NCBI GenBank assembly: GCA_016235065.1
Contig: JACRMB010000010.1
Location: forward strand, 6,281 to 70,280
Source: Actinomycetota bacterium
Lineage (GTDB): Bacteria > Actinomycetota > Thermoleophilia > BMS3ABIN01
DNA length: 64,000 nucleotides
Direction of reading: 5' to 3'
Part shown: positions 1-64,000 of the stretch, piece after piece
How the letters are laid out: each line of letters opens with the position of its first letter
Position numbering within the stretch: position 1 is the stretch's first letter
Made by a program: the position numbers and the translations under genes
Notes under the pieces: generated by a model
Seen by the model: only the letters and a program-made list of their open reading frames with translations
Told to the model about the DNA's origin: nothing
Database searches by the model: none

Positions 1-915
1 GCCGGCGATCGGAGCGGTGTTGCCAACGTTATCGGCGACCGAGCCACCGATCACATGTGAACCAAGGGCGAGACCTGTCACAGGACAGCTGGCACCGTTT
101 GTCGTAACGGTGCAACCCGAAAGCGGGGTGCCGTCAAGTGAGACAACGACGGAAGACGTGTTCACGTTCGTTCCGCTGTCGTTGTAGCTCACGCTGATCG
201 TGGTCGAACCCGTATTGATCGTTCCCGAAGGAGTCACGCTCGTGACTACCGGAGGAGCAGTGTCAGGTGCCGGAGGGACCAGCCACCCGCTGGCCGAAGT
301 CCAGGGCCTATTGTCACGGCCGCCGGTGAAGACGTAAGCGGCGTCGCAGACACCGTCGACGTTGACGTCGTTACATCCCTCGGCGGGAGTGTCGAACTTC
401 TCCCAGTAGTTGCCGCTCACCGGGCTCGCCTGGTCGAAGACGTTACCCGAACCTCCCGATGCGTACGCCGGGATGTTCGCGACCGTCGTGTTGTTGTTGA
501 AGATCTTGCTGTTGTTCGAGAAGAGGACGTAGAACCCGTAATTGAAATTGCTGACGGTAAGGTTCTTGACGGTGACGTTGTTCCGGACGGAAAGTGACAC
601 ACCCGTTGTGAATCCGCCGGAGCCTGTTACCGAGTGACCGTTACCGTCGAGAGTGATCCCGTCGGCGGTTATCTCGATACCGTTTTTACCGGCCGCGTTG
701 ATGTCGGCGGTAAGGGTACAAGTCTTGGTGGAGGCGTTCCATGTACCTACAGTGGAACAGTCACCACCAGTCGCACTGGCGCTGATTACCTTAGCGGCAG
801 CCGCCTGCGCATCCTGAGTAAATGCGAGGTTGAGAAGGAGTACTGCTAGAACCAAAAAACCAAGAACAAGAAAACCTTTCGATGACGCACTGAGTCCATG
901 CTGTTTTGCCTTCAC
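1..915 (-). CDS. Secreted right-handed beta-helix repeat protein (NosD / pectate-lyase-like). N-terminal part only; the C-terminus lies beyond the window start.
   Basis: Manual translation of the minus strand from a GTG at 915, preceded by AGGAAAGGA. It gives MKAKQHGLSASSKGFLVLGFLVLAVLLLNLAFTQDAQA (signal peptide), then repeated G-x-x-I/V-T and NNxTVxNLTVSNF parallel beta-helix units. The ORF track missed it because the start is GTG. Confidence 0.55.
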   Translation of the reverse strand, partial: MKAKQHGLSASSKGFLVLGFLVLAVLLLNLAFTQDAQAAAAKVISASATGGDCSTVGTWNASTKTCTLTADINAAGKNGIEITADGITLDGNGHSVTGSGGFTTGVSLSVRNNVTVKNLTVSNFNYGFYVLFSNNSKIFNNNTTVANIPAYASGGSGNVFDQASPVSGNYWEKFDTPAEGCNDVNVDGVCDAAYVFTGGRDNRPWTSASGWLVPPAPDTAPPVVTSVTPSGTINTGSTTISVSYNDSGTNVNTSSVVVSLDGTPLSGCTVTTNGASCPVTGLALGSHVIGGSVADNVGNTAPIAG

Positions 916-1661
916 CCGTGTTCCTTTCCTATTTTAAATGCTGGGGGGGGGTATAAAAATGTTCTTGATTTTAGCGTGTCATTCTTTTTATGTAAATACT
1001 TTCACAAAGAGCATCTGCCTGGTTTCCTTCCAGTTCTGGCGGTATATAAGCGATTCAGAGGCATGGTCATCCATTACGGCCAACTGGCAGAGGGTCCCGG
1101 CTTTATTCTGTAACCATGTCGGCCCCCTTTTGCCCGGCTGCCCGCAAACCCGCTTATTTGCAGCAATTCATATATGTGCATCTCAGTCCCATCCACTCGC
1201 AGGTCAAGCCCTGTTCGTTTCAGAAAACGACTCTTTTGATGAATCAAGGCCTGGTTTTTACCGATTTCAGTGGCTTTTGCAGCCCTGGAAAAAATAGGGG
1301 AATTCCCCTAGAAGGATTTCTGCCGTTTTTAGCCCCCGGAGCCTCCAATCACCTGAAATTGGAGGCGGCAGCCAAATCGCCCCAAGCTGGGCTAGTTTGT
1401 CATGAAGGCATATACCTGTCGCTATCAGTGTTCTCTTCTGTCAACGGTGCTCTGGTATCGCTGAAGGCATTTTCCACCTTACGGCGGCGCTTCTTGGAGG
1501 TGCTGTTCTTGGGGTATTTCTGCGAGGAGTTCCAGCTTGTCACGCCGACACTATCTTGTTATATCTACCAGATCTGTCCACCAGAGGCGGCGGCTCCAGA
1601 ATCGTATGGCCTTTGCGCTACTCTCTGCCGCGACGGTCCGCGACTAAGTGCTGCTGTGTTG

Positions 1662-2033
1662 CTACCCGCCACCACTGCGGGCAGCTTCGATCGCAGCCTT
1701 GAGATCGCGCGGCAGAGGCTTATCGGAGACCACAAAATCATAGAGCTTATCAGCAAGCTCCGGAGAGCGGTAGAGCTCCCGCTGGAGTCCGCGCTGGCGG
1801 AACTCGAAGAAGTGTTCGGGCTTTACCCGCAACGATCGGGCAATCGCCCGGATCACTTGATCCGCGGGCACAGGCCTGGTGCCGCAGGCGAGATGGTTGA
1901 GGTATCCGGCTGAGAGCTTCGTGCGGGTCGCAAGTCTTCGGTAACTAATTTTTCGGAGTTCCATCAGCTGGCGCAAAGTCTCGGGAAAGGGTCTGATCGA
2001 ATTCGGGATATCCTTCGATGCGTCAGTAATCAT
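1662..2033 (-). CDS. XRE-family helix-turn-helix transcriptional regulator
   Basis: 123 aa with the HTH segment LRKISYRRLATRTKLSAGYLNHL. Its ATG overlaps the trpA stop (ATGA), and GAGGTG lies upstream. Confidence 0.7.
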   Translation of the reverse strand: MITDASKDIPNSIRPFPETLRQLMELRKISYRRLATRTKLSAGYLNHLACGTRPVPADQVIRAIARSLRVKPEHFFEFRQRGLQRELYRSPELADKLYDFVVSDKPLPRDLKAAIEAARSGGG

Positions 2034-2812
2034 TTAAGCACCTCATTGACCTCATTCAGAAAATTGGTAATAGCGCGGCCCGCGGTGTCAATGTCCGGCG
2101 CCTCGCTCACTATGTTGATAAGACGGCTGCCTATGATAACTCCGTCGGCGTATCTGGCAACCTCTGCGGCGTGCTCCGGAGTAGATACGCCGAAGCCGAT
2201 AGCAAGTGGCACGTCGGTCCGCGCGCGTACCCTGGCGATGAAACCAGGCAGCTGATCCGAGAGCGACGTGCGTGCTCCCGTAACACCTGCCACCGATACA
2301 CAATAGATAAACCCGGACGCCGCCTTCGCGATAAGCTCGATCCGCTCGTCGGGGCTGGTCGGCGCCACCAGGAGGATAGGATCGACTCCCCTCGCCCGGC
2401 AGGCATCGATAAAATCTGTGCCTTCGTCTACCGGCAGATCCGGGACTATCAGTCCGTCGACACCAGCGGCAGCGGCCGCTTCGATGAAGCGGTCCTGGCC
2501 GTAGGCGAAAACGCAATTGTAGTAGACCATGAGGACGACCGGTATCCGGGAGCTGAACTCAGAGGCCAGCTGCAGGACGTCATCGGGCGTGACGCCCTGT
2601 TCCAGCGCTTGCTGGGTCGACGCCTGCACGACCGGCCCGTCGGCCAGAGGGTCAGAGAATGGCACCCCCATCTCGATCATGTCGGCGCCGCCGGAGATAA
2701 AGGCTTCGAGCACATGGCGGCATTCGTGCATGGTCGGATAACCGCCTGTGGTATAGGGCATCAGCAACGCTTTTTTCCCGCTTCCGCGGAATATCTCTTC
2801 GAGCCGGCTCAT
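2030..2812 (-). CDS. trpA: Tryptophan synthase alpha subunit
   Basis: 260 aa with a typical TrpA N-terminus ([22 protein letters not shown]) and TIM-barrel pattern. ATGA overlap with the trpB stop. Confidence 0.95.
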
Positions 2813-3987
2813 TCCATTATCCCCAGTGCCCGCGCCGCCTGGTGCACATCCTTGTCGCCGCGGCCGCTCAGATTGACGATCACCGCGTCATCCGCGCTGT
2901 AATCAGCCGCGTGCTTCGTGATCCAGGCAATCGCGTGGGAACTCTCCAGTGCCGGTATTATCCCCTCGGTTTCAGACAGCATAGTGAAGCAGGCCAGGGC
3001 CTCCGCGTCGGTGACAGAGTCGTAACGGACCCTGCCCTCGTCGTGCAGCCACGAGTGTTCCGGGCCCACTCCGGGGTAATCCAGGCCCGCCGAGATAGAG
3101 TGTGCTTCCAGGATCTGCCCATAAGCATCCTGAAGGATATAAGACATGGAACCGTGCAGGACTCCCCTATGGCCCCGTTCGATGGAAGCGCCGTGCTTGC
3201 CGCTGTCGAGTCCCTCCCCCGCCGCCTCGACTCCGACCATGGGCACATCGTCATCCAAAAATGCTGCAAACAGTCCCATTGCGTTGGAACCACCGCCGAC
3301 ACAGGCGATAAGCTCGGCCGGCAGCCTGCCCTCAGCCTCCAGGAACTGGGCGCGTGCCTCTCGGCCGATGACACTCTGGAAATCACGCACCAGCGCTGGA
3401 TACGGAGCCGGACCGGCCACCGAGCCGATGACATAATAAGTATTCTCCACGTTGGTGACCCAGTCGCGGATAGCCTCGTTCATGGCATCCTTGAGTGACT
3501 GGCTGCCGGAGCTGACCGGGATGACCTCTGCGCCCAGCAGCTTCATGCGCACAACGTTCAGCTCCTGCCTGGCGATATCCTTGATCCCCATGTAGATGGC
3601 GCAGGGGATGCCGAACAGCGCCGCAGCCGTGGCCGTCGCCACTCCGTGCTGGCCGGCTCCGGTCTCGGCGATGATCCGCTTCTTCCCCATCTCAGCCGCC
3701 AGCAGCAGCTGCCCTACAGTGTTGTTGATCTTGTGGGCGCCGGTATGGCAGAGGTCCTCACGCTTGAGATAGATGCGCGGGCCGCCCAGTTTTTCCGTCA
3801 GCCGCGACGCAAAATACAGCGGCGTCGGCCGCCCGACAAAGTCTTTTAGCAGCGATTCCAGTTCGGTCTTAAAGCCAGGATCGTCTTTGAGCCGCTCATA
3901 TGCGGCGGTTAGCTCGTCGAGAGCCGGAATCACCGTCTCGGGTACATAGCGGCCGCCGTAGGGGCCGAATCTGGCCTGTATGGTCAT
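2809..3987 (-). CDS. trpB: Tryptophan synthase beta subunit
   Basis: 392 aa. [11 protein letters not shown] and HTGAHKINN (PLP lysine motif) are present. ATGA overlap with trpF. Confidence 0.95.
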
Positions 3988-4628
3988 GTAACCTCTTTCC
4001 TGATTCTTTCAAACAGAAGCCGAAGCTGTCCGTGATCCTTGATTCCAGGAGCCGACTCGACCCCGCTGGATACATCGACGGCGAAAGGCGCCGCAGCCCG
4101 AACTGCATCCATGATGTTCAGGGGATTCAGGCCGCCGGCCAGAATCAGCCTCGCGCCCCGGAAGTCTTCGTCGAGCGCGGCGGGCAGGCTCCAGTCGAAT
4201 GTCTCTCCGCTGCCGCCCCGGCGCTCAGGATGATAAGTATCCAGCAGAATGTAATCGGTGTCAAACTGGACAACGCGCTCCAGCGACTCCGGACCCGATA
4301 CCGCCAGCGCCTTGATCACCAGCACGCCGGTGTGCTCCCGAACCTCGCGGCATTCCTCCGGGCTCTCGTCGCCGTGCAGCTGAACCGCCGTCAGCCCGCA
4401 GGCCTCCACCGCTCCGGCTATCACATCCGCCCTGGCGTTGACGAAGACACCAACGCGGTCTACGCCTGCAGGCGCCGACGCCAGCACTTCAGATGCCCGC
4501 GCGATACTCACCTGGCGCGGACTTTCCGGAGCGAAGATCACACCGAGCGCCCAGGCTCCCAGTTCCACAGCAAGCGCCGCGTCCTCAGACCGGGTGAGCC
4601 CACAGATCTTGACCTTCACATCCGCCAT
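3984..4628 (-). CDS. trpF: Phosphoribosylanthranilate isomerase
   Basis: [12 protein letters not shown] start, recomputed to the ATG at 4628 (the track's ORF extends to 4709). C-terminus GGLNPLN matches the TrpF family. Confidence 0.85.
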
Positions 4629-4633
4629 TGCCC

Positions 4634-5614
4634 TTACCTGTACTTCCGCGTCTGGAAGATGATTATCATGACAACAGAAACCACCGCCATGAACATGAGG
4701 CTCCCCCACATCCAGACACGGCTGCCCACGGGCAGTTCGGCGAAGTTCATCCCCCAGAAACCGGTGATGAAGGTGAGTGGCATGAAGATGGTGGCAACCA
4801 GGGTCAGCCGCTTCATTATCTCATTGAGCCGGTTGGAGACCGCTGAAAGATGCACGTCCAGGGAACCGGTAAGGATATCCCGGTAGGAATCGAGCATGTC
4901 TGACAACCGGATCAGGTGGTCGTAGACGTCGCGCAGATAAGGCAGTGTCTCACTGGTCACCAGCGGGAAGTCCCGGGATGTCATCTCGTTGATCGCCTCG
5001 CGCAGCGGGCCGGCTTTCTTGCGGAAATGGATCAGCTCGCGCTTGAAGTCGAAGATGCGGTGCACCGTCGTCTCGTCCGCCTTGGGATCCACCACCGCGT
5101 CCTCAAGGGCATCGAGCTCGTCCTCGACCCCGTCCACGGTCTCTATGTATCCGTCTACCACCGTGTCCATCAGGTAGTAGGCCAGCATGTCCGAGCCGCA
5201 ACTCATGATCCGGGACCGGCTGTCGGCGTCCTTCCAGACCCTCTGGATCGCGCGCGAGTCACCGCGATGTACCGACACCAGGAAATTACGGCCGACAAAG
5301 AGGTCGATCTCTTCCCACTTTAGAGACAGGCTGCCACCGCTGACGTCAGCGGTTACCGCGTGCATCACCAGGAAGAAGTGGTCATCGTAAGGTTCGACCT
5401 TGGATCGCTGTCCGTCGTCCTTGGAGGCGTCCTCCAGGGCCAGCTCGTGGAAATTGAAGGGCGGTGCTCCCAGAAGGTCGCGGTCTTCCTGGGTCAGGGG
5501 ACCGGCCATGTCGAGCCAGACCAGCCCGTCTCCCCTGCCAGCAAACTCGACCGCCTCGGCAACAGATACGGTTTTGACGCCCGCTTCTTTTGAGCCGCAC
5601 ACCTTGGCCTGCAT
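4634..5614 (-). CDS. corA: CorA magnesium/cobalt transporter
   Basis: GMN signature (FWGMNF) and two C-terminal TM helices. The ATG at 5614 is preceded by AGGTGG. The track's longer ORF starts at a GTG at 5623. Confidence 0.85.
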   Translation of the reverse strand: MQAKVCGSKEAGVKTVSVAEAVEFAGRGDGLVWLDMAGPLTQEDRDLLGAPPFNFHELALEDASKDDGQRSKVEPYDDHFFLVMHAVTADVSGGSLSLKWEEIDLFVGRNFLVSVHRGDSRAIQRVWKDADSRSRIMSCGSDMLAYYLMDTVVDGYIETVDGVEDELDALEDAVVDPKADETTVHRIFDFKRELIHFRKKAGPLREAINEMTSRDFPLVTSETLPYLRDVYDHLIRLSDMLDSYRDILTGSLDVHLSAVSNRLNEIMKRLTLVATIFMPLTFITGFWGMNFAELPVGSRVWMWGSLMFMAVVSVVMIIIFQTRKYR

Positions 5615-5647
5615 GTCCGCCACCTGTCCGTCGGCTGGGGTTTACCG

Positions 5648-5678
5648 GAAACAAACAAGCCCGACTGACGCCGGGCTG
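5648..5678 (-). terminator. Intrinsic terminator downstream of the L,D-transpeptidase gene
   Basis: Hairpin agcccg-actgacg-ccgggct followed on the minus strand by a U-rich tract (tgtttgttt). Confidence 0.4.
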
Positions 5679-5769
5679 AAATAAGTCGAACTTCCTGATC
5701 TGTCCTTCCAGACACAATAGCCGCTACACCTGATTGCCACAACGGCCACCGCAACCTGCCTGCTGCCAG

Positions 5770-7371
5770 CTACTCGTGAATATGCAGCGGTGTCCCGATC
5801 GGGGTCCAGTCATAGACATGCTTGGCTGTATCTACGGGCAGACCGACACAGCCATGGCTGGAACGTTGCCCGAAGGCGGTCGCCCAGTAATTTCCATGCA
5901 TCGTATAATCACCCTTGAAAACCATGACCCAGGGAACCTTCGGGGCGAAATATCCCGGGCCCCTCATGTCAATCGCGGACATCTTGGCGTAAATCGTGTA
6001 GTCACCCAACGGAGTGTCGGTGCCGGAATTGCCGGTCGAGCATAGGAAAGACTCCACTGCCACGCCATTTTCGTAAAGCGTCACAACCTGTTCTGAGATA
6101 TCCACGTCGATGGACTTGGCGGGAGCCGTCGTGAAAGTTGCTGTGGAATCTGCTTCCAGGAAACCTCCGGAGACTCCGCGCAGCGCCTGCGGACCGCTCT
6201 TGATGCTGATGGTAACGTCCTGCAGATGGTCCCAGGCGTTGGTCGGCTTGAACTCCAGACGGTTGGGAGCCGGCCAGGAGAAAGTCCCGTCGACCTTTGG
6301 CTCGACCGTGACCAGGGTGCGGGCGAGATCCTGGTTGGAAACAGGCTCGCTGAAGATTATCGCCGGATTCGCCTCAGTGCTGGCGCCCGAGGTCCCATCG
6401 GTAGGCTCGAAGACGAGTTGAAGCGCCGGCGCGGTCTTGACCGCGGATGCCAGTGGCGCCTTGAGCTCCCTGCCGTTGCTCGAAGTCGCACCGGTTATCT
6501 TCAGCGGGAATTCCTTGCCCTGTTCGAACTTGGCCAGGGCGATATGGGCAACACGGCCGCCCTCTTCAAGCCGTGAAGTACTCTGGATGCCTTCGAGCGT
6601 GTAATCGAAATCGCTGATCGGGATGTTCCATTCGAGGGTCACTTCTTCACCATACTTGACCTTGAGCCCATCCTTGGGAATTATCGGCATCGGAGTGGTC
6701 ACTGTCGTGAAGGTGACAGTCTGTTCCACCGGCGCATCGGCTACTCCGGACATCCCGAACTCCTTGACCGTGCCGGTGATAGTGATCGTATATTCAGCGT
6801 CGGCGACAAGGGGATTGGAGCCATCCTCAAGAACAAACCGGCCGTCAGTCAGGTGACCGCTCAGCAGGCGTTCGTTCTCACGAGTGCCGTCGGGGGCGAT
6901 CCGTGCTTCCTTGACCGCGACCGTCGCAAGGCTGGCGCCCCATCGGCTGGTCGAGATCTCCAGGCCGCTGTCGTCAGGGATTATCTCAGAGGAACCATCG
7001 CCGGGACTCACAGAGATCCGCGGAGGCAGGACGACCACGAGCAGCAGTGTCGCCACGACTGCAAGCGCCGCGACTCCACCGGCGATGATGACCGCGAGTT
7101 TTATGCGTGACGCCAGCTTGCCAACCTGCGGCGCCGTCAATTCCTTGGTTGCTTCCCTGCCCAGCTTGACCGTCCCGTAGTCTGATTGAGATTGGCACTC
7201 TTCTTGTAACTCATATTTATCCCCAATAGCCGGCAGACTAACCTTAACCTGGGGATTCGCCTCCGTCCGATTCGATGCGGCGCAACCAGAACAGCGCCGA
7301 TTCGGGACGAATAGAGGGAGTATAGCAAAGAGTAGAAGTGTGTTTCCAGAGCAATTTCTCATATTTCTCAT
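5770..7371 (-). CDS. L,D-transpeptidase (YkuD) with N-terminal signal/TM and Ig-like repeat region
   Basis: C-terminal catalytic motif HGNYWATAFGQRSSHGCVGLP, and an N-terminal hydrophobic segment. AAGGGGG lies upstream. Confidence 0.8.
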   Translation of the reverse strand: MRNMRNCSGNTLLLFAILPLFVPNRRCSGCAASNRTEANPQVKVSLPAIGDKYELQEECQSQSDYGTVKLGREATKELTAPQVGKLASRIKLAVIIAGGVAALAVVATLLLVVVLPPRISVSPGDGSSEIIPDDSGLEISTSRWGASLATVAVKEARIAPDGTRENERLLSGHLTDGRFVLEDGSNPLVADAEYTITITGTVKEFGMSGVADAPVEQTVTFTTVTTPMPIIPKDGLKVKYGEEVTLEWNIPISDFDYTLEGIQSTSRLEEGGRVAHIALAKFEQGKEFPLKITGATSSNGRELKAPLASAVKTAPALQLVFEPTDGTSGASTEANPAIIFSEPVSNQDLARTLVTVEPKVDGTFSWPAPNRLEFKPTNAWDHLQDVTISIKSGPQALRGVSGGFLEADSTATFTTAPAKSIDVDISEQVVTLYENGVAVESFLCSTGNSGTDTPLGDYTIYAKMSAIDMRGPGYFAPKVPWVMVFKGDYTMHGNYWATAFGQRSSHGCVGLPVDTAKHVYDWTPIGTPLHIHE

Positions 7372-7449
7372 CCCCCTTGCTTATCTGCTATTTTGATTAA
7401 GCAATATCCTGGCCCGCCACGGGCCGGGAGACCCCGCGAAAAGATCCTG

Positions 7450-8487
7450 ATGCCAGTGAAACGAAAAGCCTTAGCCCTGCTCTCCGGCGGCCTCGACAGC
7501 CGCCTGGCGGTCAAGATGATGCTCGAACAGGGCATCGAGATAGAGGGACTCAACTTCGTGACCGTGTTCTGCACCTGCACCGCGAGGAGCAGCTGCAAAT
7601 CCGAAGCGAGGAAGGCCGCCGAGGAGTACGGCATCCCGCTCAAGGTCCTCAACGCCACCGACGAGATCCTCGAAGCCATCGGCAACCCCAAACACGGTTT
7701 CGGCCGCGGCCTCAACCCCTGCCTGGACTGCCGTATCAGCATGTTCCGCCGGGCCGGCAGGTACATGAAAGAGACCGGGGCTGATTTCCTGGTGACCGGT
7801 GAGGTCTGGGGTGAGCGGCCCATGTCCCAGAGGCCGGACGCGCTGGCGACCATCGAGAAGGAATCCGGCCTTGCCGGGCTTATCGTGCGCCCGCTGTCGG
7901 CTCACCTCTTCGAGCCCAGCATCCCCGAGCGCGAGGGCTGGATCGACCGGGAGAAAATGATGGCGATCAGCGGCCGTTCCCGCAAACCCCAGATGCAGCT
8001 GGCCCACGAGCTGGGCGTCAACGACTATCCCTGCCCTGCCGGCGGCTGTCTGCTCTGCGACAAGAATTTTGCGGCCCGCCTCAAGCACCTCCTCCAGGAA
8101 GATCCCAAGCCCGCGATCGCCGAGATCCAGGCTCTGAGACTCGGGCGGCTCATCTTTTCTTCCGGGGGGAAGCGGATCATGATCCCAAGGAACGAGGAAG
8201 AGACCCAGCGGCTCGTGGCGCTGGCCCGTCCCAGCGACCTGCTCATGAGCGCCGAAGATCACATGGGCCCCACCGCCGTCATCAAGGGCAGCGAGATCGA
8301 CGAGGCGACATTGCAGGAAGCGGCGGCGCTGACCGCCCGCTACGGGCAGGGACGCGACGAGGAGAAAGTGACCGTATCTTACTGGCCCGCCGGCCAGGAA
8401 GTGGACGGCGGTTCCCCGGATCGCCATGCCCTGACTGTCTCCCCCGCTGATGGCTGGCGGCTGGCGGACTCGCTCACCCGGGAATAG
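7450..8487 (+). CDS. PP-loop ATP pyrophosphatase, ThiI-like adenine-nucleotide alpha-hydrolase domain without a THUMP domain, with a C-terminal extension of about 150 aa. Probable sulfurtransferase.
   Basis: The SGGLDS PP-loop sits 10 residues after the MPVKRK start. NPCLDC and CPAGGCLLC cysteine motifs are present. ATG 7450 chosen over the TTG at 7393. Confidence 0.65.
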   Translation: MPVKRKALALLSGGLDSRLAVKMMLEQGIEIEGLNFVTVFCTCTARSSCKSEARKAAEEYGIPLKVLNATDEILEAIGNPKHGFGRGLNPCLDCRISMFRRAGRYMKETGADFLVTGEVWGERPMSQRPDALATIEKESGLAGLIVRPLSAHLFEPSIPEREGWIDREKMMAISGRSRKPQMQLAHELGVNDYPCPAGGCLLCDKNFAARLKHLLQEDPKPAIAEIQALRLGRLIFSSGGKRIMIPRNEEETQRLVALARPSDLLMSAEDHMGPTAVIKGSEIDEATLQEAAALTARYGQGRDEEKVTVSYWPAGQEVDGGSPDRHALTVSPADGWRLADSLTRE

Positions 8488-8628
8488 GGAACTGACGGGG
8501 CCGCGCTCCGGTCCAGCCTTCACATGCCTTCTTTCTTATGCCTGCCGTTCTACCTCGGGATGAATCCTTTCCCCATGCGAAACATCTAAGGTATTAAATA
8601 GCGCAATGAAGGGTCCAGTACGAGGAAC

Positions 8629-8684
8629 GATTGCACAGATAAAGTGCGAAGCTCCCGATTACACAGATAAAGTGCGAAGCTCCC
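8629..8684 (+). repeat. Tandem direct repeat, 2 x 28 bp, one mismatch
   Basis: gattgcacagataaagtgcgaagctccc followed by gattacacagataaagtgcgaagctccc, directly abutting the AGGAGG Shine-Dalgarno of the next ORF. Confidence 0.8.
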
Positions 8685-8696
8685 AGGAGGTAACAG

Positions 8697-9044
8697 ATGT
8701 CAGTGAATGACAAGGTTGAGATCCCGGTATTCGGGTCACGGTACCTGGACTCCTGCTCCGGCGGTTGAGGCCCCAGCTGGTCTCTGGAAGAGATCACGGA
8801 GCATATCAACAGGCAGCTTGACCAGGATTTTGGCGGGACCGCCCAAATCCGGTATGTGGATTTCGATTCGCCGGAACTCTCGGAATTCCCGGAAGTCTAT
8901 CAGCGGGTGGCTGTTGACCGCGACCTTGAACCCGGCACGATCCTGTTCAGGGGTGAACTGGTGCCGATATGGGATGTCCAGTACAACCGCCTGACCGAAG
9001 AGTTCGTGAAGATGGGCGCAGAGCCCGTCCGCAAGGCTTCGTAG
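8697..9044 (+). CDS. Candidate 115-aa protein with one in-frame TGA at 8766-8768. It is either a selenoprotein or an interrupted pseudogene.
   Basis: AGGAGG then a 6-nt spacer then ATG at 8697. MSVNDKVEIPVFGSRYLDSCSGG-TGA-GPSWSLEEITEHINRQLDQDFGGTAQIRYVDFDSPELSEFPEVYQRVAVDRDLEPGTILFRGELVPIWDVQYNRLTEEFVKMGAEPVRKAS-stop, in a single frame. A 6-bp stem-loop starts 11 nt after the TGA. Confidence 0.35.
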
Positions 9045-9163
9045 TACCTGCTCCAGCAGAATGAATAAAGGACGGCCATGGCGCCGTCCTTTTTTTGTCC
9101 GTTTCGAATGCATCCGCCGCCAGGCCAACAATCGGCCACCAGAGCGTCGCGCACCGGCCGCGG

Positions 9164-10138
9164 CTACTTCGCCAGCACTCCCAGCAGCTGCCACAGATCC
9201 AGGTCGAGCTGCTTGGTCTTCGCCGCGACTTCCTCCAGCGGGGTCAGGGCGATGCCGCCGTCGATCCAGCCTGCCAGCCGGCCGCTGCCGCCTCCAGCCA
9301 GGAACTCGACTGCCGCCGCTCCCAGCCGGCTCGCCAGTATCCGGTCGAAACTGGATGGCGCTCCACCGCGCTGTACGTGCCCAAGGATCGTGACCCTAAG
9401 TTCATAGCCGATCTCGTCCTCACGCGACCGGAAATATTCCATGCATCGCTGGGCGTTGTTACGGGCGCCGTCGGTGACGACAGCCAGCGCGTAGCGCTTG
9501 CCACGGGCGTGGGCCGCCGCCAGCTGCTGCTCCACCTCGGCGGGCTCGATATCGAACTCGGGCGTAACGATGACGTCGGCGCCCCCGGCCAGCCCCGCCG
9601 CCAGCGCCAGGTAGCCGCAGCTCTTCCCCATGACCTCGATGAGAAAAGCCCGGTGGTGCGACTCGGCGGTAGTGCGGATGCGGTCGATCGACTGGATTAT
9701 TATGTCGAGCGCCGTGTCGACGCCGATGGTGATGTCCGAGCCGTGGAGATCGTTGTCGACAGTGGAGGCGACCCCGGCCACAGCCAGTCCCATCCTGCCA
9801 AGCTCATGGGCGCCCGCCTGGGAGCCGTTGCCGCCGATGACGATCAGGCCATCGATGTTCTCGCGCCGCAGGTTCTCCACCGCCCGGCCCCTGGCAGCCT
9901 CGCTCTCGCGGAACTCCCGGCTGCGGGCCGTCCCCAGGAAGGTGCCGCCCAGGTGCAATATCTCGCTGACGTCACGGTTCCCCAGGGGGATGACGTCGCC
10001 TTCGATCAGGCCCTCGAAGCCGTTGCGGACCCCGAACATCTCCATGCCGATGTCGGTGCCCACCCGCACGATAGCCCGGACCGCCGCGTTCATCCCCGGC
10101 GCGTCGCCGCCACTGGTGACGACTGCTATGCGTTTCAT
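9164..10138 (-). CDS. pfkA: ATP-dependent 6-phosphofructokinase. Atypical GGNGS in place of GGDGS.
   Basis: 324 aa with MKRIAVVTSGGDAPGMNAA, TVDNDL and HVQRGG. GGAGG Shine-Dalgarno upstream. Confidence 0.9.
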   Translation of the reverse strand: MKRIAVVTSGGDAPGMNAAVRAIVRVGTDIGMEMFGVRNGFEGLIEGDVIPLGNRDVSEILHLGGTFLGTARSREFRESEAARGRAVENLRRENIDGLIVIGGNGSQAGAHELGRMGLAVAGVASTVDNDLHGSDITIGVDTALDIIIQSIDRIRTTAESHHRAFLIEVMGKSCGYLALAAGLAGGADVIVTPEFDIEPAEVEQQLAAAHARGKRYALAVVTDGARNNAQRCMEYFRSREDEIGYELRVTILGHVQRGGAPSSFDRILASRLGAAAVEFLAGGGSGRLAGWIDGGIALTPLEEVAAKTKQLDLDLWQLLGVLAK

Positions 10139-10186
10139 GAAAGGACCTCCAGGCTTACTGGCACGGACAGCCGGCGATCCGCCGGC

Positions 10187-10828
10187 CTAAAAACCATAAC
10201 TCGGCAGGAAGAGCTGGTAGATCGGCCGGATGACCGACGACAGCATATTGGTATTGAGCATCACGAGCAGCAGGAGCATAACGAACATCATCCCGTAGCG
10301 GTCGAGCTGCACCCATTTGATGTATGACTTCGGCGGCAGCAGCGCGCCGACGATGCGCGAGCCGTCAAGCGGCGGCACCGGGATCAGGTTGAACACCATA
10401 AGGATGACGTTCAGCTGGAAGATGCGGAAGATTGAGATCGGGATAAGCCCTTCCACCAGATCGGGATCCGGATAAAAGACGTTCAGCGCCAACGCCGCCA
10501 GCGCCGCCAGCAGCAGGTTGGCCGCGGGGCCGGCCATGCCGACCCACATCATCCCGTACTGATGCGACTTGAAGTATCCAGGATTGACCGGCACCGGCTT
10601 GGCCCAGCCGAAAAGCATGGCGCCATTCGAGAACAGGAATGTCACCGCCAGCATCAGTGTCCCCAGCGGATCGAGGTGCTGCAGGGGGTTGAGCGAGAGA
10701 CGCTTGAGGTTCTTCGCGGTCCTGTCGCCCAGCCGGTAGGCCATGTAGCCGTGCGATACCTCATGGAAGGTCATGGAAAAAAGCAGCACCGGCGCCGTGA
10801 CCGCCAGCTGCAAAAGCAGTTCACTCAT
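10187..10828 (-). CDS. Site-2 protease family (peptidase M50) membrane metalloprotease
   Basis: HEVSHGYMA HExxH motif within a multi-TM protein. GAGGGA Shine-Dalgarno upstream. Confidence 0.7.
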   Translation of the reverse strand: MSELLLQLAVTAPVLLFSMTFHEVSHGYMAYRLGDRTAKNLKRLSLNPLQHLDPLGTLMLAVTFLFSNGAMLFGWAKPVPVNPGYFKSHQYGMMWVGMAGPAANLLLAALAALALNVFYPDPDLVEGLIPISIFRIFQLNVILMVFNLIPVPPLDGSRIVGALLPPKSYIKWVQLDRYGMMFVMLLLLVMLNTNMLSSVIRPIYQLFLPSYGF

Positions 10829-10908
10829 TCTTGTTCCCTCTCGCTACTTCGATTAATTCCCGGAACCGGCCTGCCCCGCGGGCTCGCCGCTCCCGGCTGA
10901 ATTCCTGT

Positions 10909-13581
10909 TCATCCGCCTGATTCTGAATTCCTGTTCATCCGCCTGATTATCTGTTCCGCCGCGCGCATCTCAGAGTCCCTGCCATCCACCTTGCCCTCGA
11001 GCTTGAGCAGCTTCACCTGGGTGAGGACCTCCCCCACCTCCGGCGATTCCTTGAGGCCCAGCTCCAGCAGATCCTTGCCGCTGATGCCTAGTGAAGTATA
11101 GCGGAGCTCCCTGAGAAATAGTTCGATGGCATCGCGGGCGCTGCCCTCGCCGGCCTCGGCCCAGGCAAGCAGCAGGCCTTCAGCAGGCAGTCTCGCCAGC
11201 AGGTCATAAAGGTCAGGCCTGCTCATCTCGGAGCCCGCCATCCGCTCCAGCACCCTGCGGGCGAGGACGACGCCGCCGGCAATCACCGTGGCGTCGGAGT
11301 TGCGCAATTTCAGCCGCTCGGTCCAGCTGGCAAGCTGCTCCGGATCCAGCCGGCGGGCCATGCAGACCAGCCGCAGCCGCCAGAGACGGATCTCCTCGCG
11401 CATCCTCAACTCTTTGACAGCGCGGTCCGCCTGTGTTACCAGCTCAGCCGTCTCCGCGTCAGCCGCCAGCGACGGATGGATCGAGGGCGCGATGCCCAGC
11501 TCGCCGATCCGCTGGATCGAATGGCCGACCTCGGGCTCGGACAGCAGCCAGATCAGCTCATCGCGCAACCTGGCTGAGGAAAGGTCGCCGACCAGGTTCA
11601 TCTCGACGCAACCACGCGCCAGACCCAAAGTATGCGAGTTCATCCGGAAGCCCAGCCGGTTCTCGTAGCGGATAGCCCGGAAGATCCGGGTCGGGTCTTC
11701 GATAAAACTCAGGTTGTGCAGCACCCGGATGACCTTGTTCTCGATGTCGCGCAGGCCCCCGAAGAAATCGAGCAGCCGCCCGAAGTCATGGGCCGTCAGC
11801 GACACCGCCATGGCGTTGATAGTGAAATCGCGCCGGTAAAGATCGTGTTTGATGGAAGAATGTTCAACCGTAGGCAACGCCGCCGGGTAATCGTAGAATT
11901 CTGTGCGGGTCGTTGCCACATCCACCCGCAGCTCGGGCTGCACCTGGTCGAGCACCACCACGGCCGTATTGAATTTCTGATGTGCCCTGACGCGGCCACC
12001 CAGCGCCTTCGCCAGGTGCTCCGCGAAATCGATCCCGTCGCCCTCCACAGCTATGTCGATATCGTAATTGGGCTGGTCGAGGATCATGTCGCGGACGAAG
12101 CCGCCAACCAGATAAACACCGCGATAATCGGTACTGAGTTTCTGTACCGCTTCGAAAACCGGGGCGATGCTCGGGAGCGCCGCCAGCCGGTCGCGGAAGT
12201 CGGCCTCACGCAGGACTGTCTCGCCGATCCCCTCCTCGACCTCGCTGCTGTGCAAAGTCCTCAGCACATCGGAGCGCGTGACGATCCCCGTCACCTGGTC
12301 GACCGGCACCTCCCGCCGTCCCTCCAGGCCCGACTGCACCACCGGCAGGCGGCCGACGGCACTCTCGGCCATCAGGCGCCGCAGCTCGTGCACGGTCGTG
12401 TTTTCCGAGACGGTCCTGACACCGCGTGACATTATGCCCTTCACTGGCGCGTGCTTCAGCTTATGGCCTACCGCCTTGTCCAGGTCCTTGCGCGAGACGA
12501 TGCCCACAAGCATTTCCTTATCCCTGACACAGACGCCGCTGTGGCCGTAGCGCTGGCAGATCAGCAGCGCCTCGCCTATGGTCGTATGAGCCTCGACGAA
12601 ATAGACCGGATGAGACATGATATCTCGCGCTCGCAGGGGCTCCTCGAGCACGCCAGGCAGGCTTTCGACCAGCAGCTGATGCGTCTCTTCAAGGCTCCTG
12701 CCTTTGACCATGGCCGATGACGCCTGGCTGTGTCCGCCGCCGCCAAGCGGCGCCAGCGCCTTCGCCACATCCAGCAGCCGGCTCTTGCTGCGGCCGACTA
12801 CGAAGATCCGGTCCTCCATCTCCACCATGATTATCAAGGCCTGGCAGTCGGTGACGTCCATCATCTTATGGGCGACAACACTGAGGCCTTCAACATAACG
12901 GGGGCTTTGGAAAGAGGCGATAAACACTTCCACATCGCCGATGGTCGTCTGCTCCAGCTCGTCGATCAGCTGCAGCATCAGCTCCCGCTGCTCGTCGCTC
13001 AATGGATTATGGAGATACTTGCCGATCAGGCCCTGGCTTGCCCCCAGCCGCATGCACAGCGCGAGCGCCTCGGCGTCCCTCGGGGTGGTCGTGGGGAAGG
13101 TCAGCGATCCGGTATCCTCGTGGATGCCCAGGGCGAAGATGGTCGCCTCCAGCGGCGAGACCTCCAGGTGGCGGTCATGGATTATCTTCAGCATGGTCGT
13201 GACCAGCGAACCGTCACGGGAGAGCACATAGTTCTCGTCGGCGACAAAGACCGGTTTCTGGGAAAGGGAGCCCAGCCGGTGGTGGTCGAAGACGATCACC
13301 TCGACCTCTGGCGATGGACATATAGGCTCGAACTCGCCCAGGCGGCCGCAATGGATGGTATCGACGATGATCAGCCGCCGCACCTTGCCGAAATCGACCA
13401 TGGAGACGTCGACCGTGTCGATCTCGTCAGCATGGAGGTTATAGAACTCGCGGACATTGCGGTTCAGCGAGCCGGGGAAACAGATCTTGGCCTCGGGATA
13501 CAGCTTCGCGGCCGCCACCGAGGCGGCAAAGCCGTCGAAGTCGGTATTGGCGTGCGTGACTATGACTTCCGGGATATTCAT
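10909..13581 (-). CDS. Fusion protein of 890 aa: DHH/DHHA1 phosphoesterase + CBS pair + poly(A) polymerase / tRNA nucleotidyltransferase (CCA-adding-like) + HD-like C-terminal region
   Basis: N-terminal DHH-like HANTDFDG...FDHH. Two CBS-like segments. YLVGGFVRDMIL...DIDIA...RRDFTINAMA nucleotidyltransferase head motif. Confidence 0.8.
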   Translation of the reverse strand: MNIPEVIVTHANTDFDGFAASVAAAKLYPEAKICFPGSLNRNVREFYNLHADEIDTVDVSMVDFGKVRRLIIVDTIHCGRLGEFEPICPSPEVEVIVFDHHRLGSLSQKPVFVADENYVLSRDGSLVTTMLKIIHDRHLEVSPLEATIFALGIHEDTGSLTFPTTTPRDAEALALCMRLGASQGLIGKYLHNPLSDEQRELMLQLIDELEQTTIGDVEVFIASFQSPRYVEGLSVVAHKMMDVTDCQALIIMVEMEDRIFVVGRSKSRLLDVAKALAPLGGGGHSQASSAMVKGRSLEETHQLLVESLPGVLEEPLRARDIMSHPVYFVEAHTTIGEALLICQRYGHSGVCVRDKEMLVGIVSRKDLDKAVGHKLKHAPVKGIMSRGVRTVSENTTVHELRRLMAESAVGRLPVVQSGLEGRREVPVDQVTGIVTRSDVLRTLHSSEVEEGIGETVLREADFRDRLAALPSIAPVFEAVQKLSTDYRGVYLVGGFVRDMILDQPNYDIDIAVEGDGIDFAEHLAKALGGRVRAHQKFNTAVVVLDQVQPELRVDVATTRTEFYDYPAALPTVEHSSIKHDLYRRDFTINAMAVSLTAHDFGRLLDFFGGLRDIENKVIRVLHNLSFIEDPTRIFRAIRYENRLGFRMNSHTLGLARGCVEMNLVGDLSSARLRDELIWLLSEPEVGHSIQRIGELGIAPSIHPSLAADAETAELVTQADRAVKELRMREEIRLWRLRLVCMARRLDPEQLASWTERLKLRNSDATVIAGGVVLARRVLERMAGSEMSRPDLYDLLARLPAEGLLLAWAEAGEGSARDAIELFLRELRYTSLGISGKDLLELGLKESPEVGEVLTQVKLLKLEGKVDGRDSEMRAAEQIIRRMNRNSESGG

Positions 13582-13692
13582 AAAACCTCGGGGGAAGTTG
13601 CCGGACTTTAGGAACTACCGCTCTAATTACCCATCCGCGGTCAAAATGTCACGGATTTAGTTCCTGAGGTTCAGCAACGTCCCCCGGATTAT

Positions 13693-14739
13693 TTACGCGA
13701 AGAACGTCTGCGCCAGGTCCCAGAACTCCTGCCTAACGACCTTGCGCTCGCCCACCGCGACCTCGAGCGGTACGGCCACTATCGCGTCGCCCTGCAGCGC
13801 AGCCATAAGGCCGAACTCCTCAGCCTGCACCATTTCGGCGGCCTTTGCCCCGTAGCGGGTCGCCAGGATGCGGTCGTGAGCAGTCGGAGTGCCGCCGCGC
13901 TGGATATGCCCCAGAACGGTCGCCCGGGTCTCGAAACCGGTTCGGCGCTCGATCTCCTTGGCCAGCAGGTTGGCGACGCCTCCCAGCTTGACGTTGCCGA
14001 ACGCGTCGACCTCGTCGGACTGGGTGACCATCTGCTCCTCGCCTTCCTTGGTGACCAGCTTCGCGCCTTCGCTGACAGCGACGATGCTGAAGTTCTTGCT
14101 GCCCGACTGGCGGCGGCGGATGATATCGCAGGCCTCCTCGACGGAGACATCATATTCAGGGATTAGGATGACATCGGCGCCGCCGGCGATACCGGCCATG
14201 ATCGTTATCCAGCCGGTGTGCCGGCCCATGATCTCCACGACGATGACGCGGTCGTGGGATTCCGCGGTCGTGTGCAGCCGGTCGATGTTCTCGGTCGCGA
14301 TCTGCACGGCGGTGTCGAAGCCGAAAGTGTAGTCGGTCCCGGAAAGGTCGTTGTCGATCGTCTTGGGCACGCCCACCATGTTGAGCGCGTATTTGCCATG
14401 GAGCTGGTTGGCCACGCCCAGGGTGTCGTCGCCGCCGATGGCGATGGTCGCCCAGATCTCATTCTGCCGCAGGTTGTCGACCAGCAGCTCGACGCCGCCT
14501 TCGGTCTTCATGGGATTGGTACGGGAGGTCCCCAGGATGGTGCCGCCGCGATGCAGGATACCTGAGATAGTATTTATGTCAAGAGTCATGTAATCGTTCT
14601 CGAGCAGGCCCCGCCAGCCGCCGTGGACGCCGACCATCTCGTAGCCGGCCCGGGTGAGCTTGAGGGTGGCCGCGCGGATGACCGCGTTGAGTCCAGGGCA
14701 GTCGCCGCCGCCGGTAAGGATCGCAACCTTCTTCGCCAT
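13693..14739 (-). CDS. pfp: 6-phosphofructokinase with pyrophosphate-dependent signatures (GGDD, PKTIDND)
   Basis: MAKKVAILTGGGDCPGLNA start at the ATG at 14739, with GGAGG upstream. The track's ORF extends to 14940. IGGDDTL and VPKTIDNDL are present. Confidence 0.85.
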   Translation of the reverse strand: MAKKVAILTGGGDCPGLNAVIRAATLKLTRAGYEMVGVHGGWRGLLENDYMTLDINTISGILHRGGTILGTSRTNPMKTEGGVELLVDNLRQNEIWATIAIGGDDTLGVANQLHGKYALNMVGVPKTIDNDLSGTDYTFGFDTAVQIATENIDRLHTTAESHDRVIVVEIMGRHTGWITIMAGIAGGADVILIPEYDVSVEEACDIIRRRQSGSKNFSIVAVSEGAKLVTKEGEEQMVTQSDEVDAFGNVKLGGVANLLAKEIERRTGFETRATVLGHIQRGGTPTAHDRILATRYGAKAAEMVQAEEFGLMAALQGDAIVAVPLEVAVGERKVVRQEFWDLAQTFFA

Positions 14740-14964
14740 CAGAAAACCTCCATTTTGCCGTGGGTTGATCTGCATGAGGTCAGGCCCCGCGGCGCGATGG
14801 CACCAGCCAACGGCGAGACGGAACCAACCAGTAATTGACAAGGGGAATAATATCTTGTGCGCGGAAGGAACGAAACCCGGGATCCTGATCGGGCGGCGAT
14901 CACCGGAACCGGTATATGGACAACCGGGTCCTGCCGGCATGGCCGACCGGATACTGCGGGAAGG

Positions 14965-15162
14965 CTAGCAGAGGGTTAGTTGCTCCGTGGTCATGTCGTT
15001 ACGCGCGGCGATCACTGCCCTGTCGAAAGTCTTCAGACAGTTGCTGCAGATAAAACCATTCCGTTTTTCTGACCAGGAAACGGTGGCCTTTTTATGGCAG
15101 CAATGACATGGGAAGCTGGCCGAGCTGTGTGTTTTTTCAAGTGAGTCGGTCATGGCGATCAT
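14965..15162 (-). CDS. Small zinc-ribbon protein, possibly YacG-like
   Basis: 65 aa. CHCC-HKKATVSW...FICSNC looks like the YacG pattern C-x2-C-x-K-x-V-x-W...F-C-S-x2-C. Weak ribosome-binding site. Confidence 0.35.
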   Translation of the reverse strand: MIAMTDSLEKTHSSASFPCHCCHKKATVSWSEKRNGFICSNCLKTFDRAVIAARNDMTTEQLTLC

Positions 15163-15366
15163 TATACATATTCCCCGGCGAGCCAGGCTTACCTGCGGAA
15201 TGGGGGCGGGTATCGAGACCCGGTCCTGCTAAAAACCCGCTACACCAGCGTAATCCGGTAGCCCGCAAATCTCATTGCACAAAAATCCGAGCATAATAGT
15301 CAGGTTTTATAAGCAAACCTGATAGCATCTGCCACACTCTCGCATAACCCGCATGGCTTCCATCTA

Positions 15367-15394
15367 TTGAAATGTATGCATATGTGCGTACAAT
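15367..15394 (+). promoter_or_regulatory. Sigma70-like promoter (TTGAAA, 16-nt spacer, TACAAT)
   Basis: -35 TTGAAA at 15367-15372 and -10 TACAAT at 15389-15394, in an AT-rich intergenic region. Confidence 0.35.
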
Positions 15395-15400
15395 GGTTGT

Positions 15401-15636
15401 ATTAGCCTCACTGAAGGGTAAAGCTCACCTTCCTTGAGGACGATTCATTTTATGAAGCAGCAAACAGCCGAGAGCTGTTTCTGCTTCGTGATTTGCTCGC
15501 GCGGGTAAGAGAGACCAGCGCAGAACGACAGCCATGTGCCGTAAAATGTCTTCGTCTGTGAATCCCGCCCTCCACAGGTGGACGTGCGAGCAAGTATTTC
15601 AAGAGCCGCCCGCAAGGGCGGCTCTTTTCTTTTTGG
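15401..15636 (+). ncRNA. Candidate small RNA of about 235 nt, unknown family, between the predicted promoter and an intrinsic terminator
   Basis: No plausible plus-strand CDS. It contains a 17-codon Cys-rich ORF (MKQQTAESCFCFVICSRG) and ends at a strong terminator. Confidence 0.3.
15602..15636 (+). terminator. Intrinsic terminator
   Basis: agagccgccc-gcaa-gggcggctct followed by ttttctttttgg. Confidence 0.6.
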
Positions 15637-15769
15637 ACTGCAGATAACGCCATATTCAATTCCATCAAAAGCTAGGCAAAGCCGTAGCTGTGTTGATTAC
15701 AAACAATACGCGAGACAGGCTGATTGACAAACACCTTTCTGCCCGCCGCCACGGATCCGTCAATACTGG

Positions 15770-15801
15770 AAAAAAAAGAACCGCCTCCTGGGCAGTTCTT
15801 T
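15770..15801 (-). terminator. Intrinsic terminator of rpmF
   Basis: Minus strand agaactgcc-cagga-ggcggttct followed by U8. Confidence 0.5.
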
Positions 15802-15849
15802 TAAGACACATCAATATTTAGATCAGGGGCAGCCGAGGGCTGCCAGGTC

Positions 15850-16029
15850 TTACTCCTCGAAGGCTATGACCTCACGGCCCTTATAAGTACCGCAGACCGG
15901 GCAGACCCGGTGCGGCTGCTTGGGGCTATGGCACTGGGGGCACGTGTTGATCGTCGGGGCGGTCAGACTGTCGTGCGCCCGGCGCTGGTCCCGCCTAGCT
16001 TTGGAAGTTTTTCTCTTGGGTACGGCCAT
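15850..16029 (-). CDS. rpmF: 50S ribosomal protein L32
   Basis: Manual translation gives [59 protein letters not shown]. It is below the ORF track's 60-aa cutoff. Confidence 0.9.
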
Positions 16030-16099
16030 TTGTGGTTACCTCTTTCTATTTACCAAGGATGTAGAATAGCGGAACCAGCCTGTAAAGTAAAACCAAAAG

Positions 16100-16648
16100 C
16101 TACTCCGGCTTCCAGTCCCTCAGCTTCTCCCACCTGAAATCCGCGGGCGGCTCGCAGCCGCATTCCACCAGGTTGCGGTTGCCGCCACAGTGCGGGCAAA
16201 GCCCCTTGCAGGCGAGTTCGCAAAGGATCTTCGGCGGCAGCAGCTCCGCGACCGCGTCATGAGCCCAGTGGGAAAGGTTGAGCACTCCGTCTTCCTTGTA
16301 CCAGAGGGTCGGTTCGTCCTCTTCGCCCATCTCCTCGATAGGCGGCAGCTCGGCCTCGAAGAAGTCCTCGACAGTCACATCCAGATCGAGGTCTGCCGGC
16401 TCCAGGCAGCGCCAGCAGGCGCCATCGAGCCGGCAGGTAAACGACATCTTCACGTTATAGCCCCGGCCGACGTCGATCACCTTGATGACCGCCGGCACGA
16501 CATCAGGGACAAATCCATAGTCCTGCCCCGCCAGATGCAGCGGCGGCAGCCTTACATCCATCTCGAAGATCAGAGGATCGCCCGGTTCGAGGGGAAGCGA
16601 GGAAAGATCAAGGGTGGTCAGGGTATTGTCAGTCAAGGGAAACTCCAT
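16100..16648 (-). CDS. yceD: YceD/DUF177 family protein (large-subunit rRNA accumulation protein)
   Basis: Directly upstream of rpmF. Acidic protein with a C-terminal Cys cluster (CPHCGGN...CGC). Confidence 0.8.
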   Translation of the reverse strand: MEFPLTDNTLTTLDLSSLPLEPGDPLIFEMDVRLPPLHLAGQDYGFVPDVVPAVIKVIDVGRGYNVKMSFTCRLDGACWRCLEPADLDLDVTVEDFFEAELPPIEEMGEEDEPTLWYKEDGVLNLSHWAHDAVAELLPPKILCELACKGLCPHCGGNRNLVECGCEPPADFRWEKLRDWKPE

Positions 16649-16753
16649 TGGATACCGGCCGGAGCCAGTCGGGATTACGGGGTCGAATCGAACAGGCGCT
16701 CATATCGGTCCGCAGCCGGAATCCTCCGGCCTGCGGGCACCGCTCTTGAACCT

Positions 16754-17278
16754 TCAGTCTTCGGTGCGGATCTCCTCAGCGCCCTCTTCCAGCTCACTCT
16801 TGCCCTGCAGCCGCTCGCGGCCTCGCTGTACCGCCGCCAGGAACTTGCCCAGGTTCGTCTCCAGCGTCTCCAGCACCTCGTCGGCGTAATCCTCGGCGCC
16901 CAGGCGGATCTCCCGCTCGCGGGCACGCGCGTCTTCCATGATCGAGGCGGCGTTACGCTCGGCCATCTTGACGACTTCCTGCTCGGATACCAGCCGTTCG
17001 GCCTGGTCATTGGCTTCCTTGATGATGCGGTCGCTCTCGGTCTTGGCCTCGGCGAGCATCTCCTGGCGCTCCTTGACGATCCAGCGCGCCTGCTTGATCT
17101 CTTCGGGGATCGTGGTCCGCATCTGGTCGAGGATGTCGTAGATCTCCTCACGATCGATCATGACCTTGTCGGTCATCGGCATCGGCCGGGCGTTGTTCAC
17201 TATCTCATCTAGTTTGTCTATCAGTACCAGTACGTCCACTTTTGCCTCCAGTGTTCCTGGTTTTTCGTTGTCGGTCAC
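16754..17278 (-). CDS. Coiled-coil hypothetical protein
   Basis: 174 aa, highly charged, with heptad-like repeats. It occupies the ylbJ-M position between coaD and yceD. Confidence 0.55.
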   Translation of the reverse strand: MTDNEKPGTLEAKVDVLVLIDKLDEIVNNARPMPMTDKVMIDREEIYDILDQMRTTIPEEIKQARWIVKERQEMLAEAKTESDRIIKEANDQAERLVSEQEVVKMAERNAASIMEDARAREREIRLGAEDYADEVLETLETNLGKFLAAVQRGRERLQGKSELEEGAEEIRTED

Positions 17279-17317
17279 CTGCGGCGCCGCTCCGCGCCTG
17301 CCGGCGCACCCGGGCGC

Positions 17318-17815
17318 TTACTTCAATAACTCGGCAAAGCGCCTGGCCACTACCGCGGGTACCAGGTCATCCACCTTGCCGCCGAATCTTGCCACTTCTT
17401 TTACGCCGCTGGAACTCAAAAAGCTGTACTCCGGCGACGCCATCAAGTAAACAGTTTCTAGGTCCGGGGCCAGTTTCCTGTTCAGCTGCGCCATCTGGAA
17501 CTCGTACTCGAAGTCACTGATGGCCCTGAGCCCCTTCACGAGCGCCTTGGCGCCATACTTGTGGGCAAAATCCACAAGCAGTGTATCAAAAAGCACGACC
17601 TCGATATTACCCGCTTGCCCGGAAAGCGAATCTTCGAGGAAGGAAACCCGCTCCTCGGCGCTGAACATCGTGTCCTTGCGGGGCGATGAAGCCACCACAC
17701 CCACGATCACGCGCTCGAACAGCTCCGAAGCCCTCCTGATGATATCAAGGTGCCCTTCAGTGACCGGGTCGTAGGTCCCGGGGCAGACAGCGGTGGTGTT
17801 GGTGTGATCAGTCAT
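17318..17815 (-). CDS. coaD: Phosphopantetheine adenylyltransferase
   Basis: AVCPGTYDPVTEGHLDII nucleotidyltransferase motif, 165 aa. Confidence 0.9.
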   Translation of the reverse strand: MTDHTNTTAVCPGTYDPVTEGHLDIIRRASELFERVIVGVVASSPRKDTMFSAEERVSFLEDSLSGQAGNIEVVLFDTLLVDFAHKYGAKALVKGLRAISDFEYEFQMAQLNRKLAPDLETVYLMASPEYSFLSSSGVKEVARFGGKVDDLVPAVVARRFAELLK

Positions 17816-17873
17816 CCTTATTCAGGTGGAACTCTATCAAATCTTACATTAACAGGGATTATCTGACGGAGGA

Positions 17874-18419
17874 TCAAAGCAGCTCATCCGAGACAAAGAT
17901 GCGAATCCGCGTATCGCCGTATTTTTTATCGGTGACAAGTTCCAGCGGCAGGGAAACGTCTTCACGGGAATCACTCTCGACTACCACCCTCCCCCCGGGC
18001 GCCAGAATCCGCGGTAGCCATCGGCTGAGTTCCGGCTTGATAACGCGGTGCATTCTATAGGGGGGGTCTACGAAAATCAAATCATAACGCTCGCCCTTTT
18101 TGGCTGCTTGCTTGAGGATTAACAGGTAATCGCGGCGAACCGCGCGTACGCCCTCCAGCCTGAGTTTCGCCATGTTTTTATGGATAGCCGCCGCCGCGGC
18201 GACACCGCTGTCGGCCAACAGAGCCGCCGCCGCGCCGCGGCTCACCGCCTCCAGCCCCAGCGCCCCGCTGCCGGCAAAGAGATCCAGCACTTCGAGGCCG
18301 CTGACATCGCCGAGCATATTGAATATCGCCCCGCGGACCTTGTCCGCCGTCGGCCGGGTATGGCTGCCTTTCGGAGCCGCTATGATCGTGCCTTTGCATT
18401 TACCGGCGATTATCCGCAT
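17874..18419 (-). CDS. rsmD: 16S rRNA (guanine966-N2)-methyltransferase
   Basis: MRIIAGKCKG start (ATG 18419). DLFAGSGALGLEA and DPPY motifs. Confidence 0.85.
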   Translation of the reverse strand: MRIIAGKCKGTIIAAPKGSHTRPTADKVRGAIFNMLGDVSGLEVLDLFAGSGALGLEAVSRGAAAALLADSGVAAAAAIHKNMAKLRLEGVRAVRRDYLLILKQAAKKGERYDLIFVDPPYRMHRVIKPELSRWLPRILAPGGRVVVESDSREDVSLPLELVTDKKYGDTRIRIFVSDELL

Positions 18420-18495
18420 GACCCCTGGGGGACGTTGATAGAATCGAGGAACCCGCGTTTCCTCCCTAATGCAATCTCCGGACGATTCACCGCTC

Positions 18496-20739
18496 TCACG
18501 CCCGGCGCAGCCATTCGATCGACTCCCCGAAGACACGCTCGACCTCATCCCGAAGCAGGGCATTCTCAGGCCGCTTCAGCTCCGGATCAGCCTCAACCAG
18601 CTCCGACGCCTTCTCACGCGCCAGCTTCAGGACCTCCTGGTCGCGGGAAAGCCGGGCCAGGCGCAGGTCCGGCAGCCCCGACTGCCTGGCGCCGAACAGC
18701 TGGCCCTCGCTGCGTATCTCCAGATCGATGTCAGCCAGAGCGAATCCATCCGCGGTGGAAGTCATGGCCCGCAGCCGCTGCTCCCCGGACTCGGTCTTCG
18801 GGTCGCCGAACAGCAGGCAGCAGGACTCGTGCTCGCCCCGCCCCACCCGCCCGCGGAGCTGGTGCAGCTGCGCCAGCCCGAACCGGTCGGCTTCCTCCAC
18901 CAGCATCACCGTGGCGTTGGGCACGTCCACACCGACCTCGATCACTGTCGTCGTGACCAGCACCTGGACCTCCCCGGCGGCGAATCGCCGCATAGTCTCC
19001 TGTTTGGCCTGCGAAGGCATCTGGCCATGAAGCACGGCCACACGGTAGCCGGCGAACTCGCCGGCGGCCAGGCGTTCGGCTTCGCTCTCAACCGCTTTGG
19101 CTTCCAGCGCCTCGGATTCCTCGATAAGCGGGCAGACAACAAAGCACTGCCTTCCCGCGTCCAGCTGTTCCCGGATGAACCCGTAGGCGCCAGACCGCTT
19201 CACCTCGGGCACCAGCCAGGTCCTGATCCGCTGCCGCCCCGCCGGCATCATGCTTATCGTGCTCACGTCCAGGTCTCCGTATAATGTCAGCGCCAGCGTC
19301 CTCGGGATCGGCGTCGCCGTCATGTGCAGCACGTGCGGCGTGACACCTTTCCTCGTCGCCTTGTCGACCAGCTCATCGCGCTGGCGGACACCGAAGCGGT
19401 GCTGCTCGTCGACGACGACGACCGCGAGCTGACGGAAACTGACGTCCTTCTGGATCAGGGCATGGGTTCCCACGGCGATATCGACCTCACCCGCGGCCAG
19501 CTGGCTGAGCAACGCCTTCCGTTCCGCCGGCCGCAACCGGCTGGACATGAATGCGACGCGCACGCCGAGCGCCCCCAGCATCCGCTCCAGACTGAAAAAA
19601 TGTTGTTCCGCCAGCACTTCGGTGGGAGCCATGAGCGCCGCCTGGCGCCCATCCTCGACCGCCCTCAACATCGTGTAGACGGCCACGACCGTCTTGCCCG
19701 AGCCCACGTCGCCCTGGAGCAGCCGCTGCATCGGCGCCTCGTTCCTCAGATCAGCGGAGATCTCCTTGCAGGCACGGAACTGGTGCTCAGTGAGCCTGAA
19801 CGGCAGCGAACGGACAAAATCCCTGGTAAGCCCGCCGACCTCGCCCAGCGCCACTCCCCGCCGCGCATTCCGGAACTGCTGGCGATGGCTCAGAAGCCCT
19901 ACCTGCATCAGATAAAGTTCCTCGAAGACAAGACGCGCCTCCGCGGTCTTGAAGTCAGCCGCCGACCGCGGGAAATGCATCGAGATCACGGCATCGGAGC
20001 GCCACGGCAGCATCAGCTCTGCTCTCAGCGCCGATGGCAGCGGATCCGACAGGCGCGCCGCCAGCGACCGCACCCGTCCGAGCCAGCCACGCAGCCGTTT
20101 TACCGATATCTTCTCAGTGGTGGGGTAGACGGGAACAAAACCGGTGGTGTGCAGACCCCCAAGGCCCTGATGAGCCCCGGCCGCAGGTAACCCCGCGGCC
20201 TCCGCCTGCGCGCCATCCTCGCCATGGGGCCGTGCATCCCGCTTCGCCAGCAGCTCGTGGCTTCGCACTTTATAGATACAGGCGCCGGCACCCTCGTAAG
20301 TGCCGCGCAACATCAGCTCGTCTCCCGGTGACAGCTGGTCCGCCAGATAATCCTGGTTGTACCAGACCGCTTCCATATAGCCGGTCTCATCCTTCACCAT
20401 CGCTTTGACCAGCCGCAGGCTGCGCCGACGAGTCCGCTGCAGGGCCACCTTCGCCACCATGCAGCGCACAGTAGCCTCCTCCCCCAGCTTCAGCTCGCTG
20501 ATCTGCTTCTGGCTGGTAAAATCCTCATGTCTGGAAGGAAAATGGAGCAGCAGGTCGCCCAGCGTCTCAAGACCGAGTTTGCTGGCGGCTGCAGCCAGGG
20601 ATGGTCCGACTCCCGGCAGCGTGGTCAGGGGTTCATCCAGCTCGGGAGGGTTCCGGGATGACTTGGAAGTGTGGGGAAGTCCAGTGCTCCGGAGTGGCTC
20701 AAGCCCGGCGAATTCGGTAAGGCACCGGGCTTTGTTCAT
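18496..20739 (-). CDS. recG: ATP-dependent DNA helicase RecG
   Basis: Helicase motifs ([15 protein letters not shown]) and a wedge-domain N-terminus. ATG 20739 with AGGAG upstream; the track's ORF starts at 20844. Confidence 0.9.
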
Positions 20740-20853
20740 GGCCTCTCCTTCTTGCAATTCCGGAGCGGCTATAGCATAATGTCGCCTTGTGTAAAAAGCA
20801 AGGAGCGTCGGCCCCCGGAAACGGCTGCGGCGCCTGAAAAGCAAGGAATACCG

Positions 20854-21081
20854 ATGTCAAGAGTATGTACAGTCTGCGGCAAGAAGCCCGGCTACGGAAA
20901 CAACCGCAGCCACTCCAACAGAGCGACCCGTCGCCGGTTCAATCCGAACCTGCAGAAGATTCGCATCGTCCAGAACGGCACTCCGACCCGCGCCTATGTC
21001 TGCGCCAAGTGCATCAGCGCCGGCAAGGTACAGAAAGTCGCGGTAGGCAAATCCAGCGAAGCTGCAAAGGAAGCCGTTTAG
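20854..21081 (+). CDS. rpmB: 50S ribosomal protein L28
   Basis: [35 protein letters not shown]; AAGGA upstream. The track's ORF begins at 20671 but the ribosomal protein starts at an internal ATG. Confidence 0.9.
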
Positions 21082-21121
21082 AAGAAGCGTCTGGATAACA
21101 GGCGACATCTGATTCAGGCAC

Positions 21122-21152
21122 CTAAGCCTCCTCCGGGAGGCTTTTTGTTTTC
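21122..21152 (+). terminator. Intrinsic terminator of rpmB
   Basis: aagcctcc-tccg-ggaggctt followed by tttgttttcc. Confidence 0.6.
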
Positions 21153-21321
21153 CTCTGCCAGGCTCCTTGATTATGAACACACTGGCGTGCCGTCGCAATA
21201 AATAAGGACATTCCCCGAGCCGCATAAGCTACTTATTCGCATTTCCGGACCGAAACTTAAAATAGATTGCCTGTCATAGCTGGCTCCAAAGAGCCGGCAC
21301 GGTTCGAGAAAAGGGGTTGAG

Positions 21322-21708
21322 ATGGAATCAGAATTTTCGTTTACATTAGGTGTCGTACCAACTCTACTGATCAGTCTTGCGGTTTATGTGTACTACTCAT
21401 ACTCGTTGATGGTGATCGCCCACAAGACGGACACTGGTAGCGCCTGGATGGCGTGGGTGCCGATCCTCAACCTGCTGCTCATGTGCAGGGTCGCCGGAAG
21501 GCCCGGATGGTGGCTGGTGCTGATGTTAATACCCCTGGTTAACATTGTCATGATGCTTGTCGTCTGGATGGGCATCGCCGAGGCCAGAGGCTTCGCCAGC
21601 TGGTGGGGCATCATGATGATCGTCCCGTTCGTCAATGTCATCGTTCCGGGATACCTGGCTTTCGCTGAAGGGCATGGGGTGTCGCACGGAACCCCGATCC
21701 ATCACTGA
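21322..21708 (+). CDS. Small 3-TM membrane protein, paralog A of a tandem triplicated family
   Basis: 128 aa. Conserved WVPILN, AEARGF.SWWG and VPFVN..PGYLAF motifs. AAGGGG Shine-Dalgarno. Confidence 0.65.
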   Translation: MESEFSFTLGVVPTLLISLAVYVYYSYSLMVIAHKTDTGSAWMAWVPILNLLLMCRVAGRPGWWLVLMLIPLVNIVMMLVVWMGIAEARGFASWWGIMMIVPFVNVIVPGYLAFAEGHGVSHGTPIHH

Positions 21709-22005
21709 AAACCGGGCGGTATCGCACTGGTTGCGGTTCGCTCATTGATACAGGAACGCAAACGAGCATCGCGAGAATCAGCATCAGGCAGCACGCGAGA
21801 CCCCCCATCCGGGGGGTTTCGCGCTGCCAGGCCCGCAAATCCCTGATGCCGGCTGGTGCCAATCGGGCGGCATCTTCGCCAGTCCAGCAGCATCATCGCC
21901 TGAAACGGCGACCTCCATGCAGGTTATTGAGCATCTACTGCGAAAAGAAGAATAGAAAAGCAGCAAAAGACTTGAATCAATTACAGAAAACGGAAAGGAG
22001 TGGTA

Positions 22006-22353
22006 ATGGAAGCTGAATTCTCTTTGGGCGGAGGACCGGTTCTTATCCTCTGGGCAGCGATCTACGTCTACATGGCGTTCTCGCTGATGACCATCGCCAA
22101 CAAGACCGGCACCGAGAATGCCTGGTTCGCGTGGGTGCCGATCCTTAATGTCATCCTTATGCTTCAGATCGCGGACAAACCGATATGGTGGATCATCCTC
22201 TTTCTGATCCCGATCGTGAACATCGTCATCGCCATCATGGTATGGATGGCGATCGCCGAGGCCAGGGGTTTTCCAAGCTGGTGGGGCATCCTGATGATCG
22301 TCCCGTTCGTCAACTTCATCGTGCCCGGATACCTGGCTTTCGCCGAACCCTAA
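22006..22353 (+). CDS. Small 3-TM membrane protein, paralog B
   Basis: 115 aa with the same motifs. AAAGGAG then 5 nt then ATG. Confidence 0.7.
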   Translation: MEAEFSLGGGPVLILWAAIYVYMAFSLMTIANKTGTENAWFAWVPILNVILMLQIADKPIWWIILFLIPIVNIVIAIMVWMAIAEARGFPSWWGILMIVPFVNFIVPGYLAFAEP

Positions 22354-22639
22354 GCCGGACAACCGTCACAACGACGCTGCCCATATAAACTACGTTTGAA
22401 CGGAAAAGCCGCCATCCGGGGGCTTTTCCGCTTTCTGCGTCAGTAGATCTCCACCAGCCAGCCGGCGTCCTGCCGGCAATAATCCAGTCATACGGACCAC
22501 CCGGTTATCGGATGAACTGAATCCCACAGTCCTGCTCAATTATCAGCCCACGATGCCGACAGAGGGTTAAGCCAGAACCAGCCGAAGAGTGGCATGCTCC
22601 ACGCTTCACAACAGATCAATAAAAAAAGGGGTGTTCTTT

Positions 22640-22981
22640 ATGAGGTCTTCAGGAGGATCCGATTTTATCATCATCGCCGGGCTGATTCTGTATGCCTGGC
22701 TTACTTGCTGCCTGTACCGGATAGCAGTGAAGGTAGGCATGCATAATGCCAGCCTTGCCTTCATCCCCTTAGTAAACATGATGCTGATCTGCGCCATGAT
22801 AGACAAGCCTGCGTGGTTTGCAATATTGTTTTTTATTCCGGTGGTTGGCTTTTTCTGGAGCATAATCGTGTGGATGAGACTCAGTGAGGCTGTCGGGCAC
22901 TCACAATGGTGGGGGCTGGCGATGTTGTTGCCTGTCTTCAACCTGGCCATACCCGGATACCTGGCGTTCTCCAGATCCTGA
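22640..22981 (+). CDS. Small 3-TM membrane protein, paralog C
   Basis: 113 aa with the same motifs. AAGGGGTG Shine-Dalgarno. Its 3' flank of about 30 nt nearly duplicates that of paralog B. Confidence 0.65.
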   Translation: MRSSGGSDFIIIAGLILYAWLTCCLYRIAVKVGMHNASLAFIPLVNMMLICAMIDKPAWFAILFFIPVVGFFWSIIVWMRLSEAVGHSQWWGLAMLLPVFNLAIPGYLAFSRS

Positions 22982-23079
22982 GCCGGACAGCCGTCACTAC
23001 GACGTCTGCCAAAATAGGGTTTCATCTTTTGTTCGAAGGGGAGAGTAACGCGAGACAACATCTGTCTGACGGGAGGAAT

Positions 23080-23568
23080 ATGAACTTCAGGCTACATAAG
23101 TCGGCTGCGTCAATGGTGCTTCCCATTTTGCTGGTGGCAGTCGCCATCACTATCGCTGGTTGCGGCAGCGAAGGCACAACATCAGTGGAAACGAAAACCG
23201 CTACGGCCAGAACCGTGCCTGTGCGGACTACCACGGTGAACACAGGGACGGTGACAGTCACGGAAGCAGACGAGGGATCTACGGTGAACCTGGCTGCAGG
23301 AGCTAAGCTTCAGGTCTTACTGAAAAGCAATCCAACAACCGGATATCACTGGGTCGCTTCGGCGGACCAGGGCTGTCTGCAGCAGGCGGGGGATGCCGTC
23401 TACACGCCTGATCCGAACCCTGAAGGCATGGTCGGCACCGGAGGGAAGGACACCTTCACATTCAATGCCGTCTCGCCGTGCCAGGCCTCCCTGTTGATGA
23501 ACTACCTGAGTCCGGCCAATCAGCCGTCGGAAACGACCTTCAGCATCACCGTCAATATCACGGCATAG
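23080..23568 (+). CDS. Chagasin-family (MEROPS I42) cysteine-peptidase inhibitor lipoprotein
   Basis: Lipoprotein signal (LLVAVAITIAGC), NPTTGYHW motif and GMVGTGG motif. GGGAGGA Shine-Dalgarno. Confidence 0.65.
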   Translation: MNFRLHKSAASMVLPILLVAVAITIAGCGSEGTTSVETKTATARTVPVRTTTVNTGTVTVTEADEGSTVNLAAGAKLQVLLKSNPTTGYHWVASADQGCLQQAGDAVYTPDPNPEGMVGTGGKDTFTFNAVSPCQASLLMNYLSPANQPSETTFSITVNITA

Positions 23569-23603
23569 CATGTTGGCATGAAAGCCGGAAGCGCCACCAA
23601 AAA

Positions 23604-23626
23604 AGCCCCCGTGACGGGGGCTTTTT
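23604..23626. terminator. Bidirectional intrinsic terminator (A-run, gcccccgtgacgggggc, T-run)
   Basis: Perfect 7-bp GC stem flanked by A6 and T5. It lies between the convergent chagasin-like gene and ribH. Confidence 0.6.
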
Positions 23627-23689
23627 CATTGCTATGAATTCCGTGCTTCTCGGCTGGCCGCATGACGCGTCCCGCCATCGCAGCCCTGC

Positions 23690-24166
23690 CTACTTCATTG
23701 TCTTTACCAGCTGGGCCATCTCGATGGCGCCGGCTGCTGCCTGCCAGCCCTTGTTGCCGGCCTTGGTGCCAGCCCGTTCGACGGCCTGCTCGATGGAATC
23801 GGTTGTGAGCACACCCATGGCTACGGGCACCTTGGTATCCATGGCGATCTTAGCGATGCCCTTGGATACCTCACCGGCCACATAATCGAAATGAGGCGTG
23901 CCGCCACGGATGACCGCGCCCAGGGCGATCACGGCGTCGTACTTGCCGCTCTCGGCCATCTTGGCCGCCACCAGCGGGATCTCGAAGGCACCGGGGACCC
24001 AGGCTACCTCGATAGCGCCCTTGCCGGCTCCGTGCCTGATGATGCAATCCACAGCGCCGTCCAGCAGGCGCAGAGAGATGAACTCGTTGAATCGGGCGAC
24101 GACGATGCCGAACTTCAGGCCCTTGGCATCGAGCATCCCTTCGTAACTCTTGTATTTTTCCGCCAT
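23690..24166 (-). CDS. ribH: 6,7-dimethyl-8-ribityllumazine synthase
   Basis: 158 aa with a typical RibH sequence ([11 protein letters not shown]...WVPGAFE). Confidence 0.95.
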
Positions 24167-24226
24167 CAGCTGATCCTTTCTGTCAGTTTTTCCGGTCCTG
24201 CGGCTGCGAGTGGCCTGCCGCCGGTT

Positions 24227-25516
24227 TTACTCGCTCGTCTTTTCCTCTTCCTCGCCCTCGAACCTGAGGTCCTGGTGATGGAGGATATGTCCCATCTTCG
24301 CCTTCTTGGTGGCGAGGTATGCCACGTTCTCACACTGGGGCGGCATCTCGATTGGCACTCTTTCCACGATCTTGAGCCCATATCCTTCCAGACCCTTGAT
24401 CTTTTTTGGGTTATTGGTCATCTGGCGGATAGTAGTCAGACCAAGGTCCACCAGTATCTGGGCGCCGATGCCATAATCGCGAAGGTCAGCGGGAAAGCCG
24501 AGCTCCTCGTTGGCCTGGACCGTGTCCATGCCCTGCTCCTGCAGTTCGTAAGCACGCAGCTTGTTGAGGATGCCGATGCCGCGTCCTTCCTGTGACATGT
24601 AAAGCAGAACGCCCTTGCCGTCCTCGTCGATCATGCGCAGCGCATGGTTGAGCTGCTCACCGCAGTCGCAGCGCATGGAGTGGAAGACATCGCCGGTCAG
24701 GCATTCCGAGTGCACCCGCACCAGCACGTTCTCCGCGCCGTCCACGTCACCCTTGACCAGAGCCACATGCTCCTCATTATCCAGCAGGCTGCGGAAACCG
24801 ATGGCGCGGAAGTCGCCATATCTCGTCGGGAGCCGCGCGTCGGCGACACGCTGCACCAGCTTCTCGTTCTTGCGCCGGTACTTGATCAGGTCGGCGACGG
24901 TTACCATCTTGAGGTTGTGCTTCTTGCAGTAGGGGATCAGGTCCGGCACTCTCGACATGGTGCCGTCCTCGTTCATGATCTCGCAGATGACGCCGGCGGG
25001 CTCCAGCCCGGCAAGACGCGCCAGGTCGACGCCGGCTTCGGTCTGGCCGGTGCGCTCAAGCACTCCGCCCGGTTTGGCCCTCAGTGGGAACACATGGCCG
25101 GGCTGCACCAGATCAGTGGGCTTGGCGCCTGGCTTGATGGCGGTCTGGATGGTGTGCGCCCGGTCGGCTGCCGAGATGCCGGTGGTGACGCCGTGGCGCG
25201 CTTCCACGGAAACCGTGAAGGCGGTACTGAAGGTGGCCTCGTTGTTCTGGACCATCTGGGGCAGGTCGAGTTCGATGCACTTCTCCGGGGTAAGGGTCAG
25301 GCAGATGAGCCCGCGCCCGTACATGGCCATGAAGTTGATGGCGTCCGGCGTGGCGAACTGGGCTGCCATGGTCAGGTCACCCTCATTCTCCCTGTCCTCA
25401 TCATCGCAGACGACGACTATCTTGCCGGCCTTGATGTCCTCGATTGCTTCTTCGATGCTGCTGAACGGCGAGTCCGCAGCTTTTGCTTCCTGGTTTTCCA
25501 TTTCCTTTTCTCCCAT
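24227..25516 (-). CDS. ribBA: Bifunctional 3,4-dihydroxy-2-butanone-4-phosphate synthase / GTP cyclohydrolase II
   Basis: DHBP synthase N-terminal half plus a GTP cyclohydrolase II half (CDCGEQ). Start taken at ATG 25516 (GGAAGGA upstream); an alternative ATG lies at 25501. Confidence 0.9.
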
Positions 25517-25642
25517 TTTTCCTTCCTGCTCCCTAAGTTGTTTGACACTTTGCAGTATTTCTATTGCTGACACTTTATATATTCATACAATCGCTATTCG
25601 AATCAGCGGACCCCTGAAGCGGTCCCGCCTGACAGCCAGAAT

Positions 25643-26296
25643 CTACAAAAATCCCCCCTCTGCCAGCTTTTCAAGGGTCAGGCCGCCTTCGCCATGGCCT
25701 CCGGGAAGACCGCCGCGCATGATCTTCTCAACATACTTGCCCAGCACGTCGGCCTCAAGGTTCACAAAGTAGCCGACTCCATGGTGGCCAAGGGTTGTGA
25801 CTTTGACCGTATGCGGGATCAGCGAGACGCTGAACTGCTCTCGCTCCAGCCTGGCGATCGTCAGGCTGATGCCGTCGATGCCGATCGAGCCCTGGGGCAG
25901 CAGGTAGCGCCGGATCTCTTCCGGAGCTGAAAATGTATAAAAGATAGCGTTGCCTTCAGGACGGATGGAGACGATCTTGCCGACGGCGTCAACGTGGCCC
26001 AGCATCAGATGCCCCCCGAGCCGCGCCGAAAGCGTCAGAGCTCTTTCCAGGTTGACGATGCTGCCACGCTTGAGATGTCCCAGGTTTGTCTTCCTCAGGG
26101 TCTCGGGCATCACGTCGGCTGAGAAAGTGCCGCTGCCAAAATCCCTGGCGGTCAGACAGACACCGTTGACCGCGATGGAATCGCCCAGCTGGCATCCCTC
26201 GAGGACCTTGTCCGCTTCCACTGTGATGACGCCCGAGTCGGAACCCATCTCCAGGCTGACGAGCTTGCCAAGTTCTTCAACGATACCGGTGAACAT
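25643..26296 (-). CDS. ribE: Riboflavin synthase alpha subunit
   Basis: MFTGIVEELG start; two lumazine-binding repeats. Confidence 0.9.
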   Translation of the reverse strand: MFTGIVEELGKLVSLEMGSDSGVITVEADKVLEGCQLGDSIAVNGVCLTARDFGSGTFSADVMPETLRKTNLGHLKRGSIVNLERALTLSARLGGHLMLGHVDAVGKIVSIRPEGNAIFYTFSAPEEIRRYLLPQGSIGIDGISLTIARLEREQFSVSLIPHTVKVTTLGHHGVGYFVNLEADVLGKYVEKIMRGGLPGGHGEGGLTLEKLAEGGFL

Positions 26297-26332
26297 CTAG
26301 CGAACCTCCTCGCTGGGGAAAAGAAAGGCCAT

Positions 26333-27457
26333 CTACCATTCCTCCTGAGTGGTGTAAGCGGTTATCAGCACGTCATCGCCGACCGCCTTGTGTTTGACCC
26401 TGTAAAGCGGCGTCGCCTCGCCCACCAGCCGGAAACCGCGCCCTTCGACCGGAGTGCGCGCATCCTTGCCGCCGATGAATTTCGGCGCTACAAAAGTCAT
26501 GACCTTGTCGATAGCCCCGGACTCCACGAAAGAAGCCGCAAGCGTCGGTCCACCTTCAAGCAGGAGGCTGAGGGCAGCGGGCTCGCGGGAGCCAAGATGC
26601 AGCAGCGCTTCGCCTACGTTCACCTGGCTGTCCAGGGTCCCGGTCCGGACGACCTCGACTCCGGCGTCCTTGAGCGCCTTCACTTTTTCCTGGGTTGCGG
26701 CCTCGGTGACGAAGACCAGCGTCGCTACTTCACCGGCGGTCTTCACAAGCTGGCTCTCCAGGGACAGTCCAGCCTTCGAATCGAACACGACCCTTAGAGG
26801 TTGCTTGTAATCGCCGGGTATGCGGCAGGTGAGCATGGGATCGTCTATCTGGGCGGTGCCGCTGCCACAGGCGATGGCGTCGACCTCGCCCCGGAGCGCA
26901 TGTACCAGCGCCCGGCTTTCCTCGCCGGATATCCACTTGGAATCGCCAGTCGAGGTCGCTATCTTGCCATCCAGGCTCATGGCGCTCTTGAAGATGACAA
27001 AAGGCAGCCCGGTAACCGCATGCTTGCGGAAGGCTTCGTTCTGGGAACGCGCCCGGGCGGCCAGCAGACCGTCGAGCACTTCGACTTCGATGCCAGCCTC
27101 ACGCAGCTGCTCCAGGCCCTTGCCATTGACCTTCGATGACGGATCGAGAGAAGCGACGACGACCCGGGCGATGCCCGCATCGATCAGCGCGTTGCTGCAT
27201 GGGCCTGTGCGGCCATGATGGCAGCAGGGCTCGAGGGTCACGAAGATAGTGGCACCCCTGATGTCGCCGGTTGCCGATTTGATCGCGGCCACCTCGGCAT
27301 GATCGTCTCCGGCACGCTTGTGATAGCCCTCGCCGATGACTTCCTCGCCACGAGCGATCACAGCACCCACGGTAGGATTGGGGCTGGTCTTGCCCCTGGC
27401 CAGATCGGCCAGGTTGAGCGCCCTTTGCATGAAACTTATGTCGAGTCCGGTAACCAT
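26333..27457 (-). CDS. ribD: Bifunctional riboflavin biosynthesis deaminase/reductase
   Basis: CMP/dCMP deaminase motif (HAE...PCxxC) plus a reductase domain, 374 aa. Confidence 0.9.
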   Translation of the reverse strand: MVTGLDISFMQRALNLADLARGKTSPNPTVGAVIARGEEVIGEGYHKRAGDDHAEVAAIKSATGDIRGATIFVTLEPCCHHGRTGPCSNALIDAGIARVVVASLDPSSKVNGKGLEQLREAGIEVEVLDGLLAARARSQNEAFRKHAVTGLPFVIFKSAMSLDGKIATSTGDSKWISGEESRALVHALRGEVDAIACGSGTAQIDDPMLTCRIPGDYKQPLRVVFDSKAGLSLESQLVKTAGEVATLVFVTEAATQEKVKALKDAGVEVVRTGTLDSQVNVGEALLHLGSREPAALSLLLEGGPTLAASFVESGAIDKVMTFVAPKFIGGKDARTPVEGRGFRLVGEATPLYRVKHKAVGDDVLITAYTTQEEW

Positions 27458-27654
27458 GTATGATCGTCTTCCCTTATCGCCGCTCGCGGCTACTTCTTTA
27501 AACAGGCCGCTCCTGCTGTTTCCTGAGCAGGCCGCCCCATAGATACTGAGGCAATCTGCGATTCACGTCTGCGTTTTTATTCAGCGAAAGGCTTCGGGGG
27601 GATCATGAGGGGGATGAAGACGTCCAATTTCATCTGCTACCGGGAGGCCGCCCA

Positions 27655-27825
<171 letters not shown>

Positions 27826-27957
27826 AATCAGCTATTCAGTTTTTTAGGGCCGATAATGCAGGCCGCACAGAAAAATAATAACAGAAAAACGGGGGAAGAT
27901 TCCAGACCTGCCAGTTCAGAGCCGCCAGTCAGGATGACAGCCTAGGGAAACAGTCAG

Positions 27958-28647
27958 CTAACCGGCCGCGCGCGCGGCCATGGAAGCCATCAGGCTTCGC
28001 GCCGCGGCAGCCTGATCGCTGGCGCCAAATACGGCCGAGCCGGCAACGAACAGGTTGGCACCGGTGTCCAGAACGGCTTCGATGGTATCAGGAGCAACGC
28101 CGCCATCCACCTCGAGTCCTACATGGTCGGGCAGCAGCTGGCGCGCCCGGGCTATCTTTGGCAGCACCGAGGCGATGAACTTCTGGCCGCTGAAACCGGG
28201 ATTGACCGTCATCATCAGGGCGAAATCGATGTCGCCGGTGACCTCCTGCAGCACGTTTAGCGGCGTCGCCGGATTCAGTGAGACGCCCGCCTTGCAGCCG
28301 GCAGCGCGGATCTGCGAGAGGGTCATGTTCAGGTGGGTGCAGGCTTCGGCATGGACGCAGATCCAGTCCGAACCGGCCCTGGCGAAATCGTCGATGTACC
28401 GTTCGGGCGCGTCTATCATCAGGTGAACGTCGAGGACGCCGCCAGCGTCGTGCACAAGGTCGCGGATGCCCTCGATCACTACCGGCCCGATGGTGATGTT
28501 GGGGACGAACTGGCCGTCCATCACATCCACATGGATTACCCTGACTCCGGCATCCATCACCCGCCTGATGTCCTCGCCCAGGCACGAGAAATCGGCCGAG
28601 AGGATCGACGGGGCCAGCTGGTAGCTTGTGATCAGTTCGTCGTTCAC
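27958..28647 (-). CDS. rpe: Ribulose-phosphate 3-epimerase
   Basis: 229 aa with LAPSILSADF, HVDVMDG and MTVNPGFSGQKF motifs. Confidence 0.9.
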   Translation of the reverse strand: MNDELITSYQLAPSILSADFSCLGEDIRRVMDAGVRVIHVDVMDGQFVPNITIGPVVIEGIRDLVHDAGGVLDVHLMIDAPERYIDDFARAGSDWICVHAEACTHLNMTLSQIRAAGCKAGVSLNPATPLNVLQEVTGDIDFALMMTVNPGFSGQKFIASVLPKIARARQLLPDHVGLEVDGGVAPDTIEAVLDTGANLFVAGSAVFGASDQAAAARSLMASMAARAAG

Positions 28648-28689
28648 GGGGGTGATTCTAGCATAGATGCCACCGGCGTCGCAGCCTGT

Positions 28690-29106
28690 CTAGCGGCGGC
28701 TGGATGGTCCGAGCACACCAGTGATGAACAGGCTGATATAAAAGATCATGTATATCGCCAGCAAGGCGACGACGACTGCGCCGATGATGATCGCCCAGCG
28801 AGCGTACTTGCGCCCTTCTTCCGGAGATTCACCCCGGTCGATCTTCTTCAGTTCCATGACGCCGAGGATGATCCCCGCAAAAGCAGTCGCGCAGTTGGAA
28901 AAACCCACCAGAGACAGGATGAAGGCCAGGATAGCCATGTTGCCCGGACCGGTTTTCTTGACCCCGACGCCGGAGTTCGCGCACGTGCGGCAGTATAAGC
29001 TGCCATCAGGAGTCGTCATGGCGCAGCCGTAACAGAAGCTCCTGCCGCAACTGGCACACTGGCCGGCGGCAGGTTTATCCGGATGGTTTACGCAGGTCTC
29101 GCCCAT
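28690..29106 (-). CDS. DUF4190-family small membrane protein with N-terminal double CxxC zinc ribbon
   Basis: CASCGRSFCYGC...CRTC, then two TM helices with the GIILGVMELKKI motif. Its ATG overlaps the stop of the upstream gene (TGATG). Confidence 0.7.
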   Translation of the reverse strand: MGETCVNHPDKPAAGQCASCGRSFCYGCAMTTPDGSLYCRTCANSGVGVKKTGPGNMAILAFILSLVGFSNCATAFAGIILGVMELKKIDRGESPEEGRKYARWAIIIGAVVVALLAIYMIFYISLFITGVLGPSSRR

Positions 29107-29447
29107 CAGCTCCCCGTGTTGAATTCCCAGGAATAGTCACCCGTGGCTACCAGCACTATCGCCAGGATCAGATTGATCACCAGGGCGGCAATGCCGATGA
29201 TGACGCCCGCCTTGGCCATCGACTGGCCTTTGATGGAAGACTGGCCTTTCTTGATGTTGCCCAGCTCGACGATGCCGATCACGACGCCGGCCAGAGCCGG
29301 GACGCTGCAACAGAAGATCCCCAGGATCGACAGCACCAGTGAAGCAGTGGCAAGGCCGCTTGCTTTCTCAGGACGGGGCGGCATGCCTCCTGGCGTCACC
29401 GGTCCTGTCGCGGGCATTTGCGGTGGTGGTGTGCCTTCCATCATCAA
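29106..29447 (-). CDS. DUF4190-family small membrane protein with Pro-rich N-terminus
   Basis: MMEGTPPPQMPATGPVTPGGMPPRP, then two TM helices (VVIGIVELGNIKKG). AGGAGG lies upstream of the ATG pair at 29447/29444. Confidence 0.65.
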   Translation of the reverse strand: MMMEGTPPPQMPATGPVTPGGMPPRPEKASGLATASLVLSILGIFCCSVPALAGVVIGIVELGNIKKGQSSIKGQSMAKAGVIIGIAALVINLILAIVLVATGDYSWEFNTGS

Positions 29448-29457
29448 CCTCCTGGCA

Positions 29458-29874
29458 TCAGACTGGTTTGGCGGCAGACACGCCCGCAATAACGATGGCG
29501 AAGATGAATATGATCAGCCCGATGGCCATCATCGCCGTCACGATCGTGCCGATGATCGCCCCGATGAGCGCCAGGACCCTGCCCTCCTCGGGCGACTCAC
29601 CCTTCTTGATGTGGCTCAACTCCACAAAGCCGAGCACCATACCCGGCACCGCTGTGATGCAGAACATGAAACTGGCTATGGACAGGACCAGGGAAGCGAT
29701 GGCAAGGCCACCCGGGTCCTGTTTCCGCGGCCTGCAGGAACCCGTGGCTGCGCAGGACCGGCAGCAGAGCATGCCATCGGGCGTCTCCAGCAGGCATTCC
29801 TTGCAATAAGGCAGCTTGCAGCCCTGGCAGATACCGACCGCTTCACAGTCTTTATGGCTCGTACAGTCAGCCAT
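29458..29874 (-). CDS. DUF4190-family small membrane protein with N-terminal zinc ribbon
   Basis: CQGCKLPYCKEC...CCRSC, TM helices and the LGFVELSHIKKGESPEEGR motif. GGAAGGAG Shine-Dalgarno. Confidence 0.7.
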   Translation of the reverse strand: MADCTSHKDCEAVGICQGCKLPYCKECLLETPDGMLCCRSCAATGSCRPRKQDPGGLAIASLVLSIASFMFCITAVPGMVLGFVELSHIKKGESPEEGRVLALIGAIIGTIVTAMMAIGLIIFIFAIVIAGVSAAKPV

Positions 29875-29922
29875 GCGATCCTTCTCCTTCCGGTCGTGAT
29901 GCGGCCTTGGGCCGCACGCTCC

Positions 29923-30579
29923 CTAACCCTGTGACTGCAGCAGCGCCAGGACCTGGGCTTCCCAGGTGGCGTGATTGTCGAAGTGAAAGTTGGGATCGGT
30001 GATGATCGTATAGAGCCAATAGATGCCATAGATACCACAAGTGACAAAGGTCAGCAGGAGGAAGGTGATGAAATTCCTCTCGGGGATGACCATGGGCGTG
30101 ATGATCTGGTTCTCGGTCACCCCCACCTTGTTCATGACCTCGCTGGCCTTGAGCATGAAATCGTGCTCGTTGGCCTCGTGGGCACGGAAGTCGTCGTTGA
30201 GGAAGTAGTACACGTAGTAGACGATCGGGCTGACTACCAGGCAGAGCACCAGCCACAGGACCGGTGATTTGTCGCCGGCGCGATCGCGGTTGGTGGCATC
30301 CAGGTTCAGTCCCTCGAGCTGGGAGATATCCGCTTCTACCGAAGCAAGCCCGGCGGAAGAGGACTCCGCCTTCTCGCGCAGGACCTCGATCAGGTGGGTC
30401 CGGAACGATACCATGCGCTCGAAGTGCTGTTCGCGCCGTTCAAGCAGCTTGTAGATGACGTAGAACATGTAGATCCCGCAGGTGACGATCGACAGCAGGA
30501 ACGCTGTCCAGAATCCCGTCTGCCAGTCGGTGATGGTCCTTTGGCGTATGTCTGCTTCCAGATTGACCATGCTGTCCAC
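29923..30579 (-). CDS. DUF4234-family membrane protein (two internal repeats)
   Basis: Repeated TCGIY..Y.IYKL / TCGIYGIYWLYTI segments. GTG start at 30579 with AGGAGG 5 nt upstream. Confidence 0.7.
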   Translation of the reverse strand: MDSMVNLEADIRQRTITDWQTGFWTAFLLSIVTCGIYMFYVIYKLLERREQHFERMVSFRTHLIEVLREKAESSSAGLASVEADISQLEGLNLDATNRDRAGDKSPVLWLVLCLVVSPIVYYVYYFLNDDFRAHEANEHDFMLKASEVMNKVGVTENQIITPMVIPERNFITFLLLTFVTCGIYGIYWLYTIITDPNFHFDNHATWEAQVLALLQSQG

Positions 30580-30618
30580 TTGTGCCTCCTTGTCCCCGGC
30601 TTCCGGATAAAAAGCCTT

Positions 30619-30716
30619 TAGTTAGATCCTGCCTGCCAATAAAACCCCTCTAGTCATATCCTGCCTGTCAGCAAAATCTGCCTTCAGTCAAATCATGCAA
30701 GCAATCCCTGATCAGC
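30619..30716. repeat. Three imperfect tandem repeats of about 33 nt each, intergenic
   Basis: tagttagatcctgcctgccaataaaacccctc, then tagtcatatcctgcctgtcagcaaaatctgcct, then tcagtcaaatcatgcaagcaatccctgatcagc. Confidence 0.4.
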
Positions 30717-30718
30717 TT

Positions 30719-31162
30719 CTAGAGCAGACCGGTCTCGCGCCAGACGATCATCTTGATAATCCAGGCTCCCAGCAACAGCACGGCGCCACCGGCTACCAGG
30801 TGCCGGCGCAACGCCGGGCCGATCGAGAAATGAATACGATTGCGGGTGGCGACAGATACCGTTAAAACCATTGCAAGCCCCGCCGCGAGAATGAACAGCA
30901 CCGGCCCCAGAGGGTGATAGCTCAGAGACTGGCCAAGGTCAAAGCCACCCATGGCCAGGAACGAGCGTGTCATGCCACAAAACAGGCAGGGGATACCTGT
31001 CAGAGCGAAAAAGGGACAGGTGTAAAGCAGCGGCACGCTGGCCCCCGAAGCACGCAGCTCGAAATCCGGGCTTACCAGCGCCGAGATGGACAGGACCAGG
31101 AAGATCAGCGCCAGTAAGGGCAGCTCCACGACGGCAAGCTCCTGCCAGTTGACCTTCTGCAT
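30719..31162 (-). CDS. DUF2752-family membrane protein
   Basis: GIPCLFCGMTRSF motif and 4 TM helices. ATG 31162 chosen; the track's ORF extends to 31321. Confidence 0.7.
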   Translation of the reverse strand: MQKVNWQELAVVELPLLALIFLVLSISALVSPDFELRASGASVPLLYTCPFFALTGIPCLFCGMTRSFLAMGGFDLGQSLSYHPLGPVLFILAAGLAMVLTVSVATRNRIHFSIGPALRRHLVAGGAVLLLGAWIIKMIVWRETGLL

Positions 31163-31497
31163 GGATATGCCAAAGTCCCGGCCCTGATCCTGTGAGTCTT
31201 CTGCCGGGTGGTCCGCCAGCGTCAGCCGGGCAGCCTGATGTGCAGGCGCATGAAGCCTCGGCTTCGGGCGATATCTGCAATCTGAATCTATTTTTCCGAG
31301 ATTATCCGGTCCGCATGCCAAGTTGCCACCTAACCGATCTTCAAGTCTTTTGCCTCTGAATTCACAGGAAGCCTTGCATTGTCTGCTGCAGATGCATTGA
31401 AAACCGCGCAGTCAGCGTAAAACTGCGTGCTAAAGAATTAGCCGTTACGGGCTTTTATCCTGCCGGAGGGATTTTAAACTCGTGGGGGCATTTCAGG

Positions 31498-31536
31498 AGA
31501 TGACAAAGGGGCGCGGGCTTAAAGCCCGCGCCCCTG
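31498..31536 (-). terminator. Terminator hairpin downstream of hup
   Basis: ggggcgcgggc-ttaaa-gcccgcgcccc, an 11-bp stem. The U-tract is weak. Confidence 0.45.
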
Positions 31537-31617
31537 CGCGTTCAAACGATAAGCGGTCTGCTATCTCAGCGACATTGCTGACTCATAGCAGCCCTGCATG
31601 CTACAGTTCCGCCCAGC

Positions 31618-31896
31618 TTACTTTACAGCGGCCTTGAGGGCGCTGCCGGCGCTGAACTTCGGCACCTTGCTGGCCTTGATCTGGATCTTCTCTTTAGTCT
31701 GCGGGTTGATACCCTCGCGGGCAGCACGATTCTGGACGCTGAACTTGCCGAATCCGGTGAACTGTACCTCTTCGCCCTTCTTCAGCGACTCGGTGACGAC
31801 GTCGATGAAAGCGTCTACGGCGGCGGCTGCCTGCGTCTTGTTAAGATCAGACTTCGTTGCGACTGCACTTACAAATTCAGATTTTCCCACTTCCAT
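31618..31896 (-). CDS. hup: DNA-binding protein HU
   Basis: 92 aa with typical HU sequence (GFGKFSVQNRAAREGINPQT). AGGAGGT Shine-Dalgarno. Confidence 0.9.
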   Translation of the reverse strand: MEVGKSEFVSAVATKSDLNKTQAAAAVDAFIDVVTESLKKGEEVQFTGFGKFSVQNRAAREGINPQTKEKIQIKASKVPKFSAGSALKAAVK

Positions 31897-31984
31897 ACCT
31901 CCTGGTTTTTAAGGGTTTCAGAAGCTGGCGGTTATGGACACTATCAGATGGAAATCCCCTTTACAAGGCAAAAAACGAGGTTTT

Positions 31985-33328
31985 TCATTTTCCGCTGACA
32001 GTCATCTCGCCGATAAGCAGCGAAGGTGCATGGATGCTGCCACCGAATGGAACCCACCGGTTGTCGTTACCGATGACGGTGATGTTCTTCAAAATCGCCA
32101 TCAGGTTTCCGGCGATTGTTACCTCCCGCACGGGTTCTGCCAACTGTCCTCCGCGTATCAACCGGCCGGAAGCTCCCACCGAGAAATCTCCCGACACGGG
32201 GTTGGTCCCCGAGTGGATGCCGCTCACTTCCATGACATAGAAACCGCTATCCACGCCGGCGATGATCTGGTCGAGTGACGCAGTGCCTCCGGCGAGCCTG
32301 AGGTTGGTGGCTCCCACATGGGGCTGCGACCGGTACGAGCCGCGGATGCCGTTTCCGGTGGAGGGCTTGCCGTCTTTCTTGCCGGTGTATGTGTCATACA
32401 ATAATCCCTGCAAAATGCCGTCTTTTATCAGTTCGGTCACCCCCATGGGCACACCTTCGCCATCGAACGGGGCGCTGGCCATGCCGTCGGGATGGATGCC
32501 GTCGTCGGTGATGCTGAAGATCCCAGCCGCTACTTTCTGCCCCTCAAGGCCGGCGAACATGGAACGCTGTTTCTGCACCGCCTCACCTGTGAGCGCCGAA
32601 CCGATGACTCCGATCAGGCTGGCGGACACGAAGGGATCCATGACAACCGGGCAGGTCATGCTCTCACACTGGGATCCGCCGAGTAGCGCCACCGCCCGGT
32701 CCGCGGCTTCGCGGCCGCAGGCCGCGGGTTCCAGTTGTCCTGGTTCCCTTCCCGTGGTAAAGGACATGCCGGTCTGCATCTGCCCGTCCTGCAAGGCTAT
32801 CGCCTGCAGGAATGCATAACAGGTATTTTCTTCATACTGGCGGGAAAATCCCTTGGAATTTGCCATTGCGACCAATCCCTCGCCCTCGGCATAGGTAGCA
32901 GAATCCACCTGGGAGATGCGGGAATCGCGCTCCAGAGCCGTCCGCTCGATCTCACGGGTGAGCTCGATCTTCTCGGCCAGCGGCACCTGCTGCAGCTTCT
33001 CGGAATACAGATCCAGCTCGGGGAACCCGGCAGCCGGCTCGGGAAGGCCCATGAACTGGTCCCCTGCTGTCACTTCAGCGTTATCCGCAGCCTCGCGCGC
33101 CGCCGCGGCCAGAGCATCGCCGGAAAGGTCACTGGTATAGGAGAAGCCCACCGAGTCACCGCGAAAGACGCGGATGCCGACGCCACTACCGGTGGAACTC
33201 GCCAGCTCCTCGACTTCCTGCTGATAGACCCTGATCCTGGTGGACCGGGTCCTCATGGCTAAGGCTTCCGCCTGCTCGACCCCGGTCGCCACTGCCAACT
33301 CCAGGGCTTTTCGCGCGATATCAAGCAT
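31985..33328 (-). CDS. pmbA: TldD/PmbA family metalloprotease (PmbA-like)
   Basis: About 447 aa in the TldD/PmbA family. ATG 33328 (AAGGAA upstream) chosen over 33358. Confidence 0.85.
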   Translation of the reverse strand: MLDIARKALELAVATGVEQAEALAMRTRSTRIRVYQQEVEELASSTGSGVGIRVFRGDSVGFSYTSDLSGDALAAAAREAADNAEVTAGDQFMGLPEPAAGFPELDLYSEKLQQVPLAEKIELTREIERTALERDSRISQVDSATYAEGEGLVAMANSKGFSRQYEENTCYAFLQAIALQDGQMQTGMSFTTGREPGQLEPAACGREAADRAVALLGGSQCESMTCPVVMDPFVSASLIGVIGSALTGEAVQKQRSMFAGLEGQKVAAGIFSITDDGIHPDGMASAPFDGEGVPMGVTELIKDGILQGLLYDTYTGKKDGKPSTGNGIRGSYRSQPHVGATNLRLAGGTASLDQIIAGVDSGFYVMEVSGIHSGTNPVSGDFSVGASGRLIRGGQLAEPVREVTIAGNLMAILKNITVIGNDNRWVPFGGSIHAPSLLIGEMTVSGK

Positions 33329-33382
33329 TGATGATTCCTTTATCGTTATATGAACCATGGCCGGAAAGCCAAAAGACGCTCA

Positions 33383-34768
33383 TCAGATCTCCGTCCCGCC
33401 GACGGTCATGTCCAGTATCCTCAGGGTCGGCTGGCCGCTGCCCGCCGGCACACCCTGTCCGTCCTTACCGCAGACACCGATGTGCATCTCGAAATCATCA
33501 GCGACCATGTCGATGTTGTTGAGCGCGTTGAGCCCGTTGCCGATCAGGGTCGCACCGCGAAGGGGCGTGGTCACCCGGCCGCCCTCGATCGTGTAACCTT
33601 CCGAGACTCCAAAGACGAAATCGCCGGATGCCGGCTCCACCTGGCCTCCCGCAAGCGTTTTGGCGTAAAAACCCTTCTCCGTGGCCGCGATGATCTCTTC
33701 CGGCTTGCTCGTGCCTGCATGGATGAAGGTATTGGTCATGCGCGGGATCGGCGGATGGCGGAATGACTGGCGCCTGCCGTTGCCTGTGGAAACAGCCCCC
33801 AGATTCCTGGCCCTGAGCCCGTCATACATGAAACCGGCGAGCCTGCCTTCCTCGATCAGGACGGTACGCTGCGTCGGCGTGCCCTCGTCATCGAAGGTGC
33901 TGGAGCCCCACTCACCGGGGATGCTGCCGTCGTCCACCAGGGTGACCAGCCCGGAAGCGACCTGCTCGCCGATGCGGCCGGCGAAGACACTTGTGCCCTT
34001 CTCGATGGAATCCGCCTCAAGTCCGTGGCCGCAGGCTTCATGGAAAAGCACACCGCCGAAGCCGCGATGCAGTACGACAGTCATCTTGCCGCTTGGCGAA
34101 GGCTGTGAATCCAGCATTATCAATGCTTTCTGTGCGGCGACCAGACCGACGTCAGCAGGATCGCGGACCTCGAAGAGTTCCATCCCCCGATGAGCCCCCA
34201 TGCTGTCGGCTCCAGTCTGCATCATGCCGTCGCGAGCCCCGACGGCACGCACCGAAAAACGGACGCGGGTCCTCGAATCAGCAGCCAGCACTCCTTCGGA
34301 GTTAGCGATCATGATCTCGCTGACCTCATCCTGGTAACCGACGGAAGCCTGGACGATCTCACCGCCGGCGCCTCTTGCGGCTGCGTCCGCAGCCTGCAAC
34401 ATGGCTGCTTTTTCCCTGGCGGCGACGCTCGCTGGAGTCACCTCGATCACATGCGGTGAGGTCAGGGTGATGAGTTCGAGCTGCTTCATGCCGGCGCTGT
34501 CCCCGGCAAGGCCCTGGCCGGCCAGCCTTGCGGCCTCCACCAGGTCTCGCTCTTCCATGCTGTCCACGGAGACGAACGAGACGGCGCGGCCCCGGGTAAC
34601 CCGGATTGAGACCCCGGCATCAAGCCCGGTGGAACTGCGCTCCAGCCGGCTGTCTTCCAGGCTCATGGAGACCGTGTGGCGCCGCTCGGCGTAGAGCTCG
34701 GCGAAATCGCCGCCCTCCTTCAGGGCTTCCCCCAGCACCTTACTGACTAGATTCTCGCTTAACAGCAA
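33383..34768 (-). CDS. tldD: TldD family metalloprotease
   Basis: 461 aa with HEACGHGLEAD HExxxH and a GxC motif. TTG start with AAAGGA upstream. Confidence 0.85.
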   Translation of the reverse strand: MLLSENLVSKVLGEALKEGGDFAELYAERRHTVSMSLEDSRLERSSTGLDAGVSIRVTRGRAVSFVSVDSMEERDLVEAARLAGQGLAGDSAGMKQLELITLTSPHVIEVTPASVAAREKAAMLQAADAAARGAGGEIVQASVGYQDEVSEIMIANSEGVLAADSRTRVRFSVRAVGARDGMMQTGADSMGAHRGMELFEVRDPADVGLVAAQKALIMLDSQPSPSGKMTVVLHRGFGGVLFHEACGHGLEADSIEKGTSVFAGRIGEQVASGLVTLVDDGSIPGEWGSSTFDDEGTPTQRTVLIEEGRLAGFMYDGLRARNLGAVSTGNGRRQSFRHPPIPRMTNTFIHAGTSKPEEIIAATEKGFYAKTLAGGQVEPASGDFVFGVSEGYTIEGGRVTTPLRGATLIGNGLNALNNIDMVADDFEMHIGVCGKDGQGVPAGSGQPTLRILDMTVGGTEI

Positions 34769-35011
34769 TTAGATCCTTTCGAGGTCAGACGGCCGCCCTT
34801 TCCGCGGCGCCGCGCTTACCTGTTTTCACCGGTAGCGGCTATCTTATAACAACTCCACCCGGGAAAGAGAGAGATCAGCGGGCGGAAAAGTCTGGTTCCT
34901 AATGCCTCCGGCCTCAGGTCCGATACAGTCTAAAGAGCTGCATAGTCGGGCATAATCCCTGCGTGCAAGCATATTTATTCGCTGTTGAACATTGACGAAC
35001 CTGGGGCGGTA

Positions 35012-36031
35012 ATGAAAGAAAACCAATGGGGGGACAACCTCGCGCGGGACCTTGTCCATGATTCCGGCACCTCTTCCCGGAACCGGCTGCGCTCTTTCGC
35101 GGAACTGACCGGCTCTTTCTCGCTGCTTCATAAGAACATAGGCAGGGTGATCGTCGGCAAGGACGACGTAATCACACTGGTGCTGGCCGCCCTGATCAGC
35201 CGGGGTCATGTGCTGCTCGAAGACATCCCCGGGGTCGGCAAGACCACTCTTGCCAAGAGCATCGCCCGCTCGATCGCGGCAAGCTACGCGCGCATCCAGT
35301 TCACCCCCGACCTGCTGCCCTCGGATATAACCGGCAGCACCATCTACTCGCCGAAAGACGAACGGTTCTACTGGTCGCCTGGTCCGTTATTCGCCAACAT
35401 CGTGCTGGCTGACGAGATCAACCGAACCAGCCCCAGGACCCAGGCGGCGCTGCTCGAAGCCATGGAGGAACAGCAGGTCACAGCGGACAGGACCACCTAT
35501 CCTTTGCCGAATCCCTTTTTTGTCATCGCGACCCAGAATCCGTATGAACTGCACGGCACCTTCCCGCTTCCGGAAGGTCAGACCGACCGTTTCCTGGTAT
35601 CTCTCTCACTTGGCCTGCCAGACCGGCAGAGTGAGAACAGGCTGGTGCGCGATCAGCTGGTGAAACATCCTCTGGAGAAGCTCGAACCGGTTGTGGACGC
35701 CTCACAGATACTGGAGCTCCAGGAGGCTGTCCGTGAGATCAACGTCGCCGAGAGCGTGCTCGGATACGTCCTCGATATCGTCGAGGCCACACGCAATCAT
35801 GCTGACATCGCCATGGGCGCTTCACCACGGGCCAGTGTGGCGCTGGTGCACATCTGCCAGGGACTGGCGTTCGCGCAGGGCCGCTCTTATGTCATCCCCG
35901 ACGACGTCCAGCAGGCGGCCGGACCGGCGCTGGCGCACCGCATAGTCCTCAAGCGCAGGTCTTCGCTCAAGGGCGAAGACGCCGCCGGCATCATCGCCGG
36001 GATCGTCGCCTCGCGCAGGGTCCCGGTCTAG
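35012..36031 (+). CDS. MoxR-family AAA+ ATPase
   Basis: Walker A GVGKTT; MoxR-typical length and context. ATG 35012 chosen over the TTG at 34985. Confidence 0.85.
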   Translation: MKENQWGDNLARDLVHDSGTSSRNRLRSFAELTGSFSLLHKNIGRVIVGKDDVITLVLAALISRGHVLLEDIPGVGKTTLAKSIARSIAASYARIQFTPDLLPSDITGSTIYSPKDERFYWSPGPLFANIVLADEINRTSPRTQAALLEAMEEQQVTADRTTYPLPNPFFVIATQNPYELHGTFPLPEGQTDRFLVSLSLGLPDRQSENRLVRDQLVKHPLEKLEPVVDASQILELQEAVREINVAESVLGYVLDIVEATRNHADIAMGASPRASVALVHICQGLAFAQGRSYVIPDDVQQAAGPALAHRIVLKRRSSLKGEDAAGIIAGIVASRRVPV

Positions 36032-36052
36032 AACACCGTCGGCCTCGCCGCC

Positions 36053-37255
36053 ATGCCGACACGAAAGACAATCTACTGGCTGATCGCCGCATCATCTCTT
36101 TACCTGATCGCCTGGAACGTGGGTTCGGGCTGGCTCTATGTGCTGACTACCCTGCTGCTGGCCTTCCCGCTGGTATCGATCCCCCTCAGCCGCGTGAACA
36201 CCCGGAAGATCTCGGTCGGCATCAAGGCACCACCGTCGATCACCAACGGAGAGACGCTGCCGGTCATGATGGAGATCAGGAACCTGTCATGGCTGCCCCG
36301 CTTCTTCCTGGATCTCGACTGTGCCTTTGGCGGTTCACACAGGCGGCTGTTCGTCTCGACCCTTGGACCCCGCGAATCGCGTGAGGTAAGGCTCGTTTTC
36401 GAGGGCGCCCGGCGCGGCTCTTATGCCGGAGCCCACATCCATCTCACCAGCGCCGCGCCGGCGGGGCTCGCCCGCAGCCGCCGCAACCTGGACGTCGCCG
36501 GGCCGCTTGTCGTCTACCCCCTATGGTACCGGCTTGCCACCGACTGGGATTCCGGCCAGAAGAACGCTGGCTACATGGTCTCCAGCGCCGTTCCCACCCG
36601 CCATACCGCCAGTGATTACCTCGGCGTCCGCGAATACCGTGCGGGCGACAGTCCCAGATCGATCCACTGGCGTTCCTCGGCGCGTACGGGAAAACTGACC
36701 TCGATCGAGTATTCCCGGCAGGCAGCCATCACCCCGGTGTTTCTGCTCGACACGTTCAGCGAGGCTGACCGGGGCGAGGGCGAAGCGTCGACTTTCGAGA
36801 CCGCGGTCTCCATCGCAGCCTCTCTTGTACAACGCGAGTCGGCCCACAACCGCCGCTTCGGACTGGGCAGCGGACCTGGCGACGCTGGCGTGAGGGAACT
36901 TGGCATGCCGGTAGAAGAAGCCATGTTCTGGCTGGCTCAGGTCGAGTCGCCTGCAGCGCAGCCAATGGATCTGGAGTCTTACAGCCTTCCCTGGCCGGAA
37001 GCCACTCCCGTACTCCTGCTGACCAGCCACAAAGCGTATGCCCGGCTCGACAGGTCGGCTTTCCTTCAGGATTTTCCCCACTCCATCATCATCATGATCG
37101 ATGGCCGGAGTTTTGAAAAAAGCGGACGGCACAGCTCGCCGCTCATGGATGCCGCTTCCCTGGATGGTCTTGCCGACAGGCTCGAATCCCTGGGGACAGA
37201 ATTCCTCCTGATCGCTTCACGAGAAGAGGTGCCGGCTTGCCTGGCAAACTTGTAA
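36053..37255 (+). CDS. DUF58-family (vWA-like) protein
   Basis: DYLGVREYRAGDSPRSIHWRSSAR DUF58 signature and N-terminal TM helices. Canonical partner of MoxR. Confidence 0.8.
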   Translation: MPTRKTIYWLIAASSLYLIAWNVGSGWLYVLTTLLLAFPLVSIPLSRVNTRKISVGIKAPPSITNGETLPVMMEIRNLSWLPRFFLDLDCAFGGSHRRLFVSTLGPRESREVRLVFEGARRGSYAGAHIHLTSAAPAGLARSRRNLDVAGPLVVYPLWYRLATDWDSGQKNAGYMVSSAVPTRHTASDYLGVREYRAGDSPRSIHWRSSARTGKLTSIEYSRQAAITPVFLLDTFSEADRGEGEASTFETAVSIAASLVQRESAHNRRFGLGSGPGDAGVRELGMPVEEAMFWLAQVESPAAQPMDLESYSLPWPEATPVLLLTSHKAYARLDRSAFLQDFPHSIIIMIDGRSFEKSGRHSSPLMDAASLDGLADRLESLGTEFLLIASREEVPACLANL

Positions 37256-39459
37256 AGGCTTACAGCAGGATCAATGCCAGGCATGTTCCGGAAGACAGCC
37301 TGGGCCTGCGGGTGAGCGTCCTCGCCGCAGTCATCATCGCCGAGGTGACCATCTTCTCGATGGGCTACTACAGCGCCGCCGAGAGCGTGGGTGTGCCGCT
37401 TCTCACCATCGCCGGTTTCGCCTGGAGCTGGAAGTTCCGGCGACGCCGCAACCTGCTCATGAAGTTCATCCTGTCGGTGCTGGTCATAGCTGTGGCCGTC
37501 CTCTTCGCCAGGGAGCTGACGACGAGCTTCTACGACACGCGCCTGCCGCTGATCAAGCTGCTGCTCTGGCTGCAGGTGCTCCATTCCTTCGACCTTCCCG
37601 CCCGGCGGGATCTCAAGTTCTCCCTGGCCAGCGGCCTGACCATGATCGCAGCCGGAGCAGTCCTATCCACTGGCATGGCTTATATCGTGGGGCTCGCGCT
37701 CTTCAGCGTCGCCGCGGTCGTGGCGCTCCTCTACTTCCAGATCGCCGAGACCTCCCAGAAAGCCGACCGGGTCCTGAGCGCGGGGCCGGCGCGGATCGTC
37801 GCCTACGGAGCGATCGCCTGGCTGGCGGGGGTAGCTGTGGCGGTGCCCCTGCTGCTCGCCATGCCCCAGAGCACTGAAGCCAAGCTGCACTCCCTGCCGA
37901 TCTCCAGCCTGCAGCAGATCTTTGGCGACTTCTCGCCGAAGGTGAGCAATCCCTATTATTCCAGCGATGGCAATCCGTTCGACCAGCCGCCCCGGTTCGA
38001 CCCGGATTCCTACTACGGCTTCAATCCCTATATGGACCTTCGGTCCCGCGGCAACCTCAGCGACGACGTCGTGCTCAAGGTGCGCTCCGACAGCTACGAT
38101 TTCTACCGGGGGGTCGTCTTCGACCATTACAACGGCAAGGGCTGGGAGATCAGTTCCGAGGAGTCCAGGGACGTCACCACAGACGAGCCTCCCCTCAACC
38201 TGGACATCCCCGGCGTCCCCGTAACTCGGGTCCGCACCAAGATACAGAGCTTTTTCGTCGAGAGGGAACTGCCTAACATCATCTTCGCCACCTGGAAGCC
38301 GGAGCAGCTCTTCTTCCCGGCCGACAGGATCAAGGTAGACGTTTACGGCAGCCTGCGCAGCCCCTACGAGCTTACCGAGGGTACTGTCTACTCGGTCATA
38401 ACCGAACAGCCGGTCTACACCGGCAGCACCCTGCGCAACTACCCGCGCGTCAGCGATACACAGGTGTCCTCAGAGTACACAGCGCTCCCGGCCAGCGACG
38501 AGATGCTCGACGTGGCCCGGATCTCCCAGGAGATCACCAGGGACTATTCCAGCCGCTACGACAAGGTGCTGGCGATCGAGAGGTATCTGAAGCAGAACTA
38601 CGCCTACGACCTGGAAGTGCCGCCGCAGTCCTCGGAAGGCGATGCGGTCACCTATTTCCTCTTCCAGGAAAAAAGGGGTTACTGCGAGCATTTTGCCTCA
38701 GCCATGGCAGTGATGGCGCGGAGCGCCGGGATCCCGGCCCGCGTGGTCACGGGCTATACGGGCGGCAGCTACAATCCGTTCACGGCTCTCTGGGAGGTCA
38801 GGCAGAGCGACGCCCATGCCTGGGTCGAGGTCAACTTCGGCTCCGCCGGCTGGGTGCCTTTCGACCCGACTCCCGGTTTCGACGTCCCGGAAGCCCAGGA
38901 TGAGGCCGGAAGCCCCTGGCTGGCGGGCAAGGTCTTCTCCTATCTGGAGGGTGTATTGGGAAGCGGTCCCCTGGGCGGCGCCATCGCCTCCGCCGGGGGA
39001 GCCCTGAAAAGCATGCTCACTTTCGCGCTCGGAATCCCGCTTACGCTTCTGGCGCTACTGGCGCTGGCCACGGCTGCCATGACCTGGGGTGGCAGGAATA
39101 CCCTTGGGCGGTTATGGGTCGAGCGACGCCGGCGTCAGAAAGTCAGGGGAAGCCTGGGGGCAGACTATTCCCGGGAAGAATTACTGAAGGATTACCTGGC
39201 GCTGGCGCTGAGGCTGCAGAAACGGGGGCTGGTGCGTCGTCCCGAGGAGACCTTGAGGGAGTTTGCCCGGCGCGTGTCAGGCTCGTTGGACGCGTGCGAG
39301 TTCGTCGAGCTGTCGGTATTCGTGGAAAGACTGCGCTACGACGGCACTCCCCTGCCGGAGCCGTCACGCCTGAGAGCGCGCGAACTCGCCAAAGGTTTAA
39401 GGGGGAAGCTCGACTCAGGGGAATTACGCCCCGGGAAACCGGCTACAGGGCTTTCCTGA
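37237..39459 (+). CDS. Transglutaminase-like membrane protein (TgpA-like)
   Basis: N-terminal multi-TM region; transglutaminase core YCEHFASAMAVMARSAGIPARVVTGY...DAHAWVEV. TTG start overlapping DUF58 by 19 nt. Confidence 0.8.
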   Translation: MPGKLVKAYSRINARHVPEDSLGLRVSVLAAVIIAEVTIFSMGYYSAAESVGVPLLTIAGFAWSWKFRRRRNLLMKFILSVLVIAVAVLFARELTTSFYDTRLPLIKLLLWLQVLHSFDLPARRDLKFSLASGLTMIAAGAVLSTGMAYIVGLALFSVAAVVALLYFQIAETSQKADRVLSAGPARIVAYGAIAWLAGVAVAVPLLLAMPQSTEAKLHSLPISSLQQIFGDFSPKVSNPYYSSDGNPFDQPPRFDPDSYYGFNPYMDLRSRGNLSDDVVLKVRSDSYDFYRGVVFDHYNGKGWEISSEESRDVTTDEPPLNLDIPGVPVTRVRTKIQSFFVERELPNIIFATWKPEQLFFPADRIKVDVYGSLRSPYELTEGTVYSVITEQPVYTGSTLRNYPRVSDTQVSSEYTALPASDEMLDVARISQEITRDYSSRYDKVLAIERYLKQNYAYDLEVPPQSSEGDAVTYFLFQEKRGYCEHFASAMAVMARSAGIPARVVTGYTGGSYNPFTALWEVRQSDAHAWVEVNFGSAGWVPFDPTPGFDVPEAQDEAGSPWLAGKVFSYLEGVLGSGPLGGAIASAGGALKSMLTFALGIPLTLLALLALATAAMTWGGRNTLGRLWVERRRRQKVRGSLGADYSREELLKDYLALALRLQKRGLVRRPEETLREFARRVSGSLDACEFVELSVFVERLRYDGTPLPEPSRLRARELAKGLRGKLDSGELRPGKPATGLS

Positions 39460-39510
39460 CCGGTTCTGCAGGACTTTTATCTCCAGGCTGCAGAACTTTT
39501 CTGATCGGCT

Positions 39511-39717
39511 CTAAAGGGCTTTCTTGACCAGCTCATCGGCCATGGCGGTGAGCTTCTGTGAAAGCTGCGAGCTCTTGTTGTTCACAGCCAGCATCGAGCC
39601 ATCTTCGAAGTAAAGCTCAACCCGGGACTGGCGCCGGATGCGCCTCAGCAGCCAGGTTACGCCCAGCGCCGAACCCAGTGAAAGCAGGAAACCAAAGAAG
39701 AATCTTCCTCTCGCCAT
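39511..39717 (-). CDS. Small single-TM hypothetical protein
   Basis: 68 aa with an N-terminal hydrophobic helix, 7 nt downstream of the roadblock gene. Confidence 0.4.
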   Translation of the reverse strand: MARGRFFFGFLLSLGSALGVTWLLRRIRRQSRVELYFEDGSMLAVNNKSSQLSQKLTAMADELVKKAL

Positions 39718-39723
39718 CTCTCC

Positions 39724-40104
39724 CTACTTTCCGTAATCGCCCTCGTCGGCTTCGCCCTCGAGGGCGGTCCGCAGGGCGGTGTTGACGTCATAGAGAACCA
39801 GGCCAACCGTGGGGTCGGCTCCGGTCGATGCTGCAAGCCAGGTATCCTTCTCGCCGGTGACGATGAAGACGCATCCTGAGGGGGCCTCGATAAAGAGCTG
39901 GGTCAGCGGCGAGCGCTCCATCTCCTTGGCGGACATGCGGGCTTCTTCAAGCATCCTGCGGGCCATGGACACCATGGCAGCCTCCGACTGTCCGTTGGCG
40001 AACGTGCTCGCCAGGATCTCGTTCTCACCACGGACCAGTACGGCGTGGCGGATGCTGGCTGACATCTCCAGCAGTTCCTGTATGGCTTCCTTGGCAGTAG
40101 GCAA
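39724..40104 (-). CDS. Roadblock/LC7 domain protein
   Basis: 126 aa with a roadblock/LC7 fold pattern. TTG start with AAGGAG 6 nt upstream. Confidence 0.7.
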   Translation of the reverse strand: MPTAKEAIQELLEMSASIRHAVLVRGENEILASTFANGQSEAAMVSMARRMLEEARMSAKEMERSPLTQLFIEAPSGCVFIVTGEKDTWLAASTGADPTVGLVLYDVNTALRTALEGEADEGDYGK

Positions 40105-40239
40105 CTGATCTCCTTAAAACGGATGCTCTTCAGTAAGAGGGGAAGCTATCATAACACGCGGCACGAGACAAGAAAGGCTGTCACTCCCGGCTGGATGTTC
40201 GACTCCCGGAGCCGGCGACAGGTTCGGCCTGGCAACCGA

Positions 40240-43200
40240 TCAGGCTGGCGAGCCCGCATGGATCTCTGCCGGAGAGCCGACAAAGACGTCCCTGACCCCG
40301 CCAAGGCCCTGCATGCGGTGGATGAACTCGTCGGCCGGATCCACCTGCTGCCCCAGTTTCAGGCGGCGGAGGCCGTCGTCGGTCATCATGCTGATGATCA
40401 CCGGGGAGCATCCCGGATAACTGTCGCAGAGATCCTTCATGTCAGTCAGGACATCCGGATCGATCTCACCATGGTCCACGGAAAGCTGCACGATCCCGGC
40501 GGCTGGTTCGGTGCCTTCTGTCTGAACGGAGTTCCCATCTCGAGCCTGGTTATTTCCTGCGATTTCCTGCTCTCCCGCCATCCCTGTGGCTGCATTGCCG
40601 CCTTCACTATCGCCATTCTTCTCATCCACTCGCGGCCGACTGCTGCTTTCATCCTTGCTCTTCCGCCTTGCGGCGCCACCGCTGCTCCCTTCCGGGCGTC
40701 GGACGAACTCGCTGATCGAGCTGGCGACTATCTTCACTTCACGCCTGCCGTCGTCGTCGATGCCCTTGAGGTCGACACGGCCTTTGACCACCAGCACCTC
40801 ATCCTCCTCAAGCAGTGCGTTGCACTTGTTATAAAGCTTGTTGAAGACCACGACCTCGGTGCTGTCTTCCAGATCCTCAAGGTTGAAGAAGGCCATGGGG
40901 TCGCCGCTCTTAGTCGTCAGCCGCTTGACCTTGCCGACCATCCCGATGACCTTGACACTGGTCTTGTCACGGACTTCCTGCAGCTGGGCGACGGTTATGG
41001 CGCCGGCCGCCGCGATCTCGTCCTCCAGTCCGACCAGTGGATGGCCGGATACGAAGATGCCCAGCGTCTCCTTCTCGAGCCGTGAGAGCTCCCTGGGGCC
41101 ATACTCATCAGCAGGGATCTCGGGATCGTGGACGTCGTGCGAAGCGCCGTCGTCCACCAGGTCGAAGATGGAACCCTGGCCCAGCAGACTGTCCTGCTGG
41201 CTCTGAGAGCCCATGCCGAGGGCCTGTTCCATAATCGCGATCATCCCCTTGCGGCTGGCGCCGGTCGAGTCGAGGGCGCCGCATTTTATCAGGCTTTCCA
41301 GGGCGTTCTTCTTCAGCTGCTGGGAGTCGACCCGGCGGCAGAAATCGAAAACGGAAGTGAATGGCCCATCCATTTCGCGGGCCGCGATTATGGACTCGAT
41401 CACCTTGCCGCCCACATTCTTGACCGCGGTCAGCCCGAAGCGTATCCGGTCACCGACGACCCTGAAATCGCTGCCACTCTCGTTCACGTCCGGCGGCATG
41501 ACCTCGATGCCCATGCGGTTGCAGACGCTGACGTAGAAAGGCACCTTGTCCTTGGTGCTCATGACACTGGATATCGTCGCTGCCATGTACTCAACCGGAT
41601 AGTTGGCCTTGAGCCAGGCGGTCTGGTAGGCAAGCAGTCCGTATGCCGCGGCATGGGATTTGTTGAAAGAATAATCGCCGGCGTCGTCCATCAGCTTCCA
41701 GAGGCCTTCGATCGCACCAGGATCGACCTCGTTTGCCTTGCAGCCGGCGACGAACTTGCTCTTGAGGCTTTCCATCAGGTCGCGTTTCTTCTTGGCGATC
41801 GCCTTGCGCAGGTCGTCGGCTTCGGCGGGCGAGAAACCAGCGAGCTTCTTGGCGATCTCCATCAGCTGTTCCTGATAGACCGCGACGCCATAAGTGGGCT
41901 CGAGTATCTCCTGAAGCCTGGGGTCTACATACTCGACTCCATCGGGGAATTTCTTGTTGCGGGCAAACTCGGGGATGTGCTCCATGGGGCCGGGGCGGTA
42001 AAGCGCGACGAGCGCGATGATATCCTCGAAGCAGGTCGGCCCGACGTTGCGGATGGCGTCCTTCATTCCAGAGCTCTCCAGCTGGAAGACGCCGTCGCTC
42101 TGCCCCAGGCGCAGCATCTCGAAAGTCTTTTCGTCATCCAGCGGCAGGCTGGATAGGTCGATATCCTCGCCCTTGCTGTCCTTGATGAGCCTGACCGCCG
42201 CCTTGAGGATGTCGAGGTTACGCAGGCCGAGGAAATCCATCTTCAGCAGCCCCAGCGCCTCCACATGTCCCATGGTGAACTGGGTTATGACTTCAGCATC
42301 CTCACCTTTCTGCTGCAGGGGGACATAGTCGGTAAGCGGACGGTCAGAGATAACCACACCCGCCGCATGGATGGAATCCTGCCTGATCAGCCCTTCAAGG
42401 GGCAGTGCCAGGTCGATGATCTTCTTCGTCAGCTCTTCATCGTCGTAGGCCTGCTTCAATTCCTGTCCGGGTTTGAGGCAGTCCGCAAGCTTGATGCCGG
42501 GGCCCTCGGGGATGAATTTCACGATCCGGTCGACGTCGCCGTAGGGGATGTTCATGACCCGGCCGGCATCCCTCGTCGCCTGCCGGGCGGCCATTGTGCC
42601 AAAAGTTATTATCTGGGCGACGTTCTCCCGGCCATAGCGCTCGGCTACGTAAGCCAGCACCTTCTCCCGGTCCACGGGCGAGAAATCGATGTCGATATCG
42701 GGCATGCTCTTGCGGCCCGGGTTGAGGAAGCGCTCGAACAGAAGATCGTATTTCAGAGGATCGATGTCGGTGATGCCGAGACAGAAAGCGACCAGGCTGC
42801 CCGCGGCCGAACCACGGCCGGGGCCGACGGCGATGTCGTTATCTTTGGAGAACTTGACAAAATCCCAGACTATGAGGAAGTAGGAGGCGAAGTCCATCTC
42901 GCCGATCGTCGCCAGTTCGAACTCCAGCCTCTCCCTGACCTCGGCTGAAACTCCCTCTGGATAACGCCGGGCGAGCCCTTCCTCGCACAGGCGCCGGAGA
43001 TAGGCGTTGCCATCGCTGCCATCCGCAGTCTCAAAACCCGGGATCAGCAGCTTGTCGAATTCCATGGTGACGTTGCAGCGGTCTGCGATCTCGATCGTGT
43101 TAGCCAGCGCTTCCGGCGCGATAGAAAAGCCGGCTGCCATCTCTTCAGCGCTTTTGAGGAAGAAATCATTGCTGGGCAGCGCCATCCCTTTTTCCTCCAG

Positions 43201-43926
43201 GGTGCTGCCGGTCTGCACGCAAAGCAGGGCCTCATGGGCGGAGAAATCTTCCTGGCTCAGATAATGGACGTCATTGGTGGCGATCAGAGGCCTCCCGGCT
43301 TCGGCGGCCACCTCGACCACCAGCGGATTGATTGCCGTCTGCTCTTCGATGCCGTGGTTCTGGATCTCGATAAATACGTTCTCCGAACCAAAGATATCCT
43401 GCAATTCCTGCACTTCCGCGACGGCGGCCTCTTTATCTCCCGCCTTCAGCAGTTTTGACATGCGTCCGCTCAGGCAGCCGGTGAGGGCGATAATGCCCTC
43501 TGAATGCTCCCTCAGCACCTGCTTGTCTACCCGCGGCTTGTAATAGAAGCCTTCGAGGAACCCCTTCGAACAGATGCGCACCAGGTTCTGGTAGCCGGTA
43601 TTGTTCTCCGCAAGAAGAGTCAGGTGGCTCCAGTCCATCGTCTTTTTCTCGAAGCGGTCAGGCGCCACGTAGGCTTCAAACCCGATGATCGGCTTGATCC
43701 CGCGCTTGGTGGCTTCCTTGTAGAACTCCACTGCGCTGGAAAGCACCCCGTGGTCGGTGATGGCCACCGCGGACATCCCCAATTCCTGGCAACGTACTAG
43801 CAGAGGAACGATACGGACAGCGCCGTCGAGAACGGAATATTCGCTGTGGACGTGAAGGTGGACGAATCCAGACGCCGGCGGGGGTGCCGGTGCTTCGCCA
43901 ACGGGCTTGGCGTATGACTCGCTCAA
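40240..43926 (-). CDS. dnaE: DNA polymerase III alpha subunit
   Basis: PHP domain (FVHLHVHSEYS), polymerase core and OB fold, plus a C-terminal extension of about 150 aa. Start is uncertain: TTG 43926 with AAGGGAG upstream, or the TTG at 43983 that begins the track's ORF. Confidence 0.9.
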   Translation of the reverse strand: MSESYAKPVGEAPAPPPASGFVHLHVHSEYSVLDGAVRIVPLLVRCQELGMSAVAITDHGVLSSAVEFYKEATKRGIKPIIGFEAYVAPDRFEKKTMDWSHLTLLAENNTGYQNLVRICSKGFLEGFYYKPRVDKQVLREHSEGIIALTGCLSGRMSKLLKAGDKEAAVAEVQELQDIFGSENVFIEIQNHGIEEQTAINPLVVEVAAEAGRPLIATNDVHYLSQEDFSAHEALLCVQTGSTLEEKGMALPSNDFFLKSAEEMAAGFSIAPEALANTIEIADRCNVTMEFDKLLIPGFETADGSDGNAYLRRLCEEGLARRYPEGVSAEVRERLEFELATIGEMDFASYFLIVWDFVKFSKDNDIAVGPGRGSAAGSLVAFCLGITDIDPLKYDLLFERFLNPGRKSMPDIDIDFSPVDREKVLAYVAERYGRENVAQIITFGTMAARQATRDAGRVMNIPYGDVDRIVKFIPEGPGIKLADCLKPGQELKQAYDDEELTKKIIDLALPLEGLIRQDSIHAAGVVISDRPLTDYVPLQQKGEDAEVITQFTMGHVEALGLLKMDFLGLRNLDILKAAVRLIKDSKGEDIDLSSLPLDDEKTFEMLRLGQSDGVFQLESSGMKDAIRNVGPTCFEDIIALVALYRPGPMEHIPEFARNKKFPDGVEYVDPRLQEILEPTYGVAVYQEQLMEIAKKLAGFSPAEADDLRKAIAKKKRDLMESLKSKFVAGCKANEVDPGAIEGLWKLMDDAGDYSFNKSHAAAYGLLAYQTAWLKANYPVEYMAATISSVMSTKDKVPFYVSVCNRMGIEVMPPDVNESGSDFRVVGDRIRFGLTAVKNVGGKVIESIIAAREMDGPFTSVFDFCRRVDSQQLKKNALESLIKCGALDSTGASRKGMIAIMEQALGMGSQSQQDSLLGQGSIFDLVDDGASHDVHDPEIPADEYGPRELSRLEKETLGIFVSGHPLVGLEDEIAAAGAITVAQLQEVRDKTSVKVIGMVGKVKRLTTKSGDPMAFFNLEDLEDSTEVVVFNKLYNKCNALLEEDEVLVVKGRVDLKGIDDDGRREVKIVASSISEFVRRPEGSSGGAARRKSKDESSSRPRVDEKNGDSEGGNAATGMAGEQEIAGNNQARDGNSVQTEGTEPAAGIVQLSVDHGEIDPDVLTDMKDLCDSYPGCSPVIISMMTDDGLRRLKLGQQVDPADEFIHRMQGLGGVRDVFVGSPAEIHAGSPA

Positions 43927-44019
43927 AAGTTCTCCCTTAACCTCACGACGAAAGATTCTACTCCCGCCGCCCTGCCGGTTCAACAGATTTACGTTATATC
44001 GCCATCTTTAACTGTATCC

Positions 44020-44058
44020 CGGGCGGGCGACGGCCGCGGAGCGGCCGTCGCCCGCCCG
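44020..44058. repeat. Perfect GC-rich palindrome with 17-bp arms
   Basis: gggcgggcgacggccgc-ggag-cggccgtcgcccgccc. No adjacent U-tract on either strand. Confidence 0.5.
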
Positions 44059-44086
44059 ACCAAACTTTAACCGGATTCGACCGCCG

Positions 44087-44422
44087 TCAGGCGCTCGAAT
44101 TCATGGGTTTTGTCATCGTCAGCATCATCGCAGCGATAACGAACACCACCACCGCCAGCCCGGTGCAGCCGATCTGCATGCCCACATGCTCCGAACGGGC
44201 GCCGAGGCCCACGTGGAGCGCTCCCACGAGCAGCATGGGGATGCCCATTACTTCAGATGTCGCCAGCCAGTAGATGCCGATGATGATCCCAGCCGCGCCA
44301 AGTGCGTAGCAGGTCGTCTTCATGGTTTCGTGCTGGCTCATCGTCAGGAACAGGCAGATATAACTGGCGGCGCCGTAAAGGGCAGCCAGCGTCCCGTTTA
44401 CCATTCCTCCCTTAAAACTCAT
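44087..44422 (-). CDS. Small membrane protein, 111 aa, about 3 TM helices
   Basis: MSFKGGMVNG start with AGGAGGGAGGA upstream. Hydrophobic throughout. Confidence 0.5.
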   Translation of the reverse strand: MSFKGGMVNGTLAALYGAASYICLFLTMSQHETMKTTCYALGAAGIIIGIYWLATSEVMGIPMLLVGALHVGLGARSEHVGMQIGCTGLAVVVFVIAAMMLTMTKPMNSSA

Positions 44423-44578
44423 ACAGTCCTCCCTCCTAGTATCCAGGCACGGTGCGAACCAGAACAATCACCGCGCTATATCAAAGGAAGATTCGACAGG
44501 GAGCACTGCCTTTCCTGTATGGACAGAACAGCCCGGCCACATAGGGTAGACCAGCCGGAATATCAACTTGGCTGCGGC

Positions 44579-46621
44579 TCAGCCGCTGTTGATAATGGCG
44601 AGGAATCCGGAGCCATACCGTTCGGCCCTCGAAGGCCCGATGCCGTGCGCCAGAAGCAGCTCTTCCTGGTTCGCCGGCCTGAGCCTGGCGATATCCCGCA
44701 GGGTGCGGTCGCTGGCTATTACATAAGGTGGTACCGCTTCTAAGCGGGCCAGCTCCAGGCGATGAAGCCTGAGCGCCTCGAACAGGGCTTGCGCCTCTTC
44801 ATCCAGCTCGAGATCGCCGTCGACAGACCTGCCCGACTTCCCGCCTGAACCCCGCCCCGCCTTTACGCTTATGTCTTGCCCTTCCCTCGCGGAAGCATTC
44901 CGCCCTTTACCGGCGAAGGGCTCCCTGACCCTCAGCGGCGGCAGAAGGATACGCACGGGCATGTCCCCCCGCATCACGGCTCTTCCCTCTTCAGTCATGA
45001 CCACCATCGGCCTGTCGCCGCCAGTGAAATCTATCCAGCCAGCCGTGACACAGCGGCGGAGCAGTCTCAATAACCAGTCCTGGGAGCGCCCGGACAATGC
45101 TCCGAATGTGGGTGACTGATCCAGCCCTGACCAGACCAGCCGTTCATCTGCCGCGTCCCCCCTCAAAAGAGCGGCGGCCGCCTGGATGCCGAAGCGGCCG
45201 TTCACCCGGGCCACCGCCGATAGCGCCTTGCGGACCGTGATACTCACCACCTCTTCATCCTGCTCGCTACCGGCGGACATCTCCTGGCAGACATCGCAAC
45301 GGCCACAGCCGGAAAGGGTCTCCTCCTCGTCCCCGAAATATCGCAGGATGGCGTCGTGACGGCAACTGCCGCCTTCCGCCCAGCGCATCAGTTCCAGAAA
45401 AAGATCCCATTTGTGCTGCAGGATCTCCGGGGCCGTGGCCATGCCATCAGCCGAATCCCTTTCGATCAGGCGCCGGCGCATGGGCATGTCACCCGGGGAG
45501 GTCAGCAAAAGGCACCAGGAATCAAGGCCGTCGCGTCCCGCCCGCCCGACCTCCTGGTAATAGGCTTCTATCGATCCCGGCGGCGCCAGATGTATCACCG
45601 CCCGAACATCCGGGCGGTCGATGCCCATCCCGAACGCGTTAGTGGCCACGACCACCTGGCAGGCGCCGTCCATGAATTCCTGCTGTATATCCTCCCGTAC
45701 CGCACCAGCCAGGCCTGCGTGATAAGCCCTGGCGTTCCATCCCTCACCAGCCAGCCGCCCCGCTTCTTCCTCAGTGGAACGGCGCGTAGGCGCATAGATG
45801 ATCGCCGTACCAGTCGAAACCTGGCTGCTGGCAGACCAAATCCCCGGGGATCTGAGCGCCTCAGCAAGAAGCGAATCGACCTGCCGGTCCCGCTGTTTGC
45901 GGCTGCTGACTTCCCTGGCTCTCAAGGCAAGGTTGGGCCGGGCGAAGCCGCTGACGATCTGAGGCGTATCCGAGCCCAGGCCGAGACGGGCGATTATCTC
46001 ATCACGCACGACCGGCGTGGCCGTCGCCGTGCAGGCGAGCACCCTGGCCTCCGGCATACTCGCCAGCAGCTCACCGATCTGCATGTACTCCGGCCGGAAA
46101 TCATGTCCCCACTCACTGATACAGTGAGCTTCATCGATAGCGATCAGGGGGCAGTCGACGGCTCCCAGCACACGCCGGAAACCAGGCAGCGACAAACGCT
46201 CCGGCGCCACGTAGACCAGACGGTACTCGCCAGCTTCCATACGCTTCAGACGGTCGCGCTGCTCTTCAGGATCGAGAGTGGAAGCCAGATAGGTCGCGGG
46301 GATCCCGCGGGCCTTCAGGGCTGTCACCTGGTCGTTCATCAGCGAGATAAGCGGAGAGATCACCAGTGTCGTCCCGTCGGTCATCACCGCGGGCAACTGG
46401 TAGATGAGGCTTTTGCCGCCGCCAGTGGGAGCCACGAGCAGCAGCCGGCCGGTCGCGAAAAGCGTATCAAGGGCTTCGCGCTGCCCGGGACGGAACGACT
46501 CATAGCCGAGCCGCTCCAGCGCCGCCTGGTGATCGCGACTCTGTTCGACACCGGCCGCATCCGCGCGTCCAGCGCCACAGCCTTCAGTCGCTTGCCCGGC
46601 GCTGCTATTCCCGGATGACAT
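44579..46621 (-). CDS. recQ: ATP-dependent DNA helicase RecQ
   Basis: FRPGQREA, VAPTGGGKS, DEAHCIS, zinc-binding C4, winged-helix and HRDC regions. Start is ambiguous among 46621, 46666 and 46717. Confidence 0.85.
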   Translation of the reverse strand: MSSGNSSAGQATEGCGAGRADAAGVEQSRDHQAALERLGYESFRPGQREALDTLFATGRLLLVAPTGGGKSLIYQLPAVMTDGTTLVISPLISLMNDQVTALKARGIPATYLASTLDPEEQRDRLKRMEAGEYRLVYVAPERLSLPGFRRVLGAVDCPLIAIDEAHCISEWGHDFRPEYMQIGELLASMPEARVLACTATATPVVRDEIIARLGLGSDTPQIVSGFARPNLALRAREVSSRKQRDRQVDSLLAEALRSPGIWSASSQVSTGTAIIYAPTRRSTEEEAGRLAGEGWNARAYHAGLAGAVREDIQQEFMDGACQVVVATNAFGMGIDRPDVRAVIHLAPPGSIEAYYQEVGRAGRDGLDSWCLLLTSPGDMPMRRRLIERDSADGMATAPEILQHKWDLFLELMRWAEGGSCRHDAILRYFGDEEETLSGCGRCDVCQEMSAGSEQDEEVVSITVRKALSAVARVNGRFGIQAAAALLRGDAADERLVWSGLDQSPTFGALSGRSQDWLLRLLRRCVTAGWIDFTGGDRPMVVMTEEGRAVMRGDMPVRILLPPLRVREPFAGKGRNASAREGQDISVKAGRGSGGKSGRSVDGDLELDEEAQALFEALRLHRLELARLEAVPPYVIASDRTLRDIARLRPANQEELLLAHGIGPSRAERYGSGFLAIINSG

Positions 46622-47231
46622 TATTGACCAGCTCACCGATGCCGTCGATCCACACTGTGACTTCATCCCCGGCCTTGAGGCGGCCGACGCCCGGCGGAGT
46701 CCCGGTGAGGATGACATCGCCAGACTCGAGAGTCATCACCCGCGATATGAACACCACGAGTTCAAGCGGCGAGAAGATCATGTCCGAGACCGGAGCCGAC
46801 TGCCTGGCCTCCCCCTTGTGCACCAGCTCCACCCTGGCGTCCGGTTCCGGCGCCACCGTCTCCACCCAAGGCCCTAGAGGGCAGAAAGTGTCAAAGCTCT
46901 TGGCTCGGGTCCACTGGCCGTCTTTTTCCTGAAGGTCGCGAGCTGTGACATCGTTGGCGCAGGTATAACCGGCGACGAAGTCCACAGCTGACTCCAGGTC
47001 CAGACAGCGCGCGGTCTTACCGATAATCACTGCCAGTTCGGCTTCGAAGTCAACCCTCTGGGAAATGGATGGGATCACGATAGAGTCACCAGGGCCGATG
47101 ACGGCGGACGGCGGTTTCATGAAGAGGATCGGCTCATCCGGCACAGCCATACCCAGCTCGGCGGCATGGGAGCGGTAATTGAGGCCGACAGCGATGATCT
47201 TGCCGGGCTTCTTCAGCTCGAGTCTGGACAC
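46605..47231 (-). CDS. Fumarylacetoacetate hydrolase family protein
   Basis: 208 aa with the FAH-fold N-terminal motif GKIIAVGLNYRSHAAE. GTG start. Confidence 0.75.
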   Translation of the reverse strand: MSRLELKKPGKIIAVGLNYRSHAAELGMAVPDEPILFMKPPSAVIGPGDSIVIPSISQRVDFEAELAVIIGKTARCLDLESAVDFVAGYTCANDVTARDLQEKDGQWTRAKSFDTFCPLGPWVETVAPEPDARVELVHKGEARQSAPVSDMIFSPLELVVFISRVMTLESGDVILTGTPPGVGRLKAGDEVTVWIDGIGELVNNVIRE

Positions 47232-47255
47232 TGATTGACCTGGCCCGGCTGTCCG

Positions 47256-48851
47256 CTACCGGCGCCGGCGGCGCTTGACCAGGCCGTATTCGATGCTGTC
47301 AACGAGTGCTTCCCAGCTCGCCTCGATGATATTCTCCGAGACGCCGATCGTGCCCCAGGTATCATGTCCGTCACTTGAGTCGAGCAGCACTCTTGTCACC
47401 GCGCCGGTCCCCTGATTCTCGTTGAGTATGCGCACCTTGTAGTTGACCAGATGTATGTGTGAAAGATCATCCACGAGCTTCGGATGGCTGGCCGGCAGCA
47501 GTTTCCTCAAGGCGACGTCAAGCGCATTGACCGGGCCGTTCCCCTCTGCGAAGGCGATAGGCAGCTCGCCGCCGCCATCCCCCTTGAGGATGATCTTTGC
47601 CTCGCTGATCACCGCGCTCTTGCGCTTCTGGACGATGACCCGGAAGTTGTCCAACTCGATGATGGGTTTGTGTAGCCCCAGCTCACGCCTCATGAAAAGT
47701 TCGAAGGAAGCATCGGCCACCTCGTAGTGATAACCCGCGTGTTCCTTGTCCTTCAGCCGTTTGAGCAGACGGTTCAATGTATCCTTGCGCTCGTCGCCGG
47801 CCAGGTCGATGCCCATTTCCGCCGCCTTCTTGAGTACAGTCGCCCGCCCGGCCAGCTCACTGACGAGGATGCGCTGTTTATTGCCGACCAGCGCCGGGTC
47901 CACATGCTCGAAAGTCCTGGCGTCGCGGAGCGCCGCGCTGACATGAAGGCCGCCCTTGTGGGCAAAGGCGTTCTCGCCAACATATGGCTGATGGGTCTCC
48001 GGGCTGACGTTGGCCACCTCGGCCACGAAATGGGAGGTCTCGGTCAGCTCGGCAAGCCGCCGGTCGCTGACGCAGTCCAGCCCCATCTTCAGCTTCAGAG
48101 CCGGGATGATAGATATCAGGTTGGCGTTGCCGCAGCGCTCGCCATAACCGTTGACGGTCCCCTGCACCTGAGTCGCCCCCGCTTCTACCGCCATCAGCGA
48201 GACCGCCACGGCGCAGTCAGCGTCGTTATGGGCATGGATGCCGACAGGGGCCCCGACCTCGGCCAAGACCCGTCTGACTATCTCAGCCGCCTGTGAAGGC
48301 AGGGTTGCACCATTGGTATCACAGAGGACCACCCGGCTCGCGCCGGCCTCCACCGCCGTCTGGAGCGTCCTGAGGGCGTATTCCGGATCATCCATGAATC
48401 CGTCGAAAAAATGTTCGGCGTCGTAGAAGACCTCGCGACCTTTCCTGCTGAGAAAGGCCACGCTGCCCTCTATCATCTTGAGGTTCTCCTCAAGCCCGAC
48501 CCGCAAAACCTTCTGGGTGTGCAGTTTCCAGCTCTTGCCGACGATGGTTACCACCGGCGTATCGACCTTCAGCAGTTGCTTCAGCAGCGGATCCTGATGG
48601 GGCTTCGCGCCGCGCTTGTGGGTCATCCCGAACGCTGCCAGCTTCGCCGTTCGCAGCTTATGGCCAGCCATCTTCTGGTAGAACTCCACATCCTTGGGAT
48701 TGGAACCGGGGAAGCCGCCCTCGATATAATGCACGCCGAGGCGGTCCAGCCGCAACGCGATCTGGACCTTCTCGTCCACGGAGACGCTCATGCCCTCCCG
48801 CTGCATGCCGTCCCGCAGGGTGGTGTCATATATCTCGATGCGCTTGCTCAA
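47256..48851 (-). CDS. cimA: (R)-citramalate synthase / 2-isopropylmalate synthase homolog
   Basis: IYDTTLRDGMQ HMGL-like motif and a C-terminal LeuA-dimer-type domain, 531 aa. It is the second paralog beside the canonical leuA. TTG start with GGGGAG upstream. Confidence 0.7.
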   Translation of the reverse strand: MSKRIEIYDTTLRDGMQREGMSVSVDEKVQIALRLDRLGVHYIEGGFPGSNPKDVEFYQKMAGHKLRTAKLAAFGMTHKRGAKPHQDPLLKQLLKVDTPVVTIVGKSWKLHTQKVLRVGLEENLKMIEGSVAFLSRKGREVFYDAEHFFDGFMDDPEYALRTLQTAVEAGASRVVLCDTNGATLPSQAAEIVRRVLAEVGAPVGIHAHNDADCAVAVSLMAVEAGATQVQGTVNGYGERCGNANLISIIPALKLKMGLDCVSDRRLAELTETSHFVAEVANVSPETHQPYVGENAFAHKGGLHVSAALRDARTFEHVDPALVGNKQRILVSELAGRATVLKKAAEMGIDLAGDERKDTLNRLLKRLKDKEHAGYHYEVADASFELFMRRELGLHKPIIELDNFRVIVQKRKSAVISEAKIILKGDGGGELPIAFAEGNGPVNALDVALRKLLPASHPKLVDDLSHIHLVNYKVRILNENQGTGAVTRVLLDSSDGHDTWGTIGVSENIIEASWEALVDSIEYGLVKRRRRR

Positions 48852-48922
48852 ATCAGCTCCCCATCATTCCGCTCCGGAAAAACTCCCCACCAGCACAACG
48901 GAAGGCACTTGCGCTAGCCTGC

Positions 48923-49837
48923 CTATACCCACTCCAGATAATCTGAATACTTCTCGTTCTCACCCTTGATGATCCCGTAGAAGATCTCCTGCACCTTCTT
49001 GGTGATCGGGCCCGGCTCGCCTATCTCCCGGTCGTCCACTTCGCGCAGCGGCACGATCTCGGCCGCGGTCCCGCTCAGAAATGCCTCGTCGGCCCCATAT
49101 AACTCTGACCGGACCATGACCCTCTCTGCCATGGGGATGCCCTCGTCCGCGGCGATGCGGAAGATCGCGTCCCGAGTGATTCCCTCTAGCACATCACATG
49201 AGATCGGCGGCGTATAGATGACACCGTTCTTGACCACGTAAAGATTCTCGCCGGAACCCTCGGAGAGGTTGCCGTTATGGTCGAGCAGCAGCGCCTCCTC
49301 GTAACCGGCCTTGACCGCTTCCACTTTCGCCAGGATCGAGTTGATGTACTGTCCGGTGGCCTTGGCCGCCGGCGGCAGGCTGTTGGGCCCGAAGCGGCAG
49401 AACGAAGAGATCTTCGCCCTGATGCCGTGCTCGATCCCATCGTCGCCGAGGTAAGTACCCCAGGGCCACACTGCGATAGCCACATCAACCGGTGCATGAA
49501 GGGGGAAGAGCCCCATCTCGCCATAGCCGCGATAGGCGATCGGCCTGATGTAACAGCTGTCCAGCTCGTTGACCTTCACGACATCCTTGGTGGCCTGTAC
49601 CAGCTCCTCGACGCTGAAGGGAAGTTCCATGTAATAGATCGCAGCGGAACGCTCCAGCCGCCGGATATGATCGGTCAGCCGAAAGACGTGGGTCCCCCTG
49701 TCAGTGCCGTAGGCACGTATGCCCTCGAACACACCCGAGCCATAATGAAGCGCATGGGTAAGCAGGTGCACCTTGGCTTCCGCCCAGTCCACAAGCTCCC
49801 CGTTCATCCATATTTTTGAGACCTCTGTTATCGGCAT
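48923..49837 (-). CDS. ilvE: Branched-chain amino acid aminotransferase
   Basis: Class IV aminotransferase pattern. ATG 49837 with AAGGAG upstream. Confidence 0.9.
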   Translation of the reverse strand: MPITEVSKIWMNGELVDWAEAKVHLLTHALHYGSGVFEGIRAYGTDRGTHVFRLTDHIRRLERSAAIYYMELPFSVEELVQATKDVVKVNELDSCYIRPIAYRGYGEMGLFPLHAPVDVAIAVWPWGTYLGDDGIEHGIRAKISSFCRFGPNSLPPAAKATGQYINSILAKVEAVKAGYEEALLLDHNGNLSEGSGENLYVVKNGVIYTPPISCDVLEGITRDAIFRIAADEGIPMAERVMVRSELYGADEAFLSGTAAEIVPLREVDDREIGEPGPITKKVQEIFYGIIKGENEKYSDYLEWV

Positions 49838-49912
49838 GAGACTCCTTTCCAGTCTCCGAGCCGGCATAATACCCCGGCTGCAACTTCTATCAACTCCGCG
49901 CGCAGTTCCGTC

Positions 49913-50971
49913 TCAGCTATTGCTGACCCGCTCGGCCACCAGGTCGCCGATCTCGGTGGTGGAATATCCCGTCCTGCCCACGGCCAGGCTCTCGAGCTTG
50001 TTGGCGGTGACGTCCGAGATCGCTGCTTCCACGGCGGCACCGGCTTCGTTCTCGCCGAGGAACTCCAGCATCATCTGCACGGCGCCGATAGCGGCCAGCG
50101 GATTGATGACGTTCTGACCCGTATATTTCGGGGCCGACCCGCCGATGGGCTCGAACATGGAGACCCCGTCGGGGTTGATGTTTCCGCCAGCGGCGATACC
50201 CATCCCGCCCTGGATCATGGCGCCCAGGTCGGTGATGATGTCGCCGAAGATGTTATCGGTGACGATCACATCGAACCACTCGGGATTCTTGATGAACCAC
50301 ATGCAGATGGCGTCCACATGGGCATAATCGGTGGTTATTTCCGGATAGTCCTGAGCGGTCTCGGTAAAGGTCCGCTGCCACAGGTCCTGAGAATAGTTGA
50401 GCACGTTGGTCTTGCCGCACATGGTCAGCTTGTTCTCCTTGCCGCGCTTCTTGCAATAATCGAACGCATAGCGGATGCAGCGCTCGACGCCCTTACGGGT
50501 GTTGATGCTCTCCTGGATGGCCACCTCGTCCGGCTTCCCTTTTTTCAGGAAACCGCCGGCGCCCACATAGAGGCCCTCGGTGTTCTCACGCACCACCACG
50601 AAATCGATATCCTCGGGCCCCTTGTCCTTGACCGGCGTCTCCACTCCCGGGAACAGCTTGACCGGACGCAGGTTGATGTACTGGTCCAGCTCGAAGCGGG
50701 CCTTAAGCAGGATGCCCTGCTCGAGGATCCCAGGCTTCACATCGGGATGCCCGATGGCGCCCAGGAAGATCGCGTCGTGGCCCTTCAGTTCGTCGACCGC
50801 CGAATCCGGCAGCGTCTCTCCGGTCTTCAGATAGCGGTCGCCACCAAAATCATAATCCGTGGTCTCATACTCGAAGCCAAAGCGCCCGGCTGCGGCCTTG
50901 AGCACCTTCAATCCTTCCAGCACTACCTCCGGTCCCGTTCCATCGCCGGGCATGACAGCTATGTTATGCAT
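49913..50971 (-). CDS. leuB: 3-isopropylmalate dehydrogenase
   Basis: [16 protein letters not shown] start; GGAGAAACC upstream. Overlaps the leuD stop. Confidence 0.9.
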
Positions 50972-51473
50972 TGGTTTCTCCGCCTTGCGTTCGTTTTTTG
51001 ACATGTGCCATCAGGCCGCCCGCAGTGACTATCTCCTGCATGAAATCAGGGAAGCGGTCCGCCTGGTATACCTTGTCCCTTGTCAGGTTCGCGACCTCAC
51101 CCTTGTCCAGGTCGACTCGCAGCCGGTCGCCGGCCTGAACGTCGCCCGCCGCTTCCGGACATACCAGGATCGGCAGCCCGATGTTGATCGCGTTGCGATA
51201 GAAGATGCGCGCGAAAGACGCAGCCACCACGCAGGATACGCCAGCAGCCTTGATCGCCACCGGAGCCTGCTCCCTCGATGAACCGCAACCGAAGTTCTCC
51301 TCGGCTACGATGATGTCGCCCGGCTGCACGCGGTCGATGAAGTCCTTGTCGATGTCCTCCATGCAATGTGCGGCCAGCTCGTCCGGATCGTGCGTGTTCA
51401 GATAACGCGCCGGGATGATGACGTCGGTATCGACGTCGCGCCCATACTTGAAGGCTGTACCCTCGAAGATCAT
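50964..51473 (-). CDS. leuD: 3-isopropylmalate dehydratase small subunit
   Basis: 169 aa in the LeuD family. GGAGG Shine-Dalgarno. Confidence 0.9.
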   Translation of the reverse strand: MIFEGTAFKYGRDVDTDVIIPARYLNTHDPDELAAHCMEDIDKDFIDRVQPGDIIVAEENFGCGSSREQAPVAIKAAGVSCVVAASFARIFYRNAINIGLPILVCPEAAGDVQAGDRLRVDLDKGEVANLTRDKVYQADRFPDFMQEIVTAGGLMAHVKKRTQGGETNA

Positions 51474-51537
51474 GCTGACACCTCCTCAACCATTCTGGCT
51501 ACCGTACCAGCACGTCTCCCGGCTCTGGCCTCATGGA

Positions 51538-52809
51538 TCATGCCAGCACCTCCTCAGGGACCGCGACAGTTCCGGCGATCGCCGTAGCCGCGGCCACATA
51601 CGGCCCGGTCAGATACACTTCACTCTCCGTATGACCCATGCGGCCCACGAAGTTACGGTTCGTAGTGGAGACACACCGCTCACCGGCGGCCAGGATACCC
51701 ATATGCCCTCCCAGGCAGGGACCGCAGGTCGGCGTACTCACAGCGACCTCGGCCTCGATGAACGTATCGATCAGGCCTTCCTTCATGGCCTGCTGATAAA
51801 CCAGCTGGCTCCCCGGGAAGACCAGGGCGCGCACGTCCGGATGCACCTTGCGGCCCTTCAGCACCTCGGCCGCCATCCGCAGGTCCTCGATGCGCCCGTT
51901 GGTGCACGAACCGATCACGACCTGGTCGATCTTCAGCGCAGACAGCTCGGTCGCCGGTACCGTGTTTGACGGCAGATGCGGTTTGGCCACCTGCGGCTCG
52001 ATCGAACTCACATCTATATCGATCACGCGTGTATACTCCGCGTCCTCGTCGCTATTCATCATCACCGGCTCGCGCAGAGCGCGGCCGCGGCAGTATTCCT
52101 CAGTAGTCGCATCCGGCTCGACGATACCGTTCTTGCCGCCGGCCTCGATGGCCATGTTGCACATGGTGAAACGGCCATCCATCGACAGTGCTCTGATGGC
52201 GCCGCCGCCGAACTCCATGGCTTCATACAGGGCGCCATCGACTCCAGTCAGCCCGATCGTATACAGGATGTAATCCTTGCCGGTCACATAGCGGCCAGGC
52301 TCACCCTCGTAATTGAACCTGATCGTCTCCGGCACCCGCAGCCACACCTCGCCGGTAGCCATGCCAGCCGCCAGGTCGGTGCTGCCGACGCCGGTGGCGA
52401 AAGCCCCCAGAGCTCCATAGGTGCAGGTATGCGAGTCGGCGCCGATGACCACGTCACCGGGCACCACCAGCCCCTTCTCCGGCAGGATCACATGCTCGAT
52501 GCCCATGCGCCCCACGTCGAAGAAATTAGTCAGGCCCTGCCGCCGCGCGAACTCGCGCACCAGCTTCGCCTGCTCTGCCGACTTGATGTCCTTGTTAGGA
52601 ACGAAATGGTCGCAGACCAGCACGACCTTCTCCTGGTCCCAGACCTTCGTCATCCCCGCCGCCTCGAACTCCTTGATGGCCAGCGGCGCCGTGATGTCGT
52701 TAGCCAACGCCAGATCCAGCCGGGCGTTGACGAAATCGCCCGCCTGCACGCTTTCCTGGCCGCAGGCGCGAGCCAGTATTTTTTCCGTGATAGTCATTGG
52801 TCCTGCCAT
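51538..52809 (-). CDS. leuC: 3-isopropylmalate dehydratase large subunit
   Basis: 423 aa in the aconitase family with Cys ligands. ATG directly follows the leuA stop. Confidence 0.9.
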
Positions 52810-54330
52810 CTATTTCACCGCCCCGGCTCTGTATGCATTATTTAACGCCCGGACATATGCTTTTGCGCTTGCTTCCACCACGTCGATGGAGAGCGCCGTG
52901 CCCGCGTACGCCTTGCCTTCCACTTCCACAACCACGCGCACCTCTCCGAGGGAGTCCTTGCCCTCGGTGACGGAACGCACCTGGTAGTCTTTCAGCTTGC
53001 CCTTCGTGCCCACCGCGTCATCGATCGCCTTGAAGATGGACTCCATGGAACCACCGGAGAAGCTCTTGCCCAACAGCTCCTCCCCTTCCTTTTCGATGAT
53101 GACCTGGCAAGTGGGTACGAACTCCGAGCTTGAAGTCACTTCATACGATTTCAGCTCATATATATCCGTCTGCCCACGAACCTCTTCGCCGACCAGCGCT
53201 TCCAGGTCAGCCGCCGTGATCTGCTTCTTCTTGTCAGCCACTTTCTTGAAGTGGACGAACGCCTGATTCAGCTCTTCCTCGGAGAGCGACATCCCCAGCT
53301 CTTCCATCGCCGCCTTCAGCGCGTGCCGGCCTGAGTGCTTGCCCAGCACGATATCGCTGGAACCGCGGCCGACGCTCTCGGCGTTCATGATCTCGTAAGT
53401 CGTGCGTTCCTTGAGCACGCCGTCCTGGTGTATTCCCGACTCATGGGCGAAGGCATTCTTGCCCACGATCGCCTTGTTGGGCTGCACGTCATAGCCGGTC
53501 AGCTGGCTGACCAGGCGGCTGGTCCTGGAAATCTCACGGGTGTTCACACCCGTGACCCGGCCCAGGGAACCGCGCCGCGTCTCCAGGATCATCACGATCT
53601 CCTCCAGCGAGGCGTTACCCGCGCGCTCTCCCAGTCCGTTGATGGCGCACTCTACCTGCGAAGCGCCGGCTTCGACCGCCGCCAGCGAATTGGCTACTGC
53701 CAGTCCCAGGTCGTTGTGGCAGTGGACGCTTACGACTACATCCTTCAGGCCGGGGACACGATCGTACTGACCCCGGATGAAGTCGCCGAACTCGGACGGG
53801 ATAGCATAACCCACCGTATCGGGGATGTTAATCGTCTTCGCGCCCTCGTCGATGGCAGCCTGCAGCACCGCTGCCAGGTAGTCGGGGTCGCTGCGGGTGG
53901 CGTCCATGGCTGAGAACTCCACGTCATCGCAAAGGCTCACGGCCAGGGCTACCATCTTCCTGGCCGCCTCGAGCACCTCTTCACGCGACTTGCGCAACTG
54001 ATGCTCCAGGTGCACGTCACTGGTTGAGATGAAAGTATGGATGCGTGGCTGCTCAGCTTCCCTGATCGCATCCCACGCAGTGGTTATGTCTTTTTCGATG
54101 GCCCGCGCCAGGGCACAGACTGTGACTCCGGAAACACTCCGGGCGATCTTCTGCACGCCCTCGAAATCACCCGGCGACGATATGGGGAATCCGGCCTCGA
54201 TGACATCGACTCCCAGCCTCGCCAGCTGCTCGGCTATCTCCACTTTTTCGAAGGAATTGAGGCTGATACCCGGTGACTGCTCACCGTCACGCAGGGTGGT
54301 ATCGAATATGTATACACGTTGTTGGTCCAT
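52810..54330 (-). CDS. leuA: 2-isopropylmalate synthase
   Basis: [13 protein letters not shown]; C-terminal regulatory domain. ATG 54330 with AGGAG 7 nt upstream. Confidence 0.9.
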
Positions 54331-54366
54331 AGCTTCTCCTAAAACCACTCAGGTTTTGAGTTCAGA

Positions 54367-54401
54367 AAAAAAAGGTGGCAGGTTTGCCGCACGGGCAAAC
54401 T
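54367..54401 (-). terminator. Attenuator-type intrinsic terminator between the leader peptide and leuA
   Basis: Minus strand gtttgcc-cgtgc-ggcaaac, then ctgccacc, then U8. It sits 2 nt after the leader-peptide stop. Confidence 0.5.
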
Positions 54402-54403
54402 AC

Positions 54404-54466
54404 TAGATAATCTCCCCCGCCAGGGGGAGGAGAAGCAAACTCAGGAGGGAAGTCGCGGGCAGCACA
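54404..54466 (-). CDS. Leucine-rich leader peptide (20 aa) of the leu operon
   Basis: GTG start, then MLPATSLLSLLLLPLAGEII (8 Leu codons, with a run LLSLLLL). GGGAGG lies 7 nt upstream. Confidence 0.45.
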
Positions 54467-54490
54467 AAAAAGCCTCCCGCGGGGGAGGCC
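54467..54490 (-). terminator. Hairpin plus U6, either the terminator of the upstream GGDEF gene or the leader pause hairpin
   Basis: Minus strand ggcctcccccgcgggaggc followed by tttttt. Confidence 0.45.
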
Positions 54491-54630
54491 GGTTCCTGCG
54501 AGACAGGATTGTCCACAAAAACTGAGGCCATTAGGAAAACATGATATTGGAGTTCGTGGGAGATTTCAACTGAAGAGCAGTATGAGTCATAACATAAGCA
54601 GGTGCCGGGGGCTTGCGGCCCGCCACTTGC

Positions 54631-56427
54631 TCAGACGGCCTCTCTCAGACTGCTCTTCCCCTCAGATCTTGCAAGGCTGACGAACATCTTCACAAGCCGC
54701 GGGTCAAACTGGGTGCCGGCGCCCTTTTCGAGCTCGGCCAGAGCATCATTCACAGAAAGCGCCTTGCGATAAGGCCTGTCTGAGCGCATGGCCCGGTACG
54801 CGTCCATGATACCGACGATTCGCGCCATCAGCGGGATCTGCTTGCCCTCTAGCCGTTCCGGATAACCCGTGCCATCCCAGCGCTCGTGGTGATATAGAAT
54901 GGCGCTGATCAGTTCCTGAAGCTGCCGGGCCTCCTCAAGGATATGCTGGCCGATCTCCGGATGCTGCTGCACCGCAGCCAGCTCCTGGGGAGAGAGTTTA
55001 TCCTTCTTTGAGAGGATCGCTCCGGGAACACCTATCTTGCCGATATCGTGCAGACGGGTCGCCAGGGCCAGCGCGTCCGCCTGCTCGTCTTCCATTCCCA
55101 GTTCCTTCGCCATCGCGTCGACGATAGCGTTGAGTGACATTGTGTCGCTGACGGAATAATTATCGCTTGCATCCACTGCCTCAGCCAGAGCACGGATAGT
55201 CTGCAGGCTGGCACCCTCCAGGCGACTGTTGAGCCGTTCGATATCGCCTTCCTCGAGCTCCGTCCCTGAGAGGTCCCGGAAATAAGCGACCCGGTTCCGT
55301 CCCCTGCGCTTGGCGAAAAGCAATGCCGAATCGGCTGCCGATATCAGGCTGTCGGCATCGCTGGCACAGTCGGGCATATCAGCGACCCCGAAGCTTGCGG
55401 CAACGATATTCTCCGGCAATTCCACGTCCCTGGCGACATCCTTCATCAGCCCCCTGAGCCTGTCGGCCGTCTCCATGGCTGTACTCGCAGCTGCCTCAGG
55501 CAACAGGACGATAAATTCTTCGCCACCGTATCGGGCCGTATAGCCACCCTCATGGACCTCATTGCGCAGCAGTTTTCCGACCCGCCGCAGCACTTCGTCA
55601 CCCTTCTGGTGACCGTACCGGTCGTTCACTGTCTTGAAATGGTCCAGATCCAGCATGATCATAGAGAGGGGTTTGTGACGGGACTCAGCTCGATCCGCTT
55701 CCCACCTCAGGTGATGCTGAAAATGGGCGTGGTTGCGAAGTCCCGTCAAAAGGTCGGTGTCAGCCATCTCCCGAGCCTGCCTGTGGAGCAGCTCCAGCTC
55801 GGCATACTGGTCCTTCAGTTCTTCGTTGGCGGCCGCCAGCAGTTCTTCTTTCTCACGAACGGCCAGCATCAGGCTGTTGAAGTTCTCGCCGATCTCATCG
55901 ATAGGATTCTGCCCTACCGCATACCGGTAGACTTCGCACTCAGAACAGCCACCCAGCTTCTGGGCGAACCGCCCCTGGACCTCTCCACCACAGTAAGTCC
56001 CCGCTACGAGCCAGCAGCGGACATGCTCCTTTCCGTATGCCGGGCACGATGTCTCACCACAGTCCTTGATCTGCCAGCAGGTCCCGATATTCTCATCTTC
56101 AAAACTGACGTCCCATACCTGTGCCTGCACCGCGTCGTGCGTCAGGCTGGAGAATCTCGATTTTGCCCCTTCGAGCTCTGCTTTTCGCTGCGCCAGCTCC
56201 ATGTTCCTCTGGTAAAGGGTGATCTTCACGAGGTAGTAGCAGAACGCGCCGACAAGAAAACCCGCAACCAGGCAGGCAAACCTGAAATACAGCTTGCGAT
56301 CCGGATCCCAGGTAACAAAGGGGCTTGCGATATATGGAAATACCAGGCCCATGGTCAAACCGAAAGCGATCATGACCATAAAAATACGCCTCATGGATGA
56401 AAGACGCTCCGCGAAAAATCGTATCAT
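54631..56427 (-). CDS. Membrane-anchored GGDEF diguanylate cyclase + HD-GYP phosphodiesterase with a 7-Cys module
   Basis: 2 TM helices, then CWQIKDCGETSCPAYGKEHVRCWLVAGTYCGGEVQGRFAQKLGGCSECEVY, then GGEEF, then HDIGK...HHERWDGTGYP. GGAGG Shine-Dalgarno. Confidence 0.85.
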   Translation of the reverse strand: MIRFFAERLSSMRRIFMVMIAFGLTMGLVFPYIASPFVTWDPDRKLYFRFACLVAGFLVGAFCYYLVKITLYQRNMELAQRKAELEGAKSRFSSLTHDAVQAQVWDVSFEDENIGTCWQIKDCGETSCPAYGKEHVRCWLVAGTYCGGEVQGRFAQKLGGCSECEVYRYAVGQNPIDEIGENFNSLMLAVREKEELLAAANEELKDQYAELELLHRQAREMADTDLLTGLRNHAHFQHHLRWEADRAESRHKPLSMIMLDLDHFKTVNDRYGHQKGDEVLRRVGKLLRNEVHEGGYTARYGGEEFIVLLPEAAASTAMETADRLRGLMKDVARDVELPENIVAASFGVADMPDCASDADSLISAADSALLFAKRRGRNRVAYFRDLSGTELEEGDIERLNSRLEGASLQTIRALAEAVDASDNYSVSDTMSLNAIVDAMAKELGMEDEQADALALATRLHDIGKIGVPGAILSKKDKLSPQELAAVQQHPEIGQHILEEARQLQELISAILYHHERWDGTGYPERLEGKQIPLMARIVGIMDAYRAMRSDRPYRKALSVNDALAELEKGAGTQFDPRLVKMFVSLARSEGKSSLREAV

Positions 56428-56455
56428 CTTGCTGCCTCCGACCTTTTCCTGGAAC

Positions 56456-58252
56456 TTAGCCTGCCTGGCGTAATTCCTGATCTTCCCCGCTCTTTACCAG
56501 CTCCACGAATATCTCAACCAGCTGTGGATCGAACTGGGTACCTGCGCCCTTCCGCAACTCTTCCAGTGCGACTACAGGCTTCAAAGCTTTGCGATACGGC
56601 CTGTCGCACAACATAGCCCGGTATGCGTCCATGATTCCTACAATGCGAGCCATGACCGGGATCTGCTCACCTGCCAGCCGCTCCGGATAGCCATTGCCAT
56701 CCCAGCGCTCGTGGTGATAAAGGATCGCCTGGATCAGGTCCTGTATCTGCTCTGCCTCCTGGAGCAGCTTCTGGCCGATCTCGGGATGCAGCTGAACCTG
56801 GGAAAGCTCCTCGGGCGAAAGCTTCTCAGTCTTTCTGAGGATGGAACCCGGGATGCCCACCTTGCCGATATCATGCAGCCTCGTGGCTAGAGCCAGGGCG
56901 TCCGTCTGTTCCTGGTTCATGCCCAGCCGCTCCGCGATAGCTACAGCGACATGCGCCATCCTGGAAGTACTCGCTTCAGAGTAATCGTCGCAGGCATCCA
57001 CGGCTTCGGCTAGGGCTCTAATGGTCTGCAGGCTGGCGCCCTCGAGGCGGCTGTGCAACTTGTCGAGGTCACCATCGCGCAGCTCGGTGTCTGAAAGGTC
57101 ACAGAAATAGGCAACGCGGTTGCGGCCCTTCCTCTTGGCAAACAAAAGGGCAGAATCAGCGGCGGATATAAGACTCTCAGCGTTGCTGGCGCAGTGGGGC
57201 AGATCGGCGACCCCGAAGCTCCCGCCAACAAGGCCGGAAGGCAGATCGACCTCCGCCTCGACGCTACTCATCTCACGCCTCATGTTGTCAGCGATTTCCG
57301 TCGCCCTCTCAGCAGTCATATCTGGCAGCACTAACGCGAACTCCTCCCCGCCATAACGCGCCGAGTAGCCCGTCCCACGCACACTGTTACGGATGAGCTT
57401 TCCCACGCGCTGAAGGACTTCATCGCCCTTCTGATGGCCGAAATGATCATTGACGTCCTTGAAGTGGTCGAGGTCCAGCATGATCAATGAAAGCGGCCTG
57501 CTGTATCGCTGGGCCCGCTCCACTTCCCACTGGAGATGCCGCTGGAAGTGGGCGTGGTTTCTCAGACCTGTAAGCATATCCGTATCAGCCATCTCCCGAG
57601 CCTGCTTATGCATCAGCTCGAGCTCTGTATACTGCTTCTGCATCTCGGCATTGGTGTCGCTCAGAAGATCTTCCTTCTCGCGCAGCGCCCACATGAGGCT
57701 GTTGAAATTCTCACCTATCTCGTTGATCGGATCGCGGCTGACAGATACCTGGTATATCTCACATTTTGCGCAATCCCCGAGCTTCTGGGCAAAATGTCCC
57801 TGGACCTCTCCGCGGCAAAAAGTACCGGCGATCAGCCAGCAGCGTACGTGCTGCCTGCCATAGGACGGGCAGTCCTCGGATTTGCAGCCTTTGACCTCCC
57901 AGCAGGTGGGAATGGAAGGATCCTTGAAACTCACGTTCCAGTCTTTTTTGGTGATAGCGTCGTGGGTCAGCGTGGAGAACTTGGTCTTGGCTTCAAACAG
58001 CATGCTCGACTGGTGGTGGATTTGATCAGATTCCCGGCCGATGACAAAGGCTGCGGTCCCACCCAGAACAGGCGCTACGAGGATATGCATGGCTTCATAA
58101 TCCGCGCCATACCGCATTTCCACAATATATGCGAAAAGGGCATACACAAAGCCCGCAGCAGCCCCGGCGATGCCGTAGTTCAAGGCCTTTCGACTGTGGT
58201 TTGTTGCCCTCACGACCGCCCTGTCAGTGGAAGAAACAGCTAAAGCTCCCAT
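56456..58252 (-). CDS. Paralogous GGDEF + HD-GYP membrane protein with the same 7-Cys module
   Basis: Same architecture, with CWEVKGCKSEDCPSYGRQHVRCWLIAGTFCRGEVQGHFAQKLGDCAKCEIY. ATG 58252 chosen over 58369. Confidence 0.8.
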   Translation of the reverse strand: MGALAVSSTDRAVVRATNHSRKALNYGIAGAAAGFVYALFAYIVEMRYGADYEAMHILVAPVLGGTAAFVIGRESDQIHHQSSMLFEAKTKFSTLTHDAITKKDWNVSFKDPSIPTCWEVKGCKSEDCPSYGRQHVRCWLIAGTFCRGEVQGHFAQKLGDCAKCEIYQVSVSRDPINEIGENFNSLMWALREKEDLLSDTNAEMQKQYTELELMHKQAREMADTDMLTGLRNHAHFQRHLQWEVERAQRYSRPLSLIMLDLDHFKDVNDHFGHQKGDEVLQRVGKLIRNSVRGTGYSARYGGEEFALVLPDMTAERATEIADNMRREMSSVEAEVDLPSGLVGGSFGVADLPHCASNAESLISAADSALLFAKRKGRNRVAYFCDLSDTELRDGDLDKLHSRLEGASLQTIRALAEAVDACDDYSEASTSRMAHVAVAIAERLGMNQEQTDALALATRLHDIGKVGIPGSILRKTEKLSPEELSQVQLHPEIGQKLLQEAEQIQDLIQAILYHHERWDGNGYPERLAGEQIPVMARIVGIMDAYRAMLCDRPYRKALKPVVALEELRKGAGTQFDPQLVEIFVELVKSGEDQELRQAG

Positions 58253-58405
58253 CGGTCCCGGATGAACAAACTTTAAATAGCCCTTCTTTATTTGAAGGGG
58301 TTCCACGGAAAGGGTTGAAACAACTACCTGTGGGCTTTTTGAAGCCCGGTAAATACGGTGATTATCCATGATTCGAGCCTGGATAGCGGAAATGGAGTCT
58401 TACTG

Positions 58406-59530
58406 ATGTACAGACTTGTCTTTTCACGAAAAAGCATACAGATAACAGGCGTTGGCGGAAGGCTGGCAGCCTGTATGTTCCTGCTTGCCCTCTTCCTCGC
58501 CGGCAGTACTGCCCTGGCGCAATCAGATGTCGCTTCCCGACAGGCGGAAGTGGATCGCATCAGAGCCGAAGTCGCTTCCATAAACCAGGCTGCCGAGCAG
58601 GCTATAGAACGATACAACCAGGCCAACTCGGAGCTTGAGGAGACCCGCCGCCAGATAGCCGAGAATGAGAAAGCCCTGGCAGATGCGACGGTCAAGCTGA
58701 CCGAAGCCCAGCTGCGCCTGGACAAGCGCCTCGAGAACATCTACCGCCAGGGCTCGCTCAGCTTCATGGATGTGATGCTCAACACGAGTTCTTTCAACGA
58801 GTTTCTGTCGAGATTCGACCTGCTTGGCAAGATCGGGGCCCAGGACAAGACCGACGTCGAAGAGGTCCTGAGCCTGAAAGCAGTGACAGAGCAGGCGAGG
58901 GCCGATCTCGACCGCACCAGTCTGCGTCAGGAAGAGCTCCTGAACGCCGTCAACGGTGAGAAGTCCGAGATCGAAGCACAGCTCTCGGCGCGCCAGTCCG
59001 TTCTTTCCAGCGCTGAAGGGGAAGTAGCCCAGATGCTGGCCCAGCAGCAGGCTGCGGAACAACAGTCCCAGGCGGTCTACCAGCCCGCAGGTGGCGCTGT
59101 CGCAACAGATCCCGGCGCAGAAGACTCACCGTCAGGCGAACCTGCCCCCGTGGAAGATCCCGGATATTCCGATCCACCGCCGCCCACGAGCGGTGACGCG
59201 GCATCAATAGCCATGGGCTACCTTGGTGTCCCATATGTGTGGGGCGGCGCCTCACCTGCTGGCTTCGACTGTTCAGGACTGGTCATGTATGTATATGCCC
59301 AGCTCGGCATCTACCTGCCTCATTCGGCATCGGCACAGTACTATTCCGGAACGCCGATCAGCTACTCGGAACTGGCGCCTGGTGACCTCGTGTTCTTCGG
59401 CAGCCCCATAGGGCACGTGGGCATCTACATCGGCGGTGGCAGCATGATCCATGCCCCGTTCGAAGGCCAGGTTGTCTCTATTACTGGTGTCAGCGGCGGC
59501 GGCACTTATTCCGGAGCCTGCAGGCTTTAG
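58406..59530 (+). CDS. Secreted NlpC/P60 peptidoglycan endopeptidase with N-terminal coiled-coil
   Basis: Signal peptide, then a long coiled-coil, then the NlpC/P60 core (GFDCSGLVMYVY...GHVGIYIG...H). GGAG Shine-Dalgarno. ATG 58406 chosen over 58358. Confidence 0.8.
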   Translation: MYRLVFSRKSIQITGVGGRLAACMFLLALFLAGSTALAQSDVASRQAEVDRIRAEVASINQAAEQAIERYNQANSELEETRRQIAENEKALADATVKLTEAQLRLDKRLENIYRQGSLSFMDVMLNTSSFNEFLSRFDLLGKIGAQDKTDVEEVLSLKAVTEQARADLDRTSLRQEELLNAVNGEKSEIEAQLSARQSVLSSAEGEVAQMLAQQQAAEQQSQAVYQPAGGAVATDPGAEDSPSGEPAPVEDPGYSDPPPPTSGDAASIAMGYLGVPYVWGGASPAGFDCSGLVMYVYAQLGIYLPHSASAQYYSGTPISYSELAPGDLVFFGSPIGHVGIYIGGGSMIHAPFEGQVVSITGVSGGGTYSGACRL

Positions 59531-59622
59531 CTTCCCTCTCCACCGTTCTCCTGATAACATTTGGCGTCGGCGTTCCACCAGGATGCCGACGCTGAAATTT
59601 CGGCCATGGGAGAAATCTGTCA

Positions 59623-60924
59623 ATGTCTGATCCCGCTGCAAAAAGAATATCCATCGGCCTGCTCGGTTACGGCACGGTCGGCTCCAGCGTATATAGTCTG
59701 ATAAACGATCAGGCACTGGAGATCGCCCGCACCACCGGAGCTACTGTTGCCGTCAAGAAGATCCTCGTACGCGATATATCTGTCCCGCGACAGGACGCAC
59801 CGGCTGAGATCTTCACCGATGATTACGAAGACATCATCAATGATCCTGAGATCAACACGATCGTGGAGCTTATCGGCGGCATCGAGCCGGCTTTCGACTA
59901 CATCACCAGCGCCCTCGAAAAGGGCAAGTCTGTCGTCACAGCTAACAAACAACTCCTCTCACAGAAGGGTTTCTATCTTTTCCGTCTGGCCCGGGAAAAA
60001 GGGACTCAAATAAGATTTGAAGCCAGTGTGGCCGGAGCCATACCCGTCATCAAGGTGCTGCGCGAATCTATGGTCGCCGCGGACCTGACCAGCGTCTACG
60101 GGATCGTCAATGGAACCACTAATTTTATCCTGACAGAGATGAGCCGCACCGGTGCCAAATATCAGGACGCCCTGGCGAATGCTCAGGAATGGGGTTACGC
60201 CGAATCTGATCCGACCGAGGATATAAGCGGCAAGGACGCCGCCGCCAAGATGGCGATCCTGGCTTCCATCGCTTTCCACACAGTCGTCGACCTCGACGAT
60301 GTGGCCTGCATCGGCATCGAGGGTATCAGTTCCCTCGACATCTCTTACGCCCGCAGCCTGGACATGTCCGTAAAACTCCTGGGAGTCGCGAAGCTATACG
60401 ATGACAGGATCAACGTGAGGGTTTATCCAGCACTGCTCAAGAAAGACCATCCGCTTGCCTCGGTCAGCGGCGCCTACAATGCCGTATTCCTCAAGGGCAA
60501 TTCGATCGATGAGATCATGCTTTCCGGTCCAGGAGCAGGCGGTATCGAGACCGCCTCCGCCGTCGTCGGCGACATCGTCTCCATAATCGCCAGGGAAAAG
60601 CCGGGTATGCTCGAGGAGATCTCCGCCTGGCGCGAGCTCGAGTTCTATCCCGACGACGAGGTCGTATCGAAATTCTACCTGCGCCTCGAGGTGAACGATG
60701 AACCTGGCGTCCTTGCCACAATCGCGCAGATCTTCGGCAAGCACGACGTCAGCGTGGAGAGCGTCATCCAGCAGGGGCGTGGAGACCACGCCGAACTGGT
60801 GATGGTGTTCCATCCAGTCAAGGAAGCTAGCTTCAGGAGTGCTCTCGAGCAGATTGCCGAGCTTCCCGAGGTCAAGTCACAGCCGAGGCCGATCAGGGTC
60901 GAAGGAGACGGCTATGAGCAGTGA
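59623..60924 (+). CDS. hom: Homoserine dehydrogenase
   Basis: NAD-binding GYGTVG and a C-terminal ACT domain, 433 aa. Confidence 0.9.
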
Positions 60925-61978
60925 TAGCCTGAGAGGCACCTATCTTATCGAACGCTACCGCCGTTTCCTGCCCGTCTCTGACAGTACGCCAGTGATCAGC
61001 CTCGCCGAAGGGTCTACCCCGCTCCTGCCAGCGCCAAGGCTGGGAGAGCGGCTGGGACTGGACCTGTATCTGAAACTCGAAGGCCTGAATCCGACCGGCA
61101 GCTTCAAGGACCGCGGCATGACCATGGCCGTATCCAAGGGCCTTGAGGAAGGCGCCGGCGCGGTTATCTGCGCTTCGACCGGAAACACCTCAGCCGCAGC
61201 CGCCGCTTATGCCGCCAGGGCCGGGATCCGCTGTATCGTGATCATCCCGGAGGGCAAGATCGCCGCGGGCAAGCTCGCCCAGGCGATCACTCACGGCGCC
61301 GAGGTGCTGTCAGTAGCCGGCAATTTCGACCAGGCCCTGGACCTGGTGCGGGCTATCGTGGAGGAATATCCGGTTCAGCTCGTCAACTCCATCAATCCGC
61401 ACCGGCTCGAAGGACAGAAGACCGGCGCGTTTGAAGTCGTTGACTCTCTTGGCGACGCCCCCGACTACCTCTCCATCCCTGTCGGTAACGCCGGCAACAT
61501 CACCGCATACTGGAAAGGCTTCAACGAGTACCTCGAAGCCGGCCTCTGCAACCACCTGCCGCGCATGATCGGTTTCCAGGCGGCCGGGGCGGCTCCGCTG
61601 GTGCTGGGACATCCGGTGGAGAATCCGGAGACTATCGCCACAGCGATCCGGATCGGAAATCCGGCCCGAGGCGACCAGGCCCTCCAGGCGGCATCAGACT
61701 CGGGAGGGCTGATCGATGCGGTCACTGACGAAGAGATCATTGATGCATACAAGCTGGTCGCTTCCACGGAGGGCACTTTCTGCGAACCCGCTTCCGCGGC
61801 CAGCCTGGCCGGTGTGATCAAGAAACAGAAGGAAGGCCTGTTCAGCGAAGGCGACAGGGTCGTCTGCGTTCTCACGGGTCACGGCCTCAAGGATCCCGAT
61901 ACAGCCATCAGCAACGGCCGCGAAGTAACCCGGGTTGAGGCAGACCTGAAGCAGGTTGTCAAAGTCTTGGGCCTTTAG
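60914..61978 (+). CDS. thrC: Threonine synthase
   Basis: PLP-fold (FKDRGM Lys motif). GAAGGAG upstream. Overlaps the hom stop by 11 nt. Confidence 0.9.
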
Positions 61979-61987
61979 GAGCCAACC

Positions 61988-63211
61988 ATGAAGTATCTGG
62001 TGTTGATTCCCGACGGTTCCGCAGACGATCCCCGACAGGAACTGGGAGGGCTTACTCCCCTCCAGGCTGCCAGGACACCCAACTTCGACCGGCTGGCCCG
62101 GGAAGGCCTTGTCGGCCTCTCGAGAACGATCCCGGATGGTTTCGCTCCCGGCAGCGATGTCGCCAACCTCTGTGTCCTGGGATATGATCCTCATCTTTAT
62201 TACACCGGCAGGGCTCCCCTCGAAGCCGCCAGCCTCGGAATCGTTCTTCATGATGGCGATGTAGCATTCCGCTGTAACCTTGTCCATGTGGAGGAAGGCA
62301 TCATGAAGGATTTCTCCGCTGGACATATCGATACAGAGGCAGCGACCGAGATCATCTCATTCCTTCAGGAAAACCTCGGCTCTGGCGGCGCCACTTTTTA
62401 CCCGGGCCTCAGCTACCGTCATATAATGGTTTCCCGCGGAAAAGCACTTGAAGCACAATGTACGCCTCCTCACGATATCAGCGGCAAACCTTACGAAGCA
62501 CATCTGCCATCCGGGAACGGGGGCAGCTGGCTGCGCGGGCTGATGGAGGTCTCGGCCAGGCTGCTTGCTGACCATCCCGTGAACCTGAAGCGCATCTCTG
62601 AAGCGAAGGCTCCAGCGAACATGATCTGGCTCTGGGGCCAGGGCACCGCACCCAGGATGCCGACTCTGGAGGAACGATTCGGCCTCACCGGGTCAGTGAT
62701 CTCGGCGGTGGACCTGGTAAAAGGGCTCGGGAAAAATGCCGGTCTCAAGGTCGTCGAGGTCCCGGGCGCGACCGGCTGGCTCGATACCGACTACGAAGCC
62801 AAGGCTCGCTACGCACTGAAAGAGCTTGAATCACGGGATTTCGTCTATGTTCATGTAGAGGCGCCGGACGAAGCTTCTCACTCGGGGAACTCAGCCGCGA
62901 AGGTCGAGGCCATCGAGCGTTTCGATTCGCTGCTGCTCGGGACGCTCCTTGAGGGGCTGGCTGAATACCCGGAATTCCGCATTCTGATAATGCCCGACCA
63001 CGCCACGCCACTGGCGATCAAGACCCATAACATGGAACCGGTGCCGTTCCTTGTCTTCGATCCTTCGCGGCGGGGCGATAGAGACCAGGGTTTCAACGAA
63101 GCATCTGCGGCTGCGAGCCAGCTACGCTTTGAGAACGGCTGGGAACTCATGGAGTGGTTTTTGAGTGATCCGGCGGCCGATCCCGAATATAAGAAAACGG
63201 CGGAGACTTAA
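61988..63211 (+). CDS. Cofactor-independent phosphoglycerate mutase-like protein (archaeal-type iPGM / metalloenzyme superfamily), occupying the thrB position
   Basis: 407 aa with an ApgM-like sequence (LIPDGSADDP...RTPNFDRLA). It lies directly downstream of hom-thrC, with GGAG 8 nt upstream. Confidence 0.7.
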   Translation: MKYLVLIPDGSADDPRQELGGLTPLQAARTPNFDRLAREGLVGLSRTIPDGFAPGSDVANLCVLGYDPHLYYTGRAPLEAASLGIVLHDGDVAFRCNLVHVEEGIMKDFSAGHIDTEAATEIISFLQENLGSGGATFYPGLSYRHIMVSRGKALEAQCTPPHDISGKPYEAHLPSGNGGSWLRGLMEVSARLLADHPVNLKRISEAKAPANMIWLWGQGTAPRMPTLEERFGLTGSVISAVDLVKGLGKNAGLKVVEVPGATGWLDTDYEAKARYALKELESRDFVYVHVEAPDEASHSGNSAAKVEAIERFDSLLLGTLLEGLAEYPEFRILIMPDHATPLAIKTHNMEPVPFLVFDPSRRGDRDQGFNEASAAASQLRFENGWELMEWFLSDPAADPEYKKTAET

Positions 63212-63332
63212 GCCCTAGGTCAAATCCCCGCTGTGCCTCCCCACTTCTGCGGCTCCGCCCATCAGGAACAGGAAAAATCCCGTCCATCTGCCGCAGTTGT
63301 GAGTTCTAAAGTATAGTCTGTTCTTTTCTTCC

Positions 63333-64000
63333 TCATTCCCCGATTCCCTCCAATGAAACTCCGCCCTCGCCATCTGATGACACTCCATCAAAACTCCAAC
63401 CCAGGTTATAGACCACCATGCCGATGCGTGATGCCATTGCCGTTGCAAGTTCGGTGCTGGCAGAAATCCGCTCCCTGTCGAGCTCGAACTCGCGGCTGAA
63501 GTTCAGGACAAGCACGCCGATCGACCTCCCCGCCACACGGACTGGCACACATAAATACGGCTCTTCTGAAGTCTCGTGCCGGCACTTCATCCCGGTTTCA
63601 ACGCCCGCATAAAGATGGACCTGCCCGGACCTCAGAGACCAGCAGTCATCCGCACCGAAGTCCTTGCCCGGTGGCGGAGAGTGACCCCAGACAGCTGCGA
63701 CCTTGTACCGTCCGTCAGCCTGATCGAGCATATAGAGCGAACCGGAATCCTTTCCAGTCAATTCCCCGGCAAACCGGGAAAAAGCCGTATATGCCTCGTC
63801 TGCCAGCAGGCAGCTCTGCAACAGCTCGTCCATCTGGTTCAATATCGCTGTCTCGCGTCTGCGGCGATCGAGTTCAGCGGTCACGAGTTCGAGCTTTGCC
63901 ATGGTGACCACCAGCTCGGAATCCTTCACCTCGGCCTCTTCCTCCAGCTGACCCTTGACCTTCAGCAGCTGCTCTTCCCCGTGCTTGCGTGCCGTGATAT
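63333..64000 (-). CDS. GAF-domain protein preceded by a coiled-coil (C-terminal part; the 5' end lies beyond the window)
   Basis: The reading frame stays open to the window edge. GAF-like core: LYMLDQADGRYKVAAVWGH...VPVRVAGRSIGVLVL. Confidence 0.6.
   Translation of the reverse strand, partial: ITARKHGEEQLLKVKGQLEEEAEVKDSELVVTMAKLELVTAELDRRRRETAILNQMDELLQSCLLADEAYTAFSRFAGELTGKDSGSLYMLDQADGRYKVAAVWGHSPPPGKDFGADDCWSLRSGQVHLYAGVETGMKCRHETSEEPYLCVPVRVAGRSIGVLVLNFSREFELDRERISASTELATAMASRIGMVVYNLGWSFDGVSSDGEGGVSLEGIGE

Follow-up and report, generated by a model that had tools for sequence, protein, structure and literature searches.

A predicted thioredoxin-fold selenoprotein family with an invariant in-frame hairpin in Thermoleophilia-type actinobacteria

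Introduction

In the 64,000-nucleotide stretch of actinobacterial DNA that we analyzed (the window), a reading frame with a strong ribosome-binding site is interrupted by a single TGA. Is this codon a stop, a lesion in the gene or the sequence, or a site at which selenocysteine (Sec) is inserted; and, if Sec is inserted, to which family does the protein belong and what might it do? The initial annotation of this DNA, made from the sequence alone, had listed the gene as a selenoprotein candidate; that reading is now supported by conservation of the TGA among homologues, by a homologue with Cys in its place, and by a hairpin of the SECIS type. Here we describe the gene, its homologues, the selection that acts on protein and RNA, and the genome neighborhood, and we use the fold and motif of the protein to propose a function.

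Results

The reading frame and its features

The features of the locus are collected in Table 1. They agree with the initial annotation, which had placed an ATG at 8697, 6 nt after a perfect AGGAGG, at the head of a frame of 115 codons that is open to 9044 except for one TGA, with a Cys located four residues ahead of the UGA (a C-x3-U arrangement). In the homologues (vide infra), AGGAGG or GAGG-type sites are found at the same place and precede ATG, TTG or GTG start codons. The C-x3-U spacing is that of most members of the family; in L001 and L002b the spacing is x4, the result of a one-codon insertion that in L001 is a single Ser codon ahead of the TGA.

Table 1. Features of the selenoprotein locus and its surroundings, in window coordinates.
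Feature	Position	Strand	Remarks
PP-loop ATPase (ThiI/MnmA-like) with NFACT-R_2 RNA-binding domain	7393..8487	+	Directly upstream; start codon uncertain
Promoter-like block	8561..8598	+	TGAATC at 8561-8566 and CATCTAAGGTATTAAA at 8583-8598; the latter contains a TANNNT-type TAAGGT
Shine-Dalgarno AGGAGG	8685-8690	+	6-nt spacer to start codon; read from the sequence
Predicted selenoprotein CDS	8697..9044	+	ATG at 8697; 115 codons, candidate Sec at codon 24, 114 residues
Cys20 codon TGC	8754-8756	+	Partner in the C-x3-U center; TGC or TGT in all homologues, invariant as Cys
In-frame UGA (candidate Sec24)	8766-8768	+	Sole TGA in frame 8697-9044
Predicted extended SECIS element	8766..8808	+	UGA pairs with UCA at 8806-8808 at the stem base
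Predicted SECIS core hairpin UGGUCUCU-GGA-AGAGAUCA	8778-8796	+	8 bp, loop GGA, 10 nt after the UGA
Invariant stretch TGGTCTCTGGAAGAGATCAC	8778-8797	+	20 nt, no change in 14 Sec forms
Stop codon TAG	9042-9044	+	Ends the 115-codon frame
Bidirectional intrinsic terminator	9067..9099	.	10-bp stem with 6 G-C pairs, T-run on the + strand

The UGA is conserved in homologues that public annotations truncate

With the U-to-C protein as the query, we identified two relatives. One, P0001 (locus L002a), is a full-length protein of 112 aa that has Cys (TGT) in the column of the UGA, CSGGCGRRWSLEE; translation of the UGA as Cys therefore retrieved a full-length Cys homologue that aligns at the codon in question. 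The other, P0002 (locus L001), is a 65-aa fragment, and the DNA 5' of it is in frame and contains the same TGA and the same hairpin. A further 11 loci came from GTDB genomes and JGI metagenomes that we scanned, and 7 more from look-ups of more divergent members. The DNA came from MAGs and metagenomes with the labels Thermoleophilia, Gaiellales or "Actinomycetes". The TGA is found in the same column and the same frame in each of the 21 distinct Sec-form homologues, which are from independent assemblies and share 40-97% identity with the window protein. The Cys form, L002a, and a Sec paralogue, L002b, are tandem genes on one 1.26-kb contig.

When we searched 5.8 billion proteins with a profile, 33 relatives were recovered. 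All except P0001/L002a, the lone Cys form, are C-terminal fragments of 45-90 aa (32/33) that are publicly annotated as "hypothetical protein", so the ratio of Sec to Cys forms is roughly 32 to 1. C-terminal fragments are the usual output of gene callers for selenoproteins, and the DNA upstream of these 45-90 aa entries is in frame and conserved; judged from their sequences, the entries are gene-caller truncations at the predicted Sec codon. We also searched 1.84 billion representatives exhaustively with an HMM, whose profile lacks its N-terminal 24 columns because most of its rows are fragments; of the 14 matches, the real ones are again truncated fragments, and four long, repetitive proteins are spurious. 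None of the homologues that we found ends or restarts at the position of the UGA.

Most selenoprotein families have many Cys homologues. The single Cys homologue in this family is atypical in that respect, and we counted it against the Sec reading.

Purifying selection acts on both sides of the UGA

We calculated pooled Nei-Gojobori pS and pN over the Sec forms by segment. In the 15 aligned codons before the UGA, pS is 0.59 and pN is 0.054 (pN/pS 0.09); in the 3 codons just after it, pS is 0.52 and pN is 0.032 (pN/pS 0.06); and in the remainder of the gene, pS is 0.60-0.66 and pN is 0.24-0.26 (pN/pS about 0.40). The low ratios on both sides of the UGA establish that both sides are coding in this frame; the flanks that had been described in the initial annotation as protein-like are under measurable purifying selection, upstream and downstream alike.

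These values bear on the two alternatives that the initial annotation had itself raised, a recently inactivated pseudogene and a sequencing error at the TGA. Beyond the bare in-frame stop codon, nothing favors either; 21 independent assemblies, from different samples and sequencing projects, share the TGA, and pN/pS is 0.06-0.09 around it. Recurrence of the TGA and purifying selection together exclude these explanations for practical purposes, and we assign them a negligible probability.

A third alternative is that the UGA is a true stop, that is, that the locus encodes a 23-residue peptide and perhaps a separate downstream protein (62 aa from GTG 8856). The public annotations, which call only the C-terminal 45-90 aa, are in line with this, as is the presence of 8856-9044 as an ORF in the window ORF list. 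However, the called starts vary among the homologues, so that the products range from 45 to 90 aa; the alignment of homologues contains no shared start codon after the UGA, and none before the region in which the amino acid sequence is conserved; and the 29 codons from the UGA to GTG 8856, in which no start is shared, are conserved as protein with synonymous variation. In addition, the Cys paralogue is one continuous protein of 112 aa, and the predicted fold requires strand 1, which is encoded 5' of the UGA. We therefore consider termination at this codon to be highly improbable. The description of the locus as two separate ORFs was rejected for the same reason, that is, coding constraint extends across the UGA without a shared downstream start.

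In the window, TGA terminates 10 of the 20 genes that were verified with Pfam; because TGA is an ordinary stop in these genes, the genetic code is standard, and reassignment of the code is ruled out. We also screened the window and 13 loci by coding potential (codon usage), looking for ORFs that a single TGA interrupts. The screen returned the present family, one adjacent pair of genes in the same frame, and three short candidates with low scores; it did not establish a second selenoprotein gene in the window and these 13 loci.

An invariant hairpin of the SECIS type follows the UGA

The initial annotation had pointed to a small stem-loop, GGTCTC-TGGAA-GAGATC, at 8779-8795, which begins at the 11th nucleotide after the TGA; the stem-loop is present, and folding extends its stem to 8 bp. 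The five codons of the hairpin (S-L-E-E-I) are each represented by a single codon in 14/14 Sec forms, whereas among 33 other conserved columns with degenerate codons just 3 are monomorphic; given this background, five in a row have a naive probability of about 6e-6. Five consecutive synonymous sites are, then, frozen: in the 14 Sec forms pS is 0 in the hairpin, compared with 0.5-0.66 in the neighboring segments. A 17-nt core, GGTCTCTGGAAGAGATC, is identical in 22/22 loci, including those of the most divergent members. The conserved peptide WSLEEI could account for part of this invariance, but not for the frozen synonymous sites.

The Cys paralogue provides the comparison. Its corresponding codons are TCC CTC GAA GAG GTC, with three substitutions that disrupt the stem; the energy of the core fold is -7.6 kcal/mol in the Sec form and at best -3.4 kcal/mol in the Cys paralogue. 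Because the hairpin is frozen in the Sec forms and broken in the Cys paralogue, the constraint acts at the level of the RNA, and only in genes that contain the UGA.

The window has a single copy of the 19-nt core, with 0 copies expected in shuffles. The stability of the 71-nt fold is not unusual relative to shuffles (z = 0.07), so the support for the hairpin comes from its conservation and not from its energy. No compensatory covariation was detected with RNAalifold, since the hairpin shows no variation. Pairing of the UGA with the UCA at the base of the extended element is predicted in 11/14 Sec forms and in the fold of the alignment, and this lower stem is a prediction only, given that it shows no covariation. 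A search of Rfam with positions 8400-9200 gave no matching family at E <= 10.

The published model for bacterial SECIS elements has a loop of 3-9 nt on a stem of 4-16 bp, a loop pattern N1-G-G-N-N2 in which N1 pairs with N2 (i.e., G in the first two loop positions), a distance of 16-37 nt between the UGA and the loop, and an MFE at or below -7.5 kcal/mol (PMC13188914). In the present family, the apical loop is GGA or UGGAA, the upper stem has 7-8 bp, the loop follows the N1-G-G-N-N2 pattern with N1 and N2 paired, and the UGA-to-loop spacing is 16-17 nt; the energy of the core is close to the limit of the model on its permitted side (vide supra), and the 45-nt segments fold with -10.8 to -17.0 kcal/mol. 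The hairpin as measured agrees with the published model on every count (PMC13188914).

Selenocysteine machinery and recoding without selenocysteine

Genes for selA, selB, selD and tRNA-Sec were not found in the 64-kb window or in the locus flanks examined: no tRNA-Sec was detected when the window and 12 loci were scanned for tRNAs, and the 30 window ORFs that were annotated with Pfam, all housekeeping, include no sel genes. In the literature we found no report of Sec use in Thermoleophilia or Gaiellales; the nearest Sec users documented there are other deep-branching Actinobacteria, such as Rubrobacter xylanophilus, which has a tRNA-Sec (PMC1794560, PMC5330540).

The absence of Sec machinery from the window and the flanks examined would be consistent with an alternative in which the UGA is read through or recoded without Sec, by a near-cognate tRNA (Trp or Cys) or by a suppressor tRNA specific to the lineage, with the hairpin as a stimulator of read-through; a conserved hairpin near the stop, as in some read-through signals, is also in keeping with this possibility. 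However, the only homologue without the UGA has Cys, so the two forms are a classic Sec/Cys pair; the UGA is located within a redox-type C-x3-[U/C] motif; the loop sequence and the spacing of the hairpin fit the bacterial SECIS model; and deep-branching Actinobacteria are documented as Sec users (PMC1794560, PMC5330540). We regard recoding without Sec as very unlikely.

On the evidence of the aligned sequences, the UGA at 8766-8768 very probably specifies Sec, and the gene very probably encodes a genuine selenoprotein. By analogy with characterized bacterial systems, the in-ORF hairpin would bring SelB and Sec-tRNA(Sec) to the ribosome, and Sec would be delivered at 8766.

A thioredoxin-like fold without a match to known families

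The AlphaFold2 model of the Cys paralogue (pLDDT 82.9, pTM 0.72) has the topology beta-alpha-beta-alpha-beta-beta-alpha, which is thioredoxin-like, and in it the reactive motif follows strand 1 and precedes helix 1; the active-site loop is modeled with pLDDT < 50 at residues 15-22. The motif of the window protein in the loop from strand 1 to helix 1 is YLDSC-SGG-U-GPSW; that of the family is [FY]GSR[YFW][LFQ][DE]SC-x(2,3)-G-U-G-P-[ST]-W-S-L-E-E, with W replaced by R in the most divergent member. The closest structural matches of the model are the YuzD-like protein 1xg8 and ArsD, with SelW lower. Thioredoxins, YuzD-like proteins and ArsD have redox or metal-binding cysteines at this position of the loop.

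The sequences themselves lead to no known family. Scans of Pfam and NCBIfam (release 20) with the U-to-C protein and 18 members gave no family at E <= 10, and a profile search against the sequences in the PDB gave only chance matches (E >= 0.09). Alignments with hhalign to YuzD-like 1xg8 and to ArsD are not significant (probability 0.1% each), so the similarity to these proteins is at the level of the fold only. The initial annotation had likened the protein to small thioredoxin-fold selenoproteins of the Rdx type; the thioredoxin-like fold is borne out by the AlphaFold2 model, but the Rdx assignment is not, as no match to PF10262 was obtained.

Several differences separate the family from its nearest structural and functional relatives. 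The YuzD-like proteins (DUF1462; e.g., 1xg8, S. aureus SA0798) have a CxxC motif, in contrast to C-x3-U here, and sequence homology to them is undetectable (Pfam E > 10); also, Sec forms make up nearly the whole of the present family, its members are limited to Thermoleophilia-type MAGs, and their gene context differs. ArsD (PF06953; 3ktb, 3kgk, 3mwh), for which there is no profile match, binds its ligand with three cysteines, C12, C13 and C18, whereas only two ligand residues, Cys20 and Sec24, are conserved here; ArsD is encoded in ars operons, and there are no ars genes near the present gene. In the Rdx family (SelW/SelT/SelH, with the bacterial SelW-like proteins of PF10262), the motif is CxxU and not C-x3-U or C-x4-U.

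The recent inventory of prokaryotic selenoproteins includes thioredoxin-like families (PF13192 Sec.1 and Sec.2, SaoT, VPGUxxT, and the HUIPC-motif family) that, like the present one, have Sec in a redox-type motif and a SECIS element within the ORF (PMC13188914). Nearly all of the 119 families in Table 1 of that inventory have a defining Pfam, NCBIfam, cd or PTHR model, and a CxxxU motif is absent from all 119 as they are listed there (PMC13188914). Relative to the families as that inventory catalogues them, the Sec:Cys ratio of the present family is inverted. With no match in Pfam or NCBIfam, the two model collections that were scanned, and no CxxxU motif among the entries of that table, we conclude that the family is new. 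This is, to the extent that the table covers known families, a previously unrecognized thioredoxin-fold family of bacterial selenoproteins, found so far only in Thermoleophilia-type actinobacteria.

The genome neighborhood

The gene directly upstream encodes a PP-loop ATPase with an NFACT-R RNA-binding domain (Table 1). In Pfam it matches NFACT-R_2 (9e-16), ThiI (4e-11) and tRNA_Me_trans (7e-8); in NCBIfam only sub-threshold matches to ThiI and MnmA were obtained. In every locus for which sufficient upstream sequence is available, the PP-loop/NFACT-R gene adjoins the selenoprotein gene on its 5' side and has the same orientation. No terminator-like site is located between the two genes. Outside this pair the context varies on either side: pfk occurs in only some of the loci, L018 and L022 have an extra gene or ORF, and in L019 and L020 a DUF523/TudS gene (2-thiouracil-desulfurase type) overlaps the start of the PP-loop gene. 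The surrounding region of the window is of a housekeeping nature (trp, corA, pfk, rib, leu, dnaE, recG and recQ) and contains no tRNAs. Because the genomes are related and the entire neighborhood is syntenic, the linkage to the PP-loop gene is suggestive only, that is, weak evidence of a shared function.

When the intergenic regions of the orthologues are aligned, the promoter-like block between the two genes is seen to be retained, and it precedes both L002 paralogues. A scan with the sigma-70 consensus called no promoter upstream of the selenoprotein gene; since the block is not called by that scan, it is a putative promoter. The terminator downstream is common to the selenoprotein gene and the convergent pfk, and it is conserved in L001 and L002.

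Discussion

Proposed function

The fold and the motif suggest that Cys20 and Sec24 would undergo a selenenylsulfide cycle in the active-site loop, and the structural model makes a selenol/thiol oxidoreductase or sulfur-relay protein the assignment that we favor, as a little better than an even bet. The genome neighborhood offers the most likely candidate for its client, the ThiI-like PP-loop/NFACT-R RNA-modification enzyme encoded directly upstream. The PP-loop enzyme has no rhodanese domain and would need an external sulfur carrier or reductant; the selenoprotein could reduce a catalytic disulfide or persulfide of this enzyme, or it could carry sulfur. A specific partnership of the two proteins is a tentative proposal that we consider rather unlikely.

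A more elaborate proposal combines the two genes with the frozen hairpin. In it, the selenoprotein would be a dedicated chalcogen-relay or reductase subunit of the PP-loop/NFACT-R enzyme, whose gene has a DUF523 neighbor in one lineage, in a selenium-dependent pathway of RNA thiolation, dethiolation or selenation that is specific to Thermoleophilia, and the invariant 17-20 nt core would reflect an unusually sequence-specific recognition of the SECIS element by SelB in this lineage. Taken together, these are speculative, and we consider the combination unlikely.

The main functional rival to a redox or relay role retains the selenoprotein and changes its chemistry: as a metal(loid) chaperone or sensor that resembles ArsD, the protein would bind As(III), Hg(II) or Cu(I) with Cys20 and Sec24, possibly across a dimer, and its adjacency to the PP-loop gene would be a matter of synteny only. 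ArsD binds soft metal(loid)s in this way, with the cysteines of its loop. However, ArsD gave neither a Pfam match nor an hhalign probability above the 0.1% already noted, the family has two chalcogen ligands in place of the three cysteines of ArsD, and neither the window nor any flank contains ars, mer or cop genes. We judge metal(loid) binding to be distinctly unlikely, and a thiol/selenol redox or sulfur-relay role is the one that we carry forward.

Implications

Thioredoxin-fold selenoproteins that are decoded with SECIS elements are a well-known kind, and new families of them are still regularly reported; because the kind is already familiar, the surprise of this one for the specialist is moderate. 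The family is absent from Pfam, from NCBIfam release 20 and, as far as its table of 119 families extends, from the 2026 inventory (PMC13188914). Because every public gene call is a truncated "hypothetical protein", the counts for the selenoproteomes of Thermoleophilia and Gaiellales are too low.

The family also provides a clean case in which to ask why Sec is retained, as it is almost exclusively composed of Sec forms and its one Cys paralogue is encoded in tandem with a Sec copy. The invariance of the core of the in-ORF SECIS element is unusual, given that the proteins share only 40-90% identity. Finally, the fixed place of the gene behind that for a predicted RNA-thiolating PP-loop enzyme provides a testable hypothesis, namely that in these actinobacteria selenium chemistry may be connected to the sulfur chemistry of RNA.

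Upstream region of the selenoprotein gene

Most orthologues retain a block with the form TGAATC ... CATCTAAGGTATTAAA 5' of the selenoprotein gene; in many of them a C(T)CCGAAA motif follows a few bases 3' of the block. This block, at which a scan for the sigma-70 consensus made no call, probably acts as a promoter or operator. The 5' leader in the window also contains a tandem duplication of a 28-bp unit, CGATTACACAGATAAAGTGCGAAGCTCC, whose copies are 96% identical. The leader in a close relative (locus L001) does not contain the duplication, which is therefore recent and specific to the window.

Table. Coordinates of the features in the window and in related loci.
Feature	Position	Strand	Remark
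TGAATC ... CATCTAAGGTATTAAA block	window 8561-8598; equivalent positions in L001-L013		5' of the selenoprotein gene
Tandem 28-bp duplication	window 8628-8684		3' end abuts the Shine-Dalgarno sequence of the selenoprotein gene
Phosphofructokinase paralogue 1	window 9164-10138	(-)	convergent with the selenoprotein gene
Phosphofructokinase paralogue 2	window 13693-14940	(-)
Riboflavin operon ribD-ribE-ribBA-ribH	window 23690-27457		FMN riboswitch upstream
FMN riboswitch RF00050	window 27700-27820	(-)	111 bits
Two adjoining paralogous GGDEF + HD-GYP-type (HD_5) proteins	window 54631-58369	(-)
DUF523 gene (PF04463, 2-thiouracil-desulfurase-type)	L019 / L020 1247-1711 (GCA_014859345.1)
Tandem Cys + Sec paralogues	L002 575-913 and about 1110-1257

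Genome context

In the homologue loci L019 / L020, the selenoprotein gene is the last member of a three-gene cluster, that is, DUF523, the PP-loop/NFACT-R gene and the selenoprotein gene, with an overlap between the DUF523 gene and the beginning of the PP-loop/NFACT-R gene. DUF523 is itself among the selenoprotein families in a 2026 inventory of prokaryotic selenoproteins (PMC13188914); the L019 / L020 copy contains no in-frame TGA.

The two phosphofructokinase paralogues in the window share about 38% identity. Several related genomes (L005, L007, L008, L011, L014, L018, L019 and L022) lack paralogue 1, which converges on the selenoprotein gene. The 1.16-kb interval at 14941-16099 contains no ORF above the codon-usage score; the matching interval in related loci encodes a small protein of 59-62 aa (ribosomal protein L32) and, in L001, additionally a histidine kinase. 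Elsewhere in the window, the occurrence of two neighbouring GGDEF + HD-GYP-type paralogues suggests tandem c-di-GMP turnover enzymes.

Public annotation and a Cys/Sec tandem pair

In the NCBI annotations of metagenome-assembled genomes, the family gene is called as a "hypothetical protein" of 45-70 aa in Thermoleophilia or Gaiellales bacteria (e.g., ACYCXU_08910, Q7K29_06910, IBX61_06330, C4534_02905, WC911_03990 and ACYC4D_08500), and every one of these short calls, among them the database relatives P0003, P0010, P0021, P0026, P0035 and P0039, is truncated at the Sec codon. On the single 1.26-kb contig of locus L002 the family is represented twice, in tandem, by one Cys and one Sec paralogue, each preceded by its own copy of the promoter-like TGAATC ... 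CATCTAAGGTATTAAA block; the Sec copy was overlooked by the gene caller, with a spurious minus-strand ORF annotated in its place. The Cys paralogue could be a selenium-independent back-up copy.

Follow-up and report, generated by a model that had tools for sequence, protein, structure and literature searches.

The window, that is, the whole stretch of 64,000 nucleotides of actinobacterial DNA that was analysed, carries on its minus strand between 28690 and 31321 a DUF2752 gene, a long DUF4234 gene (218 aa) and three DUF4190 genes. The original prediction of five consecutive minus-strand genes for small membrane proteins was borne out, as all five ORFs are present and each product exceeds the Pfam gathering score of its family. 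The genes and the elements that surround them are as follows:

31507..31535, minus strand: hairpin of an intrinsic terminator that follows HU and marks the upstream boundary
31436..31479, minus strand: promoter-like block GTTTAAAA-N7-GGCAGGATAAAAG-N8-GGCTAAT, upstream of DUF2752
30719..31321, minus strand: DUF2752 gene (Pfam PF10825), 200 aa from its most likely start, a TTG
30607..30694, minus strand: imperfect tandem repeats in the DUF2752/DUF4234 spacer, each with the GGCAGGAT core of the upstream promoter-like block
29923..30579, minus strand: long DUF4234 gene (Pfam PF14018), 218 aa, GTG start preceded by the Shine-Dalgarno sequence AAGGAGG
29458..29874, minus strand: DUF4190 paralog C, 138 aa, 51.0 bits, E 1.2e-13, dN/dS 0.05
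29106..29444, minus strand: DUF4190 paralog B, 112 aa, 45.5 bits, E 6.1e-12, dN/dS 0.15
28690..29106, minus strand: DUF4190 paralog A, 138 aa, 43.2 bits, E 3.4e-11, dN/dS 0.09
28655..28663, minus strand: extended -10 element TGCTAGAAT, 7 nt before the rpe GTG start, downstream boundary of the unit

DUF2752 matches PF10825 with 54.3 bits (gathering score 27; E 1.4e-14) over profile positions 1-46 of 49, DUF4234 matches PF14018 in two stretches with 69.4 bits (gathering score 25.3; E 2.8e-19), and each DUF4190 paralog spans positions 1-61 of the 62 in PF13828 (gathering score 35 bits). The coordinates first proposed for DUF2752 (30719-31162, an ATG start giving 147 aa) had to be revised: the TTG at 31321 is favoured by an AGGTGG Shine-Dalgarno sequence upstream of it and by a conserved N-terminal MAC(N/G)xxNxG, in which third-position changes are synonymous. 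Because this stretch behaves as coding sequence, a sigma-70-like match at 31301-31329 was rejected as a promoter. Comparison with the nearest relative (L111; dS about 0.8-0.9) revealed purifying selection on all five genes, with dN/dS between 0.05 (long DUF4234) and 0.17 (DUF2752), and a value of 0.07 was obtained for rpe in the same comparison.

Sequence searches of PDB, NCBIfam and PADLOC gave nothing above threshold for the cluster proteins, and literature searches on the DUF names and the Pfam/InterPro accessions returned incidental mentions only, in line with the earlier description of these families as lacking a known function. Full-text literature on DUF4190, DUF4234, DUF2752, TM2 and RDD holds almost nothing. 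Small hairpin membrane proteins can be toxic and the copy number of the genes differs between relatives, which would suit a mobile, toxin-like or anti-phage element encoding holin-like or abortive-infection membrane proteins. However, such an origin is very improbable: none of the five proteins matches a PADLOC defence-system model at E <= 0.01, the G+C content of the region (0.56-0.61 in 2-kb windows) lies inside the range of the window (0.55-0.65), the flanks are housekeeping genes that are syntenic across deep relatives, purifying selection is strong, and no integrase, repeats or tRNA was found at the unit boundaries.

The cluster is one bounded unit. Upstream, the hairpin after the HU gene has a 13-bp G+C stem (dG -32.6 kcal/mol, z -6.0 vs shuffles) and is kept in eight of nine aligned loci. 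The block at 31436..31479, which is conserved in the aligned HU...rpe loci as well as in L111, may act as the promoter. Downstream, TG(C/T)TA(G/A)AAT precedes the rpe start codon by 7 nt in all 10 loci (in L011 the element is TGATAGAAT and the distance 8 nt) and is retained whatever genes come before rpe; this spacing would fit a leaderless rpe mRNA. Transcription of the five genes as one unit is supported at the sequence level by the conserved terminator, the promoter-like block and the separate promoter predicted for rpe. Within the unit, both the TGATG overlap (29104-29108), where the start of paralog A meets the stop of paralog B, and a gap of 10-13 nt at 29458 could be seen. Such tight packing is limited to the three DUF4190 genes, with gaps of 48 nt between DUF4234 and the first DUF4190 and 139 nt between DUF2752 and DUF4234; the suggested translational coupling is thus plausible among the DUF4190 genes and only there.

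The 139-nt spacer contains tandem repeats, as had been noted, but with a period of 32 nt they amount to 1.9 copies (82% matches, TRF) and one degenerate copy rather than three. GGCAGGAT occurs in them at 30626 and 30658, and the repeats are absent from L111. As a window-wide regulatory motif, GGCAGGAT was rejected, its three other copies lying inside genes and their count being at chance level. In positions 25000-33000, no RNA family of Rfam was found within the unit; the only match above the cut-off is an FMN riboswitch downstream of it.

DUF2752 has a cysteine motif, C-x9-C-x2-C-G-x-T-R ... H, between helices 1 and 2 of a protein with three predicted membrane helices and a predicted cytoplasmic N-terminus (CPFFALTGIPCLFCGMTR...HPLGP in the window). 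The CLFCGMTR motif pointed out earlier is present as PCLFCGMTR. Its C, C, G and T are invariant in 43 homologues. Conservation of the upstream C, of P and of R is 90% or more in these 43, and that of the H is 90% or more in 18 sequences; the C, CxxC and H are invariant or nearly so. An AF2 model was obtained with pLDDT 92.6, while neither a PDB sequence match nor a convincing Foldseek match (best E 6.5) could be found. A resemblance to the Cys-rich N-domain of prepilin peptidases was considered and dismissed, with no such Pfam match in the 43 members even at E <= 5; two weak RseC_MucC matches appeared among them at the same threshold. Long ORFs with DUF2752 in metagenomic loci contained no informative extra domain, and one Octopine_DH-DUF2752 fusion is probably an artefact.

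The long DUF4234 belongs to a subfamily of roughly 215 aa, with 238 homologues (mostly 212-231 aa, coverage 93-100%) and 128 representative clusters at E <= 1e-30. It has three hydrophobic segments, two of which contain a TCG motif, and its AF2 model is a helical bundle (pLDDT 96.3, pTM 0.91). In an alignment of 57 homologues, D18, R48, R49, H52, R55, H134, R168, D195 and E207 are invariant and E138, N197 and H199 nearly so. In distant relatives the N-terminus bears a Zn ribbon or a GYF domain (GYF_2) and the C-terminus an FHA domain, so both ends of DUF4234 and its conserved polar bundle are predicted to be cytoplasmic. Among the DUF4190 paralogs, A and C are 44% identical and begin with a Cys/His finger (CxxH, CxxC-x4-CxxC, x10, CxxC), the ligands of which are conserved in relatives. 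The double C-x2-C zinc ribbons originally assigned to these two proteins thus have eight ligands and look B-box-like, a likeness that comes from matches below threshold to curated zinc-finger models (zf-B_box 17.5 bits, cut-off 24.1; ANCHR-like_BBOX 18.6-18.8 bits, cut-off 27). The Pro-rich N-terminus described for the third paralog, B, is present.

DUF2752 has a knuckle of the CPxCG type and, in addition, a Cys and a His, a combination well known from metal sites with four ligands. Together with H52, H134, D195 and E207 of DUF4234, the nearly invariant E138, N197 and H199, and the eight-ligand zinc fingers of the accessory proteins, it raises the possibility of divalent-metal handling, in which the DUF2752 Cys3-His and DUF4234 His/Asp/Glu residues would bind Zn, Co, Mg or Cu and the unit would serve in metal sensing or buffering or as an accompaniment to transmembrane metal transport. 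CorA was found directly upstream of DUF2752 in a second lineage, where the two genes abut or overlap by 4 nt. This explanation is nevertheless unlikely, as the CorA linkage was seen in that one lineage only, CorA did not recur as a neighbour in the 56 metagenomic loci, the unit has no metal-responsive regulator or riboswitch, and no similarity to a known transporter or metal sensor was found.

Comparison of gene neighbourhoods separated a constant part of the cluster from a variable one. Among 12 actinobacterial loci that were fetched through DUF2752 alone, all 12 have the long DUF4234 immediately downstream, and the pair occurs in at least three unrelated genomic contexts; this core is conserved across many Actinobacteria, as judged from the sampled loci. 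Between zero and three DUF4190 copies follow it, with at least one in about half of the assessable loci, while DUF4282 takes their place in three loci and the remaining loci have no follower. The pair with DUF4190 also recurs in a second context, CorA...XseB, and a natural DUF4234-DUF4190 fusion exists in one lineage, on 10 contigs. In view of this recurrence and fusion and yet patchy presence, the association of DUF4190 is real without being obligatory; nor is the pair itself obligatory, since one whole clade keeps DUF4234 alone. The proposed co-occurrence of the three families thus holds tightly for DUF2752 and DUF4234, whereas DUF4190 is facultative, and the idea of a single functional module is partly supported: it fits the conserved core pair, with the DUF4190 genes as variable add-ons. 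For the membrane-stress or envelope function offered as an example, the analysis yielded neither support nor counter-evidence.

A survey of 56 de-duplicated metagenomic DUF2752 loci extended this picture. Out of 90 adjacent same-strand ORFs, 34 belonged to a small set of families (DUF4234, 13; TM2, 9; RDD, 3; Yip1, 3; DUF4190, 3; DUF975, 2; DUF4064, 1), which were not among the recurrent families in 89 non-adjacent control ORFs from the same loci. Convergent DUF4234 genes were found in at least five further loci, and independent look-ups also revealed TM2 and ZnR-RDD beside DUF2752. The partner gene may be upstream, downstream or convergent, and varied gene order of this kind is expected under functional linkage. 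TM2, RDD, Yip1-like and DUF975 proteins, which take the position of DUF4234/DUF4190 in other genomes, belong to other folds and families but share their architecture, in which a compact membrane domain comes after a cytoplasmic region that is either a Zn ribbon or Pro-rich. To our knowledge, none of these four has an established bacterial function. The role of RDD was called unknown in the Lipocone paper (PMC12419801). The tendency of DUF2752 to adjoin a small membrane-protein gene, usually one with an intramembrane Cys, was seen across the loci surveyed and appears to be an undescribed pattern, and the locus in the window fits the proposed pair, with DUF2752 adjoining DUF4234 and three DUF4190 genes following.

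Co-inheritance without joint function could also produce this pattern, with DUF2752 and DUF4234 kept together by operon inertia and DUF4190 and DUF4282, as independent small membrane proteins, accumulating in a permissive HU-rpe slot. Between one gene (DUF4234) and six genes occupy the slot, further orphan genes for small membrane proteins (DUF5684) are found close by, both in the window and in relatives, and the 139-nt spacer could carry promoter-like repeats of its own. On the other hand, the pair recurs in at least three unrelated contexts with three gene orders, DUF4190 follows it outside the HU...rpe slot as well, the DUF4234-DUF4190 fusion exists, and the neighbour families are strongly enriched over same-locus controls. 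Co-inheritance is rather unlikely.

DUF2752, DUF4234 and DUF4190 all have hydrophobic segments that contain conserved cysteines. All 27 DUF2752-linked loci retained the first TCG of DUF4234, and the mid-segment Cys of DUF4190 is invariant in 18 cluster-linked members. DUF4234 sequences without these cysteines form a single clade, and all four loci tested from this clade lack both DUF2752 and DUF4190, two of the four having been predicted before look-up; since the clade is single, the co-loss with DUF2752 counts as one evolutionary event, not four. In the survey, a 'CG' dipeptide inside hydrophobic segments was found in 23 of 48 adjacent membrane proteins versus 4 of 43 controls (kinship ignored), an enrichment that comes mostly from two families, DUF4234 and TM2. 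RDD partners are mostly devoid of intramembrane Cys, and total Cys in the hydrophobic segments of partners was not significantly higher (2.9% vs 2.1%, p = 0.08).

The domain architecture of the partners might also suggest a phospho-signalling or envelope scaffold, that is, hairpin anchors for adaptors in the actinobacterial Ser/Thr-kinase and FHA networks that control envelope growth, with DUF2752 as a structural co-anchor only, its cysteines stabilising its own fold. Distant long-DUF4234 proteins with a C-terminal FHA domain and an N-terminal GYF_2 or Zn-ribbon would agree with this, as would the Pro-rich tails (possible GYF ligands) on paralog B and on relatives. A low probability is given to this scaffold, because the unit and its neighbourhood in the window contain no gene for a kinase, an FHA protein or cell-wall functions and the joint loss of the DUF4234 cysteines and DUF2752 is left unexplained.

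Taken together, these observations point tentatively to one transcription unit for membrane proteins that act together, and the best guess, held with somewhat less than even confidence, is a cysteine-dependent membrane assembly around DUF2752. The fixed core would be DUF2752 and the long DUF4234. The former would be a small polytopic protein whose Cys motif, just past the first helix, would lie in the outer half of the membrane or at it; the latter would combine hydrophobic segments, which form hairpins or are kinked at a Thr-Cys-Gly turn, and a cytoplasmic helical bundle lined by invariant His, Asp, Glu and Arg. The three DUF4190 proteins may be interchangeable accessory subunits, each with two hydrophobic segments, an invariant Cys in the middle of the first, and a cytoplasmic zinc finger or Pro-rich tail. 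DUF2752 might act on cysteines that its partners hold inside the membrane, whether by sharing a metal site with them, by thiol-disulfide exchange or by modifying a partner cysteine covalently, and a membrane platform would thereby be assembled or matured. The cytoplasmic modules of this platform (the DUF4234 bundle, zinc fingers and Pro-rich tails) could recruit or sense cytoplasmic factors, and the FHA or GYF domains of relatives may be further modules of this sort. That the DUF2752 motif is at the outer face and the partner domains are in the cytoplasm is predicted from the positive-inside rule and the fusions. The cluster can be regarded as one instance of a wider association of DUF2752 with small-membrane genes of several orphan families.

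Among known systems, DsbB and VKOR act on cysteines of partner proteins. DUF2752 resembles them as a small polytopic protein with a CxxC and further cysteine(s) near the outer face, but it has one helix fewer (three against four), neither its sequence nor its fold gave a match, and no thioredoxin-like partner is encoded in its cluster. DHHC S-acyltransferases and Lgt-type lipid transferases, which are polytopic enzymes with a Cys/His-rich interface motif and have as substrates many unrelated small membrane proteins with cysteines in or next to the membrane, offer a functional analogy only: their logic of one enzyme and many clients matches one constant gene, DUF2752, with many variable partner families. 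However, DUF2752 showed no homology to them and has no DHHC motif, and its own motif is predicted on the outer side, where acyl-CoA is unavailable. It is quite improbable that DUF2752 is an unrecognised membrane enzyme or chaperone for buried cysteines of DUF4234, DUF4190, TM2, Yip1-like and DUF975 proteins. If it were, covalent lipidation or cross-linking of these cysteines would be possible, the five-gene cluster would consist of one enzyme gene and four client genes, and bacteria would have an analogue, though no homologue, of the eukaryotic DHHC enzymes that act on IFITM-like hairpin proteins.

The pattern of one constant Cys-rich membrane protein with a variable small partner, usually with an intramembrane Cys and a cytoplasmic adaptor module, turns DUF4190, DUF4234, DUF2752, TM2 and RDD, which are abundant families without an assigned bacterial function, into one testable problem, and it names residues for mutation and pairs for co-expression. 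A real cysteine link would mean that bacteria have a type of chemistry or assembly within the membrane that is new; if the proteins form a scaffold and nothing more, partners would still have been named for many orphan actinobacterial membrane proteins.

DUF4190 also shows a likeness to the IFITM/CD225 (dispanin) proteins: both begin with a cytoplasmic region, continue with a long hydrophobic segment that has one or two cysteines at its centre, and end with a short basic loop and another membrane helix. The central di-cysteine of IFITM3 is S-palmitoylated. Mycobacterial IFITMs with the motif were palmitoylated on expression in human cells, their bacterial function being unstudied (PMC4488726). 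The cluster proteins gave no Pfam match to CD225 (PF04505) at E <= 0.01, and homology of DUF4190 to IFITM3 was rejected, hhalign giving a probability of 4% for 18 DUF4190 sequences against human IFITM3. Paralog B carries a CC in its first hydrophobic segment and weakly matches the NCBIfam 'CCC motif membrane protein'.

Five consecutive minus-strand ORFs lie between the HU gene (31618-31896) and rpe (27958-28647), and all of them exceeded the curated Pfam cut-off for their own family, as the original prediction of one DUF2752, one DUF4234 and three DUF4190 genes had it.

Genes of the cluster, each with a Pfam match
30719-31162 or 30719-31321, minus strand: DUF2752, 147 or 200 aa
29923-30579, minus strand: DUF4234, matched in two stretches, 218 aa
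29458-29874, minus strand: DUF4190 (paralog C), 138 aa, N-terminal Cys/His finger
29106-29444, minus strand: DUF4190 (paralog B), 112 aa, Pro-rich N-terminus
28690-29106, minus strand: DUF4190 (paralog A), 138 aa, N-terminal Cys/His finger

The homologues bear names of Thermoleophilia or Actinobacteria MAG proteins. Compared with the nearest relative found (locus L111; DUF4234 identity of 92%, synonymous divergence of approximately 0.8-0.9), dN/dS was 0.17 for DUF2752, 0.05 for DUF4234, 0.05 for C, 0.15 for B and 0.09 for A, with 0.07 for rpe as a comparison; because these values are confined to 0.05-0.17, the five ORFs are real, constrained genes. The DUF2752 gene had been placed correctly except for its start at 31162, which most likely is a TTG at 31321: AGGTGG precedes this codon, ATG, GTG or TTG occupies its position in relatives, and the MAC(N/G)xxNxG stretch of the protein is kept there with synonymous third-position changes. 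The Pro-rich N-terminus of B was found as described. The zinc ribbons attributed to the other two paralogs are indeed Cys/His fingers, with eight ligands (CxxH, CxxC-x4-CxxC, x10, CxxC) rather than a double C-x2-C, and their B-box matches were all sub-threshold. Identity was 44% between A and C, and 28-38% between B and either of them.

A first set of neighborhoods, fetched via DUF4234 homologues, contained several arrangements: DUF4234 alone between HU and rpe, DUF2752-DUF4234-DUF4282, DUF2752 followed by a DUF4234-DUF4190 fusion and then DUF4190, and DUF2752-DUF4234-DUF4190 x3-DUF4282. A quite different context, CorA-DUF2752-DUF4234-(zinc-ribbon protein)-DUF4190-XseB, was also present, in which the CorA-family gene abuts the DUF2752 start or overlaps it by 4 nt (L005, 4501-5958; L008, 4513-5990); this suggests translational coupling of a CorA-family divalent-cation channel with the pair in another actinobacterial lineage. 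A search of species-representative genomes, with DUF2752 as the only query and no selection on the neighbor, yielded 14 loci. A long DUF4234 gene lay immediately 3' of DUF2752 in all 12 actinobacterial ones, five of which represent a third context adjoining ECF-transporter, metallo-beta-lactamase-fold or Rnf genes. DUF4190 followed the pair in approximately 11 of the 22 assessable distinct loci, and DUF4282 was its sole follower in three. Thus, the core is the DUF2752-DUF4234 pair, and DUF4190 is a recurrent, facultative addition; the proposed co-occurrence holds for the pair and only partly for DUF4190, and the interpretation as a single functional module is partly supported.

In relatives, a two-helix DUF4282 membrane gene directly before rpe (L111, 6132-6398; L009, 6919-7263; L014, 7334-7585) adds to the DUF4190 genes or replaces them; the window has no DUF4282 gene. 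A natural fusion in which a Pro-, Ala- and Gly-rich linker of approximately 95 aa connects long DUF4234 to a DUF4190 of the Pro-rich type was observed in L011 (6001-7143, protein P0048), and the identical protein occurs on 10 contigs.

The neighbors of DUF2752 were further surveyed by scanning metagenomes with its motif, which gave 80 loci (56 after de-duplication) and 90 same-strand immediate neighbors for Pfam assignment. These included DUF4234 (7 upstream, 6 downstream), TM2 (8, 1), RDD (2, 1), Yip1 (2, 1), DUF4190 (1, 2), DUF975 (1, 1) and DUF4064 (0, 1); zinc-ribbon models matched 4-5 of the upstream neighbors, and at least five more loci had a convergent DUF4234. Distant DUF2752 proteins, looked up separately, had TM2 at a distance of 6 nt upstream or a zinc-ribbon RDD protein at 10 nt. 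In a control set of 89 non-adjacent ORFs, comparable in size and drawn from these loci, none of the neighbor families was among the recurrent ones; the listing covered the top 25 of 63 families, so single hits may occur. On the basis of this census and its control, the arrangement comprises two genes, of which DUF2752 is constant and the other varies.

Cysteines in membrane segments recur among these proteins. Three cysteines of DUF2752 are invariant and one histidine is nearly so, cluster-linked DUF4190 has an invariant Cys in the middle of its first hydrophobic segment (18/18), and DUF4234 carries a Thr-Cys-Gly (TCG) motif twice. Other neighbors of DUF2752 show GGCGIW or TCGG (TM2), FCGG (Yip1-like) or several cysteines (DUF975-like); the RDD neighbors mostly lack such motifs. 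'CG' occurred in hydrophobic segments of 23 of 48 adjacent membrane proteins versus 4 of 43 controls (p = 6e-5, relatedness ignored), and the overall Cys content of these segments was not significantly raised over controls. The first TCG is kept in all 27 DUF2752-linked long DUF4234 loci, and stand-alone DUF4234 proteins have TFG/TLG or TLG/TLG instead. For two further Cys-less proteins the absence of DUF2752 was predicted beforehand, and both lacked DUF2752 as well as DUF4190. Since the Cys-less proteins form one clade, this loss of Cys and DUF2752 is to be counted as one stably maintained event and not four.

Long and short DUF2752 members alike start with a basic stretch and a membrane helix and have the Cys motif within a few residues of it; a strongly basic loop then separates the second helix from the third. 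By the positive-inside rule, the motif is predicted to lie toward the outer half of the membrane or to dip into it, and the confident AF2 model (pLDDT 92.6) places short helices around it. Long DUF4234 is modeled with very high confidence (pLDDT 96.3, pTM 0.91) as all-helical, each hydrophobic segment opening with a helix of 10 residues that breaks (at TCG, VSP and TCG) before a long helix enters a bundle. D18, R48, R49, H52, R55, H134, R168, D195 and E207 are invariant polar residues, and E138, N197 and H199 are near-invariant. The family is sizeable: at E <= 1e-30 it numbers 128 representative clusters, and relaxing the limit to E <= 1e-10 raises this to 503. Distant members carry N-terminal zinc ribbons (double in some) or GYF_2, and C-terminal FHA (P0211, P0228, P0281, P0272, P0201), which hints at a connection with networks of Ser/Thr phosphorylation and of proline-rich-peptide recognition. 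Because of these terminal domains, both DUF4234 ends are assigned to the cytoplasm. Some distant members have four hydrophobic segments, and one three-segment member has an N-terminal zinc ribbon; in three-segment proteins, at least the first segment must on this topology be a re-entrant hairpin, which would put the TCG turn deep in the membrane.

No characterized counterpart was found for the suggested undescribed system: the cluster proteins matched no PDB entry in fold or sequence, nor any NCBIfam equivalog or PADLOC model, and the searchable literature held no functional statement on these families. The overall plan of DUF4190, with its central cysteine(s), is similar to that of IFITM/CD225 proteins; homology was not detectable by sequence comparison. 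S-palmitoylation of the central cysteine(s) occurs in IFITM3 and, upon expression in human cells, in mycobacterial IFITMs (PMC4488726). The likeness to DsbB/VKOR and DHHC/Lgt enzymes is a functional analogy only. An artefact, a mobile element or a defence element was rejected as a reading of the region, given the PADLOC result and the dN/dS constraint. The favored reading is a cysteine-dependent membrane assembly around DUF2752, in which DUF4234 would be the main partner and the DUF4190 proteins would serve as accessory subunits. That the pair is functionally coupled is proposed with fairly high confidence and a cysteine-based mechanism with modest confidence; any specific physiological role would be a guess. 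The region is well conserved, and its membrane biology is unexplored.

The boundaries of the unit are inferred from sequence. A strong hairpin 3' of HU (dG -32.6 kcal/mol, z -6), kept in 8 of 9 aligned loci (the exception being L019), is followed by a conserved block, GTTTAAAA-N7-GGCAGGATAAAAG-N8-GGCTAAT (31436-31479, minus strand), read as the putative promoter. At the other end lies an element before rpe.

28645-28663, minus strand: extended -10 element TGCTAGAAT and rpe GTG start, kept in 10 related loci

TG(C/T)TA(G/A)AAT was present in all 10 loci examined (variant TGATAGAAT in L011), 7 nt from the start codon (8 in L011) regardless of upstream content; this codon is GTG, or ATG in L011. 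Such placement suggests a leaderless rpe mRNA. The three imperfect repeats described between DUF2752 and DUF4234 do exist (30607-30694, minus strand): in the 139-nt spacer a 32-nt unit is present in 1.9 copies, with one degenerate copy in addition. They are absent from L111 and share a GGCAGGAT core with the upstream block; they are specific to this genome and may have arisen by duplication of part of a promoter or operator. The leader of approximately 100 nt between that block and the TTG (31321-31425, minus strand) contains a hairpin, GCGCAGT...ACTGCGC, then GGTTTTC, which looks like an attenuator and has no obvious conservation in L111.

Independently of rpe and of the membrane cluster, the rib operon is served by a leader of its own, with an FMN riboswitch (RF00050) 5' of ribD (27700-27820, minus strand; 111 bits, E 5.8e-26). 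Beyond it, in the window and likewise in relatives L004 and L009, lie two DUF5684 genes, adjoined in the window by a chagasin-family I42 peptidase inhibitor (22906-23568, plus strand).

21322-21708, plus strand: DUF5684 orphan small membrane-protein gene, E 2.6e-13
22589-22981, plus strand: DUF5684 orphan small membrane-protein gene, E 2.1e-9

Follow-up and report, generated by a model that had tools for sequence, protein, structure and literature searches.

In DgcZ (YdeH), a cytoplasmic metal site N-terminal to the GGDEF domain allosterically controls cyclase activity, and the CZB domain of this protein, a bundle of four helices, has a 3His/1Cys site. In Fe-S sensor inputs, such as the [4Fe-4S]/[2Fe-2S] PAS domain of NreB (PMC13478379), FNR, and the WhiB-like proteins, cysteine-ligated clusters in a cytoplasmic input domain report O2, NO, sulfide, or redox state. 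[quoted passage not shown] The understanding of bacterial signalling rests largely on its input domains, among which few abundant ones are left without a structure, a ligand, or a publication.

The window, by which we mean the whole 64-kb stretch of DNA analyzed, contains two genes whose products are dual-domain GGDEF-HD-GYP enzymes, with both catalytic domains in one chain. The original prediction of two tandem GGDEF + HD-GYP membrane proteins at 54631-58252 was borne out: both ORFs are present on the minus strand, each of 598 aa, and both paralogues show the predicted order of two TM segments, a Cys module, a coiled coil, GGEEF, and HD-GYP. The features are given below; residue numbers for gene 2 (e.g., C156 and GGEEF 340) refer to the numbering of a 637-aa ORF.

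54471..54490, minus strand: terminator-like hairpin followed by a T-run, 3' of gene 1 and before leuA (consensus scan only)
54631..56427, minus strand: gene 1, 598-aa ORF with two TM segments, two-CW module, helix, GGDEF, and HD-GYP
54694..55188, minus strand: gene 1 HD-GYP domain, residues 414-578, HDIGK at 460, HHERWDGTGYP at 513 (PF13487, E 2.1e-40)
55291..55764, minus strand: gene 1 GGDEF domain, residues 222-379, GGEEF at 301 (PF00990, E 7.3e-43)
55765..55911, minus strand: gene 1 'DEIGENFNSLM' helix and coiled-coil linker, residues 173-221
55912-56115, minus strand: gene 1 two-CW module including conserved flanks, residues 105-172
55936..56079, minus strand: gene 1 two-CW module, C117 to C164 (NF045718, 42.3 bits, residues 116-170)
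56212..56397, minus strand: gene 1 TM hairpin, residues 11-39 and 45-72, loop of about 6 aa (Kyte-Doolittle scan)
56456..58252, minus strand: gene 2, 598 aa from the ATG at 58252, architecture as in gene 1
56519..57001, minus strand: gene 2 HD-GYP domain, HDIGK at 499, HHERWDGNGYP at 552 (PF13487, E 2.8e-40)
57116..57589, minus strand: gene 2 GGDEF domain, GGEEF at ORF-637 residue 340 (PF00990, E 1.5e-43)
57590..57736, minus strand: gene 2 'NEIGENFNSLM' helix and coiled-coil linker (alignment to gene 1)
57761..57904, minus strand: gene 2 two-CW module, C156 to C203 (NF045718, 39.0 bits)
58034..58177, minus strand: gene 2 TM hairpin, ORF-637 residues 65-85 and 92-112

The product of gene 1 is 100% identical to the database entry P0001, named by NCBI 'MAG: diguanylate cyclase [Actinobacteria bacterium]', and a GGAGG lies 9 nt 5' of its ATG. 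For gene 2, the longest ORF (56456-58369, 637 aa) begins with an ATG at 58369, the ATG at 58252 corresponds to residue 40 of that ORF, and the NCBI start is a TTG at 58183, which yields 575 aa (P0036). The start at 58252 is favoured because of the N-termini of the orthologues and because the longest ORF overlaps a divergent NlpC/P60 ORF. The two genes are separated by 28 nt, and this gap, together with the terminator-like hairpin, suggests a two-gene operon. No Rfam elements, including riboswitches, adjoin the two genes, and the family profile detected no additional two-CW copies elsewhere in the 64-kb window. The proteins are 67% identical across 510 aa, and related MAGs of the Thermoleophilia type retain the locus, with two or three paralogues in tandem; the neighbours in the window and in the related locus L002 are housekeeping leu and thr genes. 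The gene pair is best explained as an old tandem duplication.

Both catalytic domains are strongly supported in both proteins, with Pfam scores of 146.6 and 148.8 bits for PF00990 (GGDEF; gathering score 23.8) and 138.7 and 138.3 bits for PF13487 (HD_5; gathering score 27.2), and the motifs GGEEF, HDIGK, and HHERWDG[TN]GYP are intact in both. The GGDEF domain of gene 1 aligns over its full length with solved diguanylate cyclases, and the HD-GYP half aligns over its full length with two solved active enzymes, 5Z7C and 4MCW, which share its motifs. The RxxD inhibitory site, which precedes GG[DE]EF by five residues, is typical of GGDEF cyclases and not obligatory for them; a search for R..D.{5}GG[DE]EF found it in neither protein, HEGG and RGTG occupying that position. 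From motif integrity, both domains are apparently intact, and each enzyme is predicted to be able to both make and break c-di-GMP. The enzymes are membrane-anchored and probably dimeric. Compared with known GGDEF-HD-GYP tandems, the window proteins have both catalytic motifs intact, lack the RxxD I-site, and carry a two-CW module as the input in place of REC, PAS, or GAF.

The seven-cysteine pattern said to be common to the paralogues, C-x5-C-x4-C-P-x-Y-G-x4-R-C-W-L-x-A-G-T-x-C-x-G-E-V-Q-G-x-F-A-Q-K-L-G-x-C-x2-C, is present exactly as written in both proteins, at C117/123/128/138/146/161/164 in protein 1 and C156/162/167/177/185/200/203 in protein 2 (ORF-637 numbering). Protein 1 contains two Cys-Trp dipeptides, C117-W118 and C138-W139. 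The original prediction did not recognize the module as a named domain; a profile search corrects this, as both copies pass the curated cut-off of 35 bits of the NCBIfam model NF045718, 'two-CW domain' (42.3 bits for residues 116-170 of protein 1 and 39.0 bits for residues 155-208 of protein 2). A family profile built from homologues matched the modules with E-values of 1e-36 (gene 1) and 1e-37 (gene 2), far beyond chance. The 55 residues of the window module span positions 2-77 of the 80 in NF045718, and about 21 positions, representing loop insertions in stand-alone members, are missing. The model is centred on small stand-alone two-copy proteins (134-208 bits), in which the C2-C3 loop has 15 residues and the C3-C4 loop 9-23, whereas the window version is a short-loop, sensor-embedded form. 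The two C-W dipeptides and the seven cysteines are shared with the best-scoring members of NF045718, and all seven cysteines align with those of the canonical members P0205 and P0209. The window proteins are additional members of a catalogued yet uncharacterized family.

Within the library searched, there were no publications on the 'two-CW domain' or NF045718, no described function was found for the family, and a search on cysteine-rich or Fe-S domains combined with kinase or GGDEF yielded nothing on the two-CW domain. Pfam contains no family matching the window modules at E<=10, phmmer, profile, and Foldseek searches found no relatives in the PDB, and there was no significant match between the module and known Fe-S (Fer4 clan) or zinc-finger families of Pfam; among 65 relatives, single Fer4_17 and zf_Rg matches occurred at chance level. 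DUF2769, a family whose function is not known, gave only sub-threshold matches to 4 of the 65 modules (E 0.024-0.03), and kinship with it is not claimed.

These modules are abundant and mobile. An exhaustive HMMER profile search of 1.84 billion representatives gave 1,681 clusters (50% identity) at E<=1e-3 and 621 at E<=1e-10. A word-indexed search gave no match with the 87-aa module alone and only 6 proteins with the 65-sequence module alignment; a scan of species-representative genomes with an 8-sequence alignment revealed more than 400 two-CW loci. Among the top 147 of the 1,681 cluster representatives, the partner domains were HisKA/HATPase_c (84), GGDEF (20), and MCPsignal (6), as well as PAS, GAF, HAMP, REC, and Hpt. 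The module is also fused to CheW, lies at MCP C-termini, and forms small stand-alone two-copy proteins; the gene neighbourhood of the CheW-two-CW fusion contained nothing informative. This mobility fits a sensor or ligand-binding role better than a transmitter role. Recombination with histidine kinase, GGDEF, MCP, and CheW, together with the heptad-quantized linkers described below, upholds the proposal that the module is a signalling input domain.

The predicted cytoplasmic location of the module is supported by the same set, as a TM-like segment lies C-terminal to the module in only 1 of the 147 proteins. The module directly follows two TM-like segments in the window proteins and in 54 of the 147 relatives; 60 of the 147 have no TM segment. 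In both window proteins, the two hydrophobic segments are joined by a very short loop, and, since these loops comprise only roughly 5-10 residues, the proteins have no extracytoplasmic sensor domain. On the C-terminal side, the motif D..x.GE.FN.M in the post-module helix is conserved family-wide, and the spacing to the output domain changes in seven-residue steps: the distances from the last Cys are 55/62/69 and 57/64 to the H-box and 116/123/137 to GGDEF, and 68 of the 79 kinases with a spacing of <=100 fall into two of the seven residue classes. These steps are as expected for a continuous coiled coil. AF2 predicted a compact, confident fold followed by a long helix (pLDDT 86.6, pTM 0.74), the helix spanning residues 71 to 95 of the modelled segment.

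Taken as a whole, the comparisons make it somewhat probable that the two-CW module, as a cytoplasmic input domain, binds a metal or an Fe-S cluster and controls the balance between c-di-GMP synthesis and hydrolysis. We infer metal, Fe-S, or redox sensing from the seven near-invariant cysteines; the binding of a metal, the kind of cofactor, the signal, and the sense of the regulation are likewise putative. The two-CW domain, the only candidate input element of these enzymes, would be a compact fold of about 55 residues held by the seven cysteines and would bind a metal center, either an Fe-S cluster or zinc. The state of this center (redox state, cluster integrity, or metal occupancy) would pass via the conserved 'D-x-I-G-E-x-F-N-x-M' helix and the continuous coiled coil, which would relay it to the GGDEF dimer and the HD-GYP domain, and the enzyme would shift between net synthesis and net hydrolysis of c-di-GMP. 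Conceptually, such a metal input resembles the zinc-sensing CZB domain of DgcZ (YdeH), and the GGDEF domain of DgcZ (3TVK, 4H54) matches that of the window protein; however, the PDB match covers only the GGDEF residues 223-383, and two-CW and CZB have no sequence similarity. The working hypothesis is also like that for NreB, FNR, and the WhiB-like proteins, but the binding of a cluster by two-CW is putative, the Cys spacing and fold are unrelated, and no sequence, profile, or Foldseek match was obtained.

Several observations stand against a metal sensor. As noted above, the module matches none of the Fe-S or zinc-finger families of Pfam and has no relative in the PDB. The ligands, seven of them, are odd in number, and a conserved eighth one was not found in 312 two-CW copies; C5 (C146 in protein 1), the only cysteine lost naturally, is now and then Ser or Tyr in relatives. 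That AF2 folds the module confidently with no cofactor present would be more usual for a structural zinc module. The difference between the paralogues is greatest in the TM hairpin, where differing signals might enter instead of through the module. The main rival is a structural role, in which the module would be a zinc-stabilized transmitter or dimerization element, a HAMP-like relay that senses nothing itself, with the signal perceived by the TM hairpin, a partner protein, or, in relatives, other domains. The position directly after TM2 is the usual one for HAMP (PF00672), and the post-module helix, with its D-E-I-G-x-x-F-N-x-M motif, resembles HAMP AS2; Pfam gave sub-threshold HAMP matches in this helix for 9 of 65 members, in the AS2 half only (positions 32-52/53). 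Many relatives have PAS, GAF, or Cache sensors of their own, and the C-x2-C pair before the helix is typical of zinc knuckles. In contrast, a 55-residue Cys-rich fold replaces AS1 and the connector in the window proteins, residues 71-222 of protein 1 have no HAMP match even at E<=10, the TM segments are missing from the 60 relatives mentioned above, and some relatives possess a canonical HAMP besides the two-CW module. Moreover, at the extreme C-terminus of MCPs, where no helix follows, N-terminal to CheW, and in the stand-alone proteins, a relay would have nothing to relay. We consider the structural role rather unlikely; the HAMP identity of the window module itself was rejected on the absent match in protein 1 and on the sub-threshold, AS2-only matches in relatives.

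There are two other alternatives. The module could be a protein-protein docking or oligomerization domain that gathers enzymes, kinases, MCPs, and CheW to a common partner or array, for which the small stand-alone two-CW proteins are a possible common partner. The module is indeed common to the stand-alone two-copy proteins, CheW fusions, MCP C-termini, and many kinases, and several two-CW proteins of differing output co-occur in the same Thermoleophilia-type MAGs. Docking is nevertheless improbable: no conserved partner gene lies nearby in the window or in L002, the context of the CheW fusion is uninformative, and the coupling to the catalytic domain in heptad steps speaks for allosteric control rather than simple tethering. 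The remaining alternative, that the shared Cys pattern is a by-product of recent duplication without separate significance, agrees with the conservation between the paralogues. The flanks of the module had been described as diverged, which holds on the N-terminal side, where the identity is 24% for the TM hairpin and 34% for the post-TM helix, but not on the C-terminal side, which is as conserved as the module: the identities are 65% for the module, 63% for the coiled coil, 68% for GGDEF, and 70% for HD-GYP. Between the paralogues, the module does not exceed the catalytic domains in conservation. However, across the 312 copies, which belong to proteins sharing about 30-50% identity with the window module, from several phyla and with unrelated outputs, each of the seven cysteines is 98.1-99.7% conserved, as are the second CW Trp (99%), a Thr (99.7%), and a Gly (98%). 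This family-wide conservation refutes the by-product reading, which retains almost no probability.

Extended from the window proteins to the family, the metal-binding input domain leads to a more tentative proposal, which we regard as quite possible: two-CW domains may be cytoplasmic metallo-sensors of a previously uncharacterized class, which have a fold not represented in the PDB and perhaps a Cys7-ligated Fe-S or redox metal center and which feed in a redox, gas, or metal signal. The users would include Thermoleophilia, Nitrospirota, Thermodesulfobacteriota, Planctomycetota, and others, and the outputs would be histidine kinases, c-di-GMP enzymes, and chemotaxis arrays. In the case of the window proteins, the domain would switch a bifunctional cyclase/phosphodiesterase. 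The two-CW domain also occurs in aerobic Nitrospira, and the taxonomy thus does not imply an oxygen-labile cluster.

With two-component kinases, c-di-GMP enzymes, and chemotaxis, the domain feeds three major output systems, and a cofactor and signal found for the window proteins would annotate the whole two-CW family. These proteins are an unusually simple test case, being without any other sensor domain; their two opposing, apparently intact catalytic domains should allow the output to be read as a ratio, and the natural paralogues allow comparison. In some relatives, the A-site is degenerate (GKEEF or SGEEF) or the HD-GYP domain is missing.

The two paralogous genes, and the putative termination signal that follows them, are positioned as listed here.

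54631-56427, reverse strand: gene 1, an ORF of 598 aa
56456-58369, reverse strand: longest ORF of gene 2, adjoining gene 1
54490-54471, reverse strand: terminator-like hairpin, 3' of gene 1 and before leuA

The 28-nt gap between genes 1 and 2, together with the hairpin after gene 1, is suggestive of an operon of two genes. A GGAGG lies 9 nt 5' of the ATG of gene 1, the product of which is identical to P0001, a database entry of an Actinomycetota MAG. For gene 2 the start is ambiguous: the ATG at 58252, chosen in the original prediction and corresponding to codon 40 of the long ORF, yields a protein of 598 aa, and the NCBI start, a TTG at 58183, one of 575 aa (database protein P0036). Because the longest ORF (start 58369) overlaps a divergent NlpC/P60 ORF (GTG 58358, forward strand) within the region 58183-58406, and because orthologue N-termini lie 14-24 residues ahead of the first TM segment, the ATG at 58252 is our preferred candidate. 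Later starts for both gene 2 and NlpC/P60 are likely, in which case the divergent intergenic region would be ~150 nt.

The neighborhood comprises housekeeping genes, with leuA-leuCD downstream and NlpC/P60, homoserine dehydrogenase, and threonine synthase divergent upstream. A related locus (JGI 3300013138, Ga0172371_10004050, 4452-9803) carries three tandem GGDEF/HD-GYP paralogues with the seven-cysteine module (585, 595, and 600 aa) in the equivalent syntenic position, flanked by NlpC/P60-hom-thrC and leuA-leuCD, indicating that the tandem duplication is old and the locus stable. The 282 nt that separate gene 1 from leuA (54349-54630) also contain a promoter-like site (54569-54541, reverse strand), and an Rfam scan of this interval found no leader element.

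Pfam matches, motifs, and hydrophobic segments confirmed the predicted order of two TM segments, cysteine module, helix, GGEEF, and HD-GYP in both proteins. The two N-terminal hydrophobic segments are separated by a loop of roughly 5-10 residues, so that there is no extracytoplasmic domain. GGDEF and HD_5 (HD-GYP) were detected in both proteins with E values of ~1e-40 to 1e-43, the GGEEF, HDIGK, and HHERWDGxGYP motifs are intact, and motif inspection revealed no RxxD inhibitory site in either. The HD-GYP half aligns over its full length to the solved enzymes 5Z7C and 4MCW, and the GGDEF half to many solved cyclases in the PDB, where the first ~200 residues had no match. This catalytic pairing is the same as in known GGDEF-HD-GYP enzymes (PMC6205966).

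In some orthologues of the second paralogue (p2 lineage: P0094, P0096, P0097, and P0100), the cyclase A-site is degenerate (GKEEF or SGEEF) but HD-GYP is intact; P0108-P0114, relatives of ~400 aa, end after GGDEF without HD-GYP. Sub-functionalization is thereby suggested among the relatives of the window pair, which itself, unlike the degenerate relatives, retains both catalytic motifs.

Over 510 residues, the paralogues share 67% identity. The expected divergence of the flanks relative to the module was observed on the N-terminal side and not on the C-terminal side.

Identity between the paralogues by region
TM hairpin: 24%
Post-TM helix: 34%
Cysteine module: 65%
Linker helix: 63%
GGDEF: 68%
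HD-GYP: 70%

The cysteine pattern was found in both proteins exactly as predicted. The module had not been recognized as a named sensor domain, but it matches NCBIfam NF045718, "two-CW domain-containing protein", with 42.3 and 39.0 bits against a curated cut-off of 35. Both the catalytic pairing and the input domain, as an NCBIfam entry, are already known. Full-text searches by name or accession found no publication on two-CW or NF045718. The best NF045718 scores (134-208 bits) belong to small stand-alone two-copy proteins, such as P0205 and P0209, which have the same seven cysteines and longer C2-C3 and C3-C4 loops than the window modules, so that the latter span the 80-position model with 55 residues. 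Pfam gave no family for the window module even at E≤10, phmmer and a 65-sequence profile found no relative in the PDB, and Foldseek detected no structural relative. Among the 65 aligned modules of relatives, DUF2769 matched below threshold in four (E 0.024-0.03, spanning C2 to C7) and DUF3624 in three; a distant kinship to these likewise uncharacterized families is possible.

The module is present in all ~115 close homologues, from Thermoleophilia-type MAGs. When 1.84 billion representative proteins were searched by HMMER with a 43-module profile, 1,681 clusters matched at E≤1e-3 and 621 at the stricter E≤1e-10. Across 312 aligned domain copies, conservation is 98.1-99.7% for the seven cysteines, 99% for the Trp of the second CW, 99.7% for one Thr, and 98% for one Gly, with no eighth conserved ligand. 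Among otherwise complete copies, loss is confined to the fifth cysteine (C146 in protein 1; Ser in five and Tyr in one of 304), which may be the least essential ligand.

A genome scan, with one genome per species, confirmed at least 404 two-CW loci, in Thermoleophilia/Gaiellales-type MAGs, Desulfobulbales, Planctomycetota, Poribacteria, Deferribacteres, Chloroflexota, and Nitrospirota (Thermodesulfovibrionia, Nitrospiraceae, Ca. Sulfobium, and Nitrospira); the family is not limited to anaerobes. Among 79 retrieved loci, GGDEF plus HD-GYP outputs occur only in Thermoleophilia-type MAGs, often as tandem pairs, and the remaining phyla have kinase or GGDEF-only outputs.

Pfam partner domains in 147 two-CW representatives, scanned in two batches (74 + 73)
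HisKA/HATPase_c: 84
Response_reg: 44
HAMP: 27
GGDEF: 20
PAS: about 20 of 74 and 20 of 73
MCPsignal: 6

GAF, Hpt, and Cache domains are likewise among the partners. In MCPs, two copies of the module stand side by side at the extreme C-terminus (P0129, 355-413 and 428-488; P0133), and in P0269-P0271 the module lies N-terminal to CheW.

A TM-like segment follows the module in just one of the 147 proteins, placing it on the same membrane side as the cytoplasmic outputs, as the original prediction had proposed. Exactly two TM segments precede it in 54, as in the window, and 60 of the proteins have no TM segment at all. Family-wide, the module is followed by the motif D-x-x-x-x-G-E-x-F-N-x-M, which reads DEIGENFNSLM in the window. 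The AF2 model from a diverse alignment is confident (pLDDT 86.6, pTM 0.74) and shows a compact, mostly irregular cysteine-rich body with a short β-hairpin and three short helices, with a long helix beginning at this motif.

The spacing between the last cysteine and the H-box is 55 (33 proteins), 62 (4), or 69 (5), and also 57 (10) or 64 (15), and that to GGDEF is 116, 123, or 137; by our own count, 68 of 79 kinases with a spacing ≤100 fall into two of seven residue classes. Such steps of seven are predicted by a continuous coiled coil, the established way in which PAS, GAF, and HAMP inputs control DHp and GGDEF outputs. Two-CW is a real, ancient, and strongly constrained cytoplasmic domain of signaling proteins, mechanically coupled to the output domain.

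Seven near-invariant cysteines within ~50 residues in a reducing compartment are best explained as ligands of a metal or cluster, and the module matches neither Fe-S nor zinc classes in Pfam or the PDB. We lean, with modest confidence, toward an input based on a metal or an Fe-S cluster, which would shift the window enzymes between c-di-GMP synthesis and hydrolysis. A sensory rather than purely structural role is supported by the mobility of the module among outputs, including MCP C-termini, CheW fusions, and stand-alone proteins, and by the lack of any other input domain in the window proteins.

The main rival, a zinc-stabilized, HAMP-like transmitter that passes on signals of the divergent TM hairpin, is consistent with the resemblance of the helix after the module to the second helix of HAMP; in 9 of 65 relatives, Pfam HAMP matched below threshold and within AS2 only. 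However, the window proteins have no HAMP match, and in the MCP C-termini, CheW fusions, and stand-alone proteins there would be nothing to relay; we regard this rival as rather doubtful. A docking role is improbable and receives no support from the gene context.

Elsewhere in the window, an FMN riboswitch (RF00050; 27700-27820, reverse strand; 111.3 bits versus a gathering score of 66.2) is the sole Rfam match, and a very long ORF of 1,247 aa with a TTG start lies at 40240-43983 on the reverse strand.

Follow-up and report, generated by a model that had tools for sequence, protein, structure and literature searches.

Organization of the locus

The window (the whole 64,000-nucleotide stretch that was analysed, to which positions without a prefix refer) includes hom, thrC and a third gene, named here homK, in this order and on the same strand. 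The genes and the sites discussed below are the following:

59623..60924, + strand: hom, homoserine dehydrogenase with a C-terminal ACT domain, 433 amino acids (PRK06349, 518 bits)
60914..61978, + strand: thrC, threonine synthase, 354 amino acids (TIGR00260, 330 bits)
61977..61981, + strand: AGGAG ribosome-binding site, overlapping the thrC stop codon, 6 nt 5' of the homK ATG (from the sequence)
61988..63211, + strand: homK (TIGR02535 / ThrB2), ApgM-fold predicted homoserine phosphotransferase, 407 amino acids
62012-62014, + strand: Asp9, metal ligand (from the alignment)
62153..62155, + strand: Ser56, predicted catalytic phospho-acceptor, equivalent to S56 of BT2402 (from the alignment)
62858..62860, + strand: Glu291, equivalent to E299 of BT2402, proposed specificity residue that is Lys in true mutases (from the alignment)
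62867..63028, + strand: stretch with the metal ligands Asp294, His298, Asp337, His338 and His347 (from the alignment)

The 3' end of hom and the start of thrC, whose ATG is at position 60914, share 11 nucleotides (ATGAGCAGTGA), and a 9-nt gap separates the end of thrC (61978) from the start of homK (61988), just as the preliminary description of this DNA had it. Both hom and thrC score above the NCBIfam cut-offs. The location of the AGGAG site over the thrC stop codon suggests that translation of thrC and homK may be coupled. A promoter and terminator scan gave no signal above chance level, and no threonine riboswitch, lysine riboswitch or T-box was found in the window, where the sole Rfam match is an FMN riboswitch (RF00050, 111 bits) at 27700-27820 on the - strand. 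A coiled-coil and NlpC/P60 peptidoglycan hydrolase is encoded 92 nt 5' of hom on the same strand (58358-59530, +), and positions 54631-58369 (-) code for a tandem pair of GGDEF and HD-GYP-type proteins of 598 and 637 amino acids, both with a membrane part at the N-terminus and, ahead of GGDEF, a similar cysteine-rich segment that is unnamed in Pfam.

In terms of pathway roles, the product of hom is the substrate for the step ascribed to homK, and thrC consumes the product of that step. The hom-thrC-homK order is kept in all 18 loci examined from the genome's own family (f1 below). Among 80 homologous loci drawn from many phyla, 65 have hom, thrC or an aspartokinase gene no more than 5 kb away on their own strand, and several of the remaining 15 are short contigs. 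The conserved order and the link to threonine genes mean that the arrangement is not a product of chance.

Family assignment and predicted fold

The only Pfam domains found in the homK product are PF10143 and PF01676, with no kinase domain and no GHMP kinase domain, and the closest solved structures by sequence are the archaeal cofactor-independent phosphoglycerate mutases 2zkt, 3idd and 3kd8, in agreement with the earlier description of the protein as an archaeal-type iPGM-like one. The protein scores 533.3 bits on TIGR02535 ("proposed homoserine kinase"), above the cut-off of 446.3, as well as 519 bits on TIGR00306, the model for the ApgM subfamily, and 551 bits on PRK04200 ("cofactor-independent phosphoglycerate mutase"), which is its top NCBIfam label. 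This last label does not discriminate, because BT2402, the HomK protein of Bacteroides thetaiotaomicron, passes PRK04200 too (582 bits). The models specific for mutases are missed (PRK04024, 307.5 versus 489 bits; PRK04135, 195.7 versus 468 bits), and so is the PhpG phosphonoformyl transferase model NF038358 (229 bits, cut-off 545). An AlphaFold model was obtained with pLDDT 93.7 and pTM 0.90, and its fold matches the Pyrococcus ApgM structure 2zkt_B with a TM score of 0.81 at 30% identity.

That a gene in this context had been proposed before as an analog of ThrB, as stated in the preliminary description, is confirmed by the records of the family. The role was proposed in TIGRFAM TIGR02535; BT2402 mutants require threonine, and a first attempt at complementation failed (bioRxiv 10.1101/741918). 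The family was then named ThrB2, with 300 gut genomes that carry it, 278 of these without thrB (PMC9026213), and HomK by GapMind 2026, where an E. coli thrB::kan strain was rescued by BT2402 and by DET_RS08350 of Dehalococcoides mccartyi, although weakly (OD600 increases of 0.14 and 0.22-0.25 after 47 h) (bioRxiv 10.1101/2024.10.14.618325). Thermoleophilia are not mentioned in the text of that report (bioRxiv 10.1101/2024.10.14.618325). Our literature search found no in vitro HomK reaction or phosphate donor, and no biochemistry for the archaeal members of the Glu type MJ0010, AF1751 and AF1425.

Catalytic and proposed specificity residues

As a reference for BT2402 we used the copy in a B. 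thetaiotaomicron MAG that was retrieved with the published primer and sits between thrA and thrC. The homK product and BT2402 have the same length of 407 amino acids and are 43.5% identical over 402 columns; D9, S56, E299, D302, H306, D346 and H347 of BT2402 correspond to D9, S56, E291, D294, H298, D337 and H338, and His347 is conserved without exception across 40 aligned sequences, BT2402 among them. No functional difference between the two proteins is apparent from this comparison. GapMind 2026 numbers three metal ligands of BT2402 as D274, H278 and H325, but the fetched sequence (L118:2053-3273) has N274, E278 and V325; its corresponding ligands are D302, H306 and, judged from the alignment, H356.

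It is hardly conceivable that homK is a catalytically dead relic, since none of the eight catalytic, metal and specificity residues is altered, the structural model is confident and the gene is under purifying selection, with dN/dS values against six close relatives of 0.05-0.10, which are rough as dS is near saturation.

The proposed specificity residue is Glu291. On the basis of a structure model, its equivalent E299 was proposed to bind the amino group of homoserine, the residue being Lys in mutases (bioRxiv 10.1101/2024.10.14.618325). Glu occupies this position in 132 of 132 HomK-like loci, some of which are refetches of one gene, and Lys occupies it in 10 of 10 distant ApgM-like proteins of the class as well as in 2zkt and 3idd. 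The Glu group, with the homK product and BT2402, is split from the Lys group with 100% SH-aLRT in a quick tree with a midpoint root, which gives no direction of transfer.

Homoserine kinases and phosphoglycerate mutases in the genome

The genome (2.37 Mb in 10 contigs, 98.87% complete, 58% G+C) has as its closest named relatives Thermoleophilia MAGs at 66-79% identity. The statement that the window includes no GHMP-type thrB holds, and none was found in the rest of the genome either: TIGR00191 had no match at E<=1e-20 genome-wide and tblastn with a Thermoleophilia ThrB query had none at 1e-4. ThrH (TIGR02137) was not found in the genome. Other candidates for the step were considered and rejected. 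The sole PF00288 (GHMP) match is IspE, the two APH-type matches are a UbiB-like protein and PknB, and the sole shikimate kinase gene lies within aroC-aroK-aroB and its product scores 94.8 against 197 on the Desulfovibrio homoserine-kinase model. The genome includes an aspartokinase gene and, 3' of it, a gene that by eye resembles asd. With the other steps present and no known homoserine kinase found, the threonine pathway is complete only if homK carries out the ThrB step. A further homolog of threonine synthase, which scores 298 bits on TIGR00260 and shares 39% identity with the operon thrC, is encoded at L179:6612-7859 (G000:C1:195704-196678) and also in both same-genus genomes checked.

The fold, the scores on TIGR00306 and PRK04200 and the identity of the nearest structures could also be explained if homK coded for an additional phosphoglycerate mutase of glycolysis (ApgM), present by chance in the threonine operon, while an unrecognised kinase phosphorylates homoserine. 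We consider this very improbable. Residue 291 is Glu and not Lys, the gene is linked to threonine genes in many phyla, and the searches turned up no other homoserine kinase of a known type. A separate glycolytic mutase, one of the checks proposed earlier, exists in the form of a gpmI gene (TIGR01307, 687 bits, above the cut-off) that adjoins tpiA; the third PF01676 member of the genome is deoB. Counting this genome, gpmI is present in 148 of 151 genomes of the class, and two of the three genomes that lack it, G031 and G121, carry a Lys-type ApgM (L169:2789-5017 and L170:1467-2669; one scanned protein passes PRK04135), which is probably their glycolytic mutase and is what the Glu/Lys rule predicts.

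We therefore read homK as coding for HomK, which very probably supplies ThrC with O-phospho-L-homoserine in a genome where no ThrB was found. The preliminary description had proposed a candidate non-orthologous homoserine kinase, and the family, the residues, the operon, the lack of thrB and the separate gpmI all support that idea, which is not a new one: homK is a non-orthologous replacement of ThrB that belongs to a family already established. With it the threonine pathway of the genome is closed, and the annotation should read homK instead of the phosphoglycerate mutase of the top NCBIfam model.

The likeness to the published HomK extends from the catalytic serine, the metal ligands and the specificity Glu to the threonine operon and the genome without thrB. 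The differences are in the gene order, which is hom-thrC-homK here and thrA-homK-thrC in the published case, and in the host, a Thermoleophilia actinobacterium. ApgM proteins (TIGR00306; PH0037, 2zkt; Thermoplasma acidophilum, 3idd and 3kd8) share the fold, the two-metal site and the catalytic serine, but have Lys at the place of Glu291 and carry out an intramolecular transfer on phosphoglycerate. ThrB (GHMP, TIGR00191) catalyzes the same step with the same product as HomK, but it has an unrelated fold, depends on ATP and is absent from the searches of this genome and family f1.

Distribution in Thermoleophilia

The class was surveyed in 150 other genomes grouped in families f1 to f11. Since these families are kin, only a handful of independent events underlie the counts. 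HomK was found in 19 of the 20 other genomes of f1 and in all 26 of f5, where a few copies are partial or split, and thrB in none of either family. Families f2, f4 and f6 to f11 include nothing near the HomK cut-off and have thrB in 71 of 78 genomes. Family f3 has a HomK-like gene in 23 of 26 genomes, thrB in 20 of 26, and an intact HomK together with thrB in 17 of 26, which means that HomK and thrB are not strictly exclusive. With these findings the range of HomK takes in three or more Thermoleophilia families.

The context of homK in f3 is mostly lysA-hom-pfk-homK (L129-L138, e.g. L130:5006-8850 and L133:1123-6198), with a phosphofructokinase-family gene in the place next to homK where thrC would be expected, and thrB (L119-L128, L180-L183) is located elsewhere, away from hom and thrC. 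The co-occurrence in f3 could mean that the two are redundant while one replaces the other, or that HomK has a further role. In the six f5 loci examined (L139-L144) the intact HomK gene has neither hom nor thrC within 5 kb. Several f5 HomK loci lie 5' of what by eye appears to be a membrane pyrophosphatase gene.

Proposed mechanism and phosphate donor

Based on analogy, HomK is probably a ping-pong phosphotransferase with a phospho-serine intermediate that does not depend on ATP. The chemistry is proposed from knowledge of the alkaline-phosphatase superfamily and the conserved residues, and the product from the complementation of thrB by homologs; our view of the activity of this particular protein, of its ping-pong cycle and donor and of the part played by Glu291 is inferred. 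Two divalent metals, one held by Asp9, Ser56, Asp337 and His338 and the other by Asp294, His298 and His347, would activate Ser56, which would take the phosphate from a small phosphorylated donor. After departure of the dephosphorylated donor, homoserine would bind with its alpha-amino group on Glu291, a role taken from the published model, and its gamma-hydroxyl would receive the phosphate to yield O-phospho-L-homoserine, to be consumed by ThrC.

The donor has been argued to be a compound other than ATP, possibly phosphoserine (bioRxiv 10.1101/2024.10.14.618325). The idea of a homoserine kinase would accordingly stand for the phosphorylation of homoserine and not for ATP dependence, the enzyme being probably a phosphotransferase with a non-ATP donor. 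The assay with homoserine and ATP that had been suggested is probably the wrong test and could miss HomK activity, because the donor is probably not ATP. We give phosphoserine about an even chance of being the donor; 2/3-phosphoglycerate seems a rather doubtful choice, PEP or another phosphometabolite is doubtful to the same degree, and ATP or PPi is less likely still. The question of the donor concerns the whole HomK family, and this locus offers no special handle on it; BT2402 is better suited.

Phosphoserine should be available in the cell, as serA, found in 20 of the 21 family genomes, adjoins a gene for a class V aminotransferase in the usual SerC3-type arrangement. The order is ilvC, the class V aminotransferase gene and serA (L151:407-2634 and L153:1306-3078; G000:C1:184800-188800), probably representing SerC3-type serine genes within a branched-chain amino-acid cluster.

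A related possibility, to which we assign a low probability, is that the protein is bifunctional, acting as HomK in vivo while retaining some activity as a mutase or phosphatase, or taking the phosphate from phosphoglycerate, with the glycerate then recycled by a MOFRL glycerate kinase. It overlaps the interpretation favored here and differs from it only in the donor. The descent of HomK from mutases and the presence of a MOFRL-type glycerate kinase homolog in this genome and in all five others of the genus are compatible with it, but only 10 of the 21 family genomes yielded a member of the MOFRL family, though nearly all keep HomK. As this kinase would be needed with a phosphoglycerate donor, we lean, weakly, to phosphoserine. 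Also against a bifunctional protein, no GarK type was found in this genome, the only one searched for it, Glu291 should disfavor an anionic substrate, and HomK was reported to show no co-occurrence with glycerate kinases (bioRxiv 10.1101/2024.10.14.618325).

If phosphoserine were the donor, the net reaction could be the same as that of the phosphoserine:homoserine phosphotransferase ThrH of Pseudomonas aeruginosa (TIGR02137). ThrH has a HAD fold with a phospho-aspartate and is not homologous to HomK.

The serine branch and SerBK

Searches of the genome with TIGR00338 and PF00300 gave no canonical SerB. A homolog of DUF1015/SerBK, a published SerB substitute and putative serine kinase, is encoded at G000:C3:33547-34587 and is present in all 21 family genomes; an IMPase-like gene and a HAD gene without assigned role are also in the genome. 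Considering these genes, the idea that HomK is the sole outlet from phosphoserine for lack of SerB was rejected. A missing serB would lend HomK appeal as a source of serine, but this argument is not specific to HomK either, because DUF1015/SerBK is nearly class-wide (137 of 151 genomes, including families that have only ThrB), and the notion that DUF1015 tracks HomK was not supported. Canonical serB scored above the cut-off in four genomes of the class, and three of these (G043, G079 and G091) are without DUF1015; this complementarity agrees with a SerBK that takes the place of SerB.

A HomK that used phosphoserine would yield phosphohomoserine and free serine with each turnover and would be a real outlet for phosphoserine, and SerBK and HomK together would form an ATP-driven homoserine kinase relay; we regard this scheme as speculative and rather unlikely. 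Were HomK to use phosphoserine, the f3 genomes, with both HomK and ThrB, might retain HomK for its role on the serine side.
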